Shown here in pieces: positions 1-47,560 of a DNA stretch of 47,560 nt. The notes beneath the pieces were generated by a model that was not told the DNA's origin, made no database searches, and saw only the letters and a list, made by a program, of their open reading frames with translations. Position 1 is the first letter of the stretch, and every line of letters begins with the position of its first letter. A program made the translations under genes and the position numbers. Location of the stretch: the IMG/VR virus record IMGVR_UViG_3300022177_000082, positions 1 to 47,560 of that record. One strand, given 5' to 3'. This stretch comes from a virus. Taxonomy: Duplodnaviria; Caudoviricetes.

Positions 1-249
1 TCAGTCAGAATCAACGTCAATGGTCACCTTGCCAGGAACATTGGAGGTAGCAGGTCTGGCGGGCAGGCTCTCGGTGGGGTTGATGTTGATTGCCACCCCA
101 CCGCCGACGTCTCCATGGTCGGACTGCATGCCGATACACTTGGCCATGGTGTTGAGGGCCTGGTAGCGGACCGACTCAGCCCTGGCGTTCTGGGCCAAGT
201 TTGCCAGATGGGTCATAATCCCTATCTCCCCATGCCATGATTTTCTCAT
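1..249 (-). CDS. Hypothetical protein, possibly small-terminase-like, of the left element
   Basis: 82-aa ORF; helical 'RYQALNTMAKCIGM' followed by a 'VAININ' strand is reminiscent of TerS C-termini; weak. Confidence 0.3.
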   Translation of the reverse strand: MRKSWHGEIGIMTHLANLAQNARAESVRYQALNTMAKCIGMQSDHGDVGGGVAININPTESLPARPATSNVPGKVTIDVDSD

Positions 250-781
250 GATTCCATGACGATAGGTATCATATTCATATCGTCAATCAATAAGGGAAGT
301 TGTTATTGGCCGATCCTATTGAGGCAGCATATTCTATTGCACTGGTATAGTTGATATTTCTTCGGTTACGCATAGGCTTGCAGAAAAATATACTAACAAG
401 AACCGTGCCAAGTTACACGGGCGAAGGCCCTCCGATACTACAATGGAGGGCCTTAAAATTTATTTGCCATTTTTCTTGTAACAAATATCTTCCATACAAA
501 ATGATCGAAAGTGGGTTAAGTGATTGTCATTGCAATAGACATGGCTATTTTACCCATGATATGCAGTGCTGGCCTATCTCGGAAGGGTGTTAGACACAAC
601 AAGACTTTCTCAGGAAACACAAATGGCAAAATGAGTTCCCTGTGAAAGTCTGTGTCTGTCTGGAAAAAAAACTTTTATACAAATTTCACCTAACAATTAA
701 TTATTGGCATTAGACTTGCTTTATATATAAGGAGCATACTTGTAGCGTCCTGTGTGCCATGCCAACAACATGGGTTAGGGT

Positions 782-813
782 AAAAAAATGGCCCCCTTTG
801 TTGAGGGGGCCAT
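782..813 (-). terminator. Intrinsic terminator after the 834-1160 gene
   Basis: aatggccccct-ttgttg-agggggccatt hairpin with a preceding A-run (U-tract on the minus strand). Confidence 0.7.
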
Positions 814-833
814 TGGGGGGCATATTGGGCTGA

Positions 834-1160
834 TTAATTCAGGATTTTTTGCGCCTGAGCAAGTCGTTCATCGGTGAACGGGGCACACCAAATCTTTTCT
901 CTCCAGTGCCAAAAGAAACCCAATGCCTTTAGCGCACACTTAGCTGTCTCTGTCGGTTTGCCAGTGATTTCAATCCACACACTGGTGGCTATTGTCATGC
1001 AGCCTTTGGGTTTGGGCTTGGGAGTAGCGACATGCTTCTTGATGCGCCTCACCATAGCTGCCATCGACCTTCCCTTAGCCACAATCCGCCCCCTGTGTTC
1101 CAGGTGCCAAGTGGTCTTGCCGGGATTCGGCTGGAACCAGGGGAGTTTGATCCTGATCAT
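834..1160 (-). CDS. Hypothetical mobile-element protein
   Basis: 108 aa, GAGGGAG RBS; C-terminal 'GKP...LKALGFFW...IW' motif common in small phage/plasmid proteins. Confidence 0.6.
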   Translation of the reverse strand: MIRIKLPWFQPNPGKTTWHLEHRGRIVAKGRSMAAMVRRIKKHVATPKPKPKGCMTIATSVWIEITGKPTETAKCALKALGFFWHWREKIWCAPFTDERLAQAQKILN

Positions 1161-1169
1161 CTCCCTCCC

Positions 1170-1373
1170 TCATCCAGATTCAGAATGATTGCGGGGGGTG
1201 AGTTGGCCGTTCGCCCCCCGGATGGCCCAACAGCCCCCACTGAACTGGTTGGCTGTGTCCTCGTCTATGCCGACGCAGAGCACAAAGTCGTCATGGGACG
1301 CCACAATACCAGCATCCGGGCAGTCCCAAATTCCCCACCCCCGGTCCCTGAGTTCGGATACGGTCTCATTCAT
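1170..1373 (-). CDS. Hypothetical protein
   Basis: 67 aa, tightly packed between neighbours, GAGG RBS. Confidence 0.5.
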   Translation of the reverse strand: MNETVSELRDRGWGIWDCPDAGIVASHDDFVLCVGIDEDTANQFSGGCWAIRGANGQLTPRNHSESG

Positions 1374-1374
1374 C

Positions 1375-2997
1375 TCATATCCTCAATTCGCTCTTCCGTT
1401 TCGCTGCGGCCTGTTCAAGGTATGCCGCTTCATTCCACAGCCCCCCTGGGACCTGCCAGAGTCTGATCTGTCGTCGGAGAGGCTGGACCCATACCTTAAC
1501 CGCCTTACACCCAATCCGGGTCAAGAGTTGAGCCAAGGTAGAGCCGTCCGGAGAGACGAACATCTTCGTGTCCATGAGATGCTTACGGATCACCGGCAGT
1601 GAGATGTGTGCTTGATTGTTGATAAACATGGGGCGGCCGGTGTTGAGGATATCTTGAGAGTCAAGCTCCACGTCTGTGGGCGGCACCTCGGTGAGATATT
1701 CAGCAACATACCCCTTGAGTTGCCCGATGACAGTCGCCTCTTCCCCGGTTGTGATGGTCTCACAGGCGTTCAGGATGCACTGCACGATGTTGTCCCAGTC
1801 CTTGGGCTTGTAGCGTGACAGGACCACGCCGCACACGTCCATGAGCTTCTGTCGGAATCGGCTCTGCATGTTCAGGTCGGTGGCGTAGACGACCAGGTCA
1901 ACCCCACCGATGACCAGGACATATTGTTTCCGGTCCCCGGCGTAGGCGTAGATGCGCTGGATCGGCAGGCCCAGGCGGTCGACTAGGTGGGAGATCATGC
2001 TCAGACGCTTTTCCGCTTCAGATAGCTCCTCCGCCGTGTCATCTCTGCCCTGTCTGGGGAGTATCCCGTTAGCCATGATGCGCCTGGCGGCCTCGGCCCG
2101 GGCGATAGAGTCAACGGTTGCGTTGATCTCCGTCACGGGCATAGGTGGCCGGTTGAGCATGTTCCAGGCCAGGAGGATTTGCTTGACTCGGTCTTTGGGG
2201 AGCGCCGCCTGTCCCAGGTAGTAGCCGGCCAGCTTCGCACAGGTGGAGTTGCGCAGGCCGGATTCTACGCCCATCATGGCGACCCCCACCCAATCCCCTT
2301 CATCGACGAGTTCGGGATCGTGTAGGACGACCCGGCCGTCTGCCGGGACCTCGCCGTCTTCAGGGGGCGCAACCTCGCCCCGGTCGATGAGCTCCAGGAG
2401 CCATTCCGGGCAGGGGGCCACGTCTACGTCGACCGGGGCAAAGCCATCCAGCCAGCGATATGTGGCCCCGGAGGGATGCACCGAGGGCGGCGCCACGACA
2501 TAACCGCCATCGCCCTTGATGTCGATTCCGGGGAGCTTGCGGATCATGTTCTTGACGACGCCACCCGGGTGGCGGAAATAGATGTGGGCCTTCCCGGGGC
2601 TGCTCTCGGCCCGGGGCGTGGGCGGCAGGAAACAGCCGTTCGCCTTCAGGTAGCGCCAACCGTCATCACTGTCGACATCGAGCACGACCAGGCCGGAGAC
2701 GGCCCCGCAGATCACGGCGACATTGGCTTGCGGGTGCTGGTTACGCCACAAGGATATCTCTGCCTCACTCGGTCTTCGGGTCTGGTATTGTTTCCAAGCT
2801 GAGATGAGTGGCTGCTTACTCATCGCCTTAATAGGGATGATGCTCCACCCCCTATCACAATAGATTTGACCTAATGGCCAAAGAGAATGCGTGCTCTCCT
2901 TACTTGGGGAAAGAGCATCGATCCTATCTACGTTGCCAGAACCAGGTCTGATTTCATAGGAGAGGTTATTGAAGAATCGTTGAGCTTCTGAGGTCAT
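1375..2997 (-). CDS. Bifunctional DNA primase/polymerase (Prim-Pol) with PriCT domain
   Basis: GWSIIPI, NVAVICG..SGLVVLDVD, HIYF, GIDIKGDGGYVVAPPSVHPSGATYRW, and 'G.RNST..KLAG' PriCT motifs; AGGAGG RBS. Confidence 0.9.
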   Translation of the reverse strand: MTSEAQRFFNNLSYEIRPGSGNVDRIDALSPSKESTHSLWPLGQIYCDRGWSIIPIKAMSKQPLISAWKQYQTRRPSEAEISLWRNQHPQANVAVICGAVSGLVVLDVDSDDGWRYLKANGCFLPPTPRAESSPGKAHIYFRHPGGVVKNMIRKLPGIDIKGDGGYVVAPPSVHPSGATYRWLDGFAPVDVDVAPCPEWLLELIDRGEVAPPEDGEVPADGRVVLHDPELVDEGDWVGVAMMGVESGLRNSTCAKLAGYYLGQAALPKDRVKQILLAWNMLNRPPMPVTEINATVDSIARAEAARRIMANGILPRQGRDDTAEELSEAEKRLSMISHLVDRLGLPIQRIYAYAGDRKQYVLVIGGVDLVVYATDLNMQSRFRQKLMDVCGVVLSRYKPKDWDNIVQCILNACETITTGEEATVIGQLKGYVAEYLTEVPPTDVELDSQDILNTGRPMFINNQAHISLPVIRKHLMDTKMFVSPDGSTLAQLLTRIGCKAVKVWVQPLRRQIRLWQVPGGLWNEAAYLEQAAAKRKSELRI

Positions 2998-3467
2998 ACA
3001 CGCCCTCCTTGGCGTAAGAAGTTATTACTTAGTTAGAACCGGTATACAAACGGGCTGATTGCTTATTAGCTATTGGATTGCCCTCTTAAGCAGAAAAAAT
3101 TCTCCTCCAAGGACCTTTCCAAGTCGTTCCCCAGGAACAGAACCCGACGTCCAAGTTTGATGAAAGGGATAAAACTCTACTTACACCACCTCCTGACAGT
3201 CAGCAGGCTAAGGCCCCCTAAAAAACTGCCCCGCCCGCTTGGCATCGAACAGACAATCGTCCATCGCAGTCTCCATATATGCTTATATCATATATACATT
3301 GTGGTGTCAAGTTTATGACTACCATATATTGTGCTTGCCTCATTCGACTGCATCGGCAAATTGGATTGCCCAGTTGACATATGATCGGGGTAAAGAATAA
3401 ATACCTTGAGGCTGTTGACTTTCTCTGGTAGCTTTTTTTTATGCTGAACGGAAAGGAGGTGATAAGA

Positions 3468-4577
3468 GTGGCGAATGTTCAGAAGGTCAGCCGCAAGGAT
3501 GGCAGGACGGCTTACCGTATTGACTACCGGTCCCCGGATGGCGGCCGGGTCCGCAAGACCTTCGACAAGAAGGTCGACGCTCAGGCCTACCTCGGGAAGG
3601 TCCTGGCGGCCAAGCGGGAGGGGCAGTATGAGGAAATCTTTGGCATCCCCGCCAAGGCGATCACTTTCGAGGAACTCGCCGGCCACTATGTCGAGAACTA
3701 CCGTGGTCAGAAGTGCTTCGAGACGTTCAAGCGGGCTCACGTCATGACCCTGCTGGACGTCTTTGGAAGGCGGCCGTTGTCGAAGATCACCTACCTGGAC
3801 CTGGAAAAGCTCCGTAACAACCGCAAGCTGACCCCCACCTGGAAGGGGACCGTCCGGGCGGATGCCAGCGTCAACCGTGAAATGGCCGTTCTCAAGCACA
3901 TGCTCAACAAGGCCGTGGAGTGGGGGATGCTGGAGGTGAACCCGTTCCGCAAGGGTAGCAGCCTCATGCTCAAGGAGAACAACAAGCGGATGCGCTTTCT
4001 CTCCGAGGGCGAGGTTGCGGCCCTGCTGCGGGAGAGCCCGGATCACCTGCGTCCCATTGTCCAGACGGCCCTCTTGACAGGCATGAGGTCAGGTGAGATA
4101 CTTACTCTCACGTGGGATCAGGTCCGAGATGGCATCATCTACCTAACCGAGACCAAGAGCAACAAGGGCAGGCAGATACCCGTCAATGGCTCCCTGGAGA
4201 TCATCTTGAAGGAGCTACGGCGGCGCTATCAGTTGCGCTCGTCTTACGTCTTCTGCAAGGAAGACGGGAGCCGCTACGGCTCCGTGAAGACGGCCTTTGG
4301 CAGCGCCTGCCGGCGGGCGGGGATAACCGGCTTCAGGTTCCACGATCTGAGGCACACCTTCGCCTCGCACATGGTCATGGCCGGAGTTGACATGAAGACG
4401 CTGCAGGAGATTCTCGGGCACGCTGACATCAAGATGACGATGCGTTATGCTCACCTGTCCCCTGGACACCTGCGTGAGGCCGTGCAGGCAGTGAACCATC
4501 TTGTGCGGACCGATGGACACCTTTTGGACACCCTGTCGCCGCAACGAAATGTCGCAAACACTAAGCAGTTGATATAA
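3468..4577 (+). CDS. int: Tyrosine integrase of the left (satellite-like) element
   Basis: TGMRSGE, HDLRH, LGH..MTMRY catalytic motifs; N-terminal arm-binding domain; GTG start after AGGAGGT. Confidence 0.95.
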   Translation: MANVQKVSRKDGRTAYRIDYRSPDGGRVRKTFDKKVDAQAYLGKVLAAKREGQYEEIFGIPAKAITFEELAGHYVENYRGQKCFETFKRAHVMTLLDVFGRRPLSKITYLDLEKLRNNRKLTPTWKGTVRADASVNREMAVLKHMLNKAVEWGMLEVNPFRKGSSLMLKENNKRMRFLSEGEVAALLRESPDHLRPIVQTALLTGMRSGEILTLTWDQVRDGIIYLTETKSNKGRQIPVNGSLEIILKELRRRYQLRSSYVFCKEDGSRYGSVKTAFGSACRRAGITGFRFHDLRHTFASHMVMAGVDMKTLQEILGHADIKMTMRYAHLSPGHLREAVQAVNHLVRTDGHLLDTLSPQRNVANTKQLI

Positions 4578-4578
4578 T
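4570..4578 (+). promoter_or_regulatory. Extended -10 promoter (TGnTATAAT) for the tRNA
   Basis: TGATATAAT ends 6 nt before the tRNA 5' G and contains the integrase TAA stop. Confidence 0.6.
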
Positions 4579-4584
4579 TAAAAA

Positions 4585-4661
4585 GCGCCCATAGCTCAGC
4601 TGGACAGAGCAACGGACTACGAATCCGTGTGTCGGGAGTTCGAATCTCTCTGGGCGCGCCA
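4585..4661 (+). tRNA. tRNA-Arg (anticodon ACG)
   Basis: Acceptor stem GCGCCCA/TGGGCGC, D arm TAGCTCAGCTGGA, anticodon loop CT-ACG-AA, T loop GTTCGAATC, encoded CCA; 77 nt. Confidence 0.97.
4615..4661 (+). repeat. attL core (47 bp)
   Basis: Identical to 47174-47220; starts at the anticodon arm. Confidence 0.95.
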
Positions 4662-4674
4662 AAATTGATAAGAT

Positions 4675-4712
4675 ATAAGGCGGTTAGACTTTAGGTCTGA
4701 CCGCCTTATTTT
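4675..4712 (+). terminator. Intrinsic terminator downstream of the tRNA
   Basis: ataaggcggttagac-ttta-g-gtctgaccgccttat hairpin followed by T residues. Confidence 0.8.
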
Positions 4713-4715
4713 CGT

Positions 4716-4739
4716 CAGTCGTGCCTTCAGTCGTGCTTT
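4716..4739 (+). repeat. Tandem 12-bp putative integrase arm-type site (copy 1)
   Basis: CAGTCGTGCCTT-CAGTCGTGCTTT; recurs at 6884-6907 and 47027-47050. Confidence 0.75.
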
Positions 4740-4756
4740 GGTTTGAGAGGCCGCAA

Positions 4757-5761
4757 TTATTGCCCCCTCATCTCCTTGGCGATGCCCCACACCTCCCGGT
4801 CGAACAGGTCAAAACCCTGGAAGATCTCTTCGTAGAAATTCAAGGCCGCCTGGGTGTAGAGGGCGATGGCCTTGATCTCCTGCCGGGCCTGGTCGGCCTC
4901 GGCGTCCTCGTGCTCCGCCAGCACCTTCCAGATCTTGGACTTCCGGTAATTGTCCCGCTTCAACAGGTCGTCCGGCAGCAGGCACAGCTCCTCGGTGGAC
5001 GGCGGCTCCACCCCGTCCAGCAGCGCCAGCACGATGAGCAGCCCGGCCCGGGCGTGCCGGGGGTTGGGGTGCAGAAAGCAGGCGTGCAGGCGTTTCAGCA
5101 CCCCCCGGGGCACCGGCAGGGGCTCGGCGTCGGAGCCGGGGGCGTACTGCGGCTCCGGAGCCGGCAGGGCCAGGGTCCCGCGCAGGTCCTCGGGGAGGTG
5201 GTCGTAAAACACCTGCTGCAATTGCGGGTCCGCCAGGATGCGCGCCAGATATTCTTTGCGCTTCAGGTGCAGGGCGTTCTTCAGGGCCGCCAGCTTCTCG
5301 CCCTGCCGGGCCAGCGTCTCCCGCAGCCGGCTGATTTCCTCCTCCCGAAAGCCGTCCGGCGGGGGAAGCTGCGGGGCCCGGGCCGCCTCCAGCTCCAGGA
5401 CCCGCCGCCGCAGCCGCTCCATGCCCGTGGTGAGCATATGCGAGGCCCAGTGGCGGAAGTGCTTGGCCCGGGGGGTGTCGGCAAAGAAACCGATCTTGTG
5501 CGCGGCCTGGAGATTGAAAACGCGGTATTGATGAAAACGGTTTTTGCCATCGGCGCTCCGCGTCGTCAATCTGACGACGCGGACAAGTCCCTCGAACTCA
5601 TCCCGATTGCGTTCATAAATTTTCATTACACCCTTGCGGGGTTCGGCAAATCCCAACGCCTTGCCGATGTCCTCGGCCGTGAACCATTCCTCACCCTCAT
5701 GTTCGATGACGTTCAATTGCACGTCTTCGAACGCCTCCTGCCGAATGATCTCTGCTGCCAT
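4757..5761 (-). CDS. Bro-N domain antirepressor-like protein (copy 1)
   Basis: 'EGEEWFTAEDIGKALGF' Bro-N motif, 'RAKHFRHW', coiled coil; AGGAGGT RBS; paralog at 25042-26079. Confidence 0.85.
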   Translation of the reverse strand: MAAEIIRQEAFEDVQLNVIEHEGEEWFTAEDIGKALGFAEPRKGVMKIYERNRDEFEGLVRVVRLTTRSADGKNRFHQYRVFNLQAAHKIGFFADTPRAKHFRHWASHMLTTGMERLRRRVLELEAARAPQLPPPDGFREEEISRLRETLARQGEKLAALKNALHLKRKEYLARILADPQLQQVFYDHLPEDLRGTLALPAPEPQYAPGSDAEPLPVPRGVLKRLHACFLHPNPRHARAGLLIVLALLDGVEPPSTEELCLLPDDLLKRDNYRKSKIWKVLAEHEDAEADQARQEIKAIALYTQAALNFYEEIFQGFDLFDREVWGIAKEMRGQ

Positions 5762-5815
5762 GACTACCTCCTACGTGATTTTTCGGGAATCGACAGTTCC
5801 CGTCCTAAAAAAACA

Positions 5816-5887
5816 AACCTGCCAGTGCTGTCGAGGCTCACGTAGGAGGCCCCCCGGCCCTCGCGGTAACCGGGACACTGGCAGGCT
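5816..5887 (-). ncRNA. C4-like antisense RNA (copy 1)
   Basis: Closing stem GCCTGCCAGTG/CACTGGCAGGT, GCGA-capped hairpin, second hairpin exposing TACGTGA plus adjacent CTCGAC; complementary targets at 5941-5955 and 5770-5796. Confidence 0.8.
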
Positions 5888-5961
5888 ATGTTTCTGGTTA
5901 AAAATTAAAAATGACCGCTTAAGCCGGGGGTCAGCCGCCTTACGTGAATCTCGACATTTTC

Positions 5962-5989
5962 ATTTTACCCGGCCGTCTGAAAAAGTCAA
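5962..5989 (-). promoter_or_regulatory. Sigma70 promoter for the C4-like RNA/bro operon (copy 1)
   Basis: TTGACT-16 nt-TAAAAT; hexamers conserved in copy 2 while the spacer varies. Confidence 0.7.
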
Positions 5990-6062
5990 TGGAGCACAAA
6001 ATTAATGATGCCGCCGAATATGCCGATTACTAAGTCGAGGTGAAGCGAAAGGGTGAATAACC

Positions 6063-6317
6063 ATGATCGGAATGCTTCAGATTATTACATACTTACTCTG
6101 CGTCTATCTCGTGTTCAAAGGCATTGAAATCTTTCAAATCGCCATGGCCAACAATGGTAACTTCCGCATACCTTGCCGGGTTTTGGGCATTGTTGCCGTG
6201 CTTGCCAGCATTTTCCTCGCCTTTTACTTTACTCATAAGATTGACACCCATGCCAATAGCGTTTCGGAAGGAATGAAATATCAAGAATTTCAGTTAAGAA
6301 AAAATTTATTTAGATAA
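6063..6317 (+). CDS. Small two-TM membrane protein (copy 1)
   Basis: 84 aa, two hydrophobic helices; near-identical paralog at 24204-24458. Confidence 0.8.
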   Translation: MIGMLQIITYLLCVYLVFKGIEIFQIAMANNGNFRIPCRVLGIVAVLASIFLAFYFTHKIDTHANSVSEGMKYQEFQLRKNLFR

Positions 6318-6348
6318 TCAATAAATAATAATATTGGAACTATGACAA

Positions 6349-6768
6349 GTGAACAAACCATCGTTAATAATAAAACTAATAATATTATTAATGTTGATTT
6401 CAATTGTAACATTGTTAGGATGCATCTCTGTTCCCATACCAAAGGAGGCCGGATCGTTTAAGGTTGGAGGTAATAAAATAATCGCCAGTGATGAGATTAT
6501 AAGTCATATAAGGCCGGGGATAACTACAAAAGATGAAGTTATTTCATTGATAGGAAAGCCGTTTGGCGTTACAATAGATAATAAAAATAATATAACAAAT
6601 TGGTCATATTTATATTATGAATTATATTCACACAGCCCAACCAATAGCAAACATGTAACATTATTTCTTAATTTTGATAAAAATGGCGTCATTTTGCCTG
6701 ATCCAAATGGGAAAACGAGGTTTAAAACAACATGCATTGAAGGAAAATCGTTTACGATTCGTGATTGA
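6349..6768 (+). CDS. Lipoprotein with BamE/SmpA-like motif
   Basis: Lipobox LLGC; 'IRPGITTKDEVISLIGKP...WSY' motif; very AT-rich. Confidence 0.7.
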   Translation: MNKPSLIIKLIILLMLISIVTLLGCISVPIPKEAGSFKVGGNKIIASDEIISHIRPGITTKDEVISLIGKPFGVTIDNKNNITNWSYLYYELYSHSPTNSKHVTLFLNFDKNGVILPDPNGKTRFKTTCIEGKSFTIRD

Positions 6769-6875
6769 TATATTTTAACATTATTAAGGTCACCTCTGCT
6801 TATCCCCCGGCCCGGCGGGAGTTGTCAAGAATTTCTTGAGGCCTCCTGTGTAAGCCGTCTCCAGCCCACAATCAC

Positions 6876-7904
6876 TTATTTTTTGATCGTGCTTTCAGTC
6901 GTGCTTTGTTCTGAGACGCCTTCCAGAAGCCCCATGGCTTGGCGGACCGAATCGCCCAAAGATTGGAGATAATGATCCGTGGTCGTGGCTCGTTCGTGGC
7001 CCAGGATTTTCTGGATATCGGTGAGGGAGGCGCCTTTTTGGGCCAGAGTGGAGGCGGTATGATGGCGAAAGTCGTGATAATTGATTTTGGGGATGCCAAG
7101 ACGCCGGCATGCGGTTGGGATGAATCTGTCCCGGTAATCGTAATTGCGGCCAGTTCTGGGATTAGTGAAAACATAGGGGCTGTTTTTATCTCGCTGCTCC
7201 CAGGCGTATTGCAGGGACTGCTCTACATCCGGCACCATGGGAATGAGCCGGGGAGTCCGGACTCCGTGTTTCTTTTTACGGGTCCACAGGCGGATCTGCC
7301 GGCGCTCAAAGTCGATGTCCTCCCAGGTGAGACCGTTGATTTCCCGTACCCGGCCCCCGGTGAGCCAGATGACGATGAGATAAGCCCGATCCAGGGCGCC
7401 CACGCTGAGGAGCAGTCGGGAGATATTTTCCCGGGGCGGAATGGTCTTTACGGCCTTTTCCACGGGGAATTTGGGAATGCCAAGACAGGGGTTGCGGTCA
7501 AGGAGCCCGTCCTTGACGGCCTGGCTGAAGACCGCTTTGGCGGCGGTGAGGTGACGGTTGGCGTTATGGTTGCCGAGCTCCCCGGCCAGGTCAATGAGCC
7601 GCTCCCGTAGCATCGCCGTGGTGATGGCATCGAGGGGCAGAGGCGCCCAATCGGCAAAGCGCCGCAGCATGGCCCGGTTGTCCCGGTAATGCTGCGGGGT
7701 GCAGTAGGCCTGGACCAGGTTCAAGCGGCTATTGCCCGCCTCCCCAAATGTTATGCGGGTCCGGCACTGGCGCAGCCGCTCTTTTTCTTTGGCTTCCGCG
7801 GCCTGGGCCTCGGCCTTGGTCAGAAAGTCGTACTGTCCGAGCCGCTTCCCCTGGTGCTTGAATTCGTAACTCCACTTGCCGCTTGGCCGCTTCCAGACGC
7901 CCAT
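6876..7904 (-). CDS. int: Prophage tyrosine integrase
   Basis: TGGRVRE, HDFRH, LGH...TTDHY catalytic motifs. Confidence 0.95.
   Translation of the reverse strand: MGVWKRPSGKWSYEFKHQGKRLGQYDFLTKAEAQAAEAKEKERLRQCRTRITFGEAGNSRLNLVQAYCTPQHYRDNRAMLRRFADWAPLPLDAITTAMLRERLIDLAGELGNHNANRHLTAAKAVFSQAVKDGLLDRNPCLGIPKFPVEKAVKTIPPRENISRLLLSVGALDRAYLIVIWLTGGRVREINGLTWEDIDFERRQIRLWTRKKKHGVRTPRLIPMVPDVEQSLQYAWEQRDKNSPYVFTNPRTGRNYDYRDRFIPTACRRLGIPKINYHDFRHHTASTLAQKGASLTDIQKILGHERATTTDHYLQSLGDSVRQAMGLLEGVSEQSTTESTIKK
6884..6907 (+). repeat. Tandem arm-type site (copy 2), inside the int 3' end
   Basis: TGATCGTGCTTT-CAGTCGTGCTTT. Confidence 0.7.
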
Positions 7905-8055
7905 AGATGATATCCCGGAAAAACTTCAGTTTGCCGAACTCCCGTGTGCCCCCGAACTGGTCGGCATTGTAGCGCAGCCACCGGGTGGAGACCTGGAGAA
8001 GATCGGCGGCCTCCTGGAGGGATATTAATGGGGAGATGGGAGTCGGGTCAATCAT
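7729..8055 (-). CDS. Excisionase-like HTH protein
   Basis: 'ISLQEAADLLQVSTRWL' Xis/MerR-like HTH; overlaps the int 5' end. Confidence 0.75.
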   Translation of the reverse strand: MIDPTPISPLISLQEAADLLQVSTRWLRYNADQFGGTREFGKLKFFRDIIYGRLEAAKRQVELRIQAPGEAARTVRLSDQGRGPGRGSQRKRAAAPVPDPHNIWGGGQ

Positions 8056-8097
8056 ATTTTAATCAGGTGTAATCGCACTACTCAATCTTCGTGCGGT

Positions 8098-9873
8098 TCA
8101 TGCCGGCAATTCTTCGCACAGTTTCGGCCGGTTCGCAATTTCCTGGGGAAGACGGCCACGAAGGTTCACGCCGCACTGCAAGAGGAGCTCCAACAAATCA
8201 GGCTTTTTAGCAGCAGCCAATTTCTCTATTGTGGCATAGCCCCGAAGCTTCATGGCCTCCAGGAAGGCAGCTTCGGCCGATAGTCCCGAATCGTGGGCGA
8301 TGAACCGCACAAGCTCAGCCTTGGTCTTTTTATTGAGATATTCTTCCGTGACTTGAAACCTGGAAAAATCAATATCCAAAAACTCGGCCAGGGCCTGACG
8401 GTCTGCATCGCTGAAACTGATCTCATACCCCCGATCTTTTCGCATGGCGATTTTAACCAGGGTTTCGGATATCAGCGTCTTGACCAGGGGGACTTCCAGT
8501 TCATCCGCAGCCTGCAGCAACTTATGAAAGGACAAGGAGAAATGTTGCCAGCCTCCCAACTTCGGCAATTCCCGGCCTATCCGTTGCCAGAACCATTCAT
8601 GAAGGGTCCGGCCGGAATAAAGGAGGGCGGCTAACGTCAATTTCAGGTGCCGCGGGTCATCCGGGGGAAGGCCTTCCATCAATCTCGGGATCTCCTGATG
8701 GTAGAACTCCTGCCGGTAATATTCCCCATGCCAGGCAACCCGGGGGCCGTCTTCCTCCTGTTTTCCCTTCTCCTCCTTCTGGATTTTCTTGCCTGCCTTT
8801 CCGATCGCAGTAAAGCAAGCAGCTTCCCCCATGCACACCTGGTCATGGTAGGTCTGGATGCTTTTATTGTGCCCTATGAGAGAGAGAATAGTCGTGAAAT
8901 GAGAACAGGTCTTACATTTTTCACCAGGTTTATCGCCGTAGACGGAAAATACCCCGGTGGATTTGGTGTTCCAATCTCCGATAATGGCGGCCTGGGTCCC
9001 GAACTTATTTTCCTTACAGGTGGGCCAGTTGACATCGAGCCAGGCTTGCTGTTTGGCTATGAAACACTTCTGGTCAAGACATTTGGCGCCCTTTTCCTTC
9101 TCCAGACCGAAGAGCCGGTGCTGGCAATCGGTGTTCTTCTGACACGTCTTGCACTCCGTCTTGTCAAATTTGCCGGAATGAAGCGGGACGGCCTGGCGGC
9201 CCACCATGTCTTGCAGTTCCCAAACCCGGATTTCTTTAAGACGGCGCTCATCAAAATTTATCAGGAAATCCCCAACCTGTTCATTGTCTCCCAAACGCAG
9301 AAGCTGCTCCATGTGGCCGACGTGCCAGGTCCCGGAGCGCCAGAGCTCCAAGGCCGTCTCCGGCAGCTTGAGGATCTCCAGACGCTTGCGGATATAGCGA
9401 TCGGAGACGGAGAGCTTTTCCGCCAGAACTTTCACGGCCGACTCGCCGTAGCGGTCTCCGCAGGTCCGAAAGAACTCCGCTTCCTCGATGTCGGAGAAGC
9501 CTTCCCGTTGCAGGTTTTCAATTCCGGAAGAAATCATGGCCTGTTCTTCAGATAACTCCCGGATGAAAGCTCTAATGGTAACATTGCCCTCTCGGGCTGG
9601 CTTGTAGGTAAAGGTTTGCCCGGCCAAAAGCTGTAAAGCCGCATAGCGTCGGTGGCCCCAGACGATCTCATAGGCAATCGGAGATTCGCCCTCCACTGGC
9701 CGGATGAGCGCCGGAGACTGCTGGCCTTCAATTCTAATGCTTTCCGCCAGTTCCTTTACTTTCTCGGGGGCCATCCTGGAGGGTGGGTTCCAGGGAGCCG
9801 GCCGGATGTGTTCGAGGGGAATTTCCCAAACCTGATTATCAGTTGGTTTCTCTTGTAATGTTTTCTCAGGCAT
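8098..9873 (-). CDS. ParB/RepB/Spo0J-family protein
   Basis: 'ELAESIR..GQQSPALIRP', 'GHRRYAA', 'ENLQREG', HTH and Cys clusters. Confidence 0.85.
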   Translation of the reverse strand: MPEKTLQEKPTDNQVWEIPLEHIRPAPWNPPSRMAPEKVKELAESIRIEGQQSPALIRPVEGESPIAYEIVWGHRRYAALQLLAGQTFTYKPAREGNVTIRAFIRELSEEQAMISSGIENLQREGFSDIEEAEFFRTCGDRYGESAVKVLAEKLSVSDRYIRKRLEILKLPETALELWRSGTWHVGHMEQLLRLGDNEQVGDFLINFDERRLKEIRVWELQDMVGRQAVPLHSGKFDKTECKTCQKNTDCQHRLFGLEKEKGAKCLDQKCFIAKQQAWLDVNWPTCKENKFGTQAAIIGDWNTKSTGVFSVYGDKPGEKCKTCSHFTTILSLIGHNKSIQTYHDQVCMGEAACFTAIGKAGKKIQKEEKGKQEEDGPRVAWHGEYYRQEFYHQEIPRLMEGLPPDDPRHLKLTLAALLYSGRTLHEWFWQRIGRELPKLGGWQHFSLSFHKLLQAADELEVPLVKTLISETLVKIAMRKDRGYEISFSDADRQALAEFLDIDFSRFQVTEEYLNKKTKAELVRFIAHDSGLSAEAAFLEAMKLRGYATIEKLAAAKKPDLLELLLQCGVNLRGRLPQEIANRPKLCEELPA

Positions 9874-10270
9874 TTATAGTCTCCAATACGCTAACAGGCG
9901 CCCAAGATCCGGCCTCTGCCGTGATGTCTTCCAGGCAGCCCCGGCACAATCGGATGGCCGGCCGTCCCTCCCGGGTGATCAGATCAAAGACTAGATCCTC
10001 GCTTCGGCCACAGAACTCGCACAAACAAGATTCATCCCGGCAAGGAATTATGCGGGCCTGGTGGCGGGCCACCAAACGCTCCTGGCGCTCCTGCCATTTG
10101 ATTTTACAGCCCGGGGTTTCGTGATGATCGCAGACGTGCTCCTCGCCTCCGCTCGGGGTGAGGAAGGCGGAAAAGGTTTGCTTGCCGCAGATCACACAAG
10201 GGTTGGCGGAGAATGTGCTGATATCCAATCCCGGCAGGAAGATCTTGGGTCTTATCGATTTGCCGCCCAC
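9866..10270 (-). CDS. Cys-rich hypothetical (zinc-finger-like) protein; start uncertain
   Basis: CVIC, CEFC and CRGC motifs in the 3' half of ORF 9866..10621. Confidence 0.5.
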   Translation of the reverse strand: MGGKSIRPKIFLPGLDISTFSANPCVICGKQTFSAFLTPSGGEEHVCDHHETPGCKIKWQERQERLVARHQARIIPCRDESCLCEFCGRSEDLVFDLITREGRPAIRLCRGCLEDITAEAGSWAPVSVLETINA

Positions 10271-10428
10271 TTTAGTTTCTTTATGGCCCGGTCCCGGGTG
10301 TCGAGCCGGGCATTGCGATTCTTGAGGCAACGGCGGCAAATACAGATCTCCCGCGCCTTCAACATTACTTTGGCGATGCCGGGCTGACCGCAGGCGCAAC
10401 GCCAATTCTCCGGGTGGGACATGGTCAT
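10252..10428 (-). CDS. Small Cys-rich hypothetical protein (58 aa)
   Basis: MTMSHPENWRCACGQPG...CRRC; ATGA overlap with the upstream gene, GGGAGGG RBS; not in the ORF track. Confidence 0.55.
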   Translation of the reverse strand: MTMSHPENWRCACGQPGIAKVMLKAREICICRRCLKNRNARLDTRDRAIKKLKWAANR

Positions 10429-10673
10429 TTCCCTCCCTTGCCGGTGGAGGACGGAGGGGAGAGCCGGTGGCGGGGCGACCAGGACCGCTCCGGCATCGCG
10501 GCCGGGACCTGATACATGGGCCGGTAGTACTTGTCGTAGATTTTGCGCCGTCCCGTGCCATCCTCCTGGATGCGGAAGCGGAGCCGCCCATACTTGTCAT
10601 AGACCTTGGTTTCGGCGGCAATGGCCGGGGACGCCAGAGAGAACAGCAGGATAAGGATAAAGAAGGTTTTCAT
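10425..10673 (-). CDS. Small secreted protein
   Basis: Signal peptide MKTFFILILLFSLASPAIA; internal K(V/I)YDKY repeat. Confidence 0.7.
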   Translation of the reverse strand: MKTFFILILLFSLASPAIAAETKVYDKYGRLRFRIQEDGTGRRKIYDKYYRPMYQVPAAMPERSWSPRHRLSPPSSTGKGGK

Positions 10674-10783
10674 GATCGCAGCCTCCGCAGGATAAATTCC
10701 CGAAAGGCACGGTTCCGGCGGCGGTCTAGACGCCAGAGAATCAGGGCACAGAGGATGATGGCGCCCACACCTATCAAAATCAT
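10670..10783 (-). CDS. Small single-TM peptide (37 aa)
   Basis: MILIGVGAIILCALILWRLDRRR...; GGAGG RBS; ATGA coupling to the next gene. Confidence 0.55.
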   Translation of the reverse strand: MILIGVGAIILCALILWRLDRRRNRAFREFILRRLRS

Positions 10784-10796
10784 GATACCCTCCATA

Positions 10797-10822
10797 CCCC
10801 GGCCCTCCCTGGCCGGGGCGTC
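10797..10822. repeat. 26-bp hairpin direct repeat (second copy 11147-11172)
   Basis: CCCCGGCCCTCCCTGGCCGGGGCGTC identical in both copies. Confidence 0.85.
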
Positions 10823-10826
10823 ATTA

Positions 10827-11129
10827 TTAACGCAACAAGGAAACGCTCATGATAACGTGCTCCACAGGATATGGCATTTCCAGGTCCATTAGTTTGGTCA
10901 CGATATTCACAGGCATGATATAGTCCACCCGCACCAGGACTTCCCGGCCAGTATAGCCATCTGGACGCCCTGGCATTACACATCTCCCCGGTGCATATTC
11001 CTTCAGAAGAAGCTCATCTCCCACCTGAAAGCCACGGTCGTCCCTGCGTAGCTCAAAACGCTTAATGCCTTGTAGGGTCGGCTCGAAGAACTCCGGCCAG
11101 CATTTTAACTCGTGCCTGATTTTGCTCAT
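10827..11129 (-). CDS. DUF3850/ASCH-like protein
   Basis: 'HELKCWPEFF...KRFELRRDDRGFQVGD.L.LKEY...YTGR' signature. Confidence 0.9.
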   Translation of the reverse strand: MSKIRHELKCWPEFFEPTLQGIKRFELRRDDRGFQVGDELLLKEYAPGRCVMPGRPDGYTGREVLVRVDYIMPVNIVTKLMDLEMPYPVEHVIMSVSLLR

Positions 11130-11228
11130 GTCTCGCCACTCCTTTCCCCCGGCCCTCCCTGGCCGGGGCGTCTATGGCCGGGCCGCCGCCTCGATTCGGC
11201 GCCCTGCACAGTTCACGGCGGCTTCCTT

Positions 11229-11399
11229 CTATGGCACAGGGGCCCAGATCCAGGCCCCAAAGTATAATCCGACACAGATGAGCGCCACGATGGCCAGGTT
11301 ACAGGCCAGGCGGCGGCGATCCTTCTTGGTGGCCAGATAGTCGGCGTTGAAGTCGAGGATGGCCATCCGCCAGGCGGGAGGCAGGATAAATTTAGACAC
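11229..11399 (-). CDS. Small protein with C-terminal TM helix (56 aa)
   Basis: GTG start after AGGAGG; 'LAIVALICVGLYFGAWIW'. Confidence 0.55.
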   Translation of the reverse strand: MSKFILPPAWRMAILDFNADYLATKKDRRRLACNLAIVALICVGLYFGAWIWAPVP

Positions 11400-11574
11400 G
11401 GCGCGCCCTCCTGCAGATATCCGGCCGGCCGTAGGCCAGACAGATCGGGTCGCACTCCGCCTGGGTGCATTGCTCCGCCAGCTCGGCCAGATTAAGCAGC
11501 CAGAATTCCGTGGCCTGCTCCATAACCTCCCAGCCCTGACCCTCAGGCATACGATCTTTGCATATGGCCTGCAT
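11392..11574 (-). CDS. Hypothetical protein (60 aa)
   Basis: MQAICKDR... start with GAGAGG RBS inside ORF 11392..11700. Confidence 0.45.
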   Translation of the reverse strand: MQAICKDRMPEGQGWEVMEQATEFWLLNLAELAEQCTQAECDPICLAYGRPDICRRARRV

Positions 11575-11731
11575 AGGAAACCTCTCGGTGTCTCTTGATT
11601 CCCGCCAGGGTTTGAAAAAGCCTCCGCACCTTGGGGTGGTCCACGGAGATGGGTCCGCCGTGCTCCAGGATGATCTCCCGGAGGCGATACCGGATTTCAA
11701 ATTCCAGATTGTCTAATTCCGTCGTTTCCAT
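11543..11731 (-). CDS. Hypothetical early protein
   Basis: 62 aa, GGAG RBS; first clear gene of the leftward operon. Confidence 0.55.
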   Translation of the reverse strand: METTELDNLEFEIRYRLREIILEHGGPISVDHPKVRRLFQTLAGIKRHREVSYAGHMQRSYA

Positions 11732-11804
11732 TTTTCACTGCTCCAAAGAATCCATGTTTCACTTCGCTTTCCTTCTCCGCTCTTTCCGGCATGTGATATT
11801 ACAC

Positions 11805-11852
11805 CTAACACATATTAGATATGATGTCAATATAAAAGCTAACACATATTAT
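11805..11852 (-). promoter_or_regulatory. pL-like promoter with two putative repressor operators
   Basis: CTAACACATATTAG (11805-11818) and CTAACACATATTAT (11839-11852) flank a minus-strand TTGACA (11825-11830). Confidence 0.7.
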
Positions 11853-11923
11853 GGTTATTTTATTTAGTGCAAAAGGGTAGGGAAAATGAGGAGATGTTTT
11901 GCCCTGGTCGCATTTTTTTGAAG

Positions 11924-11952
11924 TTGACGGATATATACATAATGTATATATT
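11924..11952 (+). promoter_or_regulatory. brnTA promoter with palindromic operator
   Basis: TTGACG-17 nt-TATATT; ATATATACAT-A-ATGTATATAT palindrome at 11931-11951. Confidence 0.75.
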
Positions 11953-11958
11953 ACAATC

Positions 11959-12234
11959 ATGGAATTTGACTGGGATGAGGCCAAGCGGCAAGCCAATTTG
12001 GAAAAACACGGGATTGATTTTGCCGAAGCAGAGATGATCTTTGCCCAACCCATGATCATCAAGCCGGACAAGCGGCGGGATTATCAGGAAGAACGCTGGG
12101 CGGCCCTGGGAAGGCTGAAAGACCTGGTGGTATATCTGGCCTATACCCTACGGGGCGGGAAGGTCAGGTTGATTTCGCTGCGCCAGGCAAACAGGAAGGA
12201 AAGGAAAATATATGAAGAAAGCTTCAAAGACTGA
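11959..12234 (+). CDS. brnT: BrnT-family ribonuclease toxin
   Basis: MEFDWDEAKRQANLEKHGIDF...EERW...RLISLRQANRKERKIY signature. Confidence 0.95.
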   Translation: MEFDWDEAKRQANLEKHGIDFAEAEMIFAQPMIIKPDKRRDYQEERWAALGRLKDLVVYLAYTLRGGKVRLISLRQANRKERKIYEESFKD

Positions 12235-12481
12235 TTGGCGGCGCTTGAAGGCCATGACTGAGGAAGAGATCGAGCGGAACGCCTTGAACGATCCGGACGC
12301 CCAGCTCACCGACGAAGCTTTCTGGGCCGACGCCGAGGTGGTGGTCCCCCCCAAAAAGGTGTTGATCTCCATCCGGCTGGACGCGGACGTGCTGGCCTGG
12401 TTCAAGGAAAAGAACATCCCCTATCAGACCCTCATCAATGGAGTCTTGCGGAATTACATGGAGCACCATAGGGGGGAATAA
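12212..12481 (+). CDS. brnA: BrnA-family antitoxin
   Basis: 'TDW.RL', 'ISIRLDADVLAWFK', 'YQTLIN..LR.YM'. Confidence 0.95.
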   Translation: MKKASKTDWRRLKAMTEEEIERNALNDPDAQLTDEAFWADAEVVVPPKKVLISIRLDADVLAWFKEKNIPYQTLINGVLRNYMEHHRGE

Positions 12482-12521
12482 TGGAAACCTGTCCAAATAT
12501 CATTATCCATTGATAACTGCC

Positions 12522-12612
12522 GAAAAGCCGGAGGGGTTCCCCCTTTCCGGTTTTTTCTTGGGGCCACCCAAATCATCGGGCAATAAAAAAACCGCCCGGA
12601 GGCGGAGTTATT
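12522..12612. terminator. Two convergent intrinsic terminators
   Basis: gaaaagccgga...tccggtttttt (plus strand) and aaaaaaaccgcc-cgga-ggcgg (minus strand). Confidence 0.7.
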
Positions 12613-12633
12613 GATTTCAACTAATGGAAAAAT

Positions 12634-13410
12634 TTAATTCTCTAATGCTTCATTTAAGTACTTTATAATGCGGTCTTTATTTCCTGCAAGGCTGGAAAAT
12701 TGTTTTTCGGCGACATCGCTGAATCTGGCCAACACTTTTCTACCGATGGTTTCCTGTTCTTCAAAAATCCCTATCGGAAAATAATCAAGCCCCCATTTTT
12801 CAAATTGAAGTAGTGAAATAGTAGCGTCTCGAACCTGATCATCATTGGCAAGTGCATAAATAAACAAAGGTTTTCGCCGTTGATTTATCCGACAATCAAC
12901 TCTATACATTCCCTGGGGATCGCGCTGGGGATGATGCCAGTTGAAGATCCGGCGATTTTCTTGGATGTTTTCATTCAAAAGTTGCTGAAAATCTTCATAA
13001 AATGTTGACCTTATTCTTTCCCTTGTTAAGTAACTAATATCACTTATTTTTAATAATGCCTGCACAAATGAATAAAGCGAATCACCAAAACGATCTCCTT
13101 CAACGGGAAGAATTAATTCCCCTTCTTGATCTTGAACGGAAAAGACAGACAGGGCATTCTCGATAATTTTGAGACGGGTCCCGGAACGAAGATCTTTGGT
13201 ATCCAGGCTATAACTGAGATGCATCAAAGTATGGCCTTCATCGGTAAGCAGCCAATTGCCATTATGCTTCTGTAGAACAATGGCAAGATGGTCTCCGTCA
13301 TCGAATGTGAAGGGTGTAAATACCCGATATCGGCCGAGCCCCTCCTCAAACAGATTTATCTGCTCGCATACCTTGCTGCGAAAATTATCAACGATGTTTT
13401 CCGGGACCAT
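12634..13410 (-). CDS. DUF1828-like protein
   Basis: 'VFTPFTFDDGDHL.I....LLTDEGHTL' N-terminal motif as recalled for DUF1828. Confidence 0.75.
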   Translation of the reverse strand: MVPENIVDNFRSKVCEQINLFEEGLGRYRVFTPFTFDDGDHLAIVLQKHNGNWLLTDEGHTLMHLSYSLDTKDLRSGTRLKIIENALSVFSVQDQEGELILPVEGDRFGDSLYSFVQALLKISDISYLTRERIRSTFYEDFQQLLNENIQENRRIFNWHHPQRDPQGMYRVDCRINQRRKPLFIYALANDDQVRDATISLLQFEKWGLDYFPIGIFEEQETIGRKVLARFSDVAEKQFSSLAGNKDRIIKYLNEALEN

Positions 13411-13419
13411 AGTGATGCG

Positions 13420-13893
13420 TCATGAAAAAAGGCTGGGATGTTTATCAGATTCAGAAACAAAAGAACAATCGCTTATTAAACAGGATAAGGCCCCTTGAAA
13501 ATCTGCATAATTAGAAGTCGGCTCGGCAAAACTATCTTCAGCTGCTCCCAAATCTTGATATCGAGCCGTAGCCTTATGAATATGAAACCCGAAAAATGAA
13601 CTTTTTTCCAGCCGGTTGGTGTGCCAATGACTCTTGCCATTATATCGACATAATCTAAATAGCTGATTGGTTTCGGGAGGACAATAGGCGAGAATGACAG
13701 AGAAATCCAGGGGGTTGACTCGATTTTGGCGTAAAATCAGGCGATATTGGCGGCCATGTTCACCCTGAAAATCAAACTGTTGTTCACTATGACTGCCTTT
13801 GGCGCGCAAGCGGATTTTAGAGGTAAAATTGGCTGGCAGCATTTTTTTTTCTTGCAACAGGTTTTCTATTTCATTATCCGTTAACCTGACCAA
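13420..13893 (-). CDS. Conserved hypothetical His-motif protein, partner of the DUF1828-like gene
   Basis: 'RYNGKSHWHTN' and 'FHIH' motifs; TTG start with GAGG RBS; 9 nt from the next gene. Confidence 0.7.
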   Translation of the reverse strand: MVRLTDNEIENLLQEKKMLPANFTSKIRLRAKGSHSEQQFDFQGEHGRQYRLILRQNRVNPLDFSVILAYCPPETNQLFRLCRYNGKSHWHTNRLEKSSFFGFHIHKATARYQDLGAAEDSFAEPTSNYADFQGALSCLISDCSFVSESDKHPSLFS

Positions 13894-13980
13894 AATTATA
13901 CATCCTCATAAATAAAATCAATACCCTTAATCCTCGCAGGTTCGGCCGGCCGCCAATTCCTTATAACGGAGATAACTTTT

Positions 13981-14475
13981 TTAATCAGAGCTTTTGTCCC
14001 CGGACGAATTCGACAATAATCCCCCAGACTCCGCCAGCGGCCGATTTTTTATCTCAATGATCCGATCCCGGATCATTTCCAGATAGCCCTCCACCTTGGC
14101 CAGTTCAGTCGGACTGGCAAATTCCCAATTTGAAAAGACTTCGAGGAAGAGTTCTATGATCCTGGCATACTCACTCGCCTGAACCCGTTTAATCTTGGCA
14201 GCCCAAAGAGGATCAATATTGCAGTCGGCTATTAAGGTTTCGGGAGGATGACCAAGACCTAACCAAATTTTAATTGCATAATCCAATTTTATTCCACGGC
14301 CCTGCTTCCCATCTCTCAAGTAACCTAAAAATTCAGGAGTGCAATTGCATTTCTCGGAGAGCTTGGCAAGAGTAATTTCTTTTCGCCCTTTCTTCGGGCA
14401 GATTTGGCGGATAATCGAAGCAAGTTTGTTGATAATTTCTATGGTCACAGGATGTGGCTCAATTAAGTCCTTCAT
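13981..14475 (-). CDS. CI-like HTH repressor (no peptidase domain seen)
   Basis: 'TLAKLSEKCNCTPEFLGYL' Xre-like HTH; divergent from the cro-like gene. Confidence 0.65.
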   Translation of the reverse strand: MKDLIEPHPVTIEIINKLASIIRQICPKKGRKEITLAKLSEKCNCTPEFLGYLRDGKQGRGIKLDYAIKIWLGLGHPPETLIADCNIDPLWAAKIKRVQASEYARIIELFLEVFSNWEFASPTELAKVEGYLEMIRDRIIEIKNRPLAESGGLLSNSSGDKSSD

Positions 14476-14496
14476 ATTTTTATTACTACATAAAAA

Positions 14497-14557
14497 CTAA
14501 CATATATCAAGATATGCGCGTTAGATTTTTCTTGACATAAAAACTGATGCATGTTAG
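14497..14557. promoter_or_regulatory. oR-like region: three putative operators and divergent promoters
   Basis: CTAACATATATCAA, GATATGCGCGTTAG and CTGATGCATGTTAG share the CTAAC half-site with 11805/11839; TTGACA at 14532-14537. Confidence 0.7.
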
Positions 14558-14566
14558 CTATTTTCC

Positions 14567-14836
14567 ATGATCATAGACGAATATCTCAAAAAACATAATT
14601 TTAAGCTCTATCCGTGGGCCAAATCCAAAGGGATATCGCCCGAGATTATAACTATGTATCGGAAGGGCCGCCGAGGCTTGTCATTGGAGACCGTAGCAAA
14701 AATCGTCGCCGCCACGGGGGGAGAGGTCACTTATGAGGACCTGGTGGCGGAGATGACCGAGCGCCGGGCAGATCGGCGGGCTGCGGACAAACCGGATAAC
14801 GGCGGGGAGGCGGTGGAGATCCCGCCGGGGATTTAG
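14567..14836 (+). CDS. Cro-like HTH protein
   Basis: 'AKSKGISPEII...GRRGLSLETVAKIVAATGGEVTYEDL' Cro/YdaS-like motif. Confidence 0.85.
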   Translation: MIIDEYLKKHNFKLYPWAKSKGISPEIITMYRKGRRGLSLETVAKIVAATGGEVTYEDLVAEMTERRADRRAADKPDNGGEAVEIPPGI

Positions 14837-15101
14837 AGGTCTGCCATGACCCGGTTCTCTTTCCCTTTAACCCCAAACCCCCGAGCCGCCAGGGACGGCA
14901 GCGGCGGGACCAAACTTCGATACCCAAAGGGGGCTGAGACCGGCGACGGATGATTGCCTCTGTCGTACGAGAGCCTGTAAGACGACAATCTTAACCAGGG
15001 TGCTGGCAGGGCGGAAAACTGGGGATTGGTATAGCGAAACCCTGCCCTGGCGCATGGCCAAGCCAAAGGCGCCCGCTCCAGTAAGTGAAGCCGGGGCCCT
15101 A

Positions 15102-15263
15102 TCAAAGGCGCGGCTGCCGGTCGCGGTGCAAGGAGGTGTCCACCACGAGTTGCAGCAGTTCCTTGCGCTGCTCCACGGTCAGTTGGTTGCAGTTCGGCGC
15201 GCACCTGACCAGACAGCTTAAGCAGGGACCCGGGATCTCCGGGGGAATGACCTTTTCCGACAT
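15102..15263 (-). CDS. Small antisense-oriented Cys-containing protein (53 aa)
   Basis: MSEKVIPPEIPGPCLSCLVRCAPNC...; GAGG RBS; upstream TTTATA-17-TAAAAT at 15342-15314. Confidence 0.5.
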   Translation of the reverse strand: MSEKVIPPEIPGPCLSCLVRCAPNCNQLTVEQRKELLQLVVDTSLHRDRQPRL

Positions 15264-15365
15264 GGTTTCCTCGGCTGATGCAAATTAATTGAAGGGGAAT
15301 CGAATCTGGCCATATTTTAGCCAGGGCGCAAAGCCATATAAATCCAAAACCTTATCAATGAATGG

Positions 15366-15881
15366 ATGGTCCCCATGAATTACGAAGACTTTGTCCGGGA
15401 AAAGACCGAGATCACCAAGAGCTGGCTCCAGCAGGCGCTGCTGCGGTCCTCCAAGTCGGTGGCGGCCCTGGCCGAGGCCATGGGCTTCCGGTCGGACAGC
15501 AGCCTCTACAAGGCGGCCAACCCCATGGAGAACCACCGCCTGCACCTGGAAAATCTCCCGATTCTCCTCCATGAGACGGGAGATTTTGCCATTCTGGACG
15601 AGATCGAGGCCATGTTCGGCCGGGCGGCCTTCCGCCTTCCCTCGGCCGATCTCGGCCTGCCGGAGATCAACGAGGAGACCCGCCGGGCCATCAAGGAGTT
15701 CAGCGACTATCTGGGAGAGGTGGCCGGCGCGGTTGAAGACGGCAGGGTCACCCGGCTGGAACGGGAGGCCATCGAGCGGGAGTGCTCCCAGGCCATGGCC
15801 CAGCTGGCGGCCCTCCTGGAGGCGGTGCGGCAGCTTCACCATAATCCCGGCAAACCTTTGAAGGCGGTGGCCGGGGACTGA
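15366..15881 (+). CDS. Phage regulatory CII-family protein
   Basis: 'LAEAMG...LYKAANP', 'TGDFAILD', 'AVEDGRVT..E...IERE' as in the 186 CII/CP76 family. Confidence 0.85.
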   Translation: MVPMNYEDFVREKTEITKSWLQQALLRSSKSVAALAEAMGFRSDSSLYKAANPMENHRLHLENLPILLHETGDFAILDEIEAMFGRAAFRLPSADLGLPEINEETRRAIKEFSDYLGEVAGAVEDGRVTRLEREAIERECSQAMAQLAALLEAVRQLHHNPGKPLKAVAGD

Positions 15882-15883
15882 CG

Positions 15884-16588
15884 GTGGACGGGACCGGGAT
15901 TTCCGCCGTGGGCGCCAAGGCCCTTCGTTCGCCGTGCCAGCGCTGTGACCGCTTCCCGGAGAGTTTGCCAGACTGCATCACGGAGTGCACTGCGATTTCC
16001 CGGTACGTCCATGATCTCAATGCCAACTATGGCCGGCCGATGGGGATGTGCCTGCTTTGTATGCAGGAGCGGGCAAAGCGGAATGCCCTGTTGCGCCAGG
16101 AGAATAACAGGAGAAAGAAGATTACCGAGATTGTAGTACTAAAAAATGCGCCGTCGGGTCAGGAAGTGAATCCCATGCCGCCGGCGGATGTCATAAAGCC
16201 CATACCTCCCGCCCCCGAAATCCTGCCGGCGACGAATCCGGCTGAAAGATCGATGTCGCCGCCTTCCAAGTGCCCCAAGCACCCGGAAAACGATCTTCTT
16301 GTGGTTACCCGCAACGGCCAGGCCATGGTTTCTAATTTTTGCCATCAATGCATGGTCGAAATGGGGAAAAAGGGTGTAGAAGCCTGTCGGGAAAAAAGGC
16401 GCACCACCCGTTTGATTCCCAAAGACGAAGCGGTTCTGGCGGTGGACCTGCGGGAGCATCCCAATATCCTGGCCATGCTCCGGCAGAGTATGGCTGACGG
16501 GATGCGGCCAAACCTGGAAGTGGAGGTTATCTGGCATCTTAAACAGCGGCTGAAATCTTTTGGAGAACACGGCTTGCGAGGGGAATGA
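15884..16588 (+). CDS. Hypothetical Cys-rich protein
   Basis: 234 aa, several CxxC motifs, operon spacing. Confidence 0.6.
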   Translation: MDGTGISAVGAKALRSPCQRCDRFPESLPDCITECTAISRYVHDLNANYGRPMGMCLLCMQERAKRNALLRQENNRRKKITEIVVLKNAPSGQEVNPMPPADVIKPIPPAPEILPATNPAERSMSPPSKCPKHPENDLLVVTRNGQAMVSNFCHQCMVEMGKKGVEACREKRRTTRLIPKDEAVLAVDLREHPNILAMLRQSMADGMRPNLEVEVIWHLKQRLKSFGEHGLRGE

Positions 16589-16592
16589 CACC

Positions 16593-17348
16593 ATGGGACG
16601 ACAGATACTGAAATTTCAATACCCCAACATGACCGGTCCGGACGTCATTTATCTCCAGAAGTTCCTGATTGACGGCGGATACTTGCAAGAGGCCACGGGA
16701 AAGTATGATGCCGCCACCGTGGAGGCAGTCAGGAAGTTTCAGGAGAATAACGGCCTGGACATTGACGGAGTCATCGGTAACCGTGAAACCTGGCCGCTGA
16801 TCGAGGCCGGCTGGGAAGAGGAAACTGCGCCGGCGGCGGCTCCGCCCGCAACCGAATACGATTTCTCCACCAAGGAGGGAACTATCGCCGCTATTCGGGC
16901 CGAGTCAGTCAAACAGGGATTGACGCTGCTGACTCAACAGGCCTACGTGATTGCTACAGTCCGATGGGAGACGGCGGGAACCTTCAAGCCGGTGCGAGAG
17001 GCTTACTGGAAAAGCGAATCATGGCGAAAGGCCAATCTCCGATACTACCCTTATTATGGCCGGGGCTATGTTCAGGTCACTTGGAAAACAAACTACCAGA
17101 AGTATGCAGAAGTTTTGGGAATTGATCTGGTTAACAACCCTGATTTGGCCCTGGATTCCTACAACTCCTTGCTCATTCTCGTTCACGGCTTCCGCACCGG
17201 GGCTTTCACCGGAAAGAAAATCACCAATTACATCAATGAGAACAAAATCGATTACGTGAACGCCCGCCGGTGTATCAATGCGCTCGACAAAGCGCATGAG
17301 ATTGCGGCCATAGCAAGGGAGTATGAAAGAAGCATAGATGGTGCATAG
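16593..17348 (+). CDS. Endolysin-like: peptidoglycan-binding domain plus GH19-like glycosidase
   Basis: 'AVRKFQENNGLDIDGVIG..TW' PG-binding motif; 'AYVIATVRWET', 'YYGRGYVQVTWKTNY', 'NARRCIN'. Confidence 0.88.
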   Translation: MGRQILKFQYPNMTGPDVIYLQKFLIDGGYLQEATGKYDAATVEAVRKFQENNGLDIDGVIGNRETWPLIEAGWEEETAPAAAPPATEYDFSTKEGTIAAIRAESVKQGLTLLTQQAYVIATVRWETAGTFKPVREAYWKSESWRKANLRYYPYYGRGYVQVTWKTNYQKYAEVLGIDLVNNPDLALDSYNSLLILVHGFRTGAFTGKKITNYINENKIDYVNARRCINALDKAHEIAAIAREYERSIDGA

Positions 17349-17378
17349 GGCGAAGAATTTTTCCATGAGGCGACACCT

Positions 17379-17921
17379 ATGATTATCGGTTTGGGAGGCA
17401 AGGCGGGCAGCGGCAAGTCCACCGCGGCGGCCTATCTGGCTGGGAAAGGTTTTGAGGAATTAGCTTTTGCCGATCCCTTGAAGGAGGGGGCCGGAATCCT
17501 GTTCGGCTTCAATCCCGAACAGACCCACGGGGCCTTCAAGGACCGCCTGGACCACCGTATCGGTAGAACCCCCCGCGAGGTCCTGCAGTCCCTGGGGGAT
17601 TTTACCCGGGTGATTTGGCCGGAGGCCTTTATCTCGGCAGTGCGCCGGCAGCTGCATCGGGCCATGGGCTCGGTGGTGATCTCGGACGTGCGGTTTTTAA
17701 ACGAAGCCCGGGCCCTGGAATTATTGGGGGCGATCCTGATCCGGATCGAGCGCCAGGGGGCTGGAGCCGTAGGAGGCATCGAGTCACATGCCTCCGAGAT
17801 TGAACTTGACGCCTGGCCGGGATGGTCCGCCAGGATCGACAATAATGGCACAAAATCTGATTTATACCGTCAGATTGATGAGGTTCTTACATATTTTCCC
17901 AATACCGGCGACCAAGATTGA
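17379..17921 (+). CDS. Deoxynucleoside monophosphate kinase
   Basis: GKAGSGKST P-loop, FADPLK, TPREVLQ, ISDVRF.NE, HASE. Confidence 0.9.
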   Translation: MIIGLGGKAGSGKSTAAAYLAGKGFEELAFADPLKEGAGILFGFNPEQTHGAFKDRLDHRIGRTPREVLQSLGDFTRVIWPEAFISAVRRQLHRAMGSVVISDVRFLNEARALELLGAILIRIERQGAGAVGGIESHASEIELDAWPGWSARIDNNGTKSDLYRQIDEVLTYFPNTGDQD

Positions 17922-17924
17922 GAG

Positions 17925-20207
17925 TTGCCGCTTATGGGGCCAGACCGTAAACAGCAGATCCTGGAGCGCCTGCATTTTGGAGATTTCTACCGGGGGGAAC
18001 TGCCGGAGTTTAAGCCGGCCCGGGGCGATGAAATCATTGCCCTATGCCCCTTTCATGATGACCATAATCCCTCGCTGTCCGTCAATCTCAAGACGGGCAT
18101 GTTCAACTGCTTCGCCTGTGACGCCAAGGGCGACGTCTTCGCCTTTTTCATGCGCAAGCACGGAGTGGATTTCAAGGAGGCCCTGAACGAGTTAGGCCGC
18201 CGGGCCGGGGTGGAGACCAACAAACCGGACGGTCCGGGGTTTCAAAGCCTGACTCTGGGGGCCTTCAGCACGGCCAAGCAGTTGCCGGTGGAGTTTCTAA
18301 AAAAAAACGGCGTTCATGAGTACCGCTTCCCGGACGGCATCACCGCGGTGGATTTCGATTATTGGAACGAGCAGGGGCAGCTCCGGGCGGTGCGCCACCG
18401 CTTTGCCAACAAAGGCGATAAGAAATTCCGCTGGCGCAAGGGCGACAAGATTTTTCCCTACGGTCTTTGGCGGCTCCGGGAGATCCAGGAGGCCGGCTGG
18501 TGTCTATTGGTGGAGGGAGAGACCGATTCCCTCACCTGCTGGCTGCATGGCCTGCCGGCCTTGGGGCTGCCGGGGAAAAAGACCTGGTCCCGCTGCTGGG
18601 AGACGCTGAAGGGCATCCCGGCGCTGCAGGATCTCCGGTTCTATGTCTGGCAGGAGCCGGATGCTCAGGACCTGCCCCAGGAGGTGGCCCGGGATCTGCC
18701 CCGGGTGCTGGTGCTGCCGGCTCCTCCGGAATACAAGGATCTGTCCGAGGCGCACTGTCAGGGTAGGGATGTTAGGGCAATAGTGCATGATCTTATGGAG
18801 ATTGCGCAACCGCCCCCGGAGCCCCCGGCCATTTCCGGGGGCTTCTCCCTGGACGATCTGGGAAATGCCCGGCGCCTGGTGGCGGAGCACGGCCAGGATC
18901 TGCGTTACTGCCACCTGAGCAAGAAGTGGTATCACTGGAACGGAAACTTCTGGGAAATGGACTATTCCGGGGAAGTGGAACGTAGGGCCAAAAAGACCAT
19001 CGCCAGCATCTACAAGGAGGCCTCTGAGGCTTCGGATGATAAGGCTGCAGCCCGCATCGCCAAGTTTGCCATGCAATCCTCAGCGGTCAACCGCATCCTG
19101 GCCATGGTGCGCCTGGCCCAAAGCGAACCGGGAATACAGGTGAAGCCGGCCGAGATGAACGCCAACCCCTGGCTGCTCAACGTCAAGAACGGCACCATCG
19201 ACTTGAGGACCGGAGAGCTGCGGCCGCCCCATCGGGAGAATCTGATTACCGGTATAGCCCCGGTGGATTATGATCCGGATGCCCCCTGTGATCTCTGGGA
19301 GAAGTTCATCTATCAGATTATGGACTTCAATCAAAGGCCTGATACCGCCGTCCGGATGACGACCTTTCTCCAGCTGGCCCTGGGTTATAGCCTGACCGGG
19401 GACTGCCGGGAGGAGTGCCTGTTCATTCTCTGGGGCGGCGGGGCCAATGGCAAAAGCACCCTGGTCAATACCATCAGCGAGCTGCTGGGGGACTATTCCC
19501 GCAATACTCCGGTGGAATCCCTCCTATCGCGGCCCAAGGGCGGGGAGATCCCGACGGACATCGCCCGCCTGGATGGCCCCCGGTTCGTAACCACCTCCGA
19601 GGTGGACCGGGGCCGGCGCCTGGCCGAGAGTCTGGTCAAGGCCCTCACCGGCCGGGACACCATCACGGCCCGGTATCTCTACGGGGAGTTCTTTGATTTC
19701 ACGCCGCAGTTCAAGCTTTGGCTCTCCACCAACAACAAGCCCATCATCAAGGGCGCCGATGACGCCATCTGGCGCCGCATTATGTTCATCCGTTTCCCGG
19801 TGCATATCCCCAAGGAGCAGCGCGACGGCGATCTCAAACACAAGTTGTTATCCGAAGGGCCGGGCATCCTGGCCTGGATGGTGCGGGGCTGCCTTGACTG
19901 GCAGCAGTGTGGTTTTGATGTGCCACCTGAGGTCATCGCCGATATCGCCGAGTACCGAAGCGAAATGGATGTGCTGGCCGACTTCATCGAGGATCGTTGC
20001 CTGGTCAGTCCGGCCTTTACCGCCACGGCCACTGATCTCTATGAAGCCTATACTGATTGGGCTGAAAAGGCGGGACTGAAGGAAAAGGAGATGCTGAAGC
20101 AACGGACGTTCGGCTCCTGTCTGTCCGAGCGGGGGTTCATCCGGGACAAGGGTGCCAAGGGGCAACGCCTCTGGCGGGGCGTGGCATTGCGTGCGTCTGA
20201 AGGTTGA
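17925..20207 (+). CDS. Primase-helicase (CHC2 zinc finger, TOPRIM, P4/D5-type SF3 helicase)
   Basis: CPFHDDHNPS..CFAC; LVEGETD; GGGANGKST; KALTGRD; DDAIWRR. Confidence 0.93.
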   Translation: MPLMGPDRKQQILERLHFGDFYRGELPEFKPARGDEIIALCPFHDDHNPSLSVNLKTGMFNCFACDAKGDVFAFFMRKHGVDFKEALNELGRRAGVETNKPDGPGFQSLTLGAFSTAKQLPVEFLKKNGVHEYRFPDGITAVDFDYWNEQGQLRAVRHRFANKGDKKFRWRKGDKIFPYGLWRLREIQEAGWCLLVEGETDSLTCWLHGLPALGLPGKKTWSRCWETLKGIPALQDLRFYVWQEPDAQDLPQEVARDLPRVLVLPAPPEYKDLSEAHCQGRDVRAIVHDLMEIAQPPPEPPAISGGFSLDDLGNARRLVAEHGQDLRYCHLSKKWYHWNGNFWEMDYSGEVERRAKKTIASIYKEASEASDDKAAARIAKFAMQSSAVNRILAMVRLAQSEPGIQVKPAEMNANPWLLNVKNGTIDLRTGELRPPHRENLITGIAPVDYDPDAPCDLWEKFIYQIMDFNQRPDTAVRMTTFLQLALGYSLTGDCREECLFILWGGGANGKSTLVNTISELLGDYSRNTPVESLLSRPKGGEIPTDIARLDGPRFVTTSEVDRGRRLAESLVKALTGRDTITARYLYGEFFDFTPQFKLWLSTNNKPIIKGADDAIWRRIMFIRFPVHIPKEQRDGDLKHKLLSEGPGILAWMVRGCLDWQQCGFDVPPEVIADIAEYRSEMDVLADFIEDRCLVSPAFTATATDLYEAYTDWAEKAGLKEKEMLKQRTFGSCLSERGFIRDKGAKGQRLWRGVALRASEG

Positions 20208-20438
20208 TGCGCCACCCTGGGCACCCGTTGCGCCACCCATTAAGTTGTTGATTTGTTTTTAATAACAAGGTGGGTGGCGCAAGGTGGCGCAAAGTTCCAG
20301 GACCTTTCTCACGAAGGCTTATATGGATTTACTTTATAGAAATAAGAGCCACCTTGCGCCACCTAATATAATAATGAAAGAATATCAAAGACATAATGGG
20401 TGGCACATGAGGTGGCGCAGGTGGCGCATTGTGCCACC
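20208..20438. repeat. Iteron array, putative replication origin
   Basis: Ten TGCGCCACC/GGTGGCGCA-type repeats in both orientations around AT-rich spacers; IHF consensus at 20241-20253. Confidence 0.8.
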
Positions 20439-20445
20439 CGAGCAC

Positions 20446-20495
20446 GGGTCCTTCCCGGCCCCTCAGGATACGAGGGTGCGGAGCCGCCGCCTTTC
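20446..20495 (+). other. Putative cos site (cosQ plus cosN)
   Basis: GGGTCCT equals lambda cosQ, followed by CAGGATACG (lambda CAGGTTACG) and a GC-rich block just upstream of terS. Confidence 0.65.
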
Positions 20496-20560
20496 GTTAC
20501 TTATGAAATTCAAATAGTTATGTCCGTCTATGACATTTGGTCGATTTGGACGTCATTTTT

Positions 20561-21106
20561 ATGACTGACAGCATTGTAGTCGGCATAGAGGCAGTGGCGC
20601 AGCATTTTGGCCGGTCTGAGCGCCAGGTGCGGCGCTGGCTGCGGGATGGGGCCCCGCGCTTGAGCCAGAACCGCTTCGATGTGCTCCAGATCCGAGAGTG
20701 GCTGGACCGGCGCCAGGGAAGCAGGCGATCCCGGGAGCCGTACCAGGATCCGAAGCAGCTGTTTCTGGGGGAGGGCCCGGCCGGCAAGGAGGTGCAGGAG
20801 GAGCGCCTCAAGAAGGCCAAGGCCGACCTGGCCGAGATGGAAGTCAAACAACGCCGGGGGGAGCTGGTGGCCCGCCGGGAGATCGAGCAGATGTTCGTCG
20901 CCCGGATCATGGCGGTCAGACAGGGTCTGCTGACCCTGTCCCGGGGGCTGCCGCCGCAGCTCATCCACTGCCAGGATGAACGGGAGATGGAGATCATCAT
21001 CACCGCCGCCACCCGGGAGCTCCTCCTCAACTTTAGTCGACCACTGCCGGAGGCCCTGGGCGGGGTGGCGGCCCCTTCGGAAGTCCCGGGGGGCGCGAGC
21101 AGCTGA
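20561..21106 (+). CDS. terS: Terminase small subunit (Nu1-like)
   Basis: N-terminal wHTH 'AVAQHFGRSERQVRRW..G.P'; 'ERLKKAKADLAE...RGELV'. Confidence 0.85.
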   Translation: MTDSIVVGIEAVAQHFGRSERQVRRWLRDGAPRLSQNRFDVLQIREWLDRRQGSRRSREPYQDPKQLFLGEGPAGKEVQEERLKKAKADLAEMEVKQRRGELVARREIEQMFVARIMAVRQGLLTLSRGLPPQLIHCQDEREMEIIITAATRELLLNFSRPLPEALGGVAAPSEVPGGASS

Positions 21107-21179
21107 AGATTTGAGGCTGGGCCAAAAATGGCCCAGGGTGGCAGATGGCAACTTTAGATGATTTTCCCAAAAAAGAGGC

Positions 21180-23078
21180 TTGCAGTCAGTGGCTGAAGGC
21201 GCCATAAACAGCTGGTCGCCGCCTGAGTTGGCGGCCTGGGCTCCGCCCGAAGATATCACGGTATCGCAGTGGGCGGCCATGCACCGGTTTCTGCCGAAGT
21301 CCAGCGCCATCCCCGGAAAATGGAGTAATCGCCTGGGGCCGTATGCCGTCGGGGTCATGGATGTCTTTAATGATCCCTGGGTGGAACGGATTACCATTAT
21401 GGCCTCGGTTCAGTCCATGAAGACCGAATCGGTCTATAACATGCTGGGGTATGCCATTTGTCAGGACCCGGCCCCGGCTTTGGTCGTGATGCCGACCCTG
21501 AACACCATGAAGCGGGTCAACCGCCGGATTCGGAAGATGTTTTTCTCCTGCCCGGAATTGGGGAAACACGTGACGGGTAACCCGGATGATATGCAGCTGC
21601 ACCAGATCACCCTGGACCGCATGGAGATCTATTTCGCCACCGCTGGCAGTGAGGCTGACCTGCAGAACGTCGAGGCCCGCTACATCATTCTGGATGAAAC
21701 TGATGAATACCCGGTGGGCAATGATGGCGGCGATCCGGTGGAGATGAGCATCGACCGCAGCACGACCTATTGGAACCGCAAGATCATCATGATCAGTCGG
21801 CCCACCATCTCCGATGGCTACATCAACAAAAGCTATGGGAAATCCGACCGGCGCAAGTTCTGGGTGCCGTGCCCCTTCTGTGGCGGCCGCCAGGTGCTCT
21901 CCTTCTGGCAGGTGAAGCACCGGGGCGAAAAGTTGGGGGAGTGGCCGCGGCTTTTGAGGGATCCGGAATATATCCGTCTCAATCGGGTGGCTCGGTATGA
22001 GTGCCGTCATTGCCAGGCGGAGATCGACGATAAGCACAAGCCCGGGATGCTGGCCGCGGGCGTCTGGTTACCGGAGGGGCATGAGGTGGATGAGCCTGTG
22101 TCATCCTCATCCCATGTCGGCTTCTGGTGGAACGTACTCTATTCGCCCTTCCGGACATTCTCGGAGGTGGCGGCGCAGTTTTTCCTGGTGAAGGACGATC
22201 CACAGAAATACCGGATCTTCGTCAATCAGTGGCTGGCGGAGCCCTGGAAAGAGGTGGTGCAGCGCCAGGAGGCCTCCGCGGTGCTGGCCCTGCGGACTGA
22301 GCGGCCGCCGGTGGTGGTGCCGGACGGGGCCCTGGGCCTCACCGCCGGCATTGATACCCAGAAGCGGGGCTTTTGGGTATCCATTTGGGCCTGGGTGCTG
22401 GCCGGCAGCGGGGTGCTGGATCAGCACTTGATCCGCTATGGCTGGGTGCATGATGAAACGGAACTGGAGATCTGGCTGTTCCAGGATGTTTACTGGAACG
22501 ACGCGGCCACGGTGTCGTATCCGGTGTGGCGAAGCGGCATTGACATCGGCGGCGGCGAGGGTGAGGCCGGGGCGGCGTCCATGACCGAGCAGGTCTATGA
22601 ATGGCTGCGCCGGGCCGGCAAGGGCCGGGTCTTCGGAGTCAAAGGGGCGGCCCGGGCCCTGGCCGGCGGCAAGAAAATGGCCATGAGCATCATAGACCGC
22701 ATGCCAGGTAAAGGCGTGCCGATCCCGGGTGGCATTCGGCTGTGGACCCTGGACACCGGCCTGCTCAAAGATGCCTTCTGGAGCCGGGTGGCCCTGGGCC
22801 GGGTGTATCTCCATGCCGACACCGGGGAGGATTTCGCCCGGCAGGTGACGGCCGAAGTCAAGGAGCGGGACCGGCGGGGCCGGGAGATCTGGGTGCAACA
22901 GGGCCGGACGCCCAATCACTTATTGGACACCGCCATTTATGCCCTGGCCATGGCCGACCCGGAGTGTTGGGGCGGTGTGATGGTGCTCCCACGGCCGGAG
23001 CCGCCGGCGGTAGAGCAGGAGGGAGGCGCAATCAATCCGATAACCGGTCGGCCTCAGGGGGCCTGGTGGAGGAGATAG
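21180..23078 (+). CDS. terL: Terminase large subunit (lambda GpA family)
   Basis: SVQSMKTE, ILDETD, VPCPFCG, AGIDTQ, NHLLDTAIYA. Confidence 0.95.
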   Translation: MQSVAEGAINSWSPPELAAWAPPEDITVSQWAAMHRFLPKSSAIPGKWSNRLGPYAVGVMDVFNDPWVERITIMASVQSMKTESVYNMLGYAICQDPAPALVVMPTLNTMKRVNRRIRKMFFSCPELGKHVTGNPDDMQLHQITLDRMEIYFATAGSEADLQNVEARYIILDETDEYPVGNDGGDPVEMSIDRSTTYWNRKIIMISRPTISDGYINKSYGKSDRRKFWVPCPFCGGRQVLSFWQVKHRGEKLGEWPRLLRDPEYIRLNRVARYECRHCQAEIDDKHKPGMLAAGVWLPEGHEVDEPVSSSSHVGFWWNVLYSPFRTFSEVAAQFFLVKDDPQKYRIFVNQWLAEPWKEVVQRQEASAVLALRTERPPVVVPDGALGLTAGIDTQKRGFWVSIWAWVLAGSGVLDQHLIRYGWVHDETELEIWLFQDVYWNDAATVSYPVWRSGIDIGGGEGEAGAASMTEQVYEWLRRAGKGRVFGVKGAARALAGGKKMAMSIIDRMPGKGVPIPGGIRLWTLDTGLLKDAFWSRVALGRVYLHADTGEDFARQVTAEVKERDRRGREIWVQQGRTPNHLLDTAIYALAMADPECWGGVMVLPRPEPPAVEQEGGAINPITGRPQGAWWRR

Positions 23079-23082
23079 CGCG

Positions 23083-23331
23083 ATGAGCGACTGGATCAAT
23101 CGCAGGGGGAACGCCGGTATGGGCAATAATGTTCTATCGGGCAGGAAACAGATCAGCACTTATGTGCGCCGCTCCTGGAATACGGTGATGGTCTGGGTCC
23201 GGGAAAGAGACTTTCCGGCGGCTAAAATTGATGGGGTGTGGGAGTCCCATCCGGACCTCATTGATCAATGGCGGCAAGAGCAGATCAATCAAAACCGCAG
23301 TTTAAGGAATGAATTGGGAGATAGACGATGA
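23083..23331 (+). CDS. Small HTH DNA-binding protein
   Basis: 'LSGRKQISTYVRRSWNTV..W...FPA.KIDGVWES' Xis/AlpA-like. Confidence 0.7.
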   Translation: MSDWINRRGNAGMGNNVLSGRKQISTYVRRSWNTVMVWVRERDFPAAKIDGVWESHPDLIDQWRQEQINQNRSLRNELGDRR

Positions 23332-24200
23332 AAAAACTACTTATCGTAATAATATTATTAGGTGTTGTAATTCAATTCGCTTTTTGGGCACAAGGCAAAT
23401 CTATTATTAGACCAGCACAATTCAAAGCAGAAGCCATGTTTACATGCCTGCTTGAAAATGGTGATGTACTTAATGTAGCCGAAACAATAGACCTTGAAGG
23501 AGGGGGCGATTTTGACAAGCCCTTCCCACTCAGTATTGTCAAGATGGAAGCAGAATTTATCTTCGTAAATTTCTTCATTGGTCCCGATAAAAGTAACGAG
23601 AGGATAATGGGGTTGAGACAGGTTTTCTTGGGTGGGGCAAGAAATAGATTTCATGCCGTTAAAGGATATTTCTTCAATGAGGGCCGGGGTTTTTCCAAAA
23701 TTTTTCACATAGAGCCAGGCCTCAAATTCATCAACGCCACTTTCGATTTTAGGCATGTCGGACACAATTGGGATGACATTGGCAAAGATATGCGCTCTTT
23801 CTATGGTGGGGAGGGCCTCGGCACTTTTCTGGGCGGCCTCGGCGGATTTTTGGGAGATGGCGATGGAGTCTTGCATGATTTCAAATTGCTGTTGAGCAAC
23901 TTGGGACAGTTTACGAGTGGACCGCCACAGGGCAAAGGTGAAAATGGCAATAACGACTGTGGCGAGGGCCACGATGATATTAGTATATCCAGTATTCAAG
24001 AGAATCTCAATAAGTTGGCGTTAGGTGTTTTATTGGTACTTATTGCAATGGTTATCGGTTGGTTGGCTCTATGGAAAATGATGAGAGTGGAAATAGAAAA
24101 ACTGAAACTTGATTTAATGCGCAACGCGTTGAAAAAACAGTTGGAAGATATGGAAAGTAAAGATCATATTCGTTATGGTTTCAGCAGTCAAGAGCCATAG
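23328..24200 (+). CDS. Possible membrane protein antisense to 23358-23999
   Basis: Signal-like N-terminus, C-terminal TM helix, GGGAG RBS, ATGA coupling; may be a shadow ORF. Confidence 0.4.
   Translation: MKKLLIVIILLGVVIQFAFWAQGKSIIRPAQFKAEAMFTCLLENGDVLNVAETIDLEGGGDFDKPFPLSIVKMEAEFIFVNFFIGPDKSNERIMGLRQVFLGGARNRFHAVKGYFFNEGRGFSKIFHIEPGLKFINATFDFRHVGHNWDDIGKDMRSFYGGEGLGTFLGGLGGFLGDGDGVLHDFKLLLSNLGQFTSGPPQGKGENGNNDCGEGHDDISISSIQENLNKLALGVLLVLIAMVIGWLALWKMMRVEIEKLKLDLMRNALKKQLEDMESKDHIRYGFSSQEP
23358..23999 (-). CDS. Membrane-anchored moron protein
   Basis: N-terminal TM, 'SAEAAQKSAEA..ERAHIF' coiled-coil linker and a globular C-domain typical of prophage morons. Confidence 0.7.
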   Translation of the reverse strand: MNTGYTNIIVALATVVIAIFTFALWRSTRKLSQVAQQQFEIMQDSIAISQKSAEAAQKSAEALPTIERAHIFANVIPIVSDMPKIESGVDEFEAWLYVKNFGKTPALIEEISFNGMKSISCPTQENLSQPHYPLVTFIGTNEEIYEDKFCFHLDNTEWEGLVKIAPSFKVYCFGYIKYITIFKQACKHGFCFELCWSNNRFALCPKSELNYNT

Positions 24201-24203
24201 AAA

Positions 24204-24458
24204 TTATCTAAATAACTTATTTCTTAATTGATATTCTTGATATTTCATCCCTTCCGAAACGCTATTGGCATGGGTGTCAATCATATGAGTGAAGTAAAAG
24301 GCGATGAAAATGCTGGCAAGCACGGCAACAATGCCCAAAACCCGGCAGGGTATGCGGAAGTTACCATTATTGGCCATGGCGATTTGAAAAATTTCAACGC
24401 CTTTGAACACGAGATAGACGCAGAGTAAGTATGTAATAATTTGAAGCATTCCGATCAT
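24204..24458 (-). CDS. Small two-TM membrane protein (copy 2)
   Basis: Paralog of 6063-6317 with few substitutions. Confidence 0.8.
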   Translation of the reverse strand: MIGMLQIITYLLCVYLVFKGVEIFQIAMANNGNFRIPCRVLGIVAVLASIFIAFYFTHMIDTHANSVSEGMKYQEYQLRNKLFR

Positions 24459-24498
24459 GATTATTAAGTCCTTAATAAATTTAATAAGTTATGTTTAT

Positions 24499-24747
24499 TT
24501 ACCTGAAAAGATGGGGGCAGAGGTAGGGATGGCCGGCCTTGATGCAGGTGAAAGGTCCGGCTCCTATCAGCCGACTGCCATCCGGAGCCAGGTAATATTT
24601 TTCTCCGGTCATCGGATCGACATACGGGTGCCCGGGGCCCTTGCTGCGGTCATACCAGGCATGAGAATAGACGTTGCCTCCGGCGCAACCTGCCAGGCTG
24701 AAAATTATAGTAATGGTAATCATGAGAGACATAGCTTTAAATAACAT
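24499..24747 (-). CDS. Small lipoprotein
   Basis: Lipobox LAGC after a hydrophobic signal. Confidence 0.7.
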   Translation of the reverse strand: MLFKAMSLMITITIIFSLAGCAGGNVYSHAWYDRSKGPGHPYVDPMTGEKYYLAPDGSRLIGAGPFTCIKAGHPYLCPHLFR

Positions 24748-24813
24748 ATAGTTATCTTTTCAATTCAATATATTAATCGGCATATTCGGTGGCATCATTA
24801 ATTTTGTGCCCCA

Positions 24814-24841
24814 TTGACTTTTTCAGCCAGCCGAGTAAAAT
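24814..24841 (+). promoter_or_regulatory. Sigma70 promoter for the C4-like RNA/bro operon (copy 2)
   Basis: TTGACT-16 nt-TAAAAT. Confidence 0.7.
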
Positions 24842-24914
24842 ATAATCGTCAAGACTCCCAAGACGGCTGACCCCCGGCTTAAGCGGTCATTTTTCTTTTT
24901 TTAACCAGAGATAT

Positions 24915-24985
24915 AGCCTGCCAGTGTCCCGGTTACCGCGAGGGCCGGGGGGTCTCCTTGGGAGCCTTGACAGCACTGGCAGGTT
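24915..24985 (+). ncRNA. C4-like antisense RNA (copy 2)
   Basis: Same scaffold as copy 1; exposes CTTGGGAG and CTTGAC, complementary to 24848-24862 and 25007-25035. Confidence 0.8.
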
Positions 24986-25041
24986 TGTTTTTTTTTAGGA
25001 CGGGAACTGTCAATTCCCGAAAAAATCCCAAGGAGGTAGTC

Positions 25042-26079
25042 ATGGCAGCAGAGATCATCCGGCAGGAGGCGTTCGAGGACGTGGCATTGAACGTCATCGA
25101 ACATGAGGGCGAGGAGTGGTTCACGGCCGAGGACATCGGTAAGGCTTTGGGGCTGACGGACCCATCAAGGGCAGTTCGGAAAATTTATCAACGAAATCGT
25201 GATGAATTTGAGGGTATCGATTCAGGGACCAAGTTGGTCCCCCACAGACTTGTGCGCGTAGTCAATCTGACTACGCGCCAAAAAGACGGCAAGTTGATTC
25301 CTCGGAAAGTAAAAGTATTCAACCTCCAAGCCGTCCACAAAATCGGCTTTTTCGCCGACACGCCCCGGGCCAAGCACTTCCGCCACTGGGCCTCGCACAT
25401 GCTCACCACCGGCATGGAGCGGCTGCGGCAACGGGTCCTGGAGCTGGAGGCGGCCCGGGCCCCGCAGCTTCCAGCCCCGGACGGCTTCCGGGAGGAGGAA
25501 ATCAGCCGGCTGCGGGAGACGCTGGCCCGGCAGGGCGAGAAGCTGGCGGCCCTGAAGAACGCCCTGCACCTGAAGCGCAAAGAATATCTGGCGCGCATCC
25601 TGGCGGACCCGCAATTGCAGCAGGTGTTTTACGACCACCTCCCCGAGGACCTGCGCGAGACCCTGGCCCTGCCGGCTCCGGAGCCGCAGTACGCCCCCGG
25701 CTCCGACGCCGAGCCCCTGCCGGTGCCCCGGGGGGTGCTGAAACGCCTGCACGCCTGCTTTCTGCACCCCAACCCCCGTCACGCCCGGGCCGGGCTGCTC
25801 ATCGTGCGGGCGCTGCTGGACGGGGTGGAGCCGCCGTCCACCGAGGAGCTCTGCCTGCTGCCGGACGACCTGTTGAAGCGGGACAACTACCGGAAATCGA
25901 AGATCTGGAAGGTGCTGGCGGAGCACGAGGACGCCGAGGCCGACCAGGCCCGGCGGGAGATCAAGGCCATCGCCCTCTACACCCAGGCGGCCCTGAATTT
26001 CTATGAAGAGATCTTCCAGGGCTTTGACCTGTTCGACCGGGAGGTGTGGGGCATCGCCCGGGAGATGAGGGCAGACTAA
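25042..26079 (+). CDS. Bro-N domain antirepressor-like protein (copy 2)
   Basis: Paralog of 4757-5761; AAGGAGGT RBS; 11-aa insertion and divergence inside the Bro-N domain. Confidence 0.85.
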   Translation: MAAEIIRQEAFEDVALNVIEHEGEEWFTAEDIGKALGLTDPSRAVRKIYQRNRDEFEGIDSGTKLVPHRLVRVVNLTTRQKDGKLIPRKVKVFNLQAVHKIGFFADTPRAKHFRHWASHMLTTGMERLRQRVLELEAARAPQLPAPDGFREEEISRLRETLARQGEKLAALKNALHLKRKEYLARILADPQLQQVFYDHLPEDLRETLALPAPEPQYAPGSDAEPLPVPRGVLKRLHACFLHPNPRHARAGLLIVRALLDGVEPPSTEELCLLPDDLLKRDNYRKSKIWKVLAEHEDAEADQARREIKAIALYTQAALNFYEEIFQGFDLFDREVWGIAREMRAD

Positions 26080-26166
26080 AGCACATCCGTAAAAACCTGT
26101 CAATAGCAAAACATGGCCCGTTTGCGATCATAGATGATCATAGACGGTCAAATACGATGTCGGCCC

Positions 26167-26207
26167 AAAACCGGGGTTATCATGGAGGCGATAACCCCGG
26201 TTTTTTT
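26167..26207 (+). terminator. Strong hairpin/terminator before the head genes
   Basis: aaaaccggggttatc-atggaggc-gataaccccggtttt followed by T residues. Confidence 0.75.
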
Positions 26208-26230
26208 ATGGCGGCAATCCAGGAGGGAAG

Positions 26231-26479
26231 ATGCTGTTTGATACCATCGCCGAATATGATGCTGAAATAGCCGCTACCAGAGAAACATTGAAAAAATCCA
26301 TGGAACGGCAACGCTATACCTCTGGCGGCCCTGGCGCCGGCATGCACCAAGAGCGGGGTGATGTTGCAAGCATCAGGATGTATTTGGATATGCTGTCCAA
26401 AGAAAGGCAAATTCTGAAGAGGCGGGAAGAGGAGGCCCGCGGCTTGTTTACCAAAGCGAGGTTTGACAGACCCAGATGA
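26231..26479 (+). CDS. Head-tail joining protein (gpW-like)
   Basis: 82 aa, helix-hairpin-helix pattern, position before a lambda-type portal, AGGAGG RBS. Confidence 0.65.
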   Translation: MLFDTIAEYDAEIAATRETLKKSMERQRYTSGGPGAGMHQERGDVASIRMYLDMLSKERQILKRREEEARGLFTKARFDRPR

Positions 26480-28029
26480 AATTACCTGCGCTTAATTGGC
26501 TCGACAAGGCCATCTCCTACCTGTCCCCTCGCCTGGGTCTGCGGCGTCTGGCGGCCCGGGCGGCGGCGAGCGCCTATCCGGCCTACCGCGGGGCCGAAAG
26601 CAGCCGCCTGCGCTCTGATTGGGCCTTGAGCCTGACCCAGCCGACCCCGGAATTCTACGACCTGGACCGGATGCGGGAGCGCTCCCGGGACCTGAACCGC
26701 AGCGATCCGGTGGCCAGCGGCGCCACCGAAACCATGGCCCTTAACATCGTGGGCCAGGGTTTGCGGCCTCAGAGCGGGCTCCGGGCCGAAGTCCTGGGAA
26801 TCAGCGAGTCCCAGGCTCAGGAGTTGCGGCGGCAAGCGGAAACCATCTGGGAGCAATGGGGCGTCTGGGCCGACAACGGCAACCGGCTGCATTTCTCCGA
26901 CCTGCAGTTCATAGCCCTGCGCAAGGTCATCGAAGACGGCGAGGTTCTGGTTCTGCCCACCTGGGCGGAGGATCCCTGGCGGCCCCTGAAACGCACCCTC
27001 GAACTCATCGAAGCCGACCGCCTGGCCCCGCCGTCCGGCTTCAGCAGCAAGGCCCCCTATGGCATCGAGCTCGGTTCCCGGATGGAGCCGCAGAAATACT
27101 GGATCCGCAAGGCCCAGGCCAACTGGTTTGCCCAGGCCCGGACCGAATATATCGGCGTTCCGGCCCGGGACGGCCGGGGCCGCCCCCTGGTGCTGCATAT
27201 TTTCCCGTGCAAACGGCCCGGGCAGCTCCGGGGGACGCCCTACTTTGCGCCGGTGCTGAGCTATTTCAAGGATCTGGCGGATTATCTGGAGGCCGAGGTG
27301 GTGGCCGCCCGGGTGGCCGCCTGCCTGGCGGTATTCATCACCAAGGCCGATGCCTATGGCGGCATGACTGCGGCGGCTACGGGCGTGGAGTCCGGCACGG
27401 GTGCTCGGGTGCAGGGGATCGAACCCGGGCTGATTTCCTACCTCAATTTGGGTGAGGACATCAAGGTGGTGGACCCCAAACGGGGCGGCGAGACCTTCGC
27501 CAGTTTCACCGAGCAGATGCTGCGCATCATCGGCGCGTCTCTGGGTCTGCCCTATGAACTGCTGATGAAGGATTTCAGCAAGACCAATTATTCCAGCGCC
27601 CGGGCTGCCATCCTGGAAGGCCGGCGTCTGTTCAGCAACTGGCGGTTCTGGCTGTCCCGACATTTCTGCCAGCCGATCTGGGAGCTGGTGCTGGAGGAAG
27701 CCTACCTGCGCAATCTGTTTTCGGCCAAGGATTTTTATGAAAACCGGGCGGAGTACTGCCGGGCCCAATGGATCGGCGGTTCCTGGGGCTGGGTGGACCC
27801 GGTGAAGGAAGTCCAGGCCTCCAAGCTGGCCATCGATTACGGCCTGTCCACCCTGGCGGAGGAGACCGCCGGTCAGGGCCGGGATTGGGAGGAGGTCCTG
27901 GAACAGAAAAAGCGGGAGGAGGACAAGGCCCGGGAACTGGGTTTGAATTTATCGACCGGCGGTGGACCTGCTGCAATCGCTGACAAGGAGGATAACACGG
28001 GAGAGCGGGAAGATGCCGAAAGCACCTGA
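26476..28029 (+). CDS. Portal protein, lambda family
   Basis: 'RERSRDL.R', 'RPGQLRG.P.FAPV', 'NYSSARA', 'WVDPVKE'. Confidence 0.95.
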   Translation: MKLPALNWLDKAISYLSPRLGLRRLAARAAASAYPAYRGAESSRLRSDWALSLTQPTPEFYDLDRMRERSRDLNRSDPVASGATETMALNIVGQGLRPQSGLRAEVLGISESQAQELRRQAETIWEQWGVWADNGNRLHFSDLQFIALRKVIEDGEVLVLPTWAEDPWRPLKRTLELIEADRLAPPSGFSSKAPYGIELGSRMEPQKYWIRKAQANWFAQARTEYIGVPARDGRGRPLVLHIFPCKRPGQLRGTPYFAPVLSYFKDLADYLEAEVVAARVAACLAVFITKADAYGGMTAAATGVESGTGARVQGIEPGLISYLNLGEDIKVVDPKRGGETFASFTEQMLRIIGASLGLPYELLMKDFSKTNYSSARAAILEGRRLFSNWRFWLSRHFCQPIWELVLEEAYLRNLFSAKDFYENRAEYCRAQWIGGSWGWVDPVKEVQASKLAIDYGLSTLAEETAGQGRDWEEVLEQKKREEDKARELGLNLSTGGGPAAIADKEDNTGEREDAEST

Positions 28030-29362
28030 GCAGTTTTTCCATATGGTCCAGGATCGAGCCTGGGCCTTGCATCCGGCCAAACTGGAGGAGGTCGCGGTTT
28101 TCATTGAGCGTCGTTTGAGCGGCGAGCATCTGGCCCCCGAGGGCGCCGCCGGCAAATCCGGCAACCGGGCCGAGCAATCCTACGAGGTGCGCCAGGGCGT
28201 GGCCGTTCTGCCTCTGTATGGGGTCCTGGACAAGCGTATGAATCTCATGCTCCGCTTCTCCGGCGGCACCAGCACGGAACTGTTCGCCCGGGATTTCCGG
28301 AAGGCCCTGGACGACCCCCGGGTGGAGGCGATCCTGCTGGACATCGATTCTCCCGGCGGGGCGGTGGACGGCACCAAGGAACTGGCGGACCTGGTGTACG
28401 GCTCCCGGGGTCAAAAGCCCATCATCGCCTACGCCAATGGTTTGATGGCGTCGGCGGCCTACTGGATCGGCTCGGCGGCGGATCAGATAGTGGCCATGGA
28501 CACCGCGGAGGTGGGCAGTATCGGCGTGGCCATGATGCACTACGATTATTCCGCCCAGGATGACCAGCTAGGGATCAAACGCACGTCCATCACCGCAGGC
28601 AAATACAAGCGCATCGCCAGCGATGAAAAGCCGTTGTCCAAGGAGGGCAAGGAATATCTGCAGTCGCTGGTGGACGATTACTACGGGCTCTTCCTGGAGG
28701 CCGTGGGCCGGCACCGGAATGTGGACCCGGAAACGGTGCACGACAAAATGGCCGACGGCCGGATTTTCATCGGCAAGAAGGCCCTGAAAGCCAGGCTGGT
28801 TGACGTGATCGGCAATTTTAACGATGCCCTGGCTCTGGCCAGGCAGGAAGGAGGCAAGATGCCTAAAAATCTCACCAAAGAACATTTGCAGGCCGAAAAC
28901 CCGGATCTTTACCAGGAAATTTCGGCCGAGGGCGCGGCCTGTGTCCGTCTGGACGATCTGCTGGCCGCCAATCCCGCCACCGCCGAGCAGCTGCGGGCCG
29001 AAGGCCGGGATCAGGAGCGGGCCCGGGTGGTGGAAATCATGGAATGCGGTGGCCCGGCTGACCTGACGTTGACGGCGGTCAAATCCGGTCAGGAGCCCAA
29101 GGAGGCCCTCAAGACGTTCTGGGCCGCCCGGGACCAGTGGAAGGCCCAGGCCCTGGACAATCTCCAGGCCGCAGCGGCGCCGTCGGTGGGCCAGATGGCG
29201 GCGGAAACCGTTATCGACACCAGCCTGCCCCTTGAAGAACGGGCCAAGGCGGAATGGGACAAGGACCCGCAGCTCCGCCGGGAGTTCCCGGAATTCAGCG
29301 CCTATCTGGCCTTTACCAAGGCGCAGGCTGCCGGCCTGGTGAAAATCAAGGGTAAATCCTAA
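28013..29362 (+). CDS. S49 head maturation protease with C-terminal scaffold (internal start at 28859)
   Basis: DIDSPGG, ASAAYWIGS, GSIGV, AGKYK; in-frame AGGAGG-ATG at 28859. Confidence 0.92.
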   Translation: MPKAPEQFFHMVQDRAWALHPAKLEEVAVFIERRLSGEHLAPEGAAGKSGNRAEQSYEVRQGVAVLPLYGVLDKRMNLMLRFSGGTSTELFARDFRKALDDPRVEAILLDIDSPGGAVDGTKELADLVYGSRGQKPIIAYANGLMASAAYWIGSAADQIVAMDTAEVGSIGVAMMHYDYSAQDDQLGIKRTSITAGKYKRIASDEKPLSKEGKEYLQSLVDDYYGLFLEAVGRHRNVDPETVHDKMADGRIFIGKKALKARLVDVIGNFNDALALARQEGGKMPKNLTKEHLQAENPDLYQEISAEGAACVRLDDLLAANPATAEQLRAEGRDQERARVVEIMECGGPADLTLTAVKSGQEPKEALKTFWAARDQWKAQALDNLQAAAAPSVGQMAAETVIDTSLPLEERAKAEWDKDPQLRREFPEFSAYLAFTKAQAAGLVKIKGKS

Positions 29363-29385
29363 GAATCACGGGAGGTAAACATATC

Positions 29386-29958
29386 ATGGCATTGAGCAAG
29401 AATACTCCGGTTAAGGAGGTCCTGGGGGAATTCGCCGATTATCCCCTCTACCAGGGCATCCACGCCTATGAAGGCGCAATGATCTTTCTGCGGGCAGACG
29501 GCTATGCCACCAATGCGGCCGGGGGCCTGAAATTTTTGGGGCATGCCGACGCCGAGGCCAACAACGCCAACGGCGGCAACGGCGGTTTGTATGTCCACCT
29601 CCGCCGGGGGAATTACCGTCTACAGGTCCTCCTGTCGGGGGTGACCATTACCGATGCGGGCAAGCCGGTCTACGCCAGCGACGACGGCACCTTGACCCTC
29701 ACCGCGGACAGCAACAGCCTGGTGGGCCGGGTGGTACGCTATGTGGCCGCCGATACCTGCATCGTGGAGTTCCACGGAGTCGGCGAAGGCACGGTGACGG
29801 TGGTGCAGCAGGCCCACATTGCTGACGCCAAAACGGATTACACCACCGGCGACCTGGACGCCGAGGCGGAGATCATCGCCGCCTTCAACACCACCAATGG
29901 CAAGATCAACGCCATTCTGGCCGCCCTGGAAGCAGCGGAAATCCTGGCGAGTTCTTGA
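29386..29958 (+). CDS. Head decoration/capsid cement protein
   Basis: 'GKPVYASDDGTLT...VGRV' motif; lies between protease and capsid. Confidence 0.7.
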   Translation: MALSKNTPVKEVLGEFADYPLYQGIHAYEGAMIFLRADGYATNAAGGLKFLGHADAEANNANGGNGGLYVHLRRGNYRLQVLLSGVTITDAGKPVYASDDGTLTLTADSNSLVGRVVRYVAADTCIVEFHGVGEGTVTVVQQAHIADAKTDYTTGDLDAEAEIIAAFNTTNGKINAILAALEAAEILASS

Positions 29959-29989
29959 TATCCCCCAGTGGGGCAAGGAGGATTAAATA

Positions 29990-30958
29990 ATGCCTGAAAA
30001 ATTAGCTCTGTCCAGCCGGGCCATTATCGGCCGGTTTTATCAGACCCTGGAGACGGCCCTGGGGGGTTCCTGGGCCACCCTGATCGGCATGCTGTTCCCC
30101 AGTGACCAGGAAAGCGAGACCTACAAGTGGCTGGGCATGGCTCCGGCGCTGCGGGAATGGATCGACGGCCGCCAGGCCAAGGGGCTGCGGTCCAACGGGT
30201 TCACGATCCAAAACAAGACCTTCGAAGCGACTCTGGCCATTGCCGTGGATGATCTCCGGCGGGACAAGACCGGCCAGATTCTGGTGCGCATCGATGAAAT
30301 GGCGGGCCGGGTGGCGGGCCACTGGGAATCCCTGGTCTCCAGTTTGATTTTGAACGGCAATGCCGCGGCCTGCTATGACAGCCAGAATTTCTTTGCCACG
30401 GCCCACAGCGAAGGCGATTCGGGCACGCAGCTGAACCTGCTGGCGGCAGCCCAGGTGCCGGCCCTGAACGTGGCCGTCGCCGCGGCTCCCACCGCCAATG
30501 AGATGGCGGAAGCCATCCTGGGCGTCATTGCCTATTTCTATGGCTACAAAGACGATCAGGGGCAGCCTATCAACGGCGACGCCCGGAATTTTCTGGTCAT
30601 GACCCCCGTGCCGCTGTGGGGTGCGGCCGTGGCCGGCGTTACCAGTCAGCTGCTCAACACCGGCTCCGGGTCCCGGGACAACCCGTTGCTGGCGCTCACC
30701 CGGAATCAGGGCTTGACGGTGAACGTGGTGGCGAATCCGCGGCTGAACTGGACCACTGACTTTGCGTTGTTCCGCACCGACGGCCGGGCCAAGCCGTTCA
30801 TTCTCCAGGAGGAGCAGGGGGTGCAGGTTTCCGCCATTGCGGAGGGCTCCGAGGAGGAGTTCAAGAACGACCGGCACCTCTATGGGATCAAGCTCATCGG
30901 CAATGCCGGCTACGGCCTCTGGCAGCACGCCATCCGGGCGACCTTGAGCAGCAGCTAA
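29990..30958 (+). CDS. Major capsid protein, Mu gpT-like
   Basis: 'ETYKWLG..P.LREWI..R', 'CYDSQNFF...H', 'KPFILQ', 'AGYGLWQ'. Confidence 0.93.
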   Translation: MPEKLALSSRAIIGRFYQTLETALGGSWATLIGMLFPSDQESETYKWLGMAPALREWIDGRQAKGLRSNGFTIQNKTFEATLAIAVDDLRRDKTGQILVRIDEMAGRVAGHWESLVSSLILNGNAAACYDSQNFFATAHSEGDSGTQLNLLAAAQVPALNVAVAAAPTANEMAEAILGVIAYFYGYKDDQGQPINGDARNFLVMTPVPLWGAAVAGVTSQLLNTGSGSRDNPLLALTRNQGLTVNVVANPRLNWTTDFALFRTDGRAKPFILQEEQGVQVSAIAEGSEEEFKNDRHLYGIKLIGNAGYGLWQHAIRATLSSS

Positions 30959-30960
30959 CC

Positions 30961-31539
30961 ATGGCCAAGGATCCGATCAAGGCCCTGGAGGCCTTGGGAA
31001 AAAAGCTGGAAAAGAAGGTTGCAAAGGTTCTTGATGAATGTGTGTTCAAAATAAGGCGTCGGGTGACCAGTCAGGAATTTCTGAAATGGCGCACTAAGCG
31101 GCGTCCGATAGTGGTGGAAAAGGCTAAGTTGGTAGCGGGGATTATGACTGCAACGGTGAGAGGGGCAAGTAGATGGACCTGGGGACATGTGCATATCGGC
31201 GAGCCTGGGTCCACAACTATAAGTCCCAAAAGAGGCAGATATCTGGCCCTGCCCACTGATTTTGTCAAGACCTTTCGTGGCCATCCGGTCGGTCCGAGGC
31301 GCTACAGTGGTACTTTTGTGCGGAAGGGCGTAATTTTCGGCCTGGCCGGCTGGCACGGCTCCTCCGGGATACGTCAATACCGGGCGGCCGGCGAACGGTT
31401 CGAGAAAAAAACCGCAATTCCGTTATTTATTCTTCAGGGCTCAGTGGTGGTGCGTCGGCGAATTATCCCATCACAATTGCTCGCATGGATACAGCCGCAT
31501 TTCTTGGCATTATTGAAAAAGGAGGCGCTGGTCCCCTAA
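30961..31539 (+). CDS. Putative neck/tail-completion protein
   Basis: Basic protein; 'HIGE.G.TISPKRGRYLALP' motif; position. Confidence 0.55.
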   Translation: MAKDPIKALEALGKKLEKKVAKVLDECVFKIRRRVTSQEFLKWRTKRRPIVVEKAKLVAGIMTATVRGASRWTWGHVHIGEPGSTTISPKRGRYLALPTDFVKTFRGHPVGPRRYSGTFVRKGVIFGLAGWHGSSGIRQYRAAGERFEKKTAIPLFILQGSVVVRRRIIPSQLLAWIQPHFLALLKKEALVP

Positions 31540-31991
31540 TGGCAGATCCTGTGAAGGTCCGGATCATGAAGGCCCTGGAGATGATGCTGGGAGACATTCC
31601 CGAACTCGGTTCGGTGCAGCGCTGGTATGACATCCCGGTGGATTTGGAAACCCTGGATCTGCCGGCGCTGTTCTATTGGGAAGAAGAAGAACGGGGGGTC
31701 AGAAATCGCCTGGCCTGGAACAAGCTGGACCTGAATTTTGCGGTTTTTTACCGCCTGGCCTCCTTTGACGGCCCCGGCTATCAGCAGTTCAGTGATGCCG
31801 CGGATGATCTGGCCGCAAAAATCCATGCCAAGCTGGCGATCCCGGCGGCCTTGAGGGAGGCCGGGATGGTCACCCTGGAAGAAAAGTTTGTCAGAAAGGC
31901 CCTCGCCAACGAAATGTTCGGCGAGCTGACCATGTCATACCTGCTGATCTATGGCCATGCCTTCGGTGATGCCTATAGCACGGCTTATTGA
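31539..31991 (+). CDS. Putative tail terminator protein
   Basis: ~150 aa acidic protein immediately before the tail tube gene. Confidence 0.55.
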   Translation: MADPVKVRIMKALEMMLGDIPELGSVQRWYDIPVDLETLDLPALFYWEEEERGVRNRLAWNKLDLNFAVFYRLASFDGPGYQQFSDAADDLAAKIHAKLAIPAALREAGMVTLEEKFVRKALANEMFGELTMSYLLIYGHAFGDAYSTAY

Positions 31992-32008
31992 GCCAAGGAG
32001 GAGATATC

Positions 32009-33178
32009 ATGCCTGTGCCTGCCAATATGGAAAACTACACGGTCCCGGGCGGGATCAAGCTCTTTTTCAACACCGGGACGGGGGAACGCGACCTGGGCAA
32101 CATCATGGAGCTGGACCTGGAGCCCGGCACCGAGGAACTGGAGCACTACACCAACCGCAGCGGCGCCCGGCGCAAGGACAAGGTAATCACCCTGGAGGAG
32201 AAGCTGACCCTCAAGTTCAAGCTGGACGAGCCGGTGATCGAGCACCTGCAGTACTTCTTCAAGGGCGGCGACATCACGGCCCAGGGAGCCGGGACCGCAA
32301 ACGCCGAGGTCAAGGCGGTTCTGACCGGGGTGGGCTTCGTCTCCCTGGGGGCCTATTACGGCCTGTCCGCCGTCACCGTGCGCCAGTTCCTGGACCGCTG
32401 CTTCCTGCAGGACGCCTCCGCCGGCGGAACCTTTGTGGATAACAGCGCCGAGGCCGACAGCCTGGGGGGCACCGCCTTCGAGATCATCGCCGAGGCCGAT
32501 GACAAGCTCTACCTGATGAAGGCCACCCCCTTCACGGAGGTCTACTTCGACTTCGGCACCCCGGGCGAGTACACCGGCGTCGCCTTCAAGTACTGGAACG
32601 GGACGGAATGGACCGCGGTAAGCAACCTGACCGGGGCGGCCGCGGCCTTGGCGGCCGACGGTAAGGCCACCTGGGACCTGCCGGCGGGCTGGACCAAGAC
32701 CACCATCAACGGCTACAACGGCTACGCCATTGAGATCACCGCCACGGCGGTCACCACTGCAGCCCTGGTGAACAGCATCCGGCAGGACGCGGTGGTGAAC
32801 GTGGACTACGTCCTGGACGCCGGCAGCGCCGGTGCGGAGGGTCGCCAGGACGGCCGCATCGCCCGGCTGGCCGGGGGCTTCCTGGCCGACGGCGAGGAGG
32901 TCAAGGCGGCCTTCACCTACACTACCTGGACGGCTCTGAAGATGCCCATTGCGGCGTCGGCCTTCGTGGAGGGAGCGGCCCGGCTGGAGATGCACCCCAC
33001 CGAGGGCCGGGGATTGAAGAAGGACTTCGTGTTCCCCAAGACCATGCTCAAGCCCCAGGGGGCCATCAGCTTCGACGACAAGAAATGGATGGAGGTGCCC
33101 CTGAGCCTGGAGGTCCTGGACAACAGCGAAGTCACCCCGGACACCCCGTATGGCTACATCCTGGATTATGACGTGTAA
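32009..33178 (+). CDS. Major tail tube protein
   Basis: 'RDLGNI', strand-rich; precedes chaperones and tape measure; AGGAGG RBS. Confidence 0.8.
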   Translation: MPVPANMENYTVPGGIKLFFNTGTGERDLGNIMELDLEPGTEELEHYTNRSGARRKDKVITLEEKLTLKFKLDEPVIEHLQYFFKGGDITAQGAGTANAEVKAVLTGVGFVSLGAYYGLSAVTVRQFLDRCFLQDASAGGTFVDNSAEADSLGGTAFEIIAEADDKLYLMKATPFTEVYFDFGTPGEYTGVAFKYWNGTEWTAVSNLTGAAAALAADGKATWDLPAGWTKTTINGYNGYAIEITATAVTTAALVNSIRQDAVVNVDYVLDAGSAGAEGRQDGRIARLAGGFLADGEEVKAAFTYTTWTALKMPIAASAFVEGAARLEMHPTEGRGLKKDFVFPKTMLKPQGAISFDDKKWMEVPLSLEVLDNSEVTPDTPYGYILDYDV

Positions 33179-33190
33179 CGTGGAGGCTGC

Positions 33191-33604
33191 ATGACCACCG
33201 AGAAACCACCGGAAGTCGATGAGATCGGCCTGCTCTGCGGCGAAGAGCAGATCGGAAAATATACCGTCAAGGGCTGGACTCTGCGCCAGTTCCAGACCCT
33301 GCTCCCGATCCTCCTGGAGGCCCTGAAGGCCCTCCAGGCCCTGGGGATCAGCTGGGAGGACTTGGGGACGGATCAGGCCAAGACCCTGCAGGCCATTCAG
33401 GCGGCTCTGGAGGTCCTGACCCCCCAAGCCGCGAGGGTGCTGGCCATCAGCCTGGGCATCTCCGAGGACGAGGCCGGGGACCTGGACCTGGCCGACGCCT
33501 CGGTGCTGCTCCTGAAAATCATCGCCCACAACATGGAACACCTAAAAAACTTGCCCGCCCGGCTCACGGCGACAGTCCAGGCCCTGAGTCCGGGCGGCTC
33601 CTGA
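33191..33604 (+). CDS. Tail assembly chaperone (G-like)
   Basis: Position; slippery A-AAA-AAC at 33544-33550. Confidence 0.8.
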   Translation: MTTEKPPEVDEIGLLCGEEQIGKYTVKGWTLRQFQTLLPILLEALKALQALGISWEDLGTDQAKTLQAIQAALEVLTPQAARVLAISLGISEDEAGDLDLADASVLLLKIIAHNMEHLKNLPARLTATVQALSPGGS

Positions 33605-33933
33605 TCCTGCGGGTCATCGACGACCTGGTGAACCGGGGCCACCGTCTGCACGACCTGGTGAACGTCTACCCCCTGCGCCTGGTCACATACCTGCACCAGG
33701 CGGCCCACCTGAACCGGCGGTCGGAGATGGTGCTCCTGGCCAACGTGGTCTCCATCGGGGTGAGCCACTCCCTGGATCTGGCCCTGGACAAGGGCAGGGG
33801 GAAAGTCCTGGAACGATTCGCAGACCTCATGCTGGATGCGGCGATCAATGTGAAGAAGCGCCGCCCCGCGATGAGCGAGCGGGCGGCGTCATTCTTTGGC
33901 GGTCTACCAGTGCGAAAGGCAAAAAATGGCTGA
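33544..33933 (+). CDS. Tail assembly chaperone extension (T-like), reached by -1 frameshift
   Basis: The -1 frame is open from the slippery site through ORF 33628..33933. Confidence 0.75.
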   Translation, partial: KKLARPAHGDSPGPESGRLLILRVIDDLVNRGHRLHDLVNVYPLRLVTYLHQAAHLNRRSEMVLLANVVSIGVSHSLDLALDKGRGKVLERFADLMLDAAINVKKRRPAMSERAASFFGGLPVRKAKNG

Positions 33934-36517
33934 GAACCTGGGCGAACTGATAGCCAAATTGGGCGTTGACATTCGGGACCTGAAGGCGGGCCTGGCCGCC
34001 GGCCGCTCCGACCTGGCCTCGTTCAAGTCGGCGGCGGAGTCCCTGGGGACTGCGGTCAAGAAGGCCCTGACCTTCGCCGGCGTCGCCGTGGGGATCTGGG
34101 AGCTGGCCGGGGCTTTGAAGGAGTTCGCCAAGAGTGCCGCCCTCACCGGGGCCCGGACCGAGACCCTGGAAGTCGCCATGAACACGGTGGGGAAATCCGC
34201 CGGGTTGTCCGCCTCCTCCCTCAAGCTCCTCGTTGAAGACCTGAAGGCCGCCGGGATCACCACCCAGGAGTCCATGAGCGCCATCACCCGGAGTATGGCC
34301 GCCGGACTGGATCTGTCCAAGCTGCAGGAGCTGGCCGCCCGGGCCCGGGACGTGGCCGTGGTGGCGGGTGAAAATACCAGTCAGACCATGAACAAGCTCA
34401 TTCACGGGATCATCTCGGGGCAGACCGAGATGTTCCGCACCCTGGGCATTCCCATTGCCAACATGGAGGACGCCTGGAAACGCTACGCCGCGGCCTTGGG
34501 GAAGACCAAGGAAGAGCTGACCCAGGTGGAGAAGGCCAACGCCACACTTAACGAAGTCCTGCAGGCCACTGGGCGATTTGCCGGGGCCGCGGCGGCCGCC
34601 GATACCACCGTGAACAAGATGCTGGCCTCCCTGGCCCGCTTCGCGGAAGAGGCCAAGAACGCCCTCTACCCGGTCTTCGGCCCCTCCATGAAGGCGGCGG
34701 TGGAGTTCATGACTCAGGCCTGGAAGGACCTGCAACAGTGGGCGGAGCGTAACAAGCAGGCCCTCAAGGACTTCGGGGATCAGGTGGCCCGGTGGGTGAC
34801 CTCGGCCCTCACTGCGGTCCGGGCGGCGGTATCCTGGGCGGTGGAAAACCGCCAGCTCCTGGGGACCATCCTGGAGCTGTTCGTGGTAGCCAAACTCACC
34901 GGCTACGCCCTGGCCCTGACCGGAGCCCTAGTCAAACTGGGGAGTGCCCTCAAAACCGTGGCCACCTTCTTCAGCTCTGCGGCCACCGCCGCGTCCGTGG
35001 CCACGGCCATGTTCGGGGCCGCGGTGGTCAAGATCACCGCCGCGGCGGCCGTCCTGGGGGTTTACGGGGCCATCAAAGCGTTTACGGAACCGGATAAGTT
35101 CGGAGGCGATTGGGAGAACGCCCCGCCGGGCATGATCCCGGAGGCCGTTTCCAATATACCCCGGGAGTCACCCAAAAAGCCCTCGCCCAAGACAAAGATA
35201 ACGCCTGAGTCGATGAGGGCCTTCCAACAATTTCATCGGGACCTCCTGGATCAGGAGATGGCCAACGCCAAAAAGAAAGCCCTGGAGGAGGCTCCCAAGC
35301 CTGCCGACAGCAAAGAAAAAGGCGGTGGAGCCAAGGAAAAGGCTCCAGAGGACTTCACTCGCCTTATTGAGAAGGAGCTGAAGGCCCAGCTCGACCTGGA
35401 GCTGGCCAAGAGCGAGGAGGCCCTGAAGAACCTCAAGGCGGAACAGGACAAGAAGAAGGCGATCCTGAAGACCGCCTTTGAAGAGGGCAAGGTGGACGGG
35501 GCAGCCTATTATTCTGAGCTCCGCCGGATGGACGAGGAGTACTACCAGGGGGCCGCCGACCTGATCCGGCAGAAAATCGAGGCTGAGAACCAGATTTTCC
35601 AACAGCAGGTCGCTAGCCTGGAGAAGTCCGACAAGCTCTCCCCCCAGGCCCTGGAACTGGAGAAGCGGGCCATGGCCCTGGAGCACCAGGAACGGGTGCT
35701 CAAGCTCCAGGGGGAACTTACCCGCACCCTCACCGAGCAGGAGCGGGAGCTGGCCAACCAGACCCAGGAGGAGGCCCGCTACCGCAAGGAGATCGCCGAC
35801 ATCCTGGCGGAAGGCGCCGAGGCCCTGGCCCTGGGGCCCATCGCCGAGAAGGAGGCGGAGATCAACCGCCTGTTCCGGGAGCGGATGGAACTCAAGAAGC
35901 GCATTCCGGCGGAGAACCTGTCGGAGTTCGATACCCAAACCCAGGGCCTGGTCGAGAAGAAGACCATCGGGGAAGAAGCCCTGGGTTGGGCGGAAACCTT
36001 CTCGGGGGGCATCCGGAACTTCGTGGAGACGGTGGCCGCCGGCGGGGCCGACATCACCAAGGCCATGAACAGCTTCTTCAAGCAGATTTTCAGCCAGAGC
36101 CTGGAGAAGGGGTTCAAGCAGCTGACCCAGTGGCTCACCAACGTGTTCACGGAGCTGTTCGGGGCCCTGGGGTCCACCCTGGCCAACGCGGTCATGGGGA
36201 TCATCGGCCTCATCGGGATGCTGCTTACCTCCGGGGGCGGCAGCAAGTCCTGGACCCCTTCGAACATCGAAAGCAAGGTCACGTCTTCCAAGGAGCTGCG
36301 GGGGGTCATCGCCGGGGAGACCTCGCTGCCCATTGCGGAGATCTCCGGCAGTTTGAGTGAGGCCATGGCCCCGGCCAACCGCTACCTGGCAGAGATCGCC
36401 TCCAACACCCGGGGCCTCAAGAACTTCGGGATCAACATCACCATCGAGGGGCTGCAGGAGGCCATCAAGGAAGCCTTCGACCGCTACTTTGCCGACGCCC
36501 TCATGAGGGTTGCGTAA
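33926..36517 (+). CDS. Tape measure protein
   Basis: 'LGELIAKLGVD' start; long Ala-rich helical protein with hydrophobic segments. Confidence 0.9.
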   Translation: MAENLGELIAKLGVDIRDLKAGLAAGRSDLASFKSAAESLGTAVKKALTFAGVAVGIWELAGALKEFAKSAALTGARTETLEVAMNTVGKSAGLSASSLKLLVEDLKAAGITTQESMSAITRSMAAGLDLSKLQELAARARDVAVVAGENTSQTMNKLIHGIISGQTEMFRTLGIPIANMEDAWKRYAAALGKTKEELTQVEKANATLNEVLQATGRFAGAAAAADTTVNKMLASLARFAEEAKNALYPVFGPSMKAAVEFMTQAWKDLQQWAERNKQALKDFGDQVARWVTSALTAVRAAVSWAVENRQLLGTILELFVVAKLTGYALALTGALVKLGSALKTVATFFSSAATAASVATAMFGAAVVKITAAAAVLGVYGAIKAFTEPDKFGGDWENAPPGMIPEAVSNIPRESPKKPSPKTKITPESMRAFQQFHRDLLDQEMANAKKKALEEAPKPADSKEKGGGAKEKAPEDFTRLIEKELKAQLDLELAKSEEALKNLKAEQDKKKAILKTAFEEGKVDGAAYYSELRRMDEEYYQGAADLIRQKIEAENQIFQQQVASLEKSDKLSPQALELEKRAMALEHQERVLKLQGELTRTLTEQERELANQTQEEARYRKEIADILAEGAEALALGPIAEKEAEINRLFRERMELKKRIPAENLSEFDTQTQGLVEKKTIGEEALGWAETFSGGIRNFVETVAAGGADITKAMNSFFKQIFSQSLEKGFKQLTQWLTNVFTELFGALGSTLANAVMGIIGLIGMLLTSGGGSKSWTPSNIESKVTSSKELRGVIAGETSLPIAEISGSLSEAMAPANRYLAEIASNTRGLKNFGINITIEGLQEAIKEAFDRYFADALMRVA

Positions 36518-36777
36518 TGGCCCTGATCGCCCGGTTCAGCCCCCGGCCCGGCGGCGGCGAAGCCGTAACCTTCAGGGGGAGCGTCCCGAACCAGGCGGTC
36601 TACTGGTCCCTGGTGAGCGTGAATGAGGATACCGGAGTGGAGGGCCCGGCCCTGGGCAGCCTCAAGTGGAGCAAGACCCATACCGACGCCTCCCGGTGCT
36701 GCCTGAACTTCTACTTTGCCCCGGAAGTCGTGACCCCCGGGGTCCATGACCGGGTGAAGGTGAGGTACGTGGCGTAA
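36517..36777 (+). CDS. Small tail protein
   Basis: 86 aa, TAATG coupling; 'GSL....THTD' resembles the C-terminal module of the next genes. Confidence 0.6.
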   Translation: MALIARFSPRPGGGEAVTFRGSVPNQAVYWSLVSVNEDTGVEGPALGSLKWSKTHTDASRCCLNFYFAPEVVTPGVHDRVKVRYVA

Positions 36778-37736
36778 TGGCACTGGAACTCATCTATACC
36801 AGCACCAAGACGGTGGCCAACGTTAGCGGCCTGGGGAGCACGGACGCGGCTGTGTTCATGCCCAACTGGGACGCGGTGCTGACCCGCCTGGCAGTCTATT
36901 CGGGCTACGGGAACCTGTTCAAGGTCTTTCGGGACGGCACCGCCATTTGCATCGGCAACCAGCTCTCCGGCCTCAGGTTCGGCAGCCTGGCGGGCGGCGG
37001 GGGCGTGGCCCTGGTCCCGGTCACCGGCGGCTACGACGCCTACGGGCTGGACCCCATTGCCGGGCAGCCTGACTACGGCCGCAAGCTCAACGGCCTGGTC
37101 CTGGATGGTGGGTGGATACTCTCGGGCGACCTGTTCGACCCGGACCAGGGGCTGCTCTACCACCGGGGGTCCGGCGGCCGCACCGTGGAGCGCCGCCGTC
37201 TCAGCGACGGCCAAGTGGTGAGCAGCTTCTCCATCGAGGCCGACACCCAGATCGCCTATCACGCCTATCACTACGCCGGGGCGGGGCGGGCCCTGGCGGT
37301 GAGCTACAACTCCCCGGGCAAGGCGGTGTTCTTCGACTACAACACCGGGGAGATCGTTCTGGCCAGCGAGCTGGGTCTGGCCGCCCGGATCGTCGCCTAT
37401 GACCACCTGCACCGGCTGGTGATTGCGGTCCTGGCGGACGGCCGCGTCAAGGTCTTCACCTCCGAGGCCCTGCCGGCCAATTTATCCTCCCCGGCGTTTG
37501 CCCCGGCCGCGGCCGGCAAGCTCCAGGGGAACGTCCTCACCACCCGGCTCACCGGCAGCCGGGGGGAGCCCATCGGTGACGCCTGGGTCAAGTGGCGCCT
37601 GGCGGGCGATAAGGGCAGCCTGGAAAAGCCTTACACCCGGACTGACACCGACGGCTACGCCCGCAATTTCTATTACGGCCCGGAGACCGACCTGGGTCTG
37701 GGCCAGGAGACGGTGATCGTGGAGGTGGTGGTCTGA
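36777..37736 (+). CDS. Tail protein (propeller-like repeats plus Ig-like C-terminus)
   Basis: Operon coupling; strand-rich sequence. Confidence 0.6.
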   Translation: MALELIYTSTKTVANVSGLGSTDAAVFMPNWDAVLTRLAVYSGYGNLFKVFRDGTAICIGNQLSGLRFGSLAGGGGVALVPVTGGYDAYGLDPIAGQPDYGRKLNGLVLDGGWILSGDLFDPDQGLLYHRGSGGRTVERRRLSDGQVVSSFSIEADTQIAYHAYHYAGAGRALAVSYNSPGKAVFFDYNTGEIVLASELGLAARIVAYDHLHRLVIAVLADGRVKVFTSEALPANLSSPAFAPAAAGKLQGNVLTTRLTGSRGEPIGDAWVKWRLAGDKGSLEKPYTRTDTDGYARNFYYGPETDLGLGQETVIVEVVV

Positions 37737-38830
37737 TGGCCCTGGAACTGCTCCTCACCGTGGCCCCCTGCCTCACCTATGCGCCCTACACCGGCGGGAG
37801 CAGCAGCCTGTTTCCGGCCTATCTGTATAACACCTGGCTCATCACTCCGCCCCGGCAGTACCAGGAGTCCCTGCAGCCGGCCCGGCACTTCTTCTATGAA
37901 CCCAACGGGGACCACCTGGTCCTCCTGGGGATGGAGCTTTATCTCTTGTATCCCGGCTGGCGGATGGTGCGCTACGTCTGGAACGCCGAAAACGGAAGTT
38001 TGGTTTCGGACCTGTCCGGTCCCCTCACCAGCGCCCCCTACTGGATCAGCTGGAATTACTCGGCCGAGACCGGCGGGTTCGGCAAGGTCTACGCCTGCGG
38101 CAACTCCTACACCTACGTCCAGGAGGTGGACTGGCGCACCCTGGCACCCGTGCCCGGAGGCTTCAAGACCTGCGACTGGCCCGACCATCCCATCTTCCGG
38201 CACGCGGTGGTCAACCGGACCCACCAGGTCCTGGCCGGGGTCGGCTCCTGGTTCCTGGAGGTGTGGGACTACCAGACCCCCGTCAAATTGGGGGAGCTGC
38301 GCCTCCCCTACCTGCTCTCCGATCTGGCCTATGAGAACGACGATCTGCTGTGGGCCGTGCACCAGAACGGTCTCCTGTCCAAGATCGACTACCGGCAGCG
38401 GCGGTTTGAGACCCTAACCCGGATCAAGGCCCCGGACCCGGAGGACCTGAACTACCTGGCGGCCTTCGACAGCAGGAGGAAGCGCCTGGTGATCTTCCGG
38501 CACAAGCCCGACGCCGCGGATGGAGCCTGCCGCTGCCAGCTGGAGTTCTACCGGCCCCACCCCCGCCCGGTGCTTCTCACCGACCCGGTGCCCATTGCGC
38601 CCTTACGGGTGAGTCAGGAAACCCCGTTCATCTCCCAGGTCATGGGAGACGGCGGCGAGGCGGTGACCAACGTCCTGGCCACGGGCACCCTCCTGGACCC
38701 GGTCCATGGGCAGCTCACGGCCAGCGGGGCTTCCACCGGCCTGGACGGGGCGGCCATGCTGCGCTACCAGGCCCCCGATGACCCGGCCACGGACACCCTG
38801 CAGGTGACCGTCACCGTACCGGACGAGTGA
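37736..38830 (+). CDS. Tail protein, likely paralog of the preceding gene
   Basis: Shared MALEL start and similar architecture. Confidence 0.6.
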   Translation: MALELLLTVAPCLTYAPYTGGSSSLFPAYLYNTWLITPPRQYQESLQPARHFFYEPNGDHLVLLGMELYLLYPGWRMVRYVWNAENGSLVSDLSGPLTSAPYWISWNYSAETGGFGKVYACGNSYTYVQEVDWRTLAPVPGGFKTCDWPDHPIFRHAVVNRTHQVLAGVGSWFLEVWDYQTPVKLGELRLPYLLSDLAYENDDLLWAVHQNGLLSKIDYRQRRFETLTRIKAPDPEDLNYLAAFDSRRKRLVIFRHKPDAADGACRCQLEFYRPHPRPVLLTDPVPIAPLRVSQETPFISQVMGDGGEAVTNVLATGTLLDPVHGQLTASGASTGLDGAAMLRYQAPDDPATDTLQVTVTVPDE

Positions 38831-38837
38831 GGATGAC

Positions 38838-39389
38838 ATGGCGATTATCACGGCCCAAACCACGTTCAATGTCGAAGCGACGGAATACCTGGAAGAAATC
38901 CTGGACCTGGTGCTGCTCCCGGAGGCCCCGGGCCTGGACGCCCTGCGCTTCCTACGCTACCCCGGGGACCTCCTGCCCCCCCTGATCTACGAGCAGAACC
39001 CCGACCGGTGGGAGAACTTCGACACCGTGCCCCTGACCGGGCGGCCCCTGTCCAAGACCGACCTGACCCTGGAGGGGACCCGGACGGCGCAGTGGCCCGG
39101 GTATATCGCCGACCGGCCGGTGCGGGAGACCTGGAAGGGGGATGAACGGCGGCTCTCGGCCAGTCTCTATTTCTTCCGGCGGCTGTGGGAGTACTGGGCC
39201 AACCCGCCTTCGGACGGCTACATCACCTGGTGGCCCCAGGACCGCACCAGCCAGGGCTACAACATCCACATCGAGGACGTCTCCGTGGCCGGGAGCGAGA
39301 CCGTGAACCTGGACTACATCGCCACGAGAAACGGCTATCTGGTGGGGGACCTGGTGTTCACCTTCAGGATCATCGGAGAGGCGTCGTGA
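38838..39389 (+). CDS. Putative distal tail protein
   Basis: 183 aa; position before the large tail-tip gene. Confidence 0.5.
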   Translation: MAIITAQTTFNVEATEYLEEILDLVLLPEAPGLDALRFLRYPGDLLPPLIYEQNPDRWENFDTVPLTGRPLSKTDLTLEGTRTAQWPGYIADRPVRETWKGDERRLSASLYFFRRLWEYWANPPSDGYITWWPQDRTSQGYNIHIEDVSVAGSETVNLDYIATRNGYLVGDLVFTFRIIGEAS

Positions 39390-41041
39390 GAGACCTGCCC
39401 TTTGAACTGGCGGCCCGGCTGTTCTCCGGCCGGCGCCTCCCGGCCTTCAAAATCTACGCCTGGGACCCGGAACAGGACAATTATGCCTCCATCATCAGCG
39501 GGGAGTATAACCAGGCCCCGGTGGACCTGACCCCCTACTGCTCGGACCTCCAGTGGACCCCGGGGCGGCTGACCTTCACCTTGAAGGACAACGAGGCCAT
39601 GCTGTTCAACCCGGACACCGGGGATGCGGCCCCCTACCTGGTCTCCGGGGCCATCATCCGGCTCAAGGAAGGGGACGACCGGGTGGCGGAGGCTCACTGG
39701 CTCTGGACCTTCACCGGCAACATCAACGGCCAGATCGGCTGGAGCCGGTCCCGGCGGGGAAAGAAGTACGAGGCCAAGGTCACGGTCTTCTCCCGGGAGA
39801 ACTCCCAGGGCTTCAAGCGGCGGAAGATCACCAGCCCGAGTTATACGGTAGGCACCGACCTGGGGGTGATGCTCCGGGACATCTGCCTCACAAACCTGGG
39901 GATGAACGAGGCCGAGCTCCGGGTGCCCGCGACCCTGGGGTACTACTTCCACCACAACACCAACCAGATCGTGGAGATGACCCCCTGGGAGAGCTTCGAG
40001 TCCATCCTGCAGGTGGGGCTGCAAAGCCCGTTCTTTGACGGCGAAGGGAAGCTGGCGGGCTACCGCCGGGACGTGAACCGGGCCCCGGACGTGATCCTGC
40101 CCGACGGCCACCGGATTTACGACCTGGAGGTAGTGCAGCGCACCGGCGACGCCACCAACAAGGTCATCGTCACCTACCTGGACAGCCAGCTTACAGAGGT
40201 GGACGGCGAATACCAGAAGCTGGGGACGGCGCAGATCACCACGGGCTTCTTCACTAACGAGGAAAAGCTGGACTGCTGGTGGAGCGAGGACCGGCGGCAG
40301 CGGGCCCGGAACACCCGCCTCAAGATCATCAAAAGCGTCAACGGCAACCTGCTTCCTGTGGGCACGGAGAAGTACCGGGAGATTGACGAATTTCACGGCC
40401 GGATCACCATCACCATCTCCTCCTGGGTGCCCCTGCTGGCCACGGGCATGGTGCTCGAGTACCTGGCCGCGGCCATGATCCCTGATAAGACTGAGGCAAC
40501 GACATCGGGGTTTACCGCACCAACTATACTGACGGGGGAATGCGCCGCCGGAGTCTGTACTGTAGAAGCACCGCCTATAGCGGTAAGAACCGCCGAGGAT
40601 CCGGGCGCGGGTTGGACTATCCCCTGGGGACGCGTCCTCCAGGCCCAGGCCTCCATCGGCATCATGCTCATCATGATGAGCCTGGGCTCAGCCCAGTACG
40701 AGGTCTGGGGCATCCCTTATGACCTGTGCTACCTGGAGAAGACGGTCATCGCCCAGGAGGAGGGCCTCGAGTACTGGCAGGAGGTGGAGCTGGAGATCAA
40801 GAACGACTTCATCGGCACCGCGGCCCAGGCCGAGGCCCTGGCCCTTAACGAGCTGATCTACCAGAAATCGGCCTCGTACCCCCGGAAGGTGGTCATGGAG
40901 GATCACCCCGGGATCGAGATCGGGGACATCGTGCAACTGCCCGACGGCCGCCGGGTCTTCGTGCAGGAAATGTCACGGATCCTCAAACGGGGCGAGATCC
41001 CCATCCTGGAGATCACCGGCTTCAAGGTGCTGACGGTATGA
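39386..41041 (+). CDS. Putative tail tip/hub protein
   Basis: GTGA coupling; C-terminal 'PGIEIGDIV' hub-like motif. Confidence 0.6.
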   Translation: MRDLPFELAARLFSGRRLPAFKIYAWDPEQDNYASIISGEYNQAPVDLTPYCSDLQWTPGRLTFTLKDNEAMLFNPDTGDAAPYLVSGAIIRLKEGDDRVAEAHWLWTFTGNINGQIGWSRSRRGKKYEAKVTVFSRENSQGFKRRKITSPSYTVGTDLGVMLRDICLTNLGMNEAELRVPATLGYYFHHNTNQIVEMTPWESFESILQVGLQSPFFDGEGKLAGYRRDVNRAPDVILPDGHRIYDLEVVQRTGDATNKVIVTYLDSQLTEVDGEYQKLGTAQITTGFFTNEEKLDCWWSEDRRQRARNTRLKIIKSVNGNLLPVGTEKYREIDEFHGRITITISSWVPLLATGMVLEYLAAAMIPDKTEATTSGFTAPTILTGECAAGVCTVEAPPIAVRTAEDPGAGWTIPWGRVLQAQASIGIMLIMMSLGSAQYEVWGIPYDLCYLEKTVIAQEEGLEYWQEVELEIKNDFIGTAAQAEALALNELIYQKSASYPRKVVMEDHPGIEIGDIVQLPDGRRVFVQEMSRILKRGEIPILEITGFKVLTV

Positions 41042-41505
41042 GCCTGTTCAAGATCATCGACTGGGGCGTGAAGCGGGAACAGGGGGCGGTGCGGGGCACC
41101 GTGGCCTCGGGGTTCTACCGTTATTACGACGACGCCACCGGCTGGACCTGGGCCGTGGACGTGGACATCGGCGGCGGCAAGACCCTGAAGGCCGTGCCTG
41201 TGGCCCTGAACAACCGGGACATCATCTACGCCCAGCAGGGCTTCCCGGTGGTCCTGTCCAAGGTGGGGAACAACCGGCACGCGGTCTCGGGCATTTCCAA
41301 GGTGGTGGTGGGCACCACCACCTATCTCTATGTGAACCTGAAGGAGAGCCTGGGGCAGATCGTGCGGCGGGAGACCCGGGGCAGCTACGTCCGGCCCGTG
41401 ACCTACGGCGAGTTGGCTGCACTGGGGGGCTACGGCAACGTCCCCTACGGCGCCCGGGGCCGGTTCAATGCCGCCGACGACAGCCTCATCGAGTTTGTGG
41501 TGTAA
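41038..41505 (+). CDS. Tail protein
   Basis: 155 aa, ATGA coupling. Confidence 0.6.
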   Translation: MSLFKIIDWGVKREQGAVRGTVASGFYRYYDDATGWTWAVDVDIGGGKTLKAVPVALNNRDIIYAQQGFPVVLSKVGNNRHAVSGISKVVVGTTTYLYVNLKESLGQIVRRETRGSYVRPVTYGELAALGGYGNVPYGARGRFNAADDSLIEFVV

Positions 41506-41517
41506 GGGGGGAGACCC

Positions 41518-43362
41518 ATGAGTATCGACATCCTGCAGCTGATCACCAACGACACGGACTATATCGCCAAGCACAACACCAACTACGGGGTCATCAAGGC
41601 CGCCGTGGACCTCCTGCAGATGCAGATGTCCTCGGTGACCAGCGTGTCCGGCGTGTCCGTACCCCTGGGCCTCATGGAGATCTTCGACCGGACCGGCCTG
41701 GTAGGGTCCGGAAGCTTCGACTTCAATGAGGGGGTGAAAACCGGCCCCTCCTATTATCTGGAAGTGGCAGCCGGGGCCTGGTGGAACGGGGCGGAATGGT
41801 GCCAGAAGCTGAGCGCCACCAACATCAGCCTGGCCTCCTACAACACCGGGACCTATTACCTGAACATCGACAGCACCGGCACCCCCACCATTGCCCAGTC
41901 GGCCACCGCGGGGCGCACCGCCCGGCAGTTCCACTGGGACGCCACTACCCACACGGTGAGCGCCAAGGCCCTCTACACCGGGGCGGCGATCCTGTTTGAC
42001 GGGGATGATTACGCCGACATGCTGGACTCGGCCGCCCGGGGCCTGACCTATGGGAAGGTGGCGGACCGTCTGGAGGACATCGAGAAGCTGCTGGCGGAGT
42101 TCACCAACTACTACGGCCAGGACCTGGCCCAGACCACCGGTCTGGAGTTTTACTACCTGGCGGGCAAGGTCAGGAACGACAGCACTGTCACCGACACGCC
42201 GGCGGGACACCTCACCCTCACGGCCAGCACCACCAATTATATCGAAGTGGACCCGGCCACGGGCGTCGTGAGCGCCAACACCACGGGGTTCACCTCGGGG
42301 CTGATCCCCCTGTTCCAGGTGGCCACCGGGGCCTCCGCCATCACGTCGGTGACCGATAAGCGCACCTGGGCCGTGGCCGGGACCGGCGGCGGCGGGGGCG
42401 GCGGCCACACCCAGGGGACCGACCTGGGGACCACCTCCGATACCTTTACCCTGGACACCGACGCCACCGGGACCCCCACGGGGCGGGTGCAGCTGCAGGT
42501 GGAGAACGGGGACAACCCCAACGCCGCCCTGGCCTATAACCGGGATACCGGCAAGTGGGAGTACAGCACCGACGGCGGGTCCACCTGGCGGGAACTCAAT
42601 GACCCGAACCTGGACCTGGGGGCGCAGGAGCTGACCAAGTACACCCCCCGGGAGGACCCCGACCTGGTGCTGGAGGAGTTGGGGCGGGGCAGTTCATCGG
42701 ACTATGAGGACCTGGACCTCTCCGGGTTCATCACCGCCCCCTTCGGCGCCACCGCCGTGGTTCTGCGGGTGTTCTTCTGGGATTCGGCCCAGGGAGAGAT
42801 GGTCAACGTCCTGTTCAAGAAGAAGGACGCGGCCGGCTCCCCGGCCCTGGCCTGGACGGTGTGGGCCGGGGCCCAGGACCCCGCCACTCTGGTCATCCCC
42901 CTGAGCGACGCCGGGGCCCTGCAGTACTGGGTCAACGCCTCCGGGACGACGAGCGCCAATCTCCGGGTCTTCCTCCAGGGATATTACGAACGGGTCACCG
43001 GCGTGGGCACCCAGGAGCGCACCTGCTCCCAGACCGGGATCGCCGTGCCGGCCGGCGGGAATATCACCCTGAACCTCACCGGCGAATGCAACCGGGGCCT
43101 GGCCCACTACCTCAAGCTGGAGGAGACCGGGGGCCTGGTCTCCGGGGTCTATGACATCGAGTTCTACCGCTACGACACCTTCACCGGCCTACTCTACAAG
43201 GCCACAGATATCGACCCCCAGGGGGCGGCTTATGAGGATTTCGTCCCTTGGTGGATCGCTGACGGGGACAACACCAGCGAACTGCACGTCAAGCTGAGCA
43301 ACCATGACACCGGCAACCAGGCCACCTTCAGCCTGGACCTGGTCTATGAGAAGTTCGCCTAG
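41518..43362 (+). CDS. Tail fibre/receptor-binding-like protein
   Basis: Thr/Gly-rich; 'TLTASTTNYIEVD...GVVS.NTTGF..G.IPL' fibre motif; poly-Gly hinge. Confidence 0.7.
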   Translation: MSIDILQLITNDTDYIAKHNTNYGVIKAAVDLLQMQMSSVTSVSGVSVPLGLMEIFDRTGLVGSGSFDFNEGVKTGPSYYLEVAAGAWWNGAEWCQKLSATNISLASYNTGTYYLNIDSTGTPTIAQSATAGRTARQFHWDATTHTVSAKALYTGAAILFDGDDYADMLDSAARGLTYGKVADRLEDIEKLLAEFTNYYGQDLAQTTGLEFYYLAGKVRNDSTVTDTPAGHLTLTASTTNYIEVDPATGVVSANTTGFTSGLIPLFQVATGASAITSVTDKRTWAVAGTGGGGGGGHTQGTDLGTTSDTFTLDTDATGTPTGRVQLQVENGDNPNAALAYNRDTGKWEYSTDGGSTWRELNDPNLDLGAQELTKYTPREDPDLVLEELGRGSSSDYEDLDLSGFITAPFGATAVVLRVFFWDSAQGEMVNVLFKKKDAAGSPALAWTVWAGAQDPATLVIPLSDAGALQYWVNASGTTSANLRVFLQGYYERVTGVGTQERTCSQTGIAVPAGGNITLNLTGECNRGLAHYLKLEETGGLVSGVYDIEFYRYDTFTGLLYKATDIDPQGAAYEDFVPWWIADGDNTSELHVKLSNHDTGNQATFSLDLVYEKFA

Positions 43363-43373
43363 GGGGGACAGCC

Positions 43374-43436
43374 ATGATTCATTGGGTCAAGGCACTATTG
43401 GGATTTTTAATCTTCTGTATCCTGTGGAATGGTTAA
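43374..43436 (+). CDS. 20-aa hydrophobic micro-peptide
   Basis: MIHWVKALLGFLIFCILWNG; GGGGGA RBS; fills the intergenic gap. Confidence 0.4.
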   Translation: MIHWVKALLGFLIFCILWNG

Positions 43437-43441
43437 TAACC

Positions 43442-44449
43442 ATGGCCCGGAAATTCATCGACGGGTTTGAAAGCGGCGGACTGGGACTGTGGACCAATGT
43501 CGGCCAGTATGCTAGCCTGGCCACCGGCATCTCCGGCATGAGTGGGACCTACTGCCTGGACCTGGCCACCGGGTCCGCCCCCAACTCAAATGTCCAACTG
43601 GCCTTGGCCGGTGCCTCTGAGATGTACTTCGCCTTCAAGCTGCGGCGGACATCGGATAGCGCTTTAAATAACATCCTAACCCTGTTGAAGGGCAGCACCG
43701 CCATCGGTGGCCTGAAAATCCCCGCCTCCGGCGCCAATGCCGGGAAGCTGACGGCCTACGTCGGCACCTACACCAATGAGACCGTGGCTGGGCCAACCTA
43801 CATCAGCAAGGACACTACCTATCTCATCGAGGTGCGCTACAAGGTGGCGGACTCCGGCGGCATCATTCAGGTGAAGCTCAACGGCAGCCTGGAAATCGAC
43901 TACACCGGCGACACCAAGCCGGGGATCGACACCACCTTCGATCTCATCAACTTCGGGGCCTATGTCTCTTACAATGCCTTTTTCTATCTCGACGACGTGG
44001 TGATCGATGACGCCAACTGGATCGGCAATTCGCAGATTCAGGGGCTCATGGCCAGCGAGGCGGGGAACTCCACGCAGTGGACCCCCTCGGCGGGGGCCAA
44101 CTTCGGCTGCGTGGATGAGGTCCCACCGAACGACAGCGATTACGTCAGCACCAACACCGACGGGGCCCTGGACCTCTACACCTTCTCCGATCTGCAAGGA
44201 GCCGTCGATGCGGTCAAGAGCGTCCAGGTCCAGGCCCGGATGCTCAAGGAGGGCTCGCCGACACCGCAAAAGGGGCAGCTGGTGGTAAGGTCCTGGGGGG
44301 CCGACTATGTCAGCGGCAGCAAGGTCCTGCCCATCGCCAGCCCCCGGGCGGTCTGCCATCTGTGGGAGGCTAACCCCAATACCGGGGCGGCCTGGACCAC
44401 CACCGGGGTCAATAGCGCCGAGTTCGGCATCAAGGCAGTGGTGAGCTGA
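43442..44449 (+). CDS. Virion protein with lectin/LamG-like N-terminus
   Basis: 'DGFESG', 'YLIEV', 'YLDDVVI' beta-sandwich motifs. Confidence 0.6.
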   Translation: MARKFIDGFESGGLGLWTNVGQYASLATGISGMSGTYCLDLATGSAPNSNVQLALAGASEMYFAFKLRRTSDSALNNILTLLKGSTAIGGLKIPASGANAGKLTAYVGTYTNETVAGPTYISKDTTYLIEVRYKVADSGGIIQVKLNGSLEIDYTGDTKPGIDTTFDLINFGAYVSYNAFFYLDDVVIDDANWIGNSQIQGLMASEAGNSTQWTPSAGANFGCVDEVPPNDSDYVSTNTDGALDLYTFSDLQGAVDAVKSVQVQARMLKEGSPTPQKGQLVVRSWGADYVSGSKVLPIASPRAVCHLWEANPNTGAAWTTTGVNSAEFGIKAVVS

Positions 44450-45351
44450 TGGCGACCCGGATCTATTTCCATGGCCCCGGTTCCTATAACGAGATTGTCC
44501 CCTCGATTGCACCGGCCTTTAGTTCTTCATGGGAGGGCGTTCAGGGGGGCGCTAATCCCAACCGCAGGTTCTGCTCACTGGTCAAGCGCAGCTCGGTATC
44601 AGGCACGGCGGGCAATTATAGCGGATTTGAGACGTCAACCACCTCCCCCTATGACGTGGGCATCCTGCAGTTCATCAGCGACCGGCTGGCGGCCCAGACC
44701 ATTTCCGGCACGGTCAAGGGGCAGTTACGCTGCTATGAAGGCAACGCCGACGCCGACTACTGCGCCGCGGTGGTGATCCGGGTGGTGTCGGCGGACGGCC
44801 AGACGGTCCGGGGGACCCTGCTGTCCTATTTCCCGGGAAGCCTGACCTCGGAATGGGCCACCACCTTCACGAACCGGCAATTCCCGCCGTCCACGGCACT
44901 GGGCGAGGTGGTCTGCCAGGCCGGCGACCGCCTGGTGATCGAGGTCGGGTTCCGGTCCTTCAACACCCACAACACCTACCGGCTGGGCTATGTGCACCTG
45001 AACGACACCGCGGCCACCGATCTGCCGGAGGACGAGACCACCACCACGGAGTACGCCCCCTGGATGGAGTTCAGCCAGACGCTGAACTTCATCAACGACG
45101 TTCTGGCCTCCCAGGTCATGGCCCAGGTAGAGCACACCATCCCGGGGCTCATCAAGGCGTCCCAGGTCTTTTTGCAAGTGGAGTACACCCCGGGGACCGA
45201 GATCGTGGCGACGCCGGGCCTCAGTGAGCTGGCCCTGGCCCCGTTGACGGCCCAGGGGGTGAACATCACCTATCGACAGTTCCCCTTGCTTCCCGGGGAG
45301 CGCTTGGGGCAGACCCAGCTCGGGAAGCGCAAGTTCCCGGTGATCGTGTAG
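44449..45351 (+). CDS. Virion/tail-associated protein
   Basis: 300 aa, TGATG coupling; 'AGDRLVIEVG'. Confidence 0.6.
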   Translation: MATRIYFHGPGSYNEIVPSIAPAFSSSWEGVQGGANPNRRFCSLVKRSSVSGTAGNYSGFETSTTSPYDVGILQFISDRLAAQTISGTVKGQLRCYEGNADADYCAAVVIRVVSADGQTVRGTLLSYFPGSLTSEWATTFTNRQFPPSTALGEVVCQAGDRLVIEVGFRSFNTHNTYRLGYVHLNDTAATDLPEDETTTTEYAPWMEFSQTLNFINDVLASQVMAQVEHTIPGLIKASQVFLQVEYTPGTEIVATPGLSELALAPLTAQGVNITYRQFPLLPGERLGQTQLGKRKFPVIV

Positions 45352-45362
45352 GGAGGTAGCCC

Positions 45363-45788
45363 ATGGCCAATGTGATCTTCAACGGCTTCAAGCAGTACGT
45401 CATGGACGGGACCATCGACCTGGTCAATGACACCATCCGCTGCGCCCTGTTCACCAATGCCTACACCCCGGATCAGGACGCACAGGATAACTGGGGCGAT
45501 CTCTCCGGGGAGGCCTCCGGGGGCGGTTATACCTCCGGGGGCCAAGCCCTCAGCGGGAAATCCGTCACCCATGACGACGCCGCGGACAAAGGGATCTTCG
45601 ACACCGATGACGCGGAGTGGCCCGGGGCGACCCTGGTGAACGTCCGGTGGGCAGTGCTCTACAAGGACGCGGCCGCAGCCGCGGACCGAAAGCTCATCGG
45701 CGCCTGGGACCTGGGGGCGGATCAAAGCCCCACCAATGTCAAGTTTCGGGTGCAGTGGAACGCGGCGGGGATTCTGACTTTATCGTAA
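45363..45788 (+). CDS. Conserved phage tail-associated protein
   Basis: 'IDLVNDTI..AL', 'GYTSGGQAL', 'WNAAGI' motifs common in siphophage proteins. Confidence 0.7.
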   Translation: MANVIFNGFKQYVMDGTIDLVNDTIRCALFTNAYTPDQDAQDNWGDLSGEASGGGYTSGGQALSGKSVTHDDAADKGIFDTDDAEWPGATLVNVRWAVLYKDAAAAADRKLIGAWDLGADQSPTNVKFRVQWNAAGILTLS

Positions 45789-45803
45789 GGAGGCGTGGAT
45801 CAT

Positions 45804-46259
45804 ATGGATTTATCGGCTTTCAAGGGAAATCGCACGTATCTGCTTATGTTGGCCAATATGGTTTGTGTGATTCTGGAAAACTTCGGGATAATTCCCGAAG
45901 GGACCTGGGCCAAAGTAACAACGGTGCTTGTCTCTTTGGGCCTCATGGCGACCCGGGCCGGCAGCAAGAACGACGCCGCCAAAGTGGAAGCGGCCCTCTC
46001 CTCTTTTTCTACCGGAGGCCTCACGCCAAACAGCGATAATATCCTGGCCTCTTTGGGGACTGTCGTGGAGGAATACAAAACGGCGAAGGTCCGGATGGAT
46101 CAGCTTAAGGCGGTGATGATAGGATTGTCAGAGGAGCAGAACATCGTCCGGCCGGCTATAATTCCGGAATCGCAAAAGGCTCCAGCGGCAACGGAGTCAT
46201 CAGTTCCCTCGACTCCTTCTATACCAGCCACGCAAAATGAATCACCAGGAGGGGCTTAA
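45804..46259 (+). CDS. Putative holin
   Basis: 'FKGNRTYL' start, two TM helices; AAGGAGG RBS. Confidence 0.55.
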   Translation: MDLSAFKGNRTYLLMLANMVCVILENFGIIPEGTWAKVTTVLVSLGLMATRAGSKNDAAKVEAALSSFSTGGLTPNSDNILASLGTVVEEYKTAKVRMDQLKAVMIGLSEEQNIVRPAIIPESQKAPAATESSVPSTPSIPATQNESPGGA

Positions 46260-46262
46260 TGG

Positions 46263-46613
46263 ATGACTATTTTGGGCGAGAAGAAACAAATCGAGGGCTG
46301 GACCTGCCGCGGCTGGATGTCCCATGAGAGAATGAGCGAGATCGTTGATTTTCTTATCCGCTCCATAGGCATGGAGCCGGGCAGGGAATGCCGCATAGAT
46401 CACTATCCATACAAAGGCAAGGGCGGCGCAGGTTATACGTTATATCAGCCTCTAACCGATAGTTGGGCTGTGGCTGACATCTATACGGATCTGAATCAGA
46501 CCAAATTTACCCTGGCCTCGTGTAAGCCGTTTCAGAATGAAATTGTCTGTGATCTTTTGGAAGTATTGATCGGCCCTGTGATCCGGATATTGTCTCGGGA
46601 TGGATTTCTCTGA
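46263..46613 (+). CDS. S-adenosylmethionine decarboxylase (SpeD)-like protein, divergent
   Basis: 'GYTLYQPLTDSW...SCKPF' aligns by eye with G.T...ESH...(S/T)C of pyruvoyl AdoMetDCs. Confidence 0.6.
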   Translation: MTILGEKKQIEGWTCRGWMSHERMSEIVDFLIRSIGMEPGRECRIDHYPYKGKGGAGYTLYQPLTDSWAVADIYTDLNQTKFTLASCKPFQNEIVCDLLEVLIGPVIRILSRDGFL

Positions 46614-46965
46614 GGACTATGGCGTCATGGAATCATTGCGAGAACATGCTGAAATTATCATCACGGTTATGGGCATTATTATAAGTGGATTGGTGACGGC
46701 GGCGTATCGGGATTTTGTGCGATGGCGTAAAAACTTGCGGACTGATTCAATCCAATGGAGAAAAGAATTACAGGAAAAAATGGAAGAATTTATGAAGGCC
46801 CATCATGAATGCCAAAAAGGGCTTCCTCATATTTATCAAACCAAAGCCGATTTCCAGAAATGGGCCGATGAATTACACGAAGACCGTAAAGCCCGGTGGG
46901 ATAATTTGAGCAACACTATCAACAGGATATTTGACAAAATTGAAAATCATAGCCATGGGTATTAA
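46600..46965 (+). CDS. Single-TM coiled-coil protein, possibly lysis accessory
   Basis: N-terminal TM followed by a charged helical tail. Confidence 0.6.
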   Translation: MDFSEDYGVMESLREHAEIIITVMGIIISGLVTAAYRDFVRWRKNLRTDSIQWRKELQEKMEEFMKAHHECQKGLPHIYQTKADFQKWADELHEDRKARWDNLSNTINRIFDKIENHSHGY

Positions 46966-47026
46966 TGCGTGGCGTCATCTTAAAACTGATTGCGGAGGCG
47001 CTATCGAACTCATACCGGGCAGAAAA

Positions 47027-47050
47027 TAGTCGTGCTTTCAGTCGTGCTTT
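47027..47050 (+). repeat. Tandem arm-type site (copy 3) near attR
   Basis: TAGTCGTGCTTT-CAGTCGTGCTTT. Confidence 0.75.
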
Positions 47051-47173
47051 TATTTCTCAGGAAAATTATATCCGCATAAATAGGGCAATTTTGCACCCGC
47101 CACAAGAGCACAAAATTATGTTAAATTGCATTAATTCTATTAATATTATTACAAAAACAATCAATGGGGGATA

Positions 47174-47220
47174 GACTACGAATCCGTGTGTCGGGAGTTC
47201 GAATCTCTCTGGGCGCGCCA
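47174..47220 (+). repeat. attR core (displaced 3' part of tRNA-Arg)
   Basis: 47-bp identity with 4615-4661. Confidence 0.95.
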
Positions 47221-47227
47221 GAAATAT

Positions 47228-47270
47228 CAAGGGGTTGGAGACTATTTGGTTGCCAACCCCTTGGCTTTTT
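47228..47270 (+). terminator. Hairpin/terminator after attR
   Basis: caaggggttgg...ccaaccccttg followed by cttttt. Confidence 0.65.
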
Positions 47271-47304
47271 GGGCAAAGTTTCACAAAACTTTCCCAACGG
47301 TTTT

Positions 47305-47424
47305 TTAGGCCGGACTTGCAGCCAGATTGTTCAGCAGGTTTACAGATTCCTGAAGGCGGCCGGGGGAGAGGTGCGCATAGCGCATGGTCATCTTGATGTC
47401 AGAGTGGCCCAAAAGCTTATGCAT
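47305..47424 (-). pseudogene. Tyrosine integrase C-terminal remnant
   Basis: 'LLGHSDIKMTMRYAHLSPG' nearly identical to the left integrase; no HxxR motif upstream in this frame. Confidence 0.75.
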
Positions 47425-47560
47425 GCTTTTCGGCCAGTGGAGCGCCCGGAAGGGCTTCAAGGACTTGGTGTTCAGTCTCAACCGGCACGTCCGCAAGTTC
47501 TACCACCTGGGCTTGGCCGCAGTGAAGCGTTCCACCCTGGCCGACGCCAATGAACAGTAG

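What the first reader, a model, noticed from the sequence alone, without database searches (positions are those of the whole stretch)
24814..25044. Two orthogonal C4-like antisense RNA switches in one prophage, with three-way compensatory changes
Seen: the leaders of the two bro genes (5762-5989 minus strand; 24814-25041 plus strand) share promoter hexamers, a terminator-like hairpin with U-tract, and a ~70-nt three-stem RNA. Their main differences fall at three linked places. Copy 2: upstream site GTCAAG-a-CTCCCAAG, RNA CTCCTTGGGAG-c-CTTGACAG, downstream site CTGTCAA (loop of a CGGGAA/TTCCCG hairpin) and TCCCAAGGAG overlapping the RBS. Copy 1: upstream GTCGAG-a-TTCACGTA, RNA CTCCTACGTGAG-c-CTCGACAG, downstream CTGTCGA and TCACGTAGGAG. 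Each RNA is complementary to its own two targets and mismatched to those of the other copy. Known: this a1b1 / a'b' / a2b2 layout is the P1/P7 C4 and P4 CI antisense logic, where such changes determine heteroimmunity between different phages. Inference: this prophage carries two insulated RNA-guided circuits on one scaffold, a two-channel secondary immunity system, with no icd-like ORF between the RNA and bro.
Basis: partly seen in the sequence, partly recalled or inferred. Interest (0 to 1): 0.9.

Follow-up and report, generated by a model that had tools for sequence, protein, structure and literature searches.

The report
Two re-coded c4-like RNA locks
One prophage carries two copies of a Bro-family gene, each behind a leader whose three matching pairing sites have changed together, so each leader's folded RNA is predicted to silence mainly its own gene, likely by the antisense logic known from phages P1 and P4.

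Summary
Both bro leaders lie inside one attL/attR-bounded prophage. Their stems are identical and their three pairing sites have changed together. The RNA is a three-way junction with strong covariation. It is a divergent relative of Rfam c4-2: 3 of 17 homolog loci pass the cut-off, but the window copies miss c4-2, C4 and c4-a1b1. Guide and upstream site covary in two homolog sets (0 of 100,000; 1 of 40,320 permutations) but not in a third (4 of 15). Each RNA is predicted to prefer its own targets by 3.7-11 kcal/mol; copy 2 is leakier. No RNA data cover the leader. 'Secondary immunity' is unproven, since homologs head varied genes. This scan noted multi-copy coded c4-like switches before, on other prophages. 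Verdict: a real new variant of a known kind.

The parts
24814..24841 (+). Copy 2 sigma-70-type promoter, 10 of 12 consensus matches, 16-nt spacer
   Evidence: a -35 hexamer is seen at the same place in homolog leaders
24848..24862 (+). Copy 2 upstream target b1-a1 at the predicted start of the transcript
24864..24902 (+). Copy 2 overlapping hairpin pair: an alternative stem next to a1, and weak hairpin T1 (24868-24889) followed by a U-tract
24914..24986 (+). Copy 2 three-way-junction RNA: main stem P1, GNRA-capped P2, P3 with a' (24954-24964), single-stranded b' (24966-24973)
24984..24996 (+). U-tract directly after P1; likely 3' end or intrinsic terminator of the RNA
   Evidence: U-rich tail in most homologs; function inferred
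25001..25035 (+). Copy 2 downstream targets: b2 in a hairpin loop (25007-25013) and a2 over the Shine-Dalgarno (25026-25035)
25042..26079 (+). Bro-N protein, 345 aa, lying between the terminase large subunit and portal genes
24204..24747 (-). Divergent genes of cassette 2: 82-aa lipoprotein-like ORF (24499-24747) and 84-aa hydrophobic ORF (24204-24458)
   Evidence: lipoprotein reading inferred from the sequence
5962..5989 (-). Copy 1 promoter with the same hexamers
5941..5956 (-). Copy 1 upstream target b1-a1
5900..5937 (-). Copy 1 overlapping hairpin pair and U-tract; stems identical to copy 2
5815..5888 (-). Copy 1 three-way-junction RNA with guide a'b' at 5848-5828
5767..5802 (-). Copy 1 downstream targets b2 (5796-5790) and a2 (5778-5767)
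4757..5761 (-). Bro-N protein, 334 aa, 89% identical to the other copy, lying between attL and the integrase (6876-7904)
6063..6768 (+). Divergent genes of cassette 1: 84-aa ORF (93% identical to 24204-24458) and a BamE-domain protein
4615..4664 (+). attL (3' part of tRNA-Arg)
47174..47223 (+). attR

Best explanation
Each bro leader carries a folded three-way-junction RNA and matching sites on both sides of it, and is likely a self-locking antisense switch of the c4-2/C4 kind whose two copies are predicted to act largely independently. ON state (predicted): in a cell without the RNA, the 5' b1-a1 site pairs in cis with the emerging a'b' guide, stem P1 cannot close, polymerase passes the U-tract, the Shine-Dalgarno is free and Bro is made in a burst. 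OFF state (inferred): some transcripts fold the junction, end at the U-tract and are trimmed to a free RNA of about 70 nt. That RNA binds b1-a1 of new cognate transcripts in trans, which lets P1 close and yields more RNA, and binds b2/a2 to cover the Shine-Dalgarno of any read-through message. The a' segment is the address. The two copies keep one scaffold but different addresses, so a copy is silenced mainly by its own RNA; copy-2 RNA is predicted to leak more onto copy 1 than the reverse.
For: Shown in sequence: three-way matched changes, none in stems. Structure: 102 cells with a change on both sides against 34.8 in shuffles, 0 of 500 (alignment fitted to the model). Address covariation: 14 of 18 elements have a 6-nt or longer cognate match, mean 6.8 against 3.4 non-cognate, 0 of 100,000 permutations. 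In 8 hits found by the RNA model alone, 7 match their own leader and b' covaries too, 1 of 40,320 permutations; 3 of 4 further viral hits also match. Kinship: c4-2 above cut-off in 3 of 17 loci. Predicted switch: P(P1) goes from 0.0 to 0.98 in both copies when b1-a1 is blocked, and from 0.0 to 1.0 when the 5' heads are swapped in silico. Accessibility-corrected energies, cognate against non-cognate: RNA2 -11.9/-6.5 upstream and -8.9/-5.2 downstream; RNA1 -13.6/-3.3 and -16.1/-5.1. Precedent for trans action on sites flanking the RNA: passages of PMC4825925 (P4 CI) and PMC5320573 (C4).
Against: No expression data. The window copies themselves match no Rfam C4-type model at E <= 10. At full length the cis pairing beats P1 in only 4 of 20 elements; it exceeds 0.5 in 11 of 19 only in unfinished transcripts. 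In a third set of 15 hits only 4 have a strict cognate match (5,194 of 100,000 permutations), so the scaffold persists without an address. Downstream targets of 9 nt or more occur in 4 of 28 elements and in 0 of the 15. Whole-molecule cofolding gives unfavourable binding for RNA2 even to its own targets (+2.7, +1.3 kcal/mol), although that method cannot model loop-loop contacts. P1 is followed by U, not CCA, and no processing route is identified.
Confidence: 0.6

Rival explanations
1. The leader is a cis-only attenuator. a'b' chooses between the upstream site (read-through, free Shine-Dalgarno), P1 (termination) and the downstream site (translation off); folding kinetics or a protein set the balance. 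The matched changes would then be compensatory drift, with no free RNA and no orthogonality to speak of.
For: All covariation tests are blind to cis versus trans. Cis pairing is the predicted minimum-energy fold of both window leaders and forms in 11 of 19 unfinished transcripts, against a non-cognate mean of about 0.1. A U-rich tail follows P1 in most homologs.
Against: Between the two copies the address changed at three places while all stems stayed identical, which fits selection for specificity better than drift (inference). The guide is displayed in a loop and a junction as in C4 (PMC5320573, section 16). Homologs score as c4-2.
Confidence: 0.2
2. The RNA acts in trans, but mainly at the first hairpin: binding next to the alternative stem lets T1 form and stops transcription about 45 nt after the start, as recalled for P4 t1. 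This would be negative, not positive, feedback on RNA synthesis.
For: An alternative stem starts directly after a1 and overlaps T1 in 16 of 19 selected leaders at -3 kcal/mol or better, against a mean of 10.3 and a maximum of 14 in 200 loop shuffles. All 4 T1 pairs show changes on both sides. Most homologs lack downstream targets, so their control must run through the upstream site.
Against: Blocking b1-a1 raises P(T1) by more than 0.05 in only 7 of 19 leaders, and not in either window copy (0.79 to 0.70; 0.00 to 0.04). Covariation in the alternative stem is thin (3 cells changed on both sides). T1 is weak.
Confidence: 0.15
3. One reading: the two RNAs form a two-channel secondary immunity system that blocks the antirepressors of two groups of superinfecting phages. 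This can hold together with the best explanation.
For: PHROGs 'anti-repressor' matches for both proteins; P1/P7 heteroimmunity through c4 (passage of PMC12197685). Many different addresses circulate in related elements. Both cassettes carry divergent small membrane or lipoprotein-like genes.
Against: The PHROGs matches cover only the Bro-N domain (about aa 6-150). The C-terminal part has no usable match. Of 19 homolog downstream ORFs scanned, 1 is Bro-N, others are an S24 peptidase, an HTH_17 protein, an integrase N-terminal domain and CobA, and 14 have no Pfam match. No other element with either address was found.
Confidence: 0.3

Closest known systems
[quoted passage not shown]
   Same: Three-way junction, P2 with a bulge and GNRA cap, variable P3 loop, single-stranded linker before the 3' strand of P1, U tail. 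Three homolog loci pass the cut-off; three more score 28-33.5 bits.
   Different: The window copies give no match at E <= 10. The internal loop in P1 of the c4-2 consensus is absent. What the paper's supplement says about c4-2 targets could not be read.
Phage P1/P7 immI C4 antisense RNA (Rfam RF01695; targets c4-a1b1, RF03163)
   Same: Three stems, a' and b' guides, specificity in a', targets on both sides, control of a ribosome-binding site in front of an antirepressor-type gene (PMC5320573 section 16; passage of PMC12197685).
   Different: No match to RF01695 or RF03163 at the leaders. No icd-like ORF. Here a' covers the Shine-Dalgarno, whereas PMC5320573 assigns that to b'. A U-tract follows P1 directly. 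Two addresses sit in one phage rather than in two.
Satellite phage P4 CI RNA with seqA and seqC
   Same: Processed RNA that pairs with one site upstream and one downstream of itself and causes premature termination (passage of PMC4825925); associated with Bro-network genes (passages of PMC10111431). A terminator hairpin between the upstream site and the RNA recalls P4 t1 (recalled, not read).
   Different: Here the RNA lies in an untranslated leader with its own promoter, not inside a Bro-network gene, and there is no kil-like ORF. No isrK or C4 model match.
Acinetobacter baumannii Group 1 C4-like sRNAs (PMC5320573)
   Same: Many copies of one scaffold in one genome (21), variable only in a', expressed and apparently processed.
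   Different: In the parts read, they were not linked to cognate flanking targets or to paralogous genes in one prophage.

Membership tests
c4-2 (RF02944) | Covariance-model score at or above 41 bits | tested here: not met
   Window: no match at E <= 10. Homologs: L200 45.8, L353 42.0, L178 41.2 among 17 loci.
c4-2 (RF02944) | Three-way junction with GNRA-capped P2 and variable P3 loop | tested here: met
c4-2 (RF02944) | Internal loop in P1 | tested here: not met
   Gaps against the consensus; continuous P1
P1/P7 C4 (RF01695) | Covariance-model score at or above 45 bits | tested here: not met
P1/P7 C4 (RF01695) | a' in a hairpin loop and single-stranded b', complementary to an upstream a1/b1 site | tested here: met
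   in copy 2 much of a' is held in the P3 stem
P1/P7 C4 (RF01695) | Upstream target folds as c4-a1b1 (RF03163) | tested here: not met
   One chance match at 30002, none at the leaders
P1/P7 C4 (RF01695) | Downstream a2/b2 target at a ribosome-binding site | tested here: met
   Both window copies; rare in homologs
P1/P7 C4 (RF01695) | icd ORF between the RNA and the antirepressor gene | tested here: not met
P1/P7 C4 (RF01695) | Stable RNA released by RNase P and acting in trans | not testable with these tools
   Three runs kept as contigs gave no cover of the leader
P1/P7 C4 (RF01695) | Controlled gene is an antirepressor, giving secondary immunity | tested here: inconclusive
   Bro-N domain only; no structural match
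P4 CI RNA system | One guide with targets upstream and downstream of the RNA | tested here: met
P4 CI RNA system | RNA-dependent premature termination | tested here: inconclusive
   Folding models favour P1 plus U-tract in the window copies but not T1
P4 CI RNA system | RNA encoded inside a Bro-network gene with a kil-type ORF | tested here: not met

The most novel reading that the evidence does not exclude
A c4-2-type RNA is at once the terminator of its own leader and the trans-acting key that makes that terminator form, giving a bistable RNA-only lock. After duplication or capture the prophage re-coded both the RNA address and the DNA-binding segment of the Bro protein, so that it runs two insulated channels, each with its own RNA input and its own DNA output.
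Probability: 0.25. Interest if true: 0.65.

Novelty: new variant of a known kind. Interest (0 to 1): 0.4.

Why it matters
It gives a branch of the c4-2 motif explicit targets and a testable mechanism; no tested function for c4-2 appeared in the paper passages I could read. The two copies are a ready-made natural control pair: same promoter hexamers and stems, different address, so trans action and insulation can be settled with four reporter combinations. About 25 further natural address/target pairs on one 70-nt scaffold could serve as orthogonal riboregulators. The principle itself (P1/P7, P4) is decades old, which caps the surprise.

Tried and rejected
Rfam on the window: only the tRNA at gathering level and chance matches at E <= 10. 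The first exact 15-mer scan gave 119 loci and no homolog. blastn of the leader against 50,697 GenBank phage records found nothing. The protein-alignment scan of viral contigs gave one distant Bro locus without the RNA. Sequencing runs: three small-share runs kept as contigs, none covering the leader; uninformative, not evidence of absence. A second single phage with two copies was not found in 8 viral records searched whole, all fragments of 8-34% completeness; two genomes had two hits on different contigs (G001, G189). The Bro structure model is weak (pLDDT 66, pTM 0.39) and has no fold match at E <= 0.001; the Atlas and PDB sequence searches were blank. One search used a mis-registered structure and is superseded. 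One search stopped on an error and was rerun. 'Two separate prophages' was rejected by the att repeat. L127 was dropped as a chance match, and L311 and L322 as the window's own copies. RNA-enhanced T1 termination as the main output in these two copies was not supported by folding. The supplement of PMC5737381 could not be read and may already describe c4-2 targets.

Full report
Observation. The only Rfam match at gathering level in the window is tRNA-Arg at 4585-4658. Its 3' 50 nt recur at 47174-47223, so 4615-47223 is one prophage holding both copies. Copy 1 lies between attL and the integrase; copy 2 lies between the terminase large subunit and portal genes. Each is a cassette: a promoter with 10 of 12 consensus matches, a leader, a Bro-N gene, and divergent small genes, one of which is also duplicated (93%). 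Of 31 differing columns in the leader, 14 fall in the pairing sites (55 columns) and 17 outside (179 columns); none falls in a stem. No ORF of 20 aa or more starts between RNA and bro.

The RNA family. A Bro relative in a viral contig (L120) showed an independent leader with its own matched upstream site. Pattern scans of viral, genome and metagenome contigs gave 223 pattern matches; 27 distinct ones extended the main stem by 4 or more pairs. One was dropped as chance and two as the window's own copies, leaving 24 homologs. A model built from 23 sequences realigned them: 88% of cells pair and 102 cells change on both sides, against 34.8 in shuffles, 0 of 500 (the alignment leans to the model and the invariant core was the search pattern). 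The fold is a three-way junction with a GNRA-capped P2, a variable P3 loop and a U-rich tail. The model hit 8 of 151 genomes of G001's phylum, 13 of 41 of its family and 4 of 8 of G053's order. Named records with homologs are Thermodesulfobacteriota, Desulfobacteraceae and Desulfosarcina, so a Desulfobacterota host is inferred, not shown.

Family membership. Rfam c4-2 (RF02944) passes its cut-off in 3 of 17 homolog loci, with the same topology but without the P1 internal loop. The window copies match neither c4-2, C4 nor c4-a1b1 at E <= 10. I therefore file them as a divergent c4-2-like branch that works like C4, not as formal members.

Address covariation. Of 26 elements, 20 had a b1-like motif 40-100 nt upstream; 2 duplicates were dropped. 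In the remaining 18, the longest Watson-Crick run between a' and the cognate a1 region averaged 6.8, against 3.4 for non-cognate pairs; 14 of 18 reached 6 or more; 0 of 100,000 permutations matched this. In 8 hits found by the RNA model alone, 7 matched their own leader in two blocks, with b' changing in step as well; only the true assignment of 40,320 reached the observed mean. Three of 4 further viral hits matched too. Against this, only 4 of 15 later hits reached 10 matched bases and the test was not significant (5,194 of 100,000); several keep promoter and hairpins but have lost the address. Downstream targets of 9 nt or more occur in 4 of 28 earlier elements (both window copies, L309, L347) and in none of those 15, so the a2/b2 module is an addition in this lineage.

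Insulation. With opening costs included, RNA2 binds its own upstream and downstream sites at -11.9 and -8.9 kcal/mol, and those of copy 1 at -6.5 and -5.2; RNA1 gives -13.6 and -16.1 against -3.3 and -5.1. Discrimination comes from a'. The b' of RNA2 pairs fully with copy-1 b sites through one G-U pair, so leakage is predicted to be one-sided. Whole-molecule cofolding is unfavourable for RNA2 even on its own targets, but cannot model loop-loop contacts.

Mechanism. The full leader of either copy folds with b1-a1 paired in cis to a'b', which abolishes P1; blocking b1-a1 restores it (0.0 to 0.98; a control block does not), and so does swapping the 5' heads between copies in silico (0.0 to 1.0). 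Since a U-tract follows P1, I infer that cis pairing is the read-through state and that RNA bound in trans restores termination and makes more RNA, while a2/b2 binding covers the Shine-Dalgarno. This cis effect holds at full length in only 4 of 20 elements and in 11 of 19 unfinished transcripts. A second conserved feature is a pair of overlapping hairpins right after a1 (16 of 19 selected leaders, against at most 14 in 200 loop shuffles), but blocking b1-a1 favours T1 in only 7 of 19 and in neither window copy. None of these tests separates cis from trans; the argument for trans is kinship to C4 and the change of address with unchanged stems.

The controlled genes. The Bro proteins are 89% identical, with differences concentrated at about aa 37-100, a segment that is also the most variable part of the Bro-N region among 9 relatives and maps to a helix and a beta-hairpin in a weak model. 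Different DNA specificity is an inference; so is capture of one cassette by recombination from a related phage. The 'anti-repressor' label covers only Bro-N. Among 19 homolog downstream ORFs, 1 is Bro-N, 4 have other Pfam matches and 14 have none, so the leader is a portable control module and the immunity reading is open.

Literature. Read: PMC5320573 (passages and section 16: C4 anatomy, RNase P processing, 21 variable-address copies in one genome); PMC12197685 (one passage); PMC4825925 and PMC10111431 (passages on P4 CI); PMC8201110 (passages); PMC2864571 (table passages and supplement hits); PMC5737381 (two passages, supplement unreadable). The primary P1 and P4 papers were not read, and the P4 t1 detail is recalled. 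Five searches listed no paper on two differently coded C4-type RNAs in one prophage; the library lacks most subscription journals. The scan's own notes report such sets in several other prophages (unchecked) and none by sequence for this leader.

Verdict. The feature is real and not chance. It is a new variant of a known antisense logic. Likely trans-acting and largely insulated (0.6); a cis-only switch is not excluded (0.2); the immunity role is unproven (0.3). Interest 0.4.

Noticed in passing
L200:2572-3061, L178:2571-3060, L170:2892-3299: The same c4-2-like scaffold lies just downstream of cobalamin riboswitches in Desulfosarcina and Desulfobacteraceae records, without a cognate a1 site; a b1-like hexamer precedes the riboswitch terminator in L200 and L170. 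L217, L254, L327 and L348 have similar sequence. Possibly a phage RNA taken into a host leader.
   Followed up: partly
L414, L416, L417, L418, L421: Copies that keep promoter, overlapping hairpins and scaffold but have a GC-rich closed P3 and no matching upstream site.
   Followed up: partly
L309, L343, L347: AT-rich metagenome elements with the same core and a longer P3 whose guide matches both the 5' leader and the first codons of the next gene.
   Followed up: partly
window 25135-25366 and the matching part of 4757-5761: The two Bro genes differ mostly in this Bro-N segment (23-45 of 60 columns identical) and are about 96% identical downstream, which suggests a swapped specificity module.
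   Followed up: partly
window 4719-4752, 6887-6920, 47030-47063: Three copies of a 34-nt repeat with an internal tandem core, near attL, in the 3' end of the integrase and near attR; likely integrase arm sites. Two of them bracket cassette 1.
   Followed up: partly
window 1375-4577, with 4402-4501 and 47324-47423: A second element (Prim-Pol primase and a tyrosine integrase ending 7 nt before the tRNA) lies outside attL; part of its integrase has a 72% inverted copy just beyond attR.
   Followed up: no
window 25001-25020: The arms of the b2 hairpin resemble the copy-2 address, so copy-2 RNA can also pair across b2 and the 3' arm in both copies (-14.0 and -13.7 kcal/mol raw); the copy-2 code may be the older one.
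   Followed up: partly
window 24773-24813 and 5990-6030: A 40-nt block upstream of the -35 is nearly identical in both copies; in copy 2 it holds a divergent promoter-like site.
   Followed up: no
window 13981-14475, 14567-14836, 15366-15881: Likely primary immunity region: a leftward 164-aa ORF without Pfam match, a divergent Cro-like HTH and a CII (CP76) gene.
   Followed up: no
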